From NCBI RefSeq assembly GCF_964204865.1, contig NC_135253.1, positions 6,758,001 through 6,822,000 on the forward strand: 64,000 nt of DNA. Reading direction: 5' to 3'. Below the pieces are notes generated by a model. That model did not search any database. It had not been told where the DNA came from and saw only the letters and a list, made by a program, of their open reading frames with translations. A program made the translations under genes and the position numbers. This DNA comes from Styela clava (taxonomy: Eukaryota). Of this stretch, positions 1 to 64,000 are shown one piece after another. Positions within the stretch are counted from its first letter, which is position 1, and each line of letters starts with the position of its first letter.

Positions 1-364
1 CTCTAAATCTAAAGCAATACCATAGGAAATTTGAGAAGTAAATTTTGTGAACATTTGTGCCATCTTACAACCGATTGTCACGACCTTATTGAATGTAAAG
101 TCAGAGTTATTATGGTCAAATAGTTGAAAAAGATATCAATTCTATTCAGCTGTGAGTCGTTATTAATCGTGTAAAGAAATATGATTTACCTTGTGTCCAC
201 AATGGAAATAAAAAGTTATAGTTTGATTGCAAATTATAAAAATGGTTGAGATCTGGCGATTTTTAGCATGTTTTTAGTTAAATAATGATATATAATTTAT
301 TCTATACGAATATAGTGTGTGGTTTCTGATGAAATCCGCAAACAAATACCAATGAATAGCAGTC

Positions 365-3340
365 ATGACACAAGTGCACAACTTTCCGGAGATGTCATTC
401 AGTGGTTTAGCAAAACGAATGCTCGAACAATCACCACAAACAGTACTGAGAGAGTTGTCAAGGAGTGCTAAACATGATGTTATATCTACAGCATTTGCTC
501 GTTACTTGGACGAAAAAGACGAGATGAAACAGCTGAAGGAAGAATTTGTTTTTCCAACCTACGTTTCAGAAGGTATGGCACGCCTGCTTCTCTGAATACC
601 TTTTAAGTTATGTACTGACAGTATGATATATTTTTATACCTCGATCTAGGTAAAGAGAAGAAATACATATGCTTATCTGGAAATATTCTGGGTCTGCAAC
701 CGAAATCAGCAAAGCCATTAGTCACAGCGGTAAGTATTTTAGAATTTAAAAACTTCAGTTCGCGAAAACGACTCTAATAGTAGGCTTATGGGCAATACTG
801 ACTGACAATTTATTTATGTTACCAAGGTTTTAAATTCTTGGGCAAACAAAGGGGTGGAATGTCATTTCGTGGATCCACTTCCAGCAGCATCTTGCGAAAA
901 ATACGTTTCACAACATCTTGGAAAACTTGTACGTGCAAAATCTGAACAAGTGAGTCTTATACCTAGCTTTTAAAATATTTCCAAGTTTAATGGGTTGAGT
1001 GGATTTTACATATTGTCCCGTTTAAAGCTCAATCATTTTTATATGTATTTATTTTCAGCCTTCTATAGTATTCTCATCATTATATAAAAGCTTGCATTAT
1101 ATAAAGTAAACGGACATTTCTAGCCATCACACCCAGGTTTAGGTTACCAGTAGCCTACCATATCATTATGCAATACTATTACATCTTTTATTTCCATAAT
1201 TATATTGTTTTAACATTTTTATATAATGGTGACCGTACATTTGAACCCACGTGCATTTGAACCCACGTACATTTGAACCCATGTGTATATCCGCGGGTTC
1301 AATCTATATGCGGGTGCTAAAACCCATGGGTTAGGGTTAGTATGGGTTCAAATATTCGCAAAACAAAACAAAATTCCATAGGTGCAATAGTATGCAGGTG
1401 CAATTGTCGTGGGTTCAAATGTACGTGGGTTCGAATGTACGGAACCTTATATATATATCAGGTTGTAGCAATGAACACAGTCGATGTGGATCTACATCTA
1501 ATGTTGGTTTCATTTTATCAACCAACCACAAAAAGACACAAGATATTGTTTGATAGCGAATCAGACTATGTAAATATAGCTAAATCTCAGATATTATCTC
1601 ATGGATTTAAAGTATCTGAAAGCTTGGTATCGGCTCCATATCAGGACGTAAGTGTTTATTACTTGTTGTCTACTTTTTGTAAATGAATTAATACTTGGGT
1701 ATAATTAACAGAATCTAAAATCGTACTGGTGTATGGAATCTTGCTTATAGTCATTAGAAAGCGAAATTTGAAACTGAGATATGACTCCTCAGCTATTATG
1801 ACTAGTTTTTATCTAACGCATGAAAATTCTGTAAAGATGCATCTGAGGTAAAGCTGATTCAAAAATTGTTCAATACGTTTCATAATATATTAATTATTTT
1901 TATTTTACTTTCAGACGTCGTTTTGTTTAGATATGGATGATTTAATAGATTTTATTGAACAAAATGGAGAGTCAATAGCAACCATCTTATTGCCTGCTAT
2001 ACTTCGAAAATCTGGCCAATTTCTGGATATTGAAAGAATAACAAGGACTGGTCATAAAAAAGGATGCATGGTATGTATGTACGCTAATGGAAATTGCTTT
2101 TTCATTTAGCCTGTTTCCCTTTTTGCCATGCTTTCACTGCAGATTTTAATTTGAAAAGGAGCAAAACACTGTATTCTTATTCCTGATTATCCGAATTGTG
2201 TCTCTTTGAATATTTTTTATTTAGGTTGGATTGGTGCTGAATGATGCTGTTGGAAATGTAGATCTTAAATTAAACGAGTGGGGAGTTGATTTTGCATGCT
2301 GGGATACAGGAAGATACATGAATGCTGGACCATCATCAATGGGATGCACATTCCTCCACGAAAAACATTCAAAAAATCATTTTCCTAAATTTACAGGTAG
2401 GATAGATCTTTTATCCTGGAAAACGACCTGAGAAAATTATATAATGCTCAATTCTTAATATTTAGGTTGGTGGAGTCATCAAATGTCTACAAGATTTGAA
2501 ATGACCAATGAACTTGATAGAACACCGGGCGTGAATGGATATAAATTATCCAACTTACCTCCAACAAAAATTGCTCAGATAAAAGCGGGTTTAGATATAT
2601 TTGGTAAAATTTCAATCGAAAAAATCCGAGAGAAGTCAATTCTGTTGAATGGGTGAGTTATGTTATGATACGGTATATAATTGATTTTGCAAATTATTCC
2701 TAAAGGAAACATAACCACATAGGCCTTAGCGTTCTACTCATAGTTTCCACGTGTATGATGACATCTGATAAAATTTCTCATATGAAACCTGTTGAAAAAA
2801 GCTTTGAAAGTGTTCTTTTTTCCTTTTCACACCTGTGTCACCAATACATTTCAGGTATCTAGAGACTTTATTGCAACTGAAGTACAAATGTACCGAGGGT
2901 TATATGGATTCCGACCCAATCCGGATGATTACACCATCAAATCCTTCAGAACGAGGAGCTCAACTCTCCTTCAAAGTTAAAGAGGATGCCAAAGATGTAA
3001 GACTTATTTTCCAGATTGCTCCACGATTCAGGAATTTTACTAAATATTTTTTACCGTATATTAGTTATGAGTTATAATTTGAGACATAACACTTCTCACA
3101 GCTTCATGATTACTGTCGGTTCGATTGAAAATTAAACCTACAAAAAAAAAATATCAGCCTACAAGTACCAGCAATGAAATTCACTCTTTTATTCAGATTT
3201 ATGAAAAATTGAAGAAACGTGGAATTATCTGTTCATTCTATTCTCTTGATGTATTGACGGTGTGTCCAGCGCCTTTGTATTGCGGTTTCCAAGATGTTTT
3301 ACTGTTTGTCAATGCTTTATCTGAAATTTGTGAGCTTTGA
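365..3340 (+). CDS. KYNU: Kynureninase-like protein, 9 exons (365-572, 650-729, 827-949, 1462-1647, 1915-2070, 2225-2396, 2466-2652, 2855-2996, 3197-3340), 465 aa; catalytic residues substituted
   Basis: All introns are GT-AG and phase-compatible; 1398 nt open from ATG to TGA. Kynureninase motifs: GNILGLQPK, VVAMNT..DLHLMLVSFYQPT..RHKIL, AVGNVDLKLNEWGVDFACW, GWWSH...TRFEM, SN.PP, REKSILL.GYLE, ITPSNP.ERGAQLS, PAPLY..FQDV. AATAAA at 3354-3359. Confidence 0.9.
1228..1446. mobile_element. Small foldback/MITE-like element in intron 3 of the KYNU-like gene
   Basis: Imperfect TIRs GGT(GA)CCGTACATTTGAACCC / GGGTTCGAATGTACGGAACC; internal 15-bp repeats CACGTRCATTTGAACC in both orientations; central GGGTTAGGGTTAG; TA-rich flanks. 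Confidence 0.7.
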
Positions 3341-3779
3341 GCAAAAGCTTTAAAATAAAAGTTGTAAATTGCATATCGTTTGAGTACCCTATTTGTTATA
3401 CATATATTTTTAACGGTATGGTTGTTGGGAAATAATATGAGAATATATTTTCGATGAGTAGTTAAGTACAAGGCTTGCCTATAATCGAAGAAGATGGAAT
3501 TTATAAAGTGTAACAGCACTTTTACACCCACGTACAGTTGCACTTAGATTCCATGAACTCGTACATATCCGTATGCTCAAGAGTATACAGGGTAAAACGT
3601 TGTGGGTGCAGTTTATCTTCTTACCACGGTGCAAGGTACATGACTAGAATTGCTTTATTTTGGACTAGCTGTTGTTCGTTAAGGAGAGTTTTGTCACAAC
3701 TACTCCACGGTACGATACCATATATGATACAAGAATGAATAGTAAATTATTTTCAGAGCATGCAATGTCGAATAATGTC

Positions 3780-4200
3780 TACATTTGAACGTAATTCCAG
3801 TCACTCTTGATAACTTTCTATATAGGTATTCTATGTGAGCATGCTATTTAAATTCATTGTCAATAATTATATTATTTCATTCATTACACTTCAGCTAACA
3901 TTTTACCATCAAATGATACACGGGAAACTTTGCTTATATTTGCTGTAAGAGAGCATATAAGTCGATTTAGAATAATTTATAGTTAATTTATTTACTCTCA
4001 TCCAAGCACCCACTTAACTTATTTCACCATTTTTGACAACTTGGAAAAGTTCATCACTTTGGTGATTTTTAACGATACAGGTGTCGCCAGCAAACATTTT
4101 CATGTCACTATTGGTAGCATTTTTTAAATCACTGACATGAATTGTGAAAAGTAAAGGACCCAGTATTGAGCCCTGCGGAACTCAATAACTACATTTACCC
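3780..4200 (-). mobile_element. Degenerate non-LTR retrotransposon (CR1/L2/Jockey-like) RT fragment
   Basis: Minus strand reads GVPQGSILGPLLF at ~4186-4148 and MFAGDT (degenerate FADD) at ~4097-4080; boundaries approximate. Confidence 0.65.
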
Positions 4201-6550
4201 GTGATTCAAAAATATGAAACCTAAAATCTCGTGACAAAAGTCAATCTCGGTATTGCATTTTAGCACATTGTTGAATAGTCATTAGCTGCTTTAACTTACT
4301 AAATATGAAAGTTTATGTGACTGGAACCCTATATTGAAAATCAAAATGATTGCGCGTCATAATTCTTTTTTCTAATGAGAAAAATGTTATTTTTTTTGAA
4401 CACGGCATGTCAAGTCGGGGCTGATGTAATAGAGTTGGCGATCCCATGGCTAATGTTATACGTTTAGGGGCTGGAAACATTATAGCGATATATATGAATC
4501 GATAATCCGACTATTTCAATATTTAAATGCCACTACCCTTTCGAGCGCCAGTTAGCTTGGTCGACGAAGACTTGAGGCGGGCACCCAATTTCAATGCTTT
4601 ACCCATCCAAACTTGCAGGCTAAATTGTCTGTTGCGCAAAATGGAAAATACCTCTACGATCGACCGTCGATGTCGGGCCCTCACTTTCCTCGAGGTTCGA
4701 ATAACAAGAGGTTTTCATAAACGCTCTGTTCGTCGTCCCCCTTTGGACAATTTATGGATTTTCCACAGCTGGGCACCCATTAAATTTCCTCTGAATTTGT
4801 TAAACACTTCAAAATTGATTATATACAATAGTTTAGTATGAAAAAGCCGCGTGATTAGAAGTAATGAAAGCGCACAAACCTGTTCATAACAATGTAAGCT
4901 TGAACATTCCAAGCCTAAACAAACACTACAATGTACTAACTAATAATATATTGGCTGAATAAACCTTGCAATCCTAATGAGATCGACGAGCCTGCTTTTT
5001 AGCAACAAGTTCGTCAATACGAGATGAATCATCAGCAACAGCACAACGAAAAGCCGGTACACGTATTTTGAGCTGTGTTCTGTAGCGAATGTGGAATGGT
5101 TAATATGAATTCTTCTGTTCATTTAACCCCTTTGTGCTACTGGGATATTCGAACTGGTTTTCTTGGTTCTGATTCATCCGTGACAAGCTTTTAACAGTGT
5201 CGCGCTATGTGCCGATAAGATTGGTGACATATTTCCGGCCTTCGGTCGAGAGTTGGCAAAAATTGGTTTCTGATGTATTCTTTGTTTACAGTCCTGATTT
5301 GGATCTCAATCATATATTTGTAATAAGGCTTTGTAATAAGGCAGTGTTTTTCGATATAAGTTATTTGGGATAATTCAATTCGATCGTGCAACTGTACAAT
5401 ACTTTTCCGAACCCATCTCTCCCCATGGATTCGTATGCGTTTCGATCCCAAATGCGAATGTAGACTTGATAGTTACTGTAGTTAAAGCTACTACTGGGGC
5501 GATAATGGGACTTGCCGTGAACTCTCAAACACGAGGTATTAACATCAGATGATAAAAACATTTTGGGCAGATTAGAAGTTACGGAAAGAATATTATTATG
5601 CTAAATGCTATCTGTTGAAAAGTTGAAATGTATCTCGTGGAGTACATGTACCCAAGTTTGGGAATCCCTAGAATGACAAATAAGTAAACTCATAACACAG
5701 AAACTAAATTCAAACTTATTTCTACCAAGATTGGTTCAGCAATTGGATATATATATTTTCACAGACTTCAGTGTACTAACCGTTGCATTTTTGAAATTTC
5801 TCGCAAGGAATACAACAATGTAAAAAGCACCAAAATTAACCTTTCATTCAATAAATGGGAATATTTAAGATTGATGAATATGTGAATGTTTTACTGCTTA
5901 CGTTTTGGACAAAAATCTAACAGTATTAGGGAATCGCTGAGCCTTTTTTTTAATAGTGTACCTAGGGCTGAAGCCCCACCAGCCCCCACATTAATCCGGC
6001 GTTAAGGTTAGACAATTTTTACTGAATTTTACTGAATTTTTACTAAGTAAAAATTAATAGCGTAATATGATAAAGGAGGGATAGCGCCTTTCGTGTTTGC
6101 CTTGTTCAGAATGCTATTATACATTCCTGAAACGACGGGTAAACCATTAACCACGTTCAACAATCCCTTGCTGTCTGTGTCGGCAAGAATTAGAATCGAC
6201 CAATTCAGTTGACATTGGCGTTGTTCAAACCTACGTTGCATGGTACCAAATTTAACAAGCCAGTTTGCAGATAATAGTGATATATGATGACAACCTAAAA
6301 ACAGATGTGTTGCGTGTATCTAAATGTCTAGCTCATCCACCAAACTGAGAGAAAATTCAGGGATACAAATAAAAGTGTACATGGAATAGCCGTACGTTTT
6401 CGAGGTCTATTGCGTTTCACATTTTCGCGTGATTCAATTTGGGTGTGTTGCTTCGATAACCCTGATATATTTCGCGATGCACCTCTTTTATATATATTAT
6501 GCTATCAGGATTAATTTGGCAATTTGAACTCACTTTAATAAGCGATTTAA

Positions 6551-9535
6551 ATGGATGCGGATGTTATAGTAGTCGGTGGTGGGATTAATGGCCTTTGGAC
6601 AGGATTTCATCTAACTCATGAAGGAAAAAAGACTATTTTATTCGAGCAGGTAATGATTTAACCTTATGTTATTGTTGCACGCGAGTTATATGATCAACAC
6701 ATCAATATTTTCTATTCAACCAAAACTTGAAGCATTTCATACGGTAATTATAGTCGGAGGAAAGTATAAAATATTAAAAACAGGCAAAAAATAAGAAATA
6801 ATAAAAACAACGTAATTAGGTGCCATGGCTGGAATGCTACATTTGGAATGCTAAAAATTATAGTCATAAACATCTTCTTAATAGTTTCCCTATCCACATA
6901 CTCGAGGAAGTTCTCACGGGCAATCTAGAATCACCAGGTCTTCCTATGCATCAGAAGAATATGTTGCAATATTGCCTGAAGCAAACAAACATTGGAAAGA
7001 ACTTGAGAAGGAGACAGGAAAAAAATTGTACTTGTGAGTACATCCTATTTATTTTATTCTTGTTGTAAAATGTTATTCTGATAGTTTTAGAATAACAGTA
7101 CTCGAAAATAATGACACTTGAAATGACACCGATCCTTTGAAATAATATTGCGGCTAACAGATGAAAAACAATTTAATTGTTGTTAATGGCCGAACATTCT
7201 CCAAGCAAATATTATCCAAAATACGATTGAAATCATAATATATTATAAATTATATTATAAGTCCACATTTTTCAACGTTGATGAACTAACGTTAATTGAA
7301 TGTGTGAATATTATATTAAGAGATATCGGTTGCATCAATATGTACAACATGAAGCAAACTGAAGAAGAATTCAATTCTATCATTCAAAACTTGAAAAAGC
7401 ACCAAATCAATCACGAAATTATACCTGGTGAACAACTGTCCGAACGGTTTCACGGCATTAGCAATGATTCGCAATACAGGGGGATATTTGAGACGAATGC
7501 TGGTTTATTGAGAGCAGATAAATGCCTGTCCGCTTTGCAAGTATGAAAGCATAACTTTATTTTTGTGTTTGAGAACTATAAAAATAATGGGAATATGCTA
7601 ATTCAATTTCTCTTTTTGTCCGTTCATTACAATACATATATTTTTTTTTATCCAATATCCATTTAATACTTATTGCAATATGTGCGACGTAGGAAAGCTT
7701 CAAATCTCACGGTGGGGAACTGCGAGACGGCGAGAAGGTATTGTCTGTAGTTCCAATCAACCAAGACAAAGTTGAGGTAAAGACCTCCATCAAGACATAC
7801 ACTTGCAAATCCGTTGTTTTAACGTGTGGACCATTTATAAACGATCTTTTGGCTTCTGTACATTTACGACTACCAGTACAGGTGAATATTCATGTTGTAA
7901 TCAAACTGTTCTTATTTTATTGTGTCCTATTGTTTATCGCTGACCCCAAAAGTGAAAATCCGATATAGAGGGTAGCCCGTTATGGTCCATTGTCCTGAGA
8001 ATCAGCGACATATGTATTATATGTATATGTTAGTATAGTATTTTTAAATTTGAATTGATCAAAGGCGCAAAAGACCACTGAAGTTATAAGCGCCATAAAA
8101 CATATAACAACATGTAATATTCATTAGGTCTAATTACACCGAATATTAAAATATTGCAATTTGTGGTCAAATTTATTACATGTTTAAAAGTATCAAAATA
8201 AGACTATCGTTGATATTCATTCCTTTTTGTTATTTGATGACGTTACATTTTAATGTATCTGGTACGATTTTTAGAAACGAAGTGGGTTTAATTAGACATT
8301 TCCCGGCAAAAGGGAATTCTGTGGTTGTTACTTTCATTACCGTGATTGGCGCATACAAAACATATCTCTTTGTGTTGTATACGATATGCATTTTATCTCT
8401 CAATACCAAATGACAGCCTATCAAGGTGACAGCTTACTATTGGAAAGAAAAGCCAGGCTTTACTTATTCGATTGCTAACAATTTCCCAGTAGCAAGAGAC
8501 GTCTCGGCTCGAGTATACTTCCTTCCTTCGTGTGAATATCCGGGCCTGGTGAAGGTAAGTTTTTGAGCATAAAAACAAATTTATTGTCCAACAAGCCAAT
8601 CGCCTTTTTAGCGACAGTAAACTGTCTATTCATAGCTGTGGGAGAAATCAGAAACAAATAATCCAAAAAATGTTGAGTTGAAATATTGTCAAGTCCCTAT
8701 TATTTGTAAGAGCTGGGCAAAGCAATCGTAATCGTTAATCGTGATAATCTGAGGCAATTCCATCATATTAATCAATTAATATATTATTAAGATATGCAAG
8801 CATTCTGGAGTTGCGGTTGACGATCCGAATACGAGAGATGTTATTACTCGAAAAATAGAAGAGGAAGAGAAGAAAGCACTGGAAGAATTAAAATCAGATA
8901 TCGGAATTCGTTTTCCCGGAATTGACAACAGTAATCCAGCAATTAAAGAAACCTGCATGTATACCGTGAGTTTTTATTATTGTATAGTAGAATAGAGCTG
9001 ATTTGTAAAAAGCAAATCTCTGACTTAAATGTAAAAATTTAACAATGCTAATTCAATCAGTTAATTAAAAAAATACTGCGATATGTGTCGAATAATTTTT
9101 TACATTTAATTTTTCAGGATTCTCCAGATAAGAACAGTATCCTAGATTTTCATCCCGAACATTCGAATATTGTTATTGGAACAGGATTTTCTGGTAATGG
9201 GTTTATGAAATACATTAGAATGTTTATCAAATTAAAACTGACAAAATTTAACTGAATAATACTTAGTGCCACAATATTGAGCGAATAATAAATTCATCCT
9301 AAATCAAAATCGATATTGTTTCGAAAACAATTAGAACAATTCTTTCCAAAACACGTGGTAAGATAACATAAAAACTTATTTTTTACATTATCTATGTCAA
9401 AACTAGACAAATTTATATTTAGGTACCGGATTCAAAACTTCGCCTACAGTTGGTGGAATACTGGCAGCGATGGCTACTGGAAAACAATGTCCATATCCTC
9501 TTGAACCTTTTTCATTAAATAGGTTTAATCAATGA
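6551..9535 (+). CDS. PIPOX: Sarcosine oxidase / L-pipecolate oxidase family flavoprotein, 8 exons (6551-6649, 6885-7033, 7321-7540, 7693-7881, 8417-8554, 8792-8965, 9118-9193, 9423-9535), 385 aa
   Basis: DVIVVGGGING Rossmann motif, EQFPYPHTRGSSHGQSRITR, AGLLRADKCL, LPSCEYPGLVKIC.H, ETCMYT (covalent-FAD Cys), GFSG.GFK. All splice junctions are GT-AG and in phase (1158 nt). Confidence 0.92.
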
Positions 9536-10403
9536 TCATTCTGTGAACATAATAAGACAAGAAAACATGAATATCAGCGGAACATATGAGCTTTTACTAA
9601 ATATTTGTATTTGAGCTACAAACTTATCTGTTAATTCTGCAGCATAATCTGCCTACATCATGTAATATTTCGGTAAATTTATATTGTTGCTTCAGTATCC
9701 AAAGATGTAGTTTTATAGGTGTGATACATTTGTAAAAATTGCATAAAATATGACAATGAAAATAAAACAGCAATAATCAAATCTATGAACTCGAAGGTCA
9801 AATGTTTGTCATGGTCACGGCGTTGTTAGTGAAATCCCAGTCGAATGTAAAAGAACTCTACCGTGTGTCACAGGAAGGTGTGTCCGTGAATAAAAAAAAA
9901 ACGAAAATGTGTGTGATGAAAAATGTAATTTGTTTATTTCAAAATATTAGCATTAACATATTACATAACAGACGTTGAATCAAAAAATATAATGAAATAC
10001 CCAACACGGTTTTAAAAACTCCGACTATTAACCCGTACACACAGATTCACACGACAATACGAAATAAATAACAGATAAAAAATATAATAAAACGCAGTGA
10101 AAACAAGAAAGTGAACATTGATAAATATAAATAGAGCATAGTTCTTTGTTATCCCTCGAGTCCAGCACATAGTATTGCATCATATTTTAGACCACGTCTT
10201 GCTATAATTGGCTTCCAAACCTATTCAGGTCCTAAATACTGCAGAAAATAAATACACTTATCTAGTCTAGTATCAGGTTAATCGGCTCGGTAAGTCGCTT
10301 CGATAATTTTTATTTTTATCATGATAATCGTAGAATCTTAGTTGAGTCTTAAAATGTAGTTATCCCTGGTCCAGACGGCCATGAACGAAAAAGAGAAAAG
10401 GAA

Positions 10404-10419
10404 ATTGTGACGTCACAAT
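10404..10419. promoter_or_regulatory. 16-bp perfect palindrome ATTGTGACGTCACAAT containing a CRE (TGACGTCA), 100 bp upstream of the orphan gene ATG
   Basis: Read directly from the sequence; a regulatory role is inferred from position only. Confidence 0.35.
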
Positions 10420-10518
10420 ATCTTACTTATTTAATAACAATCGATATTACAGAATTAGTAAATACGGAAAATATTGCATTTTACACCATTTGCGATATTG
10501 ATCTGTGAACAGGTAAAA

Positions 10519-13500
10519 ATGTCGTGGATTTTTGAGTTTTTGCACTCAATTCTGAGAAAAAGAATCAAATTTTTGATTATCGGAACCCGCTTCTTGCTAG
10601 TTCTTACAATCTTCTTATGTGGACTATTATCCTCTACCGGGGATAATTACCGGGAAAAAGGAGATATAATCGTCCAACAACCGCAACACTTTCCAAGCAG
10701 TATTGGAGTGTTGAATGAATCGTACGTACACTGGATTAATGTCAGAAACGATAATACTTGGATGCCGTTTGACGAATTATGCAGGACATTTAACGGGTGG
10801 TCTCTCTGTTGGTGGATTGTCATCGTCCCAATGATCTTTAGAACGGTAAGATGGTTAGTTATTTCACATAATAAAAACAAGTTCTCAATATCAGCCATTG
10901 CTGAACTTAAAGAACAAGCTTCCGACGTCATTATAAAGTACAAAATTCGAAGAAGGTTGTACAAAATTTTGAAGCTGCTTGTAAGAATTTGGTTTCGGCG
11001 TTTCCGAGGCTATAAAAAATCGAGAAAAATTGCTAAAATGAGAAAAGCGGCTTGGAAGTATGTTCGTCAGGCTCAGATGCGACAACATAGAATTGCATCA
11101 AAAAAGTCAGGACAGAGAAACGGCAAATTCATTGGGAATGGCTTCCAAGTGCCTGCGAGTAAACATTGTTGCATAAAATCTAAAGAACCCAATACTGATG
11201 CGAGTTTGTTGGGAAAGAGAGAAAGCGAGGAAAAACTGACCAGTTCAATGCATGAAGCATTACTGGATAACGATGGTTTGAATGAAAAAAATGAAACATC
11301 AACAGATAATCATATACTAGGTGATAGAATCATTGTTAAACAACAATCATCATCCGAAAATCGGTCGATTCGGAGACTTGCCCAAGAAGCAACGTTACCA
11401 CATGTGGGCGAAACAAATGCGTTTCAAAATTCTTCTGAGGATCAGCCAGATGAAAATTTGGGATTAGAAAGTCTTTTCGGTCAACAACCAGAAGACAAAG
11501 TTATTGAAAATTTGAATGTGCTCGAACCTACTGATGAAAATATGAAGAATTTTGAGATTGGCGAAGTTTCGAGTGTGCCAGAACAAACACATGAAACAAA
11601 TTCTAGTCGATGTAATTCAGATATGTATCTTTCTGATACACCGAGTTTTGATTCTCAAAATACCTCAGATTGTGATTTACCATCACATCTTGAATGGACT
11701 GAAAGCGAAAACGATTCTGACAACTTTTATAAGTATGAAGATAATTACCGTCGTGTAGCTTCCTCTTCGTCATTTGAAAGGCCAACAACTCTCCCGGAAT
11801 ATTTGAAACAACAAATATCTAAACAAAACGATTGTGTTTATGATGGAACGTCATACGGAAGCATTGTATATAGTGATGATTCATTCCCGTCTTCCATATC
11901 AATCAGATCTTATAATTCAAAAATTGAAGAATCGAGTTTGGAAGAAATATCGTTTGAATGCCCTCAACGTATGCCGTCCGTAACTTCGGGAATTTTCCTC
12001 CCTACATCGGGAAGCAAATTCGAGCAAATTCAAAATGGGAAATATCTCCCGATGCCTAATTCGCAAGTTTGCAAAGCATTAAAAATCAAAATACCCAGCG
12101 TCAGAAGAGACAGTTGCTCGGAATATTCCGAGTCAGATTCTCGGTCAGCGAGTAGCAAATTATCATCAAGTGCTGATGTAGATTTATCGACAGCAGGAAA
12201 AAATGCATCTCCTCAAAACCAGGATAATTGTGACAGTATCAACAAGACAGAACTTGAGTCAAATGAAAAGTTGGAAGAGTTTGACGAAAATTCTTGCACA
12301 TCCAGTATTGTGATGAAAATGCAGCAAGAAAAAATGTATTCAAAAAAGGAAGAAACTATAGTCAGTAACGTGAGTATTAAAATGGAATTTGTTGTCAAAT
12401 TTGTCGCGAGACTATTTTACTGCAAACCTCAGAAATAGATGGATGGATTAGGTTTTCATTTGGAAAATATTTAGATCTGTAGGAGGCTTGAATGATAAAA
12501 TAGATTATTTATATGATACATTTTATAACATAGCAGATTTTAGTACAGCTTTGGTATGTCTTTCATGATACAAACGTTGTAGTACATAAATATAAGTTAT
12601 TTTTCATTGATTATTATTGCAGAAAAACAATGGATCTGTTCTGAAGTACAATCTTGAAACTCTCCGTCATAATTTATCACGAATGGATGACAAACAACGA
12701 AAAGAATTTATTTTCAAATATGAAGTTGACACGTTACCACATGTGGGCGAAACAAATGCGTTTCAAAATTCTTCTGGGGATCAGCCAGATGAAAATTTAG
12801 GATTAGAAAGTCTTTTCGGTCAACAACCAGAAGACAAAGTTATTGAAAATTTGAATGTGCTCGAACCTACTGATGAAAATATGAAGAATTTTGAGATTGG
12901 CGAAGTTTCGAGTGTGCTAGAACAATCACATGAAACAAATTCTAGCCGGTGTAATTCAGATATGTATCATTCTGATACATCAAGTTTTGATTCTCAAAAT
13001 ACTTCAGATTGTGATTTACCATCAAATCTTGAATGGACTGAAAGCGGAAACGATTCTGACAACTTTTATAAATATGAAGATAATTACCGTCGTGTAGCTT
13101 CTTCTTCGTCATTTGAAAGGCCAACAACTCTCCCGGAATATTTGAAACGACAAATATCTAAACAAAACGATTGTGTCTATGATGGAACGTCATACGGAAG
13201 CATTGTATATAGTGATGATTCATTCCCGTCTTCCATATCAATCAGATCTTATAATTCAAAAATTGAAGAATCGAGTTTGGAAGAAATATCGTTTGAATGC
13301 CCTCAACGTATGCCGTTCGTAAGTTCGGGTATTTTCCTCCCTACATCAGGAAGAAAATTCAAGCAAATTCAAAATGGGAAATATCTCCCTATGCCTAATT
13401 CGCAAGTTTGCAAAGCATTAAAAATCAAAATACCCAGCGTCAGAAGAGACAGTTCCTCGGAATATTCCGACCCAGATTCTCGGTCAGCGAGGAGCAAATT

Positions 13501-15332
13501 ATCATCAAGTGCTGATGTAGATTTATCGACAGCAGAAAAAAATACATCTCCTCGAAACCAGGATAATTGTGACAGTATCAACAAGACAAAACTTACGTCA
13601 AATGAAAAATTGGAAGAGTTTGACCAAAATTCTTGCACATCCAGTATTGTGAGGAAAATGCAGCAAGAGAAAGTGTATTCAAAAAAGGAGGAAACTATAG
13701 TCAGTAACGTGAGTATTAAAATGGGATTTATTGTCAAATTTGTCGCGAGATTATTTTACTGCAAACCTCAGAAATAGATGGATTAGCTCCTGAAAATATC
13801 TCATAATATATACTAGTTTCATAAAAATTATTTGGAACATTGATCTAATCTGTCTCGTTTATGTTATTTGGGCGTTGGGTACTCGCGTCAATACTTAAAA
13901 AATTCTCGCAAGCCAAATAAAATTATAGAAGGGAATGACACACATTTAGGTTTTCATTTGAAAAATATTTAGATCTGTACAAGGCTTGAATAACAAAATA
14001 GATTATTTATATTATACATTTTATAATTTGCATATTTAGTTCAGCTTCGATAATGTTTCATGATACAAACGTTGTAGTACATATAAGTTATTTTTCATTG
14101 ATTATTAATTCAGAGAAACAATGGATCTGATCTGAAACACAATCTTGAAGCTCTCCGTCGTAATTTATCACGAATGAATGAAAAACAACAAAGAGAATTC
14201 ATTTTCAAATATGAAGTTGACTCGTATGAGGTGAGAAAAATCTACAGTAATCACTGCTTGGAATTTTTCACTTTTTTTTAGGTTATTTCACCACAGAATA
14301 GAATATTTTAGAAACACAATTCACAAATAAAATCTTTCATTGAATAAATTGTATGCGAACGAATTTAACCTGTTTCTTGAGGATTCGTTTTGGTTTGTTC
14401 ATTTGGTACCAAATGTGTATTATTGATCCGACAAAAATGACGTAGAAATTAATTGAACTGAAAGATCCACGGGTTCAGTCGTTCTATCACTTATATATAT
14501 ATCTAAATAGCATACATTAATCAGGAATTACTGACAAGAAATCTATTTTGGTAACCCCGCGTGGAATTGTTGTAATGTATATACCCACTCATAAAAATGT
14601 TTTTCGAAACTGGCAAATACTGAAAACACTTTGCATCAATACTTGAAAATATATATTTTTCAGAACTTGATAGAATTAGAAGAGGAAAAAAACACACTCG
14701 TTGAAAGGATAAAATCTTTAGAGAAATCCCGGATCAAAACAAAAAATCCGTTTCGTTTTTTTCGAAACGTCATTCGATCAAAGTTTAGTTCGAAATCAAC
14801 AAAAAAGAACAATGTTTTAAAGAATCATCTCAAGGCGTCGTTAGCTGATCTTCAAATTAGAATGGAACTGGAACAAAAACAAAACAAAGAATGTAGAAAA
14901 ATTCTTCGTCAAATCGAGGAAGATTACGAACGAAAAATCCGAATCGGATCTCAAACATTGCTGCATCTTAAACATTACATAGTTAAGGACGTCATACGAG
15001 CAATGAAACTTCGAAAACAAGTTAAAAACCATCAAAACAGACCAGGATGTAACATCCATTGTCTCGATTGTATTTCTGGTTTGCATTCCAGAAAGACGTG
15101 TGAAAAATTCATTCCAAATTTGAGTAATTCAATTTTAACTGAGGAAGACGGATTTCTGTCAACTTGTCCAATTACCCAACTCATAAACTGTAAATACAAA
15201 GAGTTAAATTTGGATGATAATGAGCTAACTATTGAATTTAGATTGGCTGAACTCAAAAAGTTTCAAAAACAAGTACAATCGGCATTATTTAAAAAATCCT
15301 ATTTAAAGAGTGGCCAATTTATATTGCCATAA
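10519..15332 (+). CDS. Uncharacterised protein, predicted 4 exons (10519-12369, 12623-13708, 14114-14230, 14664-15332), ~1240 aa: two N-terminal hydrophobic segments, basic helix, duplicated acidic/Ser-rich region, C-terminal coiled coil
   Basis: Long ORFs 10474-12438, 12617-13777 and 14631-15332 join through phase-0 sites AAC|GTGAGT (12370, 13709), GAG|GTGAGA (14231) and acceptors CAG| (12622, 14113, 14663). No family recognised. Confidence 0.7.
11392..14221 (+). repeat. Intragenic tandem duplication: unit 1 11392-12730, unit 2 12731-14221
   Basis: Both units start ACGTTACCACATGTGGGCGAAAC and end AAATATGAAGTTGAC. Coding parts are near-identical; the unit-1 intron lacks ~150 bp present in the unit-2 intron. 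Confidence 0.95.
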
Positions 15333-15518
15333 ACTTTTGTGTCTGTTCCGTGTGTATTATTTTTGAAACTTGAATGTTATTTTGTTATATGTGATGGAAT
15401 ATAAGTTTATGCTTTGTTCTATCAATACTATTTTTATTTATTAATATATAATTTAATTTACAAATTGTCATATATTGTTTCTCGTGTATAATCTAGGACC
15501 GAAACGAATGTCCTTTAA

Positions 15519-16440
15519 AACAAGAGACATTGATCAAATATATGGGCACGAGATTTCACCCACAACTTCCCCACAAATCATATTCTAGACGAATTCGAAT
15601 CTATAGACCATCGTATCTCACTAATACCGGTACCCGGACTGATCTAACGGTACCAGGTTCTGTGACGATGATAAATCATGAGTATAGTGTCAACGTCAAT
15701 TAAAATACCAAATAATACGACTCAAATACAATTATAGTATCAAATCCTTCACAGTACCTTACTTTTTACAGTAAATTATTTAACGTACCTAGTCTCTAGT
15801 GCGTCACCAATAACGATCAACTACCGACTTTCGTGTAGCACGAGTTCAAAACGAAAAACAGCTGTTGTTACGCTTGGCGGATTAATAACCGTTCTCCCAT
15901 TAATTAGAGATAATACAGAAAAATTTTGAATAATCACATCTCATAGGCTTCATAGAAAATTTAGAAATAAATAAAAAATGAAGAAGAAGTGAAAAATACC
16001 AACAAGAAGAGCAACAACATAACAAGAGAGCAATGCTCAAATATATGAACACGAAAGCCAAAACGATATATTTTACTCACAATTTTCCCCTAGCTCTACC
16101 AAGTCCTGTAACAATGATGATTCATGAGTATTGTACCAACGTGGATTAAAATTATAAATATTTCAACTCACAATGTAGTATTCAATCATTTACATTAGAT
16201 AAAGAGAAAAACGATTTATTTTTACAAGAAGAAGGGAATACTAATAAGATGATCATCAACACCATTATATCCAAACATCCTTATGTACACTTCGTGTTCA
16301 ACAAGAGGAGGATGCTCAATATATGGACATGAATGCAAAAACGAAATAATACGAGTACGCAATCTGTCACGTTCGACAGTCTTCACGAAACGCGAAAACT
16401 GAACCGCCATAAGGTGCGCGATTTTGATTTTCAATCGGCC
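15519..16440 (-). mobile_element. Cluster of three head-to-tail Helentron-associated (HINE/DINE-1-like) non-autonomous elements (starts at 15519, 16021, 16300)
   Basis: Each begins AACAAGAG..ATGCTCAAATATATG(A/G)ACACG (reverse complement of the CTCTTGTT 3' end with hairpin and subTIR). The 16021 copy ends TGTACACTTCGTGTTCAA directly abutting the next copy. Internal blocks are shared with 25197-25667 and 54495-54850. Confidence 0.6.
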
Positions 16441-17778
16441 AGGTGAAAAATATCGGGTTACTTCTTAAATTTTTGCAGTATTGAGGTCTATTTAATTATT
16501 CTCATTTACCCGGGTCTAGATGTTGCTCTCGATTTGGTAATTGTGTCAAGCGGTAGGACCAAAACTAAAATCAAAACCGGAACCGGTTCATTGATACAGA
16601 TTGAATATACCTTCATACTCACCTCAATGACCACCACGAAACAATTCGTGACGAGTTGCAAAATGAAAAAGAAAATATTAAATTTTAACACCTGATGTCC
16701 TGCATGTGCGAATTAAAGATCCCTGATATATGTACACGAATACAAAAATAATTATATTTTAAGTAATTCACGTTGAAAAGTTTATTATTCTTTCCTAAAT
16801 TATATATGTACTTTGTGTACTTTCGGCGTGTGAAAACTAAATTACTGACGGACTGACTATTAAACATTTGGCTTTTCAGTAATTTTTGAAAAATTAATCA
16901 ATTTCAGTTCTAAAAAATATTTAAAAGACGTTAGTTCCGTGGATGCCGAGTTTCGTATCTTCGCACAATGATTAAATAGATAGTCCGTCCCGCGTTAATG
17001 AATATGAGACAAGTTATGCCGAACCCCAAATTTCCCGAATTAAGTTGGAATGGATAGTACTGGTGGCAGACCCAGGTTTCAAAACCATTATCCTGAACAA
17101 AATTACTATTTTGGTTGTGGTTTCAGCGTGAGCGTCGTCCGATGCGACACTTATCATTCATCAATCATTTCATTTGAGTCTTCTGATAGAGAGCCTAAAT
17201 CAAAACAAAACAAAACCTAAACGGACAAACAGAACTCAGAGATACCGGAACATAATTGATTTTGCTTAAACAAGCAAATAACATAATATTGCAGGCTATC
17301 GTGGGTACGAAAACAAAATCCCTTTAATCACAAATTTAGCAAAATAAGGAATACGTGATGCATTATCGCTCGTACATTAGCAGTCTGAGTTTATTTTTGG
17401 GCCCATATTCCTGCTAACAGTGTTGCAATAAAATTATATTTATAAAGTTACAACATGAGAGCTATGCTCAAATATATGAACACGTAGGATAATATATCAT
17501 CACTTCACCGAAATCCATAGGGTATCCTGCACGAAGATGAACAGTGAAACTGACTACTACCATAGTACCCGTACCCAGTACGGCACAGTTCACCTATTTC
17601 CAAAAAAGTCCCCATAATAAAATACAATAATTATATCTGTGACTGTAGGCCCCGCTTTCGAGAGACTATGCCCCATATTAAAATAAATTGATTATAACTG
17701 TGACTGCAAACCCCGCTTTCAAGAGCTGTTTGGGCTTCCGTCCCTTTCGGCAAAGCGGCACTGTTACACGTACACGTA

Positions 17779-18341
17779 TGTAACGATCAATCTTTCCTTT
17801 TTTAAATAATAACAATGTCATGGTTCATTTAACACCCATTATGACATCACATAGATGTCACGTGACGCGAGCCCGCGTTCGACCGACTCTGACTCAAGGT
17901 CAGCCCGTTGCTTCAGGTTGCGTCTTGCATTTGGCGGCGCCTTTCTAGTTTATGTTTCTGGCTTTGCTTTACCGTCGGTAGATTCCATTTTAGGTGATTA
18001 GCTAGTATGCTGCTTATTTATTTAGTTTGTTGTTAATTCAAGCATGTTTGTCCTACAGATGTAGACTTGTAGTTGGTAGCCCAAAAAATTCTTTAAATAT
18101 ACGGTATACGGCACACGGAATTAGAATATAATTTACAGTACACCGTATTATCTTTCGTCACTCAATAAAAGAACTGGATTAATTGGTTTCAAATAAATTT
18201 AACACATTGCAAGTTAGTGGCAATCATATTGGACGAAGGAATTTAGGAATACAGCCAGCTATATAGTCTACAGGCCGGCCATCTCGGTCGGGACGTATTT
18301 GTCGCCTTCAAATATCATCAGGTTAAAGGGCGTCACTTACA
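17779..18341 (+). repeat. 5' LTR of BEL/Pao element
   Basis: TG...CA termini, AATAAA at 18164, direct repeat of 24629-25191. Confidence 0.97.
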
Positions 18342-18482
18342 TCGTTTAAAGAATTTTGTGGCATTGAGTGGACAAGCCACTCAACGCATTTAGGATTGCC
18401 CAGGCCACAATTCAAGATTGACTTGTACAAATAAATTTCACTGACTGATTATTGTAAATTCATTTCTCTAATCATATCATTT

Positions 18483-21329
18483 ATGATGGCTTCAAACAGT
18501 TCAAGTGCTGATTGGCAAGTTTTTGATGATGCTAAAAGTACTGCATCTAATGGCTCGCATTGCAGCAGGATGTCTAGTGTCAGCCAGCGCTTGGAGCGTG
18601 CTCGTTTAACAAAGTTAAAGTTGGAGGAGATGGAGAATGAAGCCCAGCCCCAAAGACGCAAAGTGGAAATGGATCAAAGAAAAGTGGAAATGGATCAGAA
18701 AAAGGTGGAAATGGAGCAGAAAAAGGTTGAAATGGAGCAGAAAAAGGTTGAAATGGATCAAAGAAAGGTGGAAATGGAGCAGGCAAAGCTTGAAATTGAT
18801 ATTAACTTGTCACGCGCTAAGGCATCCATGATAGATGAGGAATTAGAATCTCTAGCGTCCGCCAGTCGGGCACCTTCATGTGTAGGTTCTATTTCTTCGT
18901 TACGACAAGATGTAACTCAAGTTTCAAATGTGCCTCCCGCAATGCCAAATAATGCATATGGCGAACAAGTTAATGCATGTCTTGATGAAGTTGAACCAGC
19001 GTCAGTTTCTCATGAGCACCAGACCAAGCAAACTCCTTCATTTCAAAGTCATCCTAGCCCACCTATTGCGTCACAAACATACATGAACAAAGATTATCTC
19101 CCTAGCATACAACAAGCAAATCATCCTTATCTTGGTCAGGTTCCCCAGTCGGAACAACAACGCTACTCAGGTGCTGAATACCACTCACCGGGAAGACATA
19201 ACGAGCAATGTAACATTAACCATACTGCTGCGGACAGATATCACCCAGTCTATCAAGCACCACAAGAGATGCAATATAATTCATCTTTTACATACAATAG
19301 CATTCTGCAACCTCAACCAAGAAGACAGGAGTCTAAACATGTTCCTGATAGACAAGTTTTTATGCAAGGTAATCCAACTAGCTATAGCCATGGGCCTACA
19401 CCAGTTTCGGTTGGTGATAACCAAAATTCAATGAGTCTTGCTGATGCTCTGTATTGCATGGCATCTTCAATTAGACAAGGACCTCAAGAAATAGAGAAAT
19501 TTGATGGAGATGCATTGAGTTATCACAGGTTTATTCAAAATTTTGATGATATGTATGATAGTAAAATTGCAGATCCTCGTACTAAACTTAACTATTTGAT
19601 TGATCAATGTACTGGAAAAGCCAGGAAAGCAATCGAATCGTGTATCATTGTAAAACCACCTTTGCAAGGTTATCTTGATGCTCGCTCAATTCTTAAGCAA
19701 CAATTCGGACGAGATTACAAAGTTGTAAACGCATTTATGGATTCACTCAAAAATGGCCCTAGCATAAAGCCACAAGATTCTGAAGCATTATATGATCTTG
19801 CCACACAAATGCGTAATTGTGGTATCATTTTGACAAATTGGGAACATAGTTCTAAGCTTGACAGTCAAGATCTGTTTGACAAAATCTATTTACGACTTCC
19901 AGTACCAATGCAAAGAAAGTTCACAAGACATCATACATCTACTTACAATAGTGACAAAGAACCAACATATCATGATTTGTATAAATTTGTTAATCAATCT
20001 GCAATATTGGCAGATACTAGGCTGAGCCGTCTCACTGCAGAGCAAAATTTGAAGAATAGAAATGCTATGCCAAAAAAGAGCTATAATTCTACCAAGGTGT
20101 CCGCTTATGTCACCCAAACATCACAAGTTAAGTCGTCCAATGTGTTTTCGGATTGTTTACTTTGTGATGGACCCCACAGGTTGTGGAAATTTGAATCCTT
20201 TATCAAGAAGTCTGTTCCAGACCGTACAAAGTTTATTCAGTCAAAAGCTTTATGTTTCAATTGTTTTCGTATCAAGCATGTAGCACGCAACTGTCCCAGT
20301 GACAACCGATGCAAAATTGAGAACTGCGGAAAATTGCACCATTCGCTTCTACACAACCAAGAACGTATCAGACAGGACAAGCCTTCTGATAGAAATGCAG
20401 CAAGTGACACTTCAACTCATGTTGTCAATGGAAGCACTGATGCATCAATTCTCAATTCAAGGAAAAGGGTATATCTCATGATTGTACCGGTTAATGTAAC
20501 TTCGTCAGATGGTTCACACTCTATAAAAACCACTGCACTTCTTGATTATGGCTCAAATGCAACTCTTTGTAAGCTAAGTCTTATGAAGAAACTTAGGGTG
20601 AAAGGGAAGCAAGATTCTTTCACAATTTCCACAGTCAATGGCCTACATAAGCAAAACGGCTACAGATTGGACCTAAATGTTAAGGGTCTACAGAAATATG
20701 ACAAGTTTATGTTGGAAGATGTTCTAGCTGTTGAGTCACTTCCAATACTTTCAGATGGACTTCCTACGAAGGCAGATATACAAAGTTACCGGCATCTTAA
20801 CGGTATTGATTTTCCTGAAATAGGGAATCATGAACCAGAATTATTGATTGGTGCTGATAATTATGAAGCTCTAATAATTCAAGATAGAAGACTAGGAAAA
20901 AAAGGCCAACCTGCAGCTGTTCATACCCCACTTGGATGGACACTCATAGGCAAAGATGTTTCAAGGGTCACCAATGGTATGTCTATCAATTTTGCTAACG
21001 TTGAAAAGGATATTCTTTGTGAACAATTGCAAAAAATGTTTAATTGTGACTTCAGTGAATCTGATTTCACTGAAGAATTTGCACCTTCAATCGAAGATAC
21101 GAGAGCTTTGTCAATCATGGAAAATTCAATATGTAAAGTTGATGGTCACTATCAAATGAGGTTACCATGGAAATGTGAAGAACCACAATTCCCACAGAGT
21201 TATAAATTTGCAAAGAAACGACTTGATTATTTGAAGAGAAAATTTCAACGTGATCCAGAATATTTTGATAAATACAAAGAAAAAATTCATGAATATATTG
21301 ACAATGATTATGCTAAGAAAATACCTTAA
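18483..21329 (+). CDS. BEL/Pao gag-protease part of the polyprotein (ends at a premature TAA near the start of RT)
   Basis: DUF1759-type Gag (EKFDGD...KLNYLIDQCTGKA...LKQQFG); knuckles CLLCDGPH(RLWKF), CFNCFRIKHVARNC, CKIENCGKLHHSLLH; protease ALLDYGSNAT; AVHTPLGW; GHYQMRLPWK. The same frame continues past the TAA as IWYFPHH..KFRLVFDC..SLNNHVLQGPD. Confidence 0.9.
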   Translation: MMASNSSSADWQVFDDAKSTASNGSHCSRMSSVSQRLERARLTKLKLEEMENEAQPQRRKVEMDQRKVEMDQKKVEMEQKKVEMEQKKVEMDQRKVEMEQAKLEIDINLSRAKASMIDEELESLASASRAPSCVGSISSLRQDVTQVSNVPPAMPNNAYGEQVNACLDEVEPASVSHEHQTKQTPSFQSHPSPPIASQTYMNKDYLPSIQQANHPYLGQVPQSEQQRYSGAEYHSPGRHNEQCNINHTAADRYHPVYQAPQEMQYNSSFTYNSILQPQPRRQESKHVPDRQVFMQGNPTSYSHGPTPVSVGDNQNSMSLADALYCMASSIRQGPQEIEKFDGDALSYHRFIQNFDDMYDSKIADPRTKLNYLIDQCTGKARKAIESCIIVKPPLQGYLDARSILKQQFGRDYKVVNAFMDSLKNGPSIKPQDSEALYDLATQMRNCGIILTNWEHSSKLDSQDLFDKIYLRLPVPMQRKFTRHHTSTYNSDKEPTYHDLYKFVNQSAILADTRLSRLTAEQNLKNRNAMPKKSYNSTKVSAYVTQTSQVKSSNVFSDCLLCDGPHRLWKFESFIKKSVPDRTKFIQSKALCFNCFRIKHVARNCPSDNRCKIENCGKLHHSLLHNQERIRQDKPSDRNAASDTSTHVVNGSTDASILNSRKRVYLMIVPVNVTSSDGSHSIKTTALLDYGSNATLCKLSLMKKLRVKGKQDSFTISTVNGLHKQNGYRLDLNVKGLQKYDKFMLEDVLAVESLPILSDGLPTKADIQSYRHLNGIDFPEIGNHEPELLIGADNYEALIIQDRRLGKKGQPAAVHTPLGWTLIGKDVSRVTNGMSINFANVEKDILCEQLQKMFNCDFSESDFTEEFAPSIEDTRALSIMENSICKVDGHYQMRLPWKCEEPQFPQSYKFAKKRLDYLKRKFQRDPEYFDKYKEKIHEYIDNDYAKKIP
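18657..18782 (+). repeat. 6 x 21-bp coding minisatellite in Gag encoding (R/K)KVEM(D/E)Q heptads
   Basis: Units such as AAAAAGGTGGAAATGGAGCAG read directly; in frame. Confidence 0.95.
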
Positions 21330-21510
21330 GACCATGTCCCATCTGATGAAAGGAAGATTTGGTATTTTCCTCATCACTCAACTGGTGAAAAGTTTAGGCT
21401 TGTGTTTGATTGTTCATTCAAGGTGGACAATATCTCTCTCAACAATCATGTATTACAAGGACCAGACCACTGCTCAAATCTTGTTGGAGTTCTAGGAAGA
21501 CATAGCCTTT

Positions 21511-24360
21511 GTGTGTGACATAAAGAGAATGTTTCATCAAGTTAAAGTTCATCCTGATGATTGGGATTCTCTGAGGTTCCTATGGTATCCAAATGATGAC
21601 ATTTCAAAAGAACCTGAATCTTATTTTATGACAAGAAGTCTTTTTGGCCTAACCAGTTCACCCAGTGCAGCTGGATATGCTTTAAAAAGAGCTGCAGTCG
21701 ATAATGAAACAAATGCTAATATTGATGTTTTAAATACTGTGAAAAATAATTTTTATGTTGATGACTGTTTAAAATCTTGTGATTCTTCTCATTGTGCTAT
21801 TGATGTCATTAATCAGTTAGATTGCTTGTTATCTAATGTAGGTTTTCATCTTACCAAGTATCGCAGTAACTGCCGGTCTGTTCTTTCTTCTATTTCAGAT
21901 ATAGACAAAGCTAAAGATAGTTTTTTGGATTTAACACTTGATAAATCATATTGCTCTAAGACACTTGGTATTATGTGGAATAATGTCAGTGACCAGTTCA
22001 CTGTGAAAGTGGACGTAAAGCCAAAGCCTCTCACGAGACGTGGTTGTCTCTCTATGATATCACAAATATATGATCCACTGGGTATGATGCAACCATTCAT
22101 CTTACCAATGAAAAGCCTCATGCAAACTTTATGTGCTCAAGATATTGGATGGGACTCTCCGATCACAACCCGATATGAAGAAATATGGCAAAAATGGGTT
22201 AACGAGCTTCCTAAACTGCAGGAAGTGTCAATGCCCAGATGTTTCAAACCACCAGGATTTAAGACAGACCACATTGAGCTTCATACGTTTTGTGATGCCA
22301 GCCAAGTTGGATATGGTGCAGTAAGTTATTTACGCATGACGTCACAAAATGGTGTTATTCATTGCTCATTTGTTTTGGGAAAATCTCGAGTCACACCCAG
22401 AAAGCAGATTACCATTCCAAGGTTGGAGCTATGTTCTGCTGTACTTGCCGTGAAGCTCAGTCGATTTGTCCTAAAGGAGTTGGAATACAAAGTCAACAAT
22501 GTTTATTACTGGACAGATTCAACTTCGGTGCTCCAGTATCTATCGAATACATCAGCAAGGTATCATGTTTTTGTAGCTAACCGAGTGGCTCAAATCCGCA
22601 ATAGTTCAGCGATTGTTCAATGGAGACATGTAGACACTAAGAATAACCCTGCAGATGTAGCTTCAAGAGGTTTAAGTCCGAGATGCATCGACAAAGCCAT
22701 TTCTTGGTTCAACGCGCCTGAGTTTCTTTGGCATTCTCAGGAACACTGGCCAAAGCGTCCTGAAGTTTTACCTCAAATTTCTGAGAATGATCCTGAAGTC
22801 AAGACTGTCATAAATACAAAGGTTGATGTGGCAAAGGATAATGTCAAGTCTGTATTGTCTATGCTTATGAAGCGCTACTCAAATTATGGGCGACTTCAAA
22901 GGGCAATTGCTTGGATAATACGTTTCACAAAATTCTGCAAAGCAAAGTATTTGCACAAAGTCAAGTTTCAAGGTATAGGCAGATTGAATATTGATGAGCT
23001 GGATTATGCCACTCATGAAATTCTCAGAATCACCCAGCGTGATGTGTTCTCTAAAGAAATGAAGTATCTTGAAATGATTAATAAAGAACATAAGGTTCCA
23101 AAGAGTCAACTTCGTAAAGGTCAATGTCAGTCACTTCAGAATTTATGTCCATTTATCGAAGATGATTTGATGAGAATTGGAGGACGTCTTCAACATTCTT
23201 TGCTACCACTTCATAGCAAACATCAAATAATTCTACCTCAAAATCACCATGTGACAAGATTACTCATCAAAAAGTACCATGAGCAAGAGGGACATAGTGG
23301 CACGTTACATGTTCTTGCAGTCATTCGAGAACGTTACTGGATAATACATGGTCAATCTACTGTTCGCTCTTACCTGAGGAAATGTCTTAAATGCCGAATG
23401 CAAAGAGCAAAGGTCGGCAAACAAGTTATGGCACCTTTGCCTGCCAGCAGGGTAACCCCAGGTCATCCAGCGTATACATGGACTGGAATAGATTATATGG
23501 GGCCAGTCCTAATCAAGCAAAGAAGAAGCACAATAAAGCGATATGTTTGTGTTTTTACATGTATGTCTTCTCGTGCTGTTCATCTCGAAGTTTCACATTC
23601 TTTGGAGACCAATTCGTTTCTAAATGCCTTGGAACGATTTTCAAGTCGTCATATCATGCCAAAGGAGATCTACTGTGACAATGCATCTACATTTGTTGGA
23701 GCCGAACGAGAACTCACGGCTGCAATAAAGTCCTGGAACAATGATAAAGTACACAACTATATGCTTAATCGTGGTGTCAAGTTCATCCACTCACCTCCAC
23801 TTGCTTCCCACCAAGGAGGATGTTGGGAAAGAATTATTAGTACAGTGCGTAAAGTTTTGTATGCACTGGTTGGAGAAAGAGTGCTTGATGATGAAGGCCT
23901 ACAAACGTTTCTGTGCATTGTGGAACGAATCATCAATAATCGTCCTATCACCTCATCCAGTGACGATGCTGCGGATGCTCCCCCTCTAACTCCAAAGATG
24001 CTGTTGATGGGTCAACTTGACTCATCGCTTTCACCTAGAGAGTTCAATCGAGCAGATGGATATCGTAAATCCTGGAAACTAGTCCATCGCTTAGCTGATC
24101 AATTTTGGTCACAATGGATCAAGCAATATCTTCCTCAACTTCAGGCCAGACAAAAGTGGCTCCATCCTGAAAGAAACTTCAAAAAAGGCGATTTAGTTCT
24201 TGTTGTTGATGAAACCACCAAACGAGGATTATGGCCCAAAGGAATAATTAGGGAAACCTTTCCTGATAGTAATGGTCATGTTAGAAGAGTGCGTGTAGAC
24301 ACTGCCTCTTCATCTTTCATCCGTGATATCAGAAAATTGTGCTTCCTAGAGGAATTGTGA
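21511..24360 (+). CDS. BEL/Pao pol (RT-RNase H-integrase), separated from the upstream frame by a frameshifting deletion at ~21494
   Basis: DIKRMFHQV, LFGLTSSP, NFYVDDCL (RT); FCDAS, TIPRLEL, WTDS, NPADVASRG (Pao RNase H); H..GH..C..C, GIDYMGP, YCDNASTF, WERII (IN). No true start codon. Confidence 0.92.
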   Translation: MCDIKRMFHQVKVHPDDWDSLRFLWYPNDDISKEPESYFMTRSLFGLTSSPSAAGYALKRAAVDNETNANIDVLNTVKNNFYVDDCLKSCDSSHCAIDVINQLDCLLSNVGFHLTKYRSNCRSVLSSISDIDKAKDSFLDLTLDKSYCSKTLGIMWNNVSDQFTVKVDVKPKPLTRRGCLSMISQIYDPLGMMQPFILPMKSLMQTLCAQDIGWDSPITTRYEEIWQKWVNELPKLQEVSMPRCFKPPGFKTDHIELHTFCDASQVGYGAVSYLRMTSQNGVIHCSFVLGKSRVTPRKQITIPRLELCSAVLAVKLSRFVLKELEYKVNNVYYWTDSTSVLQYLSNTSARYHVFVANRVAQIRNSSAIVQWRHVDTKNNPADVASRGLSPRCIDKAISWFNAPEFLWHSQEHWPKRPEVLPQISENDPEVKTVINTKVDVAKDNVKSVLSMLMKRYSNYGRLQRAIAWIIRFTKFCKAKYLHKVKFQGIGRLNIDELDYATHEILRITQRDVFSKEMKYLEMINKEHKVPKSQLRKGQCQSLQNLCPFIEDDLMRIGGRLQHSLLPLHSKHQIILPQNHHVTRLLIKKYHEQEGHSGTLHVLAVIRERYWIIHGQSTVRSYLRKCLKCRMQRAKVGKQVMAPLPASRVTPGHPAYTWTGIDYMGPVLIKQRRSTIKRYVCVFTCMSSRAVHLEVSHSLETNSFLNALERFSSRHIMPKEIYCDNASTFVGAERELTAAIKSWNNDKVHNYMLNRGVKFIHSPPLASHQGGCWERIISTVRKVLYALVGERVLDDEGLQTFLCIVERIINNRPITSSSDDAADAPPLTPKMLLMGQLDSSLSPREFNRADGYRKSWKLVHRLADQFWSQWIKQYLPQLQARQKWLHPERNFKKGDLVLVVDETTKRGLWPKGIIRETFPDSNGHVRRVRVDTASSSFIRDIRKLCFLEEL

Positions 24361-24628
24361 AGCATTGATTGCAATTACCAAATGTTACAATATGTTTAAT
24401 TCGAGGCTTTGCTCTATGAGCTTTATTGAGGCTATTTAGACAATTTTGGCTTATTGGTCGCTAAGACATGCATATATGTATATATTCATCTTTGTACTAT
24501 TCCATTAATTTGTGGAGTGATGTTTCATGAGTTTCGTTCGATTACTAGTTATGTTTTTATGTGATTTTTTGATCGTTTTGTTTTTGAAATACCTTTCCAC
24601 AGTCCCGGTCAAGTTATTGGGGGCGGTA

Positions 24629-25191
24629 TGTAACGATCAATCTTTCCCTTTTTAAATAATAACAATGTCATGGTTCATTTAACACCCATTATGACATCAC
24701 ATAGATGTCACGTGACGCGAGCCCGCGTTCGACCGACTCTGACTCAAGGTCAGCCCGTTGCTTCAGGTTGCGTCTTGCATTTGGCGGCGCCTTTCTAGTT
24801 TATGTTTCTGGCTTTGCTTTACCGTCGGTAGATTCCATTTTAGGTCATTAGCTAGTATGCTGCTTATTTATTTAGTTTGTTGTCAATTCAAGCATGTTTG
24901 TCCTACAGATGTAGACTTGTAGTTGGTAGCCCAAAAAATTCTTTAAATATACGGTATACGGCACACGGAATTAGAATATAATTTACAGTACACCGTATTA
25001 TCTTTCGTCACTCAATAAAAGAACTGGATTAATTGGTTTCAAATAAATTTAACACATTGCAAGTTAGTGGCAATCATATTGGACGAAGGAATTTAGGAAT
25101 ACAGCCAGCTATATAGTCTACAGGCCGGCCATCTCGGTCGGGACGTATTTGTCGCCTTCAAATATCATCAGGTTAAAGGGCGTCACTTACA
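24629..25191 (+). repeat. 3' LTR of BEL/Pao element
   Basis: Direct repeat of 17779-18341 with 3 substitutions; followed by TSD ACGTA. Confidence 0.97.
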
Positions 25192-26544
25192 ACGTATTTT
25201 CCGGGTTCTGTGACGATTCCGTTTCAACGTGAATTGAAATACCAACTGATTCGAGTTACTACGGTATCCTAACAGTAAATACCGCAGTCTACAAATATAT
25301 GAACACCAAGCGAAGCAGTAGTTCACAACATTACGCGTACCGGACCGGTATCCTCTAAAATCTTCCGAGTTTTTGAGCAAGAATTTCCAGAATTGGCCGT
25401 CACGCTTGACGGATTAAAAATCGTGTTTCCATGATTGAAAAGTAATACAGCGAAATGTTTGATGAAATATTAAATCTCATAGGATTCACAGATAGTTTGA
25501 AAGAAAATAACCTTTTGGAGAAAAATTCCATCTTTCCCCACTGAAAATTTCTATGCAATTGGTCCAGTATTCGAAGAGAAAACCGATTTTTTAATGATAA
25601 TGATGACGAAAAACAACAACAACTTTATTATTGAAACGATGGTTATGTCCACTTACGTGTCCAATAACCAACAACTTGACGTATGAGACCAAATGATCGA
25701 TTGGTCGATCGAAACCATCAGAAATTGTCGAACTCCTGCCTCGTTATGCTTCTGACCAGTGACTGTTATTTGCACAGTCCAATGCGTTTGTCGTACATCA
25801 TGCAGTGTCGTGAAGTACATAGCAGTGATAGCAGATACTGGTTAAATGTGATGGTAATTGTGTTTGCAAAGAGTGAAATGTAGCGAGAAAGATGGGATAA
25901 GCTAAATTGAAATGCTGTTTAATAATATAAGCATACCGATTTACGGTTAAAGATCGTACAAGCGTTTATTGGACAGATTTTCAAAAATATGATTTTAGCT
26001 TTTTGTACATTGTGATTAGCGCCAATGAACTAACACGAGGATCTCAGTCAAATACTGCAGATACTAGCTCGTTGTTGAAGTATGCTATTGTCCATTTCTC
26101 ATTACCGCGACACGAATAACAAACCTGTCGGGAAGCAATAGGGTAGCTCGTTGAGTCAGCACTGAATATTGACTCTTGATCAGCCACCCTACAGTATAGT
26201 TCGCTGCGACTGCGAGTATGCTATATTGAAGATATGATTATTTTCATGTTTACACAACTCTAATGTTTACTATAGTTGAGGGTAATCTGGTATTTAAAAG
26301 CCTTATTTAAAAAATGCAAAAATGTCGACTTTCATCTCATCCGATTATGTCATTGCATACGATTAACTCGTTTTTGAATGTGCGAATATTATATCATTCT
26401 TAATTACAGATTTGGAGCGGTTTGTCTGCTGTAGAAAGTTATTCATTGTATCAATAGTCAAAATGTCTTTAGTGTAGAATTGCTAGGTAAATTCTACAGT
26501 ACGAAGACACCTGGAACGTTTGTATACAGATATTGATGAATGCA

Positions 26545-26658
26545 GGGTTTAAGTATGAAGTATGCGCACCAAGATGGCGCACAACCTGAACTCGGTCTGT
26601 GTACCAGGTCAGGGTTCAGGTTGTGCGACATCTTGGTGCGCATACTTCAGGAGCACCC
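26545..26658. mobile_element. Short palindromic MITE (hairpin)
   Basis: 36-bp arms TGAAGTATGCGCACCAAGATGGCGCACAACCTGAAC (26556-26591) and its reverse complement (26614-26649) with 1 mismatch; outer GGGT...ACCC. Confidence 0.75.
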
Positions 26659-27232
26659 TTAAGTCAAATAAGCAGTACTATTTACCTGGCTACTAAATTC
26701 GAAATGTCGACCTATATATCGGGGAAACATGTAATTCATATATGACATTAGAACGATTATTCCAGTTATTTATCCCGACGAATATTGAATATTCACTAAT
26801 AAGCGATCGCAGTTCGAAGCAAAGGAAGGCATGCAACAACTTGGCACGGTTTCATTAAAAGTAGTTTTGAACTATAATTTTTACCTATCTGTAAATTAAA
26901 ACTACTATCGTTCTATGATAAGTATATACTTCATATTACAAGACATACTGGCTATTATGTTGACAGAATGGTCAAAAACATTTATATATGGACAAATAAT
27001 AAAACGCTTGATACATAACACTTTTTTAAATGATTGTACATATCCTGCAGTTTTAAAATGTATGACAAGATTAAAGCATGAATATTCACGTTATCACGTA
27101 GTACCCAGGGTATGATTTGAAACGAGCAGTTTAGAAATTGTCTTTAGATGGATGAGATTTTGTTGTGTTTAAATATATTTTCTTAATTTTATTCAAGCAT
27201 ATTTGTGGTCGAGGTAAGATATAGATCTAGAG

Positions 27233-27538
27233 CTGACGTGGGCAAACTCTGGCCCGAGGGCCTAATCCGGCCCCTTGGGTAATTCATTCTGTCCCGCCTG
27301 ATGCTGCCACAACTAAAGTAAAACCAAATTTTGATGTTTCAGCTAAAAATATCCCAAGGAATTTGTTGAGAGACGACTGAATTTAGTTTTGGCACGAGGC
27401 TAATTGTTTTCCACTTTTGCTTTTGTAACACTGCAAATAAAATTCTGTTCATAAAATGTTTTATTTTTACGTCATGCTTACATGGCCCGCCAGTCCAAGT
27501 GGGCAAAATTGTTGGTACAAAAACCTTGCTCACCCCTG
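27233..27538. mobile_element. Non-autonomous hAT (Charlie/MER-like) MITE; second copy at 58630-58907
   Basis: Degenerate C(A)GGGGTGGGCAA / TTGCTCACCCCTG TIRs; GGCCC subterminal repeats; internal CCCGCCTGATGCTGCCACAAC shared with 58630-58907. Confidence 0.75.
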
Positions 27539-27837
27539 ATCCTTGATCTAGTCTAGAGGCATTGGAAATATGAAATGCAGTTGAGTCGAAGCTTTTCACG
27601 CGATTACCAAGCAACTACTCGGTATTATTATACTAATTCGAGGTTATTCTGTGCATAATATTTGCTGTAGCTAGGAACATAATATATCCAATCAAAAGTA
27701 GTTTTTCTTTTACTGAAACTTTATCGAGCTGCATAGTGAAACTTTAATTACTCTTTCATTGATATTTCATGAAGGGTATCAGGTGAAGTTGTTTTCAGGA
27801 TAATGTCTGTAAAACTTCATCATACTACGAGTTTACA

Positions 27838-30800
27838 ATGACATTCAAATTTCCGTTCGCTGTTGAAGCTATAATATTCTTCACCTGTAGTTGTAATTAT
27901 TCATACGAGACTATTCAATATGAATATATATATCAGGTAAACAAACCAAATTACCTCAGCTATATTTTCAAAGTATTTACTACGTTTTTGTTTTCATGTT
28001 GGTTTCATGTCAGTGTTTAGCTTTATTAATTTTTTTGTGATGGGATATAAAAACAAGGGTATAATAAACAAAACAACTCTGATTGTATGGTAAAACTAAA
28101 TTCGCATTTCAACCAAAAATACTGTTTTTGTGTATAAAATGTATGCAAACGTTTGAAACATAAAGTCCCGGTTTAAATCAAGCATGTGAGCGCCATTGAG
28201 TTGCAATATAGGGTGATCGTGAATGTGAAAAAATAAATCGTATTCGGTGCTTCTTCAAAATTTCTTTCTGGAATTAAATACACGATTCTCGTATGTTCAG
28301 GTTGTATCGGAACAACACAATTACACTGCAAATAGCTCGGTCGAATATTGCACAGTAAATCAATCTACTTCAGCAAGAGAACATATTGTAGCAGATGAAG
28401 TATCCAGGTAGATATGATACATGGCTATAAAAAGAACAAATATGAAATAAAATTGATCGTTATCGATATTATTTCTATTTCCTTATATTTTTTGAAATAG
28501 CAATTATTAAATCCGGTAAACTCTTTTTAGGGTTGTAGACCTATAGACCCATCCGATGTAGCATAAGAATTGTGCAATGCGACAAAAGTCAATTTATTTG
28601 TATTAAGTATCAATTTCCTACATCAACTTTTAAATTATACCATCCATTGATATTTTGCACAGATGGTCCATGTATGCAAATGTTGCTTACTACTTGACAT
28701 GCGCCCTATTCTCAGTTCTTATTACTTCATGGAGCGACAAAATTGGAAGAAAAATAGCAATTGCATTTCCTGTATTTGGTACTGTGATCGCATCCGCAGC
28801 GCAAACAGTAATAATCATTTACAGGTGAGTGGAATTTACAGTAATTGTGTTTAATAGACGCTTAATCATTGCAAATCGCTGGTGCTTAAAATGTGAACAA
28901 GATGTTAGGAATTAAATTTATGTGAAAACATAAAATAAAGCTCCAGGACGATCATGATAAGAGCCAACGGTGTACCTTCCCTTATAGGTCTATTCTGCAT
29001 ATTTTTAATTTTACAGATTCCCTCTTTACTGGATTGTTGTAGTGAATCTTATTTATGGAACTTCAGGCGCATATGGAGCGTTGCTTAATATTGGCGCAGC
29101 GTATCTTAGCGATAACATTGATGCAGAACATCGCGACAGAAGGTGAGATAGATATCGGTAATGTCAGTTGCCACTTTTTATTGACACGGATTACTGTTAG
29201 ATATTTGCGGCTTACTAGCTACACGCTGAAAAAGTTGAAATGCACAAGCTTGGGTACATCAAACAATTACTAGAAAAGTATTACATTAATGCAGGGGTGC
29301 ACAACACGGGGCACGCGTGCCAAATTTGGCACGCCATACGCTCAAACGTGACACGCGAACGGTTTTGAAAAAAAAAGAAAATTTATGATATACATTAAAA
29401 TATCACGTTTATATCAAAATCAGCAGTTTTTCAGGAAATTGTTTCAATTAATAGATATTTCTTATTATGTATTATTATTGAAATTTGTTTGATGGGTTAT
29501 TACGGTAGTTCATATCCAAAGGTTGTTTCCGCGAGCATCGACTTCCTTGTTTACTTCGTGACATTGGCCAATGAGCAAGATGCAAAAAGTGACGTAACAT
29601 CGCTTCCGCTCAGCAACTTTTCTCGCTCAGACAGAGTCGTAAACATTACTTCGTTTTCGCGTTTTCGAATTTTATTCGTTAGTTTTCGGTTGAGTTTCGG
29701 ATATGTAAATATACATCAAATAATTCAATGATCACTTCGTCTTCTTAGGAGTTTCAGTTTAATTGCAGAAATCTAGACTAGGCTAAAATTATCCGCCGGT
29801 ATTTTTAAAAAACAGATTTGGAGTGCTATGTATCAGAATGATGGCTTGAAACAAATATCCAATTTTACAGGCGCCAACTCGCGTAACCACTCTTAAAATA
29901 AGCACCGAAAGTTTTGCAATGGGAACGTATAGGAAGAATTTTACGGGGGTCAGAGGTCGGGGAAAGGTCCATACCAACTATTGTGCATGGCTTGTGACAA
30001 GACTATTTTGAAAAATTTGGCACGTGTCCTCATTTAAGTTGTGCAAACCTGCATCAATAAAGTGGCCGTATTTGCATTTATAAACTCTGAAGCTAGTGCC
30101 AAAGTTAAGAAAATGAATTGCAGATTCACGATTCTCGATGTTGCTGCTTCTCTCGGAGGAGGAGCCATTCAGATTGCTACTGGTTATTGGATCGATTCAG
30201 GTGGATTCATTTCAAGTTCATTTTTTATCACTGGATGTGCAATGATTGCGATAATATTTATACCAATGATGTCACCATTTAATCGCCGAAAAAGACATGA
30301 AGAACCTGTCAACACAGAGACTCATTCAGAAACAGATCCGTTGCTACCGCGGTCGCAGAATGAGACCGATAAAGACGAATTCTTTGATTGCTCTTCAAAG
30401 TTTCTTGCGGCGAATGCAGACGATGGGAACACAGAAGTTAAAAACAGTTTAACAAACGACAAAAACACCAAATTTGACTTCTTTTCACAAATTAAAGTCG
30501 TCTGGAAAATATATACAACGAGACAGATTGTGTGCAATATTTGTCAATCAGGTGAATATTTTTAAGTACCGATACCAAATATGACTCATTGTGTGTTCAA
30601 AGTCTCGTGTAACTATTTTGTCAAACAAACTATTTTGTCTAGTTCAAATAATATTATCTACGTAAAATGAACTATTTTAAAGATTTTTATCTAGTGTTTA
30701 ATTGCAAGCGTCTTTTGGGCTCAAATTGAAGCATTTTTTTCCAATCATAGGACAAGTAAGTCAACGACAAATTTGTTTTCATGGCGACAATGTTCGTAGA

Positions 30801-32063
30801 GAGAGATTGTGGCGAATATGGTTCTTTGTTGTATCATACGCAATGTATATGTTTGCAGTCAATGGTGGAGAATCGTTTCGAACGATGTTTTTCGTATCGT
30901 TTCCAGTTTGTTTCACTCCCGGACTGGTTGGACTTCAGAACGTAAGCTGTCTGAAGTATTAATTTATACGATTCAAAGTGTACACTGTAAATGGCGTGTT
31001 TGAATACCAATCGTTTGAAGAGTAAATGTGCCATGTTTGGTTGAACTTTGACATTGTTTAAGTTTAATATTTTTACAGGGACTTGAAAATGGACTTGTAG
31101 CGCTGGATCCTATTGTTCTGTACTTATGTAAATCTTTATTGCATCTAAGTAGCCAAACTATTTTGCTGACGGCAATCTTTACCCGTTTATCTAGTGCTCT
31201 CATGATGAGTTTTGCGGAAGGCCCTCCTCTTGTCTTTGCAGGTAGACTAATAGTTTTAATAGTAATATTTTTTTACATTCACTAAATATATTTCCATCTT
31301 TTCACATTAAATAGCTGTCCCGTCGACATATATGGTAACCTATATGGGTTGATTGCAGGCTTTCAGCGATCATTGTAATCGCCTATAATGGGATTTTTCA
31401 AACTGCGTTCACATTCTGATTATCAATTTAACAGTGCATTGTTTGTTCTAATGATTATTATATTGTTGCTTGTAACCATTTGTTAACGAAAAATGATTCT
31501 TTTTACTCATTTCGTTTTTTTATTGTTTTCAGCAACTAGCTTCGGAATAATTTTCAATTTATCAACTCCTATTATACGCTCACAAATATCTCTTCTTGTG
31601 TCTTCCTCAGAACAAGGTATGCCATATCTGTTATTGACCAGCGGCATTTAGTTACAACTAGGTTTAGAGCTCCCCATTCCATAGGATTTGAAATATTGAA
31701 ATTTGATTTACACTAAACCTTTTTTTGTTTTGAATGTACCATTTTCTATTACAGGATCAGCACTCGCGCTTGTCTCGGGAATTGAAAGTTTATTCAACAT
31801 ATTTTCTCCGATCGTCTTTCTACATATTTATCCTGCAACACTGTATATATCTCATGGTTTCGCGTGGATTATAGAAACATTAATATTGTGCATTCCTCTT
31901 GTTCTGCTGATGTAAGTACAATATAGTCTGGAGGGAATAAAATTTACATAGTAATATAACTTTTTGTAGTAAATAAATAATACAATTTAATTTTATTTCA
32001 AGGACCATATGGATTGTAGACAAAAGAAGGGTTAACACAGAACACTCATCATCGGTGGGATAA
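27838..32063 (+). CDS. SLC46-family (proton-coupled folate transporter / SLC46A3-like) MFS transporter, paralogue 1; 10 exons (27838-27936, 28301-28407, 28663-28824, 29017-29142, 30124-30551, 30751-30941, 31079-31241, 31533-31616, 31755-31911, 32003-32063), 525 aa
   Basis: In-phase GT-AG splicing; glycosylated Cys-containing loop 1 (NYT, NSS, NQS); WSDKIGRK; AYLSD...R.RRFTIL..GYWI; PVCF; PIIRSQISLLVSSSEQGSAL; IYPATL. These match SLC46 motifs. The 5' end may have an extra exon. Confidence 0.88.
29292..30051. mobile_element. Non-autonomous hAT element in intron 4 of SLC46 paralogue 1
   Basis: TIRs CAGGGGTGCACAAC / GTTGTGCAAACCTG; GGCACG subterminal repeats; degenerate TSD CATTAATG/CATCAATA. 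Confidence 0.75.
29521..29970 (-). mobile_element. Unclassified ~450-500 bp TIR element (GG...CC termini) nested in the hAT element
   Basis: Reverse-complement homologue of 56343-56840; ends GGTTGTTTCCGCG / CGGGGAAAGGTCC. Confidence 0.65.
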
Positions 32064-34683
32064 GATCATAATTGAATTCACTATCTGATAGCTTCGAATG
32101 GAATTGTGAGTGTATCTGACGCAACGTAGCTCGTCTCCGTATGAAATACACCGAAACATCACAACAAAATCACCCGGCAGGCCATTTTGAAATTCGAAGC
32201 CTAATGTTTTAACCGGATAATATTGCAAATCGTACTCTTTTGTTCTTACATATAATAGGCCTATCATACACTGAAAGTCGGTGCTACCAAATATAGTCGA
32301 GGAGAACGTTATGATAATTAATCTTAATTTTTTTTTGTTATTATTTTTCGTACTTTTTTGTTTGCATCACATGGTTATTACGTTATTGTTCTTTGTGTTG
32401 TAATCGCTAATTGTCGGTAAACAAGTGCATTGTTGCTGACGTCGTTTATTTTGCAGTAAGTAAGCGTAGGCTAAAAAACGTGTTAGTTGTATGTTGTTTA
32501 CTTGCCAAATGTGCCTACCGCTAGTTGTAATAATCAGTTCTTTTTATTTTAATTTTTAAAATTTCTCATTAAACGGCTAGGTAACATAAAAAGCCGGTCA
32601 AATAAGATTCAGTTCCAATTATCAACTGTAATATAGAATTTGTCCAGAAATCTACATATCCTTAATTGTATGACAATGCAAAAGGTATAATGGGAATGTT
32701 TGAAAGAATGTATTGCTGTGAGCAGATTCATCCAAAATGAATTACACTAAGAATAAACTTCGTACTCGCTTGTCAGATAGTCATTGAACAACATACTGCG
32801 AATTGATTTTACCGCTTTCGCAATCACACAGCAAAACATCATCTTTCACATTGTTTATGGGTGGAAAAAATGCGGCCCGCGCGCTACTTGGGATATGTTT
32901 ATTTGCCCCGGTAATGCATGAAGGTTGCCGACCACTGGTTTAGAATATGGGACGGTTAGTTCGTTTAAACTTGACTATATTAAAACTTCCTAATTTTGTT
33001 GTAATAAAATAAACCTTCATATTACAAATAACGAATGATCATTGGATATCGACGCAGGAAAGTCTCGTGTGTGATTGGAACGCAAGTAGCACGAATACTT
33101 GTCTGCAACTAGGACGAAATTTAATACGTTGTCATCAATTTGTGTCGTAATCAGGAAACTCTTCCCGTATCGCATACGCGTATATATCTATAGGTTATGT
33201 TGTCGTTGAATGCTTCTATAATGCTAATTATTCAATATAGAAGAAACTTTGCAGCGTAGTTAAATCTAAGAGGAGTCAGAAGTGAAGAGATAGGTGATTG
33301 AATATAAATTATATGGGAATATATGTTTTTCAATTTTCTTGGAGGAGGTTCGAGTGTAATGCATACCAGCCAGAGGTGACTACTCCCTTTAATAAAATAT
33401 TGAACCGGTTAGCTTTACCCGCTGTAGCTTTATATCAGCTGTGTGATCATGGCTTTCTGGGAAGCGTTATGGGCTTCGTTGATAATTCTCGACAATGTGA
33501 AAGCGTATAGGCACTATTGCAGGAAAAAGGGGTTTCTTTGAAACAAGGTATTTAAAAGCAAAGGTCACTTTTTATCAAAATTATTTAATTGCAACAGTCG
33601 GTTAGTCATTATGACATGCTAATAATTAATGTTCGATGCAATTTACTGATTTATGTCCATAGAATTCGAAACGTATTGAATGGCACTGTTATCAGCATCA
33701 GCATTCTGACATTTCTTCTCCGTAAATAACCAGCCGGAATGAAAATCTTCAGACTTTATGCCCCAAATAATAGAAGCCCCGTCAATATCACGCATTGATA
33801 CAGATGTTGCTCATCAATGAGAACCGAGTTTGCTGAAAAGATCGACGGTCAGGGGTGCGAAATAAATGTTTTCAGAGTAACTAACAGAAAAATAAAATAA
33901 AAAGAATAGCGTTTCGGCGGCTTACTCTTTAGGATCGGCCTATCCATAAATGGCTAATCTGTGTCATAATTTGGGATTATGGCTAAATTAAATGTATTTT
34001 GGGGGGTCAATAGCATTTCATAGTGGTCTGCATGTGAACAAAACCAATTTCAACACTCAAAATGTTTGAGTTTAAAGTATCCATGCTTGATCCGAGTGTT
34101 CTTAATTACGGTGACGTCATCATATTTTTTTATGTATAATTTTCATTTTGCTACAAGGCCAATTTTATTTATATGAGTATTTCAAAGCTTAAAAATAAAC
34201 AAAGAATCTGTTGTTAGTTGAAAACGAAGTATTTTAAACGCGCGAGCAACGTAATTTGGGCGCGTTTTAGTGGGAAGCGGCGAAAATAAGCTTTTTAAAG
34301 ATATATTGGGAAATGTACTATCATGTTTGGTTAACTATTTATGTCATATTATAAAAGCGGTATAAAAAGTCGATTTGAACCAGCGTATATAAAGGGTTCT
34401 ACTGAAAATTTAAAATTGGTCTATTAGTTGCGAAGAAAGCGAACTTTTCCATGAACAACAGCAACAACAATTTGGCAACGATCCACATGTAGGCTACACT
34501 TCTGTAAACAATTAATATATAGGAAACGTACATGAGCATAATATGCTTCCTCCTAAACAAAAATAAGCTTGATATAATTTAGGACGCTGTGTAATTAATG
34601 ATTTGGTAAATGACCTCAATTCTAGAAATGCATTGTCTTCGTTACCTTAGTGTTTAATTTAATCCTTTATACATACAATCCAG

Positions 34684-49000: not shown

Positions 49001-52000
49001 AAAGTGATCACTACAATAATATCCTCGGAAACCACATGTCCACCATGTACCTACTTTTTACAAACACCCTGCATAACCCTAAGATGAAATACCCTTAACA
49101 GTTCTTAACTGCCGAATGTCACATTTACAAACACATTTAACTAATTATGAATATCCTGTTTTCAACAAGGAGAAAACCAAAATCGAACAAATCTTGTCTA
49201 ATGCTCTCCACCAGTGTGTTGTACTCAGGCGTGTAACTTGACACTGTAACTCATAGCGGGTCTTGCAGATTTTCATCAGTAAGGCGTATTCCGAGCTTAG
49301 TTCCTTGTGAAGTTCATGTCAAAAAATGTTGATTCACAAAGATAGCTTGAACCAAATACTGGTATCGTAACATAGGATTGCTGTTTGATTTATAAGGCGA
49401 TTTTTTTCTGCCCGTACTACGCTGACCAATGGATAGTGACAAGATGTGAAATGTCTCTTCGCTTCGTCGTCGTTATAATCACCTCGCAAATGAGACATAC
49501 GCAAGCTATTTTCACGGTGGTAAAAGGAAATCCACCTCCCATTCATCGTGAAAATGGTAGGTTATTTTTCGTTTTTCTGCCATTTTTTTTTGAACTCACT
49601 AATTGTATTATAGGCATTGCTGCTCCACAAATCAACGGACACGGAAAAACGCGGGTTCGTGGAAGGTGACATCTGTGTGATGTCATAATTGGGAGAGTAT
49701 TAAATGACCCGTCTCACATTACTGGGGTCAAATAAAAATTAGGATGATTGTTACAATAATATTTAACATAGTGTCATTCCAAGTTCCCAAATAAGACATA
49801 AGTGTGATTTATACAAGTATAACATGACAAAAATTATTTGATGTAGCTTACTTATAAGCGCCGTTATTAAGCTTATTTTGGAACAGATTTGCGGGCGACT
49901 CATCTGGTCTTCATGGGCGACTTGGTGCCCACGGGTAACGGGTTGGTGACCCCTGGTCTATATACATACCTTCTTCAATTTCATGCAGATTGACAAAAAA
50001 AAAAACCGTTTATGGTGCAACTGATTTTGAGTTGTCTTATAGCTGCAGTTGCCTGGTATTTTACTTTGTATCCATTTAGCACCTCAAAGCGCTTTATAAT
50101 TGACTTACGGAGTATTTTATCCCGGAAAGGTCTGTGTTGCAGTTCTACGCACACTTACTGTTCAACAAAAATGAATATATTCTGCCATATTGTCACTATC
50201 GATAATTTTGATAATCTTGCTCTCAACAAGTTACTTATTTTACATGATTACCTGAAACAGTAACTACTTAAGTAGCATTTGCAAACTATTTTCTACCAAA
50301 TTTTTCAGCTTCACAATTTTGCAGGCATGTGCTAGTTTTGGAGGTGGTGTAGTACTTGTAGCTTCTGGATATTGGATCGATTCTCAAGGATTCATTCCCA
50401 GTTCTATTTTCATTACTGGATGCGCAATAGCAGCCATTCTGTTTATTCCCATGATGACATCAGCTGAACACGATAAATATTCTGTATTGCCGTACATTGA
50501 CGATTCTGTAAACGCTAACCAAGATTCATTGCAAGGAGACAAATGCTATAGATCAAACGTGGATCGAAAATGTCCAATGGTTGAAGACGAATGTGACGAA
50601 TCAACGGCATTATTGCATAACAAAGAAATTACAATCAAAACATCAAAATCGACATTTTGCTCGCAAATTAAAGTGATCTGGAGAATATATACAACAGAAA
50701 AAAATATTTGTTATCATGTAGAAGGTAATGATCAAATTACAACTGATTTCACTTTAAATTTGACTATATACTGTTCAAGCTTTGCGATTATTGACTGGCC
50801 TTATGACGGGATTCCAATTGCTGCTTCTATGAAATATCACCTATCTTTCTTCAGACTCAGTGAGCGATGAATGTTTTTACACAAGAAGATTGTGGCGTCT
50901 ATGGTTTTTCGTTATTAGCTATGCTTGGTATACATTTGTCATTAATGGCTCGGCTGCGTTTCAGACTTTGTTTTTCATTTCATATCCAATTTGCTTTACA
51001 CCTGGTATGATTGGTCTTCAAAATGTAAGTAAATTTATTAGTTGCACAATTTTACTTCAAACAATATGTTAATGCAGTGGTTCTCAAACTTTTAAAGCCG
51101 CGCTCCCTTTTTAGAATTTGTAAAACCTTGTGCCCACTCCAAAAATAACTAGCTAACAATAAGCTACAAATTTGGCGAAAGTATGTTTTATTCAAAAAAC
51201 ACGTTGAAAATACGCGGATGAAACGTAAATAATTAAAACAAATAAAAAGTTTTAAGCATGTTTTCAGATGCTTCATAAAGGTTTGGGAAGGATGCGTGAT
51301 TTCCATTTTGAATTTTGCGACATAAATCGGACAAGATCAAATCTGGCAAATATTTTAATTTTGAATTAGCTTCACGTCCCCCTAAGAAATTGTCTACGAC
51401 TCCTTGCGGGGCGCGTCCCATCGTTTGAGAACTACGGTTCCAATGATGCCGGTTATCTCGTGTTTAGTACATTTTTTTAATTTTCTGAATGAAGGGTTAT
51501 ACTTCAGATGAATTTAAAACTGTTCAAAAGTTTAAACGAGCACCATACAGTGCTGTATGCTTAAATCAAGCCTATAAGGAATTGCAAAATTACGAAGCAA
51601 ACATATTTGCGCAAATATGGACCATTTAACGAAATCTACAATATGCAGGATTTTTTTTCCACCACAGGGCATTGCCAGCGGACTTGTAATATTGAGTCCA
51701 CTCATCATCAAATTTTATGAGTCCGTGCTGAGATTGAGGACTCAAAGCATTCTACTACTCACGATTTGTACCCGCTTGTCAAGTACTTTAATGATGGGCT
51801 TCGCTAAATCTCCTATTCTCGTTTTTTCAGGTAAACTTTATTTATGGAATTAAAGTTTGTATATTGATCGATCATTATCATCAATATATTCATAAATATT
51901 AAAATCAGGGCTATGTGAGATCGATTTGATTCAATGTAAATATATAAAAACCAAAATAAAGATTTTCAAACGTATTGAGTTTTCAAACCAACCGTTTGTC

Positions 52001-53189
52001 TGTGGGAATATTATTTTAAAACAGTACTAACTAATCTAATATTCCACAAATAAATATTTTCTTGACAGAATATTAATTTTTCAGCCACGAGTATCGGAGT
52101 TCTTTCTACCTTTCCGAATTCAATCATACGCTCTCAAATATCAAAGCTTGTCTCTTCGTCAGAACAAGGTACAGTTATATTTACCTGCAATTCGGTTTTA
52201 AATCATTCATCCATTTTTATTTACTCGTTTGGCTGGCGGCCTATATTCATTATCGAAGTATCGTAAAATTGAATAATCCAAACAAGTTTAATTCAAAGTG
52301 AGGCAGAAACATTCATTAAATCTAATGATTTAGTTCCAAGTATATGGATATTTTACAAAATCTTAGCTAAAGTTGTTGGCTAATTTCAACTGGACCGACT
52401 TATTGATACATTATATAGAATTTGGAATAGCATCTTAAAGTTATCGAACTGTTTTTGTTTCTGACACACAAGAACATCTATTCTGGTCATATTTCAGGGT
52501 CAGCTCTTGCTCTTCTCTCGGGAATTGAAGGTACTTTCAGCATATTTTCATCAATTTTCTTTTTGTACATATATCCTGCAACGCTCCATATTTCACACGG
52601 ATTCTCGTGGATCGTAGCAAGCTTCGTGTTATGCATTCCACTAATTCTAATGATGTAAGTATTTATCTCAACAACGGACAGAAAACATCTATTGTATAAC
52701 GTACACGTACGGTTTTAAACCTCAATATAGGAACGGAATTGCGTTCATTTGGAACTAACTGTAAATGATACACAACACTTATTGAAGGAAGACGTAGCAG
52801 TCTATTGAACCGAATGCTGTTCGTGCGTAAGTTCTTAATCGCGTGCATACTTATTGTTCTGTTACATTGATCTGATTCCCACAGATGTAAAAATTTTATA
52901 ACATTTCTCGCTAGAAATGAACATGTACGAAATGAAGTCTACAAAAATATACGTTTATTTTCAATGCCCTTTACAGTCGGTTGTAAAAGGTTCGGGCCCG
53001 ATTTAAGAAACTCACTTTTCTTTTAACTGGAAAGCGAATAATTATATAAAATCTTCATAATAGTACAAATATCTTTTTTTTACACTATTCAAACTTTTTT
53101 TCAGCATTCTTTGGATTGTAGAGAACATTGAAACCACCTTGCAGCTAAGAATTGACGATAGGTCATTTACAGCAGAAGCTGACAAATGA
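46004..53189 (+). CDS. SLC46-family paralogue 3; 10 exons (46004-46102, 46270-46376, 46729-46890, 48583-48708, 50309-50724, 50855-51024, 51668-51830, 52085-52168, 52498-52654, 53105-53189), 522 aa
   Basis: In-phase GT-AG splicing with no stops; WSDKIGRK, PICF, IIRSQISKLVSSSEQGSAL, IYPATL. Closest to paralogue 2. Confidence 0.88.
46909..48405. mobile_element. Non-autonomous hAT element in intron 3 of SLC46 paralogue 3
   Basis: Perfect 8-bp TSD ATCTAGGA (46901-46908 / 48406-48413); TIRs CATAGGTTCTCAAA / TTTGAGAACCCCTG; GGGCTCCGC subterminal repeats at both ends. Confidence 0.9.
48754..49955 (-). mobile_element. Internally deleted hAT (Charlie/GTF2IRD2-like) element in intron 4 of SLC46 paralogue 3
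   Basis: Perfect 15-bp TIRs CAGGGGTCACCAACC; partial TSD GTCTAT. Minus strand ~49345-49190 reads YLCESTFFDMNF..RLTDENLQD.L*V.VSSYTPEYNTLV (hAT C-terminal region). Confidence 0.88.
51075..51437. mobile_element. hAT MITE in intron 6 of SLC46 paralogue 3
   Basis: CAGTGGTTCTCAAAC / GTTTGAGAACTACGG TIRs; degenerate TSD TGTTAATG/TTCCAATG. Confidence 0.75.
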
Positions 53190-54494
53190 AATGGATAAAT
53201 GAAACGAGGATTTCGTGGTTGTTTGATTGTTTTTTATATATTCTCCGCCGTAATTGACTATGACAATAAGATTTGCAGACACTTCTGAAATCAATGTTAT
53301 AGAATGGCAAAATTTTCTTTTCCAAAGACAGTACTTTAAAATGTAGCTGATATTGACTCAAAAATGTAAAAAAAAAAATGATAATTTAGGCACTAAATTT
53401 TATTGACCGTACTGTAGATAAATCTAAATACGAATTTCTAGTTCTAGCTACATATTTTCTGCTTTGAGTTATCATATAAGCAAAAACTATGTTCAACATT
53501 ACCCATCTTGACTCTAAGCAAAACACTGTATCTGATATTAATTTTAACTTTCACTGTACCAGTGCAGTATAAACCATAGTGCTTCGCGTGTTTTTGGCGG
53601 CTTCAGTATATAGTTTTTTTTTTAATTTTCACTACTATTTTCATAGCTTTCAATAATGTTGTCAAATAATCTGGAAATAAAGAATATTACGTTACTATCG
53701 TGTAAATAACTGCACAAGTGGTTTCATAAAGCCCCATAAAAAGTTCATCCGCATTAGAGATATGTCTGCAGATCGCGTTGGATGCGAGATTTAGAACAGT
53801 TGACACCATCGCTACAAAGAAAACATCTACAAAAATTGAAGTTTTTGAAATTAATTTAGTGGTCTGGTCAACCAGAAATCGGTCAGTACAATTAAAAGTT
53901 CAGTGACGCTTACTCGTTTTATTTATTTGAGTCGTAGAAGCCGCAGCTAGTCACTGACACAAAAATACGAGAATACATTACGATCAATGTTAGCTGCAGC
54001 TGCGTGATCATACGATGGTCGACTGTGTTGCAGAAGTGAATCTTTGTTTTCAGATAATTTTCCTACAATTCATATTATCTGATATTATAATATAAGCAGA
54101 ATCTATTCTTGTGCCATAAACCTACTAAAATTTCTTGTATAGTGTTCAGTAAATCAAGACAGAAATCATATGTTGCTTCAACAAATGTCGAGACTTGAAA
54201 GTATTATCGTGAACGAATACACATAAATACAGATTGCACAATCAAGTACACCTGTAACTTCTAATAGATCCGGTACACATTCATCGCAATCGCGATTCAT
54301 CCCAACCTGACGTGTCTGAGCGTTCGCAGTAAAATGATTCCTAAGATATGCAACGTCGACATGGAAATAGTGACTTCCACATCTGATGTTTCGTCAGGAT
54401 TGCTTTGGCTTCAGCTCTTACCATACATACATAAATACATACACACTGTCGGGCATTTTCCTTTGAGATATGTATGCTGTACCTCTGAAATATC

Positions 54495-54850
54495 AACAAG
54501 AGAGCAATGCCCAAATATATGGATACGAAACCAAAACTTCACGCCTAACGCAAAAGTAACCGCCACAAGGTTTGCAATTTTTGATGACTTCATCGCACAC
54601 AAAAAGCGAATTGCATAGAGCCGTAAATATATACTACTACGATAGAGCTCATAAAAATTGAAATAAATAAAACCTTTGAAATAATTAATGGTCGTTTAGC
54701 GAAAAAAATCTTTAATTGCAATTGGTCCGGTAGTTACAGTGAAAGGAGATTTTTTTTCCCAAGCAAAAAAAAGAGAAGGAATACTCACAGCAAGATGATC
54801 AACAACAACATAATGTCAAAACCTGTACCTGTACATTTTGTGTCCAACAA
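54495..54850 (-). mobile_element. HINE-like element copy
   Basis: AACAAGAGAGCAATGCCCAAATATATGGATACG ... TGTACATTTTGTGTCCAACAA; shares internal blocks with the other copies. Confidence 0.65.
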
Positions 54851-56342
54851 GGTAAACAAGGATTAAAATAAAAAATTATACCTAAAGGAAGTGACAAAAT
54901 GTTCACATTGTTGGAAAAATCCTAGCAATTCTCTAAGAAGGTCATGTACAAGTTTCGTACAATTCCCCCTTGAAAGCCGTAATCGATATTCAGATTCAGA
55001 TTCAGATAATTTATTTTCGTCGTGCAAGAAACATTATGAACAACACAAGCATAGTAAATCAAGGCAAAAGAAAACAACAGACACATAATGTTTCGACTGC
55101 AATTAACGAGGAGCCGCGAAAGACTATCAAGTCATCGTGTCAGCGACACCATTAAAGCTGAATGACGTCAAAAAAACGTCAAATGATTAAGGTTGAGTTA
55201 TATATGATAGGCAATACAGCTGGTGCTCTGTAGATTTTATCTTCAAAATTGCAAAGAGACGTTATTGTTGTCAAATATGTGGGATGACGGTATTTGCTTT
55301 CCAGGTTTTGTAACAACCAATGAGCTGTTTGTCCGGCGTGCAGTGATTCGACAAAATAGGTCATGTGAAATGCAAATGTAGGCAGGGTAGTTACTTTAAT
55401 TGTAGCTAGAGAATCTACCAATTAAGTTTCAATACTACTACTAGCAACAGGTGATAAACATATTTTAAAGTAGATAAATGTAAATCCTAGATTGGAAGTT
55501 ATGGAAAGACTATCATCATACTTCAACTGATATAGGCGAACTGTCACAGAAAATGATTATAGTTCTGTGTATTGAATGAATCAGAAGACTCTAGGATTCC
55601 GGATTGGTTGTTTATTGAACGGCACCTCCAATATCGAACTTAAAACAGCATAACAGATTAAATCTCTAAAGAACAAAAAATACGACCGCCCGCCAGCACG
55701 GCGGCCGGAGAAAAGATAGCGAATGACATCGTTTTTCTCGCACATGTAGTTAGTGGTCGGAGTCCAGATCCAACAGAACAGCATTAAACAATGGTCAACA
55801 CAACTGTTTATCAACAGAAATATATATGTGTACACACAATCTACCACACACACTTTAGTCCGCGACAGAACCTCTATTCTAGAGGAAATTCTCAATTTCA
55901 ATTTGGCTAAATATTCACAACAATATCTTGATATTTTGTAGCACTCATGCGCGGACAATTATTTTTGAAAATGAATTCTACAAAAAACAGGTTAAGAATT
56001 TCGATTATGGATGCCATTTGATAATACGTTCTAATTCTCGCTTCATCTAGTGCAGTGATTCCCAAAGTGGGCGATATCTCCCCCCGGTGGGCGAAAACGA
56101 TACAGAGGGGGGCGAAAAAGTCAAAGGGGGCGATTTCGCAAAACCTGTTTTTGTTCGGCGCATCGTGCAATTGATTACTGTACTCTGCGTGCTTTCGTAG
56201 GTTTGAATCACGTGCTCGATTATCACACGCGAAAGGATTGCTGGGCTCGTCTTCGCAGTAAGGTTTGTGTAGTTTACGTATCCCAGTGGCTGGCAAAATA
56301 CGGCCGGAGTAAAATAACCTGGCCTGGGACGCTTCACTGAAT

Positions 56343-56840
56343 GGACCTTTACCCGACCTTTGACCCCGGAAAATTCTTCCTACACTTTACCATTTTAAAA
56401 TTCCCGGTGATTATTCTAAGAGTGGTTTCGCGAGTTGTTGCCTGTAAAATGTGGTATTTGTTTCAAACTATTATTCTAGTTCATACCATTCAACAATATG
56501 TTTTTTAAAAGTACCGGTAAAGAATTTTAGCCTAGTCTATCACAGCTATTTCTATACTAATTTTTGATTACTGTAATCAAACTGGAACTCCTAGGAAGAC
56601 AAAGTGATTATTGACTTATTTGATTTATATTTAAATTTCCAAAAAAACAAGTAAAACTAACGAATATAATTCAAAAACGCGAAAATGAGGTAATGTTCAC
56701 GACCACGCCTGAAAATCTGTCTCAGTGAGAAATGTGTCTGAGCGGACGCTAAAGGGGGCATTGTTACGTTTATTTTTGCATCTTGCTGATTGGCCAATGT
56801 CACGAAATAAACAAGGAAGTCTATGCCCGGGGAAACATCC
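56343..56840 (+). mobile_element. Unclassified TIR element (GGACCTTT..CCG / CGGGGAAACATCC) nested in the hAT element
   Basis: Homologous to 29521-29970 (reverse) and to the partial copy starting at 39871. Confidence 0.65.
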
Positions 56841-57296
56841 AAGTGGCGGTGTTGACGATGAATTAATTTTATTTATATTCTACGCTCAAAGGAGTAGCAA
56901 CCCCAAATTTTGTCCCGCGAGCGACATAAAATTTGCCGACTTCTGGGCCGTAGCCATAGTTGGTCACGCCTTCTTTCACATCCGAGTGCACGAATCCAAA
57001 ACAAATGGCTGAATAATTCTATGGACTGGAGACCGTGGTAGGATGAGAAATCGGGGATAAATTTGACCGAAGACCATTATATATCATGTATTTTTGTGCA
57101 GGTCATCAGGCTGTAGGGACGAACAAGATGTACGAAAATAATTATTATAAGTTTACTCAAATTAACTTTGTTTTTGGGGAGGTAAAACCCTGGATTCTTT
57201 CATTTCCGACCTCTTATATGGTGAAAAAGGGGTTTTCAGCCTTGCTACTATTGCTATCAAAACAACGAATTGCCTTTCCATCAGTAAACGGTGTAA

Positions 57297-57568
57297 TTGG
57301 ACACGTCAGTGTACATAACGATCGTTTCAATATTATGTTGTTGTTCTTGTTAGTAGTATTCTTCTCTTTCGTCATGATGAAATTGCTTTTCTCTTCAATT
57401 GCTTTGAAATTTTCAGTAGTTAAAGATTGATGTTTTTGCCAGAAGGCTATTACTTTTACTTATTTCAGAAATTTCTGTTGACTTCAAGAGATTCGTTTTT
57501 TATGTGTCAGAATAAAAAATAGCGACACCTTGTGACGTGTCTATATATTTGAGCACAGCTCTCTTGTT
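57297..57568 (+). mobile_element. Complete short HINE/DINE-1-like element interrupting the hAT transposase remnant
   Basis: TT-GGACACGTCA (5' subTIR with adjacent partial IR GTGTAC) ... TGACGTGTCT (3' subTIR), GAGC-ACA-GCTC hairpin, TCTTGTT end; no TSD. Confidence 0.75.
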
Positions 57569-57949
57569 TTAGATATAATAATAAACTCGCTGAAGAACAC
57601 CAAGCTCATCCATCTCATTAAAAAACACTCTAAACTAGGAGTTGTCTTTTTATTTGGTCTGTAATATATTCGTTTTTGTAGTGCAGGGGGGCAATGAAGT
57701 GTGTAAACTTCTGTAGAGGGGCGATGGTACAAAAAAGTTCGGGAACCACTGATCTAGTCACTAGTGTACTGACAGAAGTAACGAAACGGCAAGTGCCTCA
57801 GTGCTGAAAATTCTTGGAATTTTCATTACTTACCCGGTGTCTTGCTTTAAAAAATTCCTGAAATATTCTCGGAAATTTTGGAAAATTTGAAATTTTTTAA
57901 ATAGACACATTTTCCACTTGACATAGTTTCAAACCTGGTCGTAAACTTT

Positions 57950-59200
57950 GGCTCGTTATCTTGACTGTCATTTGTTACGTGTCATCAGTATAAAAGTAAT
58001 AAGTAAAAATCAACTCAACTGTCATTGTTTTTTCGGGAGGGATTCAGCATAGTCTCGGAGGTCGAAATAGGTCTTGAAAATCTGGAATAGACTAGTCTGC
58101 AACTAGGTGCCATTATCTTTTCATATGACATTAGCTTGAATATTTTATAACTAAATTGTGCCTTCGAAAAAAAAAAAACTCTGACTAGTTTGCACGGGTA
58201 GAATTCAATCAATGAAGTCAGTTATTGAGTATTATGGATTTTATCAAAAAACTACAAATAATAGAAATGTGTTTAAGATGATTCATGATTAGGTATTGAT
58301 GTTGAATCTTTCAGCAATTACAATGTGGCAATTCGGTTACAATGTGGCAATTGAACACTCGTTTTAGGTAATGTAAGCAAAATGATCAGCGTATGCTAGT
58401 TTTAAAAATTTTGAGCTTTTTTTACATGCTTTTCATGAGTGCTTCCTGGATAATAGGAAGTATTCTTGGCACAAAGCTTGAATCACCGGTGTCGTGATGA
58501 GGATCTTTAGGCGGAGATGGTTTTCTTTGTTACCATCCAAGACGGAGCTTGATATTTGCTGCTTGGATTTGATTGATGGAAATGTTGTCATCATGAGACT
58601 TAGATTACTGGTGTTAGTTATCTGTTATGTAGACATGGGCCAAGTATGGCCCGTTAAGTAATTCAATCTGGCCCGCCTGATGCTGCCACAACCAAACTGA
58701 AATCGAATTTTGATTTTTTAGCTAAAAATAGTTCAAGGAATTTGTTGAGATTGCGGTTAAATTTAGTCTTGGCACAAGTCTACCTTTGCTTTGTAACACT
58801 GTAGATATTGTTCAATGAATGTAACTTTTTACGTCACACTTACATGGAAGGCCAGACTAGGTGGGCAATTTTTTTTGCCCCTGGTTCAAAAACCTAGCCC
58901 ACCCCTGTATAGCCTATATCTATAACTGTAATAAGGCAAGGCTTGGTTCTCTTCTCCTGGGTTAATCCGACAATGGGAAATTGACTAACGTTGCTGATTT
59001 ATGTACCGATGAATTAAAGCAGTTTGTGGCGCGGCGATTTAAAATAATTTGCGAAGTTGCCACTGTTTTGGAGCTTTCCGTGAAACCACCATTGCATAAC
59101 TATTATTATTATTAAAAGGAATTGGCCATTCTAATTACCAGGATTATGTGCGCCAGACTAAAAATAATCTTTTAGATACTCTTTGTCATAGTCCCAGCAA
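57950..59200 (-). mobile_element. Highly degenerate LINE RT remnant, interrupted by the hAT MITE at 58630-58907
   Basis: Minus-strand traces PGN*..PI (~59140), FSKA (~58165), MLNP (~58045); boundaries approximate. Confidence 0.4.
58630..58907. mobile_element. hAT MITE, same family as 27233-27538
   Basis: Shared internal sequence and CCCACCCCTG right end. Confidence 0.75.
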
Positions 59201-61460
59201 AATATCACAATACTCAAAGTTAGTTACATTGCGATCAAAAATATATCACGGAATTTATGTAAAAAGCATGCTACGCAGTTAAAATTACAGATGTCTTTAA
59301 ACTAAAGCTAAACCTTCGGGTCGAAGGTTGATGCTTATCGATTACGCTTATGCGATTTATGCTTATCCATTCCAGTGTCATACTTATGGCATACAGTTCG
59401 GCAGTGTATGATGTTTGGATCCGTTGTAATGGAAATTACATAGTAGTTTCACTTTGTAAGGCATGAGAAGAACAACCAAATCCTTCATCTGTTTTGGATA
59501 CATCTGTGAAAACATATGTAGGGCCTGTAATGTTTGAAGCTAGACACGACTTGCTGCGATTCCGCAACTACAGATGATTTATCTCCTGAACCGATTTTAG
59601 CAAACATGAGTGAGTTTTCTAGTATTTTATAGGAAAAGCAGGCAGAGACTATGAAGAAGAGTTGACCTCTTGTCTTTATTCTTAAGGCCTACATGTTCAT
59701 AAACTTCAAAAGTCATACAGATTAACGATCACAAAGTTTAGTTTTAGTTATGGGCAGCAATTTTCGTCGTATAAGTGTGTCGTGAGTTTTTTTCTTGATA
59801 GAAAAAGTTTGGGAGCCGCTGGTAACTTTAAGAGATTTCTCATATATATATGCAATCAATATGATGCTAAGTGACGCTTATCAGTTTTTGAACTCTGACA
59901 ATTCACATATTTTTTTAATCAAGCAATTGGTAAAAAACATGGCCGTTGACTTTGGTTTTGCAATCGTAAAACCCCACAGTTCGTACCATGTACGGTACCT
60001 GGCACGTCTTTCAGCCACCAGGTCACAAATTGGACTGTAAGGGACATTAATCTAATATGGGTAAAAACTATGCAGTGGTGGATCCCAATGAACCGGCCTG
60101 AGACTGCAGTGCGGCATTTGGAAGCTATATCAGGTGTAGCAAAATATAATTACAATCAAGACCATTTGCTTATAGCTCCCATGGATATATCCAATTTTAT
60201 TCGTTGGGAAGTGTTGGGTAACAATAAATTATATACTTCCATGGCATTCTCTGCCAGACTAATGAATGATGTAAATATAAGCTCCAATGCCCTGTCATTT
60301 CTTTGTTTTTAAAGATGGGAAGTTATCATGGGAAAAAACAAAGTTTTTGTTTGTTTAACCAGATGCTTTATTTTTCAAAAGATATATAAAGTTGCGAGCG
60401 TCGAAGAAATTTAAATATTTGTTTTTACGGAGTATCTAAATCTGAGCTCCATTTTTATATCACTTACATCCCACATATGCTGCACTATGAGAAAGACCGC
60501 AATTTGTACAATGTGATGTAGCATTACATGAGGCTTGTTCGTGTACTTCACCACAGCGGGTACAGCGGTTATATTCATGGGTCTTGAACCTCGGGTATCC
60601 AATCTCAACGGCAGGAGAAACAATATTTGTACTAAAACTTAAAACGACCGTAGAGCAACGTTTGAACCACGAGCTTGGCTTTCAGTACAGTTGCTTTGTT
60701 TGTGCAACGCAGAATCCAGAAAGAAAGCTGCCATTGTTTATCAGATACTCGGGAACGTGTTTAACAACGCACTGTGAAAAAAATAGTATTTTTCTGATTT
60801 GATGGGAATTAACGTTGAAGCGTTGCGTAAATTATTACATTATATCGAGATAGAAAATTACTTTGTTGTGATGCATTTTACAAGCAAGTCGACCAAAGGT
60901 AACAGACGTATTTTTTTTTCTTGAAAAAAACAAACAAACATATTACAAGCGGATTATGTGATCGCAACTGACGGCCCATCGGAGTAGCTTTTATTAACAT
61001 ACATAGATTTATGAAATCCACCTGTTACTTAGATACTGTTGGTTCAAGAACAGTCTCTAAATGATTCTGATTGGTGATATCATGTTGACACGTGTTGCTC
61101 CAACACAGGGAGACCTCAATATAGTCTCGTAAACAAAATCACACACTTGTGGATTATGTAATCAAGCACTTACGTACACTAATAACAGAAGTGAGATAAT
61201 GACCACGAGATCGTACTTATTAATCAGCAAATTCTAAAAAATACGACCTTACCTTACTTGTCTGCAAATAGCGTTTTTCGACTGTAGCGTTGGAAACGGT
61301 AAAAAAGAAGCGGATCATGGCCTGCATTAAGTAATAATTAGGGATTCTTTCATGCCTGGCTTTAAAATTGGTTTAAAACGTTTTACTTATATGAAATTTA
61401 CATTTCAAACCTAATGATTTATAAGGACATGTAAATTGGATCGATATATTCTTAACTGAA

Positions 61461-64000
61461 TGCGCAGTCTGGCTTCATTGTGAGAATATTTTCGAGGCAT
61501 CTTTGAGACTTGCCTGGGTCACAATTTCTATTTTTTTTTCAAATAGTTCTATTGAGGTTGTTGTGGGAGCTAGCGATTCCCACTTCCCAGCAATCTTTCG
61601 TTGTGGGAAGACCATTGTAATGGACGCAGGTCGCATTTTTGGTATTTCTTGTGTTTCTTCTTTATTGTATTCGAGAGAGTGAGATTAGTTATGGTGCAAT
61701 ATATGTGTTTACCTTGCACGCTATTGGCTGCGGCAATCGACCGACGACGACTCTTGCTCTGTAGTTAGTATCTTGTATTACTCTCTGTTGTGCGTGAGCG
61801 AGGCGAGCTAGTTATGGTGCAATCTGCTATTATCTACTTTGCCGGTCTTTTCAGGATTTAGACTTAGAGTGTATGTATTATGAGTAGTCTTAGATTACTG
61901 TTAGCTTATTATTTAGTAGGAATCATTATGTTAGGATATGCTGGGATTTATCTGTGTGTATTTACCAATTGTTTTTTATTTAGTTATTTAATCCCGGAAT
62001 CTATCACTATTTGGAATCAAGCTCATGCTTTCAAACTTTAACTCACACCTTTAACTGTTTAATCTACAAATTGGCTATTCTCTACGTGGGAGTGTTATCG
62101 CCGTATTGTTCTGTCGTGTATTCGAGTTGGAATATTACAACGAAGTTCTTTCAGTTGGTGTGATCTTGTGAGGTGTTGGGGTTCAAAAGTTCAGTAGTTC
62201 AAGACGGTGAGTGGGGACTGAATGTTACGAGCTTGCATTGCAAATTGTAGGAGAACCGGGACGTGGTACTTGATAGTGGTTGGGTATAAACGTAGCGCAG
62301 TTTGAGACTCCAATCCGTGCAATTTCAAACAATTTCAAATAATTAGATTGTCTCCTGGACAATTTCAAATAGAAGTGATTGTCTCCTACTGTCGACAATT
62401 TCAAATATATAGTTATTCTACAATTTGGAGAGAGATCTTTTGTCACATACCGTGGACAACTTCAAAGACAGAAAAAAGCTAATCAAATTGCAAGATGTCA
62501 GATGAGATGGTATTGTTTCTGAACTGAGAATGAGAAAGAAAAGATCTCGTGCGGGATATGAAAGCCACTTTACAAAGCTCCTGAAAACCACTGAGAATCT
62601 AATGCTGGATCAACAGAAATACAAAGAGGTTGTGGGTGCAAAAGAAGCTGTGGATGCTGCATTTGAGAACTGTATTGAAGCCTGTGAAAACTTTCGAAAT
62701 TCTGTCAGTACCGGTCTGGAAATGGACAAGATGGAGTTTGAAGAAGCTACTGTAAAGTGTGATGAAATTGCCAGGAAGAAAGCGGTATGTGATAAATTAT
62801 ATGGTGAATATTTGCAGCGATACAATGCTGCTGCCAGCAGGAATAACTCAGTGTCTAGTAAATCAAGAAAAACAAGTGTTGCTTCTCATCGAAGTAAATC
62901 TTCAAATGAATCATCTGTGAGATCATCAGTAGCTGCCAAAGCTCGACTGGATGCTAGGCTAGCTGATCTTCAAGCTAAACGTGAACGCGAACAAGCAAAT
63001 TTGGATAAAGAGAAATCAAACATAGAAAAAAGAGCCTTAGAAACAGAACTTGACATCAGAAATGTAGAAAAACGTGCACTTGACGCAGAATATCTTGCAG
63101 AAGAAGCAAAATTGATTGCTCAGAGTTTTGAACTAGCTGAAGGATCTATCATGAGTTCTAATTTGGATAGCAATCAACAATTGGAGTACGCAAGTTGTGC
63201 TTCTGAAGATGTTAGTGGGACAGAGCCACTGACTAAACTCAAATTTGTGAACATTTATGAACCTAAATCTAATGTGCCTTTTATGAAGACTGAGCCCTTA
63301 TCATTTGCGTTGCAGTCGATTCCTGAAAGAAAAACAGAGAACATTCCTATATCAAAGCCTACTGTGGTTTCCCCTGTAATGAAAGACTTTTCTGATGTTC
63401 GTGTGCCATTGATGACTTCAACATTGACCAGTGCTATAAACATGTCTAACCCTGAACTGCTGAGATCGTCCGAGGTTCCTGTTACATCGTTTGTACAATC
63501 CGGTAATGAGTAGCATGCCGGTGACGAGTTATGCCCCGGCCACAGGTGGTGTGTCGGTGGCGAGACATTTTCCAGTCACGAGTGGCGTGTCTGGAATGGA
63601 TGAATCTCAACGTGTGAGCAGTGTTCCTGTCCAGATGTTTACGATTCGAGTGTACCAGTGACATATTTGAGCTGTTCTGCAGTTCCTGTGTATCCGGTGA
63701 TTCCGACATCAACGGGTGAACATCTGAAAGTTGATCTACCGGAGTTTGATGGTGATCCATAGATATATCCGGAGTTCCTGAGTGAATTTACAGAAGCAGT
63801 TGATGTGGAAAATATACCAGCAAATCGTAAGCTTATCATTTATTTAAAATGTACGAAATGCATTGCCAGAGAGGCAATTCGGTAATGTGTAATTACTAAA
63901 CCATGGGAAAGGGGTTATAAGCGGGCCCTGGATATTCTAAATGAGAGGTTTGGCAGAAAACATATGAATATAGATTCCTTTACGAAAGAATTGATTGAAG
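61461..64000 (+). mobile_element. Second, degenerate BEL/Pao LTR retrotransposon (different family), truncated by the window end; candidate 5' LTR 61461-62299 (alternative 61616-62139)
   Basis: Gag homology downstream; candidate LTR has TGCGC...GCGCA termini. The 3' LTR is not in the window, so the boundaries are provisional. Confidence 0.7.
62530..64000 (+). pseudogene. Disrupted BEL/Pao gag
   Basis: Coiled-coil/Ser-rich ORF 62530-63513, then DLPEFDGDP*IYPEF...RKLIIYLKCTKCIAREAIR*CVITKP..GYKRALDILNERFG (stops at 63760-63762 and 63883-63885), which aligns with the Gag of the first element. Confidence 0.85.

What the first reader, a model, noticed from the sequence alone, without database searches (positions are those of the whole stretch)
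18081..18361. BEL/Pao element with no tRNA PBS: the PBS position is complementary to its own LTR (candidate self-priming)
Seen: after the 5' LTR end (CA, 18341) comes TCGTTTAAAGAATTTTGTGG, with no TGG to pair a tRNA CCA. Positions 18345-18361 (TTTAAAGAATTTTGTGG) are the reverse complement of LTR positions 18081-18097 (CCAAAAAATTCTTTAAA) at 16/17 nt, with a perfect 13-nt core. A G-U pair extends the duplex to 2 nt from the LTR edge, mirroring the 2-nt TA spacer between the PPT and the 3' LTR. The LTR segment lies upstream of AATAAA (18164), so plausibly in R, and 22 nt downstream of an acceptor-like GTCCTACAG (18050-18058). An 8-bp hairpin TTGAGTGG/CCACTCAA follows at 18364-18384. Established: self-priming by the transcript's own 5' end is known for S. 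pombe Tf1 (Ty3/Gypsy chromoviruses). Inference: this BEL/Pao lineage may prime minus-strand synthesis from its own RNA, possibly with the primer end set by cis- or trans-splicing or by cleavage. I am not aware of this being described for BEL/Pao, but cannot verify that here.
Basis: partly seen in the sequence, partly recalled or inferred. Interest (0 to 1): 0.82.

Follow-up and report, generated by a model that had tools for sequence, protein, structure and literature searches.

The report
Likely self-priming BEL/Pao retrotransposon
A young BEL/Pao retrotransposon of the sea squirt Styela clava has no tRNA primer site; the sequence in that position pairs with a stretch of its own LTR, and sister families keep this pairing with different sequences, so it probably starts reverse transcription with its own RNA, which is not described for this virus family.

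Summary
The element spans 17779-25191, with 563-nt LTRs, TSD ACGTA and Pao protease. Directly after the 5' LTR it has no TGG-type tRNA site. Positions 18345-18361 are complementary to LTR positions 18081-18097 at 16 of 17 bases, with a 13-nt perfect core (1 of 2000 dinucleotide shuffles does as well).

Comparison supports the self-priming reading. Seven of eight distinct BEL/Pao families in this genome (41-51% pol identity) have a perfect 9-13 nt complement to their own LTR, starting 2-5 nt after the LTR end. Each uses a different AT-rich sequence (combined p about 5e-9).

A second element in this same window gives a clean compensatory change. Six copies pair LTR T with PBS A, three pair LTR A with PBS T, and no copy is mixed.

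No other locus in the genome matches the primer site. RNA folding forms the duplex only if transcription starts at or near the LTR partner.

The transcription start and the priming itself are not shown. The splice-acceptor idea has no support.

The ICTV profile describes this family as tRNA-primed. Self-priming is known for Tf1/sushi and predicted for some copia elements. I rate this a new variant of a known mechanism.

First-stage notes flagged the same pattern in other elements of this genome.

The parts
17774..17778 (+). 5' copy of the target-site duplication ACGTA
   Evidence: The same 5 nt follow the 3' LTR at 25192-25196
17779..18341 (+). 5' LTR, 563 nt, TGTAA...TTACA
   Evidence: Direct repeat with 24629-25191, 99% identical
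18081..18097 (+). LTR partner of the primer site, the candidate self-primer (perfect core 18085-18097). The predicted transcription start lies at or a few nt upstream of it.
   Evidence: Complementarity. Conserved in LTR copies down to 71% identity. 13 exact copies of CCAAAAAATTCTTTAAA in the genome, mostly at the family's LTR copies.
18164..18169 (+). AATAAA polyadenylation signal (a second one at 18192-18197). It places the LTR partner upstream of the likely R/U5 border.
   Evidence: Sequence; position table
18342..18344 (+). TCG spacer between the LTR end and the paired stretch (the G can pair G.U with 18098)
18345..18361 (+). Primer-binding position, complementary to 18081-18097 at 16 of 17 (perfect core 18345-18357)
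   Evidence: Identical in 4 genomic copies.
18364..18384 (+). 8-bp hairpin TTGAGTGG / CCACTCAA directly after the primer site
   Evidence: Present in the MFE and centroid folds
18483..21329 (+). First open frame of the polyprotein (gag region, weak DUF1759 match); ends in a stop at 21327-21329
21511..24360 (+). Second open frame: Pao protease (Peptidase_A17), integrase zinc domain, DUF5641. The frame is broken between 21327 and 21511 in this copy; a sister copy has one open frame of 1971 aa.
24619..24626 (+). Polypurine tract GGGGGCGG, followed by TA and the 3' LTR
   Evidence: The same GGGGCCGG-type tract is found in sister families.
24629..25191 (+). 3' LTR
25192..25196 (+). 3' copy of the target-site duplication ACGTA

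Best explanation
This is a young BEL/Pao (Belpaoviridae) LTR retrotransposon of Styela clava that most likely primes minus-strand DNA synthesis with its own RNA, as Tf1 does, and not with a host tRNA. Inferred model: transcription starts at or a few nt upstream of 18081-18085. The first 13-17 nt of the RNA fold back onto 18345-18361, closing an R-U5 domain of about 260 nt. The element's RNase H cuts after about 18097/18098, and reverse transcriptase extends that 3' end through the TCG spacer into U5 and R. Plus-strand strong-stop synthesis later copies the primer, so each cycle rewrites the primer site to match the LTR segment. That keeps the two arms complementary within a family while families drift apart. 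Shown: the complementarity, its position, its recurrence in sister families, one compensatory change, and the lack of any other matching locus. Inferred: the transcription start, the cleavage, and the priming itself.
For: (1) Pfam places the element in BEL/Pao: Peptidase_A17 at E 1e-51, plus DUF5641 and DUF1759. (2) A 13-nt perfect complement (16 of 17) starts 3 nt after the LTR. Shuffles reach it 0/5000 and 1/2000 times. This meets the published criterion for predicting self-primers: at least 10 bp, starting 0-5 bp after the 5' LTR (PMC6317226). (3) Eight distinct BEL/Pao families of the same genome were delimited without bias, by LTR pairs and target duplications. Their perfect own-LTR complements start at +3 to +6: A 13, G 13, E 12, D 11, L 11, B 10, C 9, J 6. 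All sequences are unrelated, and the LTR partner always sits at 45-66% of LTR length. Fisher combined p is 5e-9, and the own LTR beats all seven foreign LTRs in six of eight families. (4) Compensatory change: family B has LTR TATTTGTAAT with PBS ATTACAAATA, and B' has TATTTGAAAT with ATTTCAAATA. Genome counts are 6 and 3 copies, with 0 of either mixed type. (5) Eight families carry eight different AT-rich primer sites, the opposite of what a shared host primer gives. (6) No host match: the exact complement of the 17-mer occurs only in PBS copies. The TGG-led stretches at +18 and +27 match nothing but the family's own leaders. Rfam finds nothing. (7) Folding: the duplex is in the MFE and centroid structures of 18078-18395 (z = -4.8). 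Its pair probability is 0.5-0.97 in A, D, E, G2 and L when the RNA starts 0-10 nt upstream of the partner, and about 0 when 40 nt more are included. (8) TATA-like boxes lie 22-46 nt upstream of the partner in most families, though not in A.
Against: No transcription start is mapped. The public runs are held only as contigs and cannot show RNA ends. In family A itself there is no TATA box about 30 nt upstream of 18081. The nearest TATA-like run lies 55-66 nt upstream, which would put the partner about 30 nt inside the RNA and leave a 5' overhang that the Tf1 scheme does not have. Family J/K/N/O has no convincing complement (6-7 nt, p 0.7). Three of six metagenome relatives have none either. The sequences are AT-rich, and foreign LTRs give chance matches of up to 10 nt, so B and C alone are weak (p about 0.03). 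Two old family-A copies (L009, L015) have lost the match. Only Lys-UUU, Cys, Trp and a few doubtful tRNAs of the host could be collected, so pairing with an internal tRNA segment or another small RNA over 10-12 nt is not strictly excluded. The compensatory change is one evolutionary event, seen in a sister family and not in family A.
Confidence: 0.7

Rival explanations
1. A host RNA other than a full tRNA 3' end (a tRNA half, an internal tRNA segment or another small RNA) is the primer, and the match to the LTR is incidental.
For: Half-tRNA priming exists in copia-type elements (PMC6317226). The host tRNA set could not be completed.
Against: Eight families have eight unrelated primer-site sequences, each matching its own LTR. 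The exact complement of the family-A site occurs nowhere else in the genome, and near matches are the family's own LTRs or singletons at background level. The B/B' compensatory change links the site to the LTR, not to a fixed host RNA.
Confidence: 0.08
2. The LTR-leader pairing is a real, selected long-range RNA structure with another role (packaging, dimerisation, translation control), and priming happens by some other, unseen means.
For: Long-range U5-leader pairings exist in retroviral RNAs (established knowledge). The fold is stable. Conservation and covariation show a selected pairing, not its purpose.
Against: The 3' arm sits exactly where a primer site must be: 2-5 nt after the LTR-terminal CA, mirroring the spacer after the polypurine tract. 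No alternative primer site is visible in the first 60 nt. Arms of 9-13 nt match those of Tf1-type self-primers.
Confidence: 0.13
3. Chance complementarity in AT-rich sequence.
For: Foreign LTRs give up to 10-nt matches. Families B and C alone reach only p about 0.03, and J fails.
Against: For family A, 1 of 2000 and 0 of 5000 shuffles reach 13 nt. Combined p over eight families is 5e-9. Position is constant on both arms, and there is a compensatory change.
Confidence: 0.03
4. One reading: the primer's 5' end is created by cis- or trans-splicing at the AG of GTCCTACAG (18050-18058).
For: Tunicates trans-splice many mRNAs (established knowledge). The block 18038-18100 is conserved among LTR variants.
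Against: No joint or loose end at 18058/18059 appears among those listed (most are not shown). Sister families show no shared acceptor at that distance. An RNA starting 22 nt or more upstream of the partner folds away from the duplex in silico. The conserved block is equally explained as core promoter.
Confidence: 0.04

Closest known systems
Tf1 of Schizosaccharomyces pombe and the Tf1/sushi group (Ty3/Gypsy chromoviruses; also the plant Tcn1 clade)
   Same: No tRNA site. A perfect stretch of about 11 nt just after the 5' LTR is complementary to an LTR-internal segment upstream of the polyadenylation signal. The fold-back closes an R-U5 domain. The arms differ between families while staying complementary (PMC6317226, PMC5445492).
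   Different: A different superfamily: Pao-type protease A17, DUF1759 gag and DUF5641 integrase tail, no chromodomain hit. In Tf1 the primer is proven to be the first 11 nt of the mRNA and to be cut by RNase H. Here neither the RNA start nor the cut is known, and the perfect arms are 9-13 nt.
Canonical Belpaoviridae (Tas, Pao, BEL; ICTV profile 2021, PMC8742986)
   Same: Gene content, LTR structure, polypurine tract, 5-bp target duplication, animal host.
   Different: The profile states an 18-nt primer site complementary to the 3' end of tRNA-Arg or tRNA-Gly, and replication primed by a host tRNA. This element, its seven sister families here and six metagenome relatives have no TGG-led site next to the LTR.
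TAR lineage of plant Ty1/copia (Houba, Osr-1), predicted self-primers
   Same: A prediction based on the same sequence criterion (at least 10 bp, 0-5 bp after the LTR), without experiment.
   Different: A different superfamily and kingdom.
Half-tRNA priming (copia of Drosophila; Osser, Bianca in plants)
   Same: No TGG at the start of the primer site.
   Different: Those sites match an internal part of tRNA-Met or tRNA-Ile and are shared across families. Here every family has its own sequence, matched by its own LTR.

Membership tests
BEL/Pao (Belpaoviridae, genus Semotivirus) | Pao-type aspartic protease (Peptidase_A17) in pol | tested here: met
   PF05380, E 1.3e-51, full model length
BEL/Pao (Belpaoviridae, genus Semotivirus) | Integrase with zinc-binding domain and the BEL/Pao-typical C-terminal DUF5641; gag with DUF1759 | tested here: met
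   PF17921 and PF18701 are clear. PF03564 is weak (22 bits, below the cut-off of 25.4).
BEL/Pao (Belpaoviridae, genus Semotivirus) | LTRs with TG..CA ends, polypurine tract, short target duplication | tested here: met
   563-nt LTRs, GGGGGCGG tract, ACGTA duplication
BEL/Pao (Belpaoviridae, genus Semotivirus) | [quoted passage not shown] | tested here: not met
   No TGG within 17 nt of the LTR. The TGG-led stretches at +18 and +27 have no complement outside the family's own leaders. The host tRNA-Arg sequence was not obtained. This trait is a description of known members, not the basis of the family, so membership by pol stands.
Tf1-type self-priming (mechanism) | At least 10-11 nt of perfect complementarity between the sequence 0-5 nt after the 5' LTR and a segment inside the 5' LTR | tested here: met
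   13 nt starting at +4; criterion from PMC6317226
Tf1-type self-priming (mechanism) | The complementarity is kept by covariation across diverged relatives | tested here: met
   Seven of eight families; B/B' compensatory pair, 6 and 3 copies, no mixed copy
Tf1-type self-priming (mechanism) | The LTR partner is the very 5' end of the mRNA (start of R) | not testable with these tools
   The runs are contigs only. Folding and TATA spacing in sister families are consistent with it, but family A lacks a TATA box at -30.
Tf1-type self-priming (mechanism) | RNase H cut after the primer, and extension of its 3' end | not testable with these tools
   Needs cDNA intermediates
Tf1/sushi clade (phylogenetic membership) | Ty3/Gypsy chromovirus pol | tested here: not met
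   The Pfam profile is BEL/Pao, not Gypsy. The nearest proteins are BEL/Pao polyproteins of animals.

The most novel reading that the evidence does not exclude
A whole lineage of Belpaoviridae, present in tunicates and probably in other marine animals, has given up tRNA priming for Tf1-like self-priming. Self-priming would then occur in all three superfamilies of LTR retrotransposons, either ancestral or evolved repeatedly, and the family description 'primed by a host tRNA' would need revising.
Probability: 0.55. Interest if true: 0.72.

Novelty: new variant of a known kind. Interest (0 to 1): 0.62.

Why it matters
How reverse transcription starts is a defining step of every LTR element. The ICTV profile of Belpaoviridae says these elements use host tRNA-Arg or tRNA-Gly (PMC8742986). 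The two BEL/Pao surveys I could read do not mention the primer site at all. Self-priming is proven only for Tf1 and predicted for Tf1/sushi, Tcn1 and one copia lineage.

Finding the same architecture in BEL/Pao, with covariation, would extend it to the third superfamily and to a chordate relative. It bears on whether self-priming is the older state, as some authors propose (PMC3601003).

It also has a practical side. Annotation pipelines that confirm LTR elements by a tRNA-type primer site will fail on these families or mislabel them.

The prediction is sharp and cheap to test: an RNA 5' end at about 18081-18085.

Tried and rejected
- **Host tRNAs.** The Rfam tRNA search of the genome scored only 63 of about 33,000 candidates. 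It gave a Lys-UUU array, Cys, Trp, one SeC-like gene and AT-rich Gly-UCC genes with encoded CCA on small contigs. That is too few for a full test, so I searched the genome for complements of the primer site instead.
- **RNA ends.** All runs offered are held as contigs. The runs guessed to be RNA hold the family, but contigs break at 18038 and 18341 (variant or branch points) and run through U3-R-U5, so they show neither a start nor an end. None of these holders is on record as RNA, so even transcription is not shown.
- **Other species.** Metagenome contigs gave 79 relatives, but only six had cleanly delimited LTR pairs. No contig carried a poly(A) tail.
- **Energy-based duplex search.** RNAduplex picked other GC-richer partners in B, C and G2, so I did not use it as a test.
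- **Family H.** Its repeat did not look like a complete LTR, so I left it out. For family I, no LTR pair was found in the stretches fetched.
- **Within-family covariation in family A.** There are no intermediate relatives (pol identity jumps from 94% to 51%). The diverged LTRs L013, L014 and L016 appear to be solo LTRs.
- **Splice-acceptor idea.** No support.

Full report
**What is there.** The window is G000:C4:6758001-6822000. The best protein hits are 93-95% identical proteins named Styela clava. Their contig lengths equal those of C4 and C19 of this assembly, so the host is the sea squirt Styela clava.

At 17779-25191 lies a complete LTR retrotransposon:
- Two 563-nt LTRs (TGTAA...TTACA) that differ at only a few positions.
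- A 5-bp target duplication, ACGTA.
- A polypurine tract GGGGGCGG followed by TA.
- Two open frames carrying the Pao protease (PF05380, E 1e-51), an integrase zinc domain, DUF5641 and a weak DUF1759.

It is therefore a BEL/Pao element. In this copy the polyprotein frame is interrupted between 21327 and 21511. A sister copy has one open frame of 1971 aa.

**The observation.** After the LTR-terminal CA (18340-18341) come TCG and then TTTAAAGAATTTTGTGG (18345-18361). No TGG lies within 17 nt of the LTR, so a tRNA 3' end (CCA) cannot sit where a primer site should be. The 17 nt are the reverse complement of 18081-18097 at 16 positions. The perfect core is 13 nt, and a G.U pair brings the duplex to 2 nt from the LTR edge.

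Chance controls:
- 0 of 5000 shuffles of the 20 nt after the LTR reach 13 nt.
- 1 of 2000 dinucleotide-preserving shuffles of the LTR reach 13 nt.
- The same 20 nt match seven foreign LTRs by at most 7 nt.

Both arms are identical in three further 5' LTR copies, 91-93% identical overall. The LTR arm sits in a block (18038-18105) that stays conserved in LTRs only 71-76% identical, while the sequence on either side is full of changes and indels. Two old copies have lost the match: L009 through a T-run expansion in the LTR arm, and L015, which is interrupted by an insertion.

**Is a host RNA the primer?**
- The exact complement of the 17-mer occurs four times in the genome, all of them primer sites of this family. 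The one-mismatch hits are mostly the family's own LTR arm (13 exact copies) plus singletons at background level.
- The two TGG-led stretches further downstream (+18, +27) have 15-nt complements only in the six leaders of the family.
- Neither stretch contains the complement of a tRNA T-loop.
- Rfam finds no family in 17700-18600.
- The host tRNA set I could collect is incomplete: Lys-UUU, Cys, Trp and a few doubtful genes. An internal tRNA segment pairing over 10-12 nt is therefore not strictly excluded by this route.

**Sister families.** The genome holds many BEL/Pao families at 41-51% pol identity to this one, many with intact frames of about 2000 aa. I fetched the 5' and 3' LTR regions of representatives and fixed the LTR ends from the LTR pair and the target duplication, without reference to any complementarity. 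Eight distinct families resulted.

| Family | Longest perfect own-LTR complement | Sequence | Starts at | Dinucleotide shuffles reaching it (of 2000) |
|---|---|---|---|---|
| A | 13 nt | AAAATTCTTTAAA | +4 | 1 |
| G | 13 nt | ACTATTTTTAAAT | +3 | 2 |
| E | 12 nt | CAGTCAATTTAT | +6 | 3 |
| D | 11 nt | TATATTGTAAC | +5 | 12 |
| L | 11 nt | ATTAGTTTTAT | +6 | 38 |
| B | 10 nt | TATTTGTAAT | +3 | 56 |
| C | 9 nt | TTTAGCAAC | +4 | 66 |
| J | 6 nt | – | +6 | 1418 |

- The LTR partner always lies in the middle of the LTR (45-66% of its length).
- Where a canonical signal exists, the partner lies 63-86 nt upstream of AATAAA.
- The Fisher combination is 5e-9.
- The own LTR gives the longest match of all eight LTRs in six families.
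- Taken alone, B and C are weak, because AT-rich sequence gives foreign matches of up to 10 nt.
- Family J/K/N/O, which carries tandem 23-nt units after the LTR, is negative or ambiguous.
- All eight families have different primer-site sequences. tRNA-primed families share a few sites, so this points away from a host primer.

**A compensatory change.** A first-stage note (s1-817666) pointed to a second BEL/Pao element in this window. It starts at 61617 and is an old relative of family B. Its LTRs are 90.6% identical, its target duplication is ACCAT, and its 3' LTR was fetched as L146.

- Family B copies have LTR TATTTGTAAT and primer site ATTACAAATA.
- The B' copies (L147, L148, and the 3' LTR and primer site of the window copy) have LTR TATTTGAAAT and primer site ATTTCAAATA.
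- The arms are embedded in clearly homologous flanks.

A gapped pattern search of the whole genome finds six copies with T/A, three with A/T, and none of either mixed type. The 5' LTR of the window copy carries a later A-to-G change that still allows G.U, and its LTR-leader junction is rearranged.

**Relatives outside this genome.** Of 79 metagenome contigs encoding relatives (40-46% identity), six had clean LTR pairs. None has a TGG within 8 nt of the LTR.

| Contig | Own-LTR complement | Shuffles reaching it (of 2000) |
|---|---|---|
| L100 | 10 nt at +4 | 4 |
| L064 | 9 nt at +10 | 51 |
| L062 | 8 nt at +1 | 94 |

The other three have none. Their polypurine tract (GGGGCCGG) is the same as in the Styela families. 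How far the trait extends beyond Styela stays open.

**How it most likely works.** The architecture is that of Tf1: an LTR segment upstream of the polyadenylation signal is complementary to the sequence just after U5.
- Folding 18078-18395 puts the duplex into both the MFE and the centroid structures, followed by the 8-bp hairpin (z = -4.8).
- In A, D, E, G2 and L the duplex has pair probability 0.5-0.97 if the RNA begins 0-10 nt upstream of the partner. The probability falls to about 0 if 40 more nt are included.
- There is also a mechanistic reason to expect the RNA to begin at the partner. Plus-strand strong-stop DNA copies the primer to its 5' end, and only a primer without a 5' overhang gives a product that matches the primer site for the second jump.
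- This copying would also rewrite the primer site from the LTR arm in every cycle. That explains perfect cores of 9-13 nt that end abruptly, and the compensatory change.
- TATA-like boxes lie 22-46 nt upstream of the partner in most families, but in AT-rich DNA that is weak evidence. Family A has none at -30.

I therefore predict an RNA 5' end at 18081-18085 and a cut after 18097/18098. Both are inferences. The available public runs are contigs only and could not test them.

The acceptor-like GTCCTACAG and the idea that splicing sets the primer end have no evidence. The conserved block around it is as well explained as core promoter.

**Comparison with what is known.**
- Self-priming is proven for Tf1.
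- It is predicted for the Tf1/sushi group, for the Tcn1 clade, and for the TAR lineage of plant copia elements. The stated criterion is at least 10 bp starting 0-5 bp after the LTR (PMC6317226). Family A meets it.
- The BEL/Pao survey of metazoan genomes and the Sinbad paper never mention primer sites.
- No paper in the searchable library links Pao with self-priming.
- The library lacks most subscription journals, so an earlier remark elsewhere cannot be excluded.

By pol the element is a BEL/Pao member. By mechanism it looks like Tf1. I rate it a new variant of a known kind.

Sequence from the genome was rationed. The tRNA set is partial. No raw RNA reads were available. Other first-stage notes flag the same pattern in further BEL/Pao and Gypsy elements of this genome. 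They are unchecked, except the one in this window.

Noticed in passing
window 61617-64000 (5' LTR 61617 to about 62321; LTR arm 62008-62017; primer site 62332-62341); 3' LTR in L146: A second, old BEL/Pao element (family B', LTRs 90.6% identical, TSD ACCAT) runs off the window end. Compared with family B it shows a compensatory T:A to A:T change between LTR arm and primer site. Its own 5' LTR end is rearranged, and its leader holds repeated CAATTTCAAATA units.
   Followed up: yes
window 17448-17487: A sequence of about 36-40 nt just upstream of the element is extremely abundant in all runs (summed contig depth about 100,000 in the DNA run). Contigs diverge on both sides, so it is a very high-copy short repeat.
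   Followed up: no
window 11392-14225: Direct repeats of 300 nt (96% identical, 1339 nt apart) and 148 nt (90%, 1491 nt apart), possibly a tandem or nested repeat structure unrelated to the element.
   Followed up: no
G000:C2:15.88-15.94 Mb (L051): A huge array of tRNA-Lys(UUU) genes: 17 in 10 kb, spaced about 316-1500 nt, many with point variants. A mixed tRNA-Cys/Trp array lies at C10:6.888-6.926 Mb, including one gene read as SeC(TCA).
   Followed up: partly
G000 small contigs C54, C98, C216 and others (L053-L055): AT-rich tRNA-Gly(UCC) genes with an encoded CCA end recur about every 45 kb on many small contigs. They look organellar or bacterial rather than nuclear.
   Followed up: no
L045, L047, L142, L144 (families J, K, N, O): This BEL/Pao family has two or three tandem 23-nt units (GAAGTTATCGAATTTCCGCAAAT and variants) directly after the 5' LTR, and no convincing own-LTR complement. 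How it is primed is unexplained.
   Followed up: partly
window 24619-24626 and the sister families; L062, L064, L100: The polypurine tract is nearly invariant (GGGGCCGG or GGGGGCGG) across BEL/Pao families that share only 40-50% pol identity, including metagenome relatives from other hosts.
   Followed up: partly
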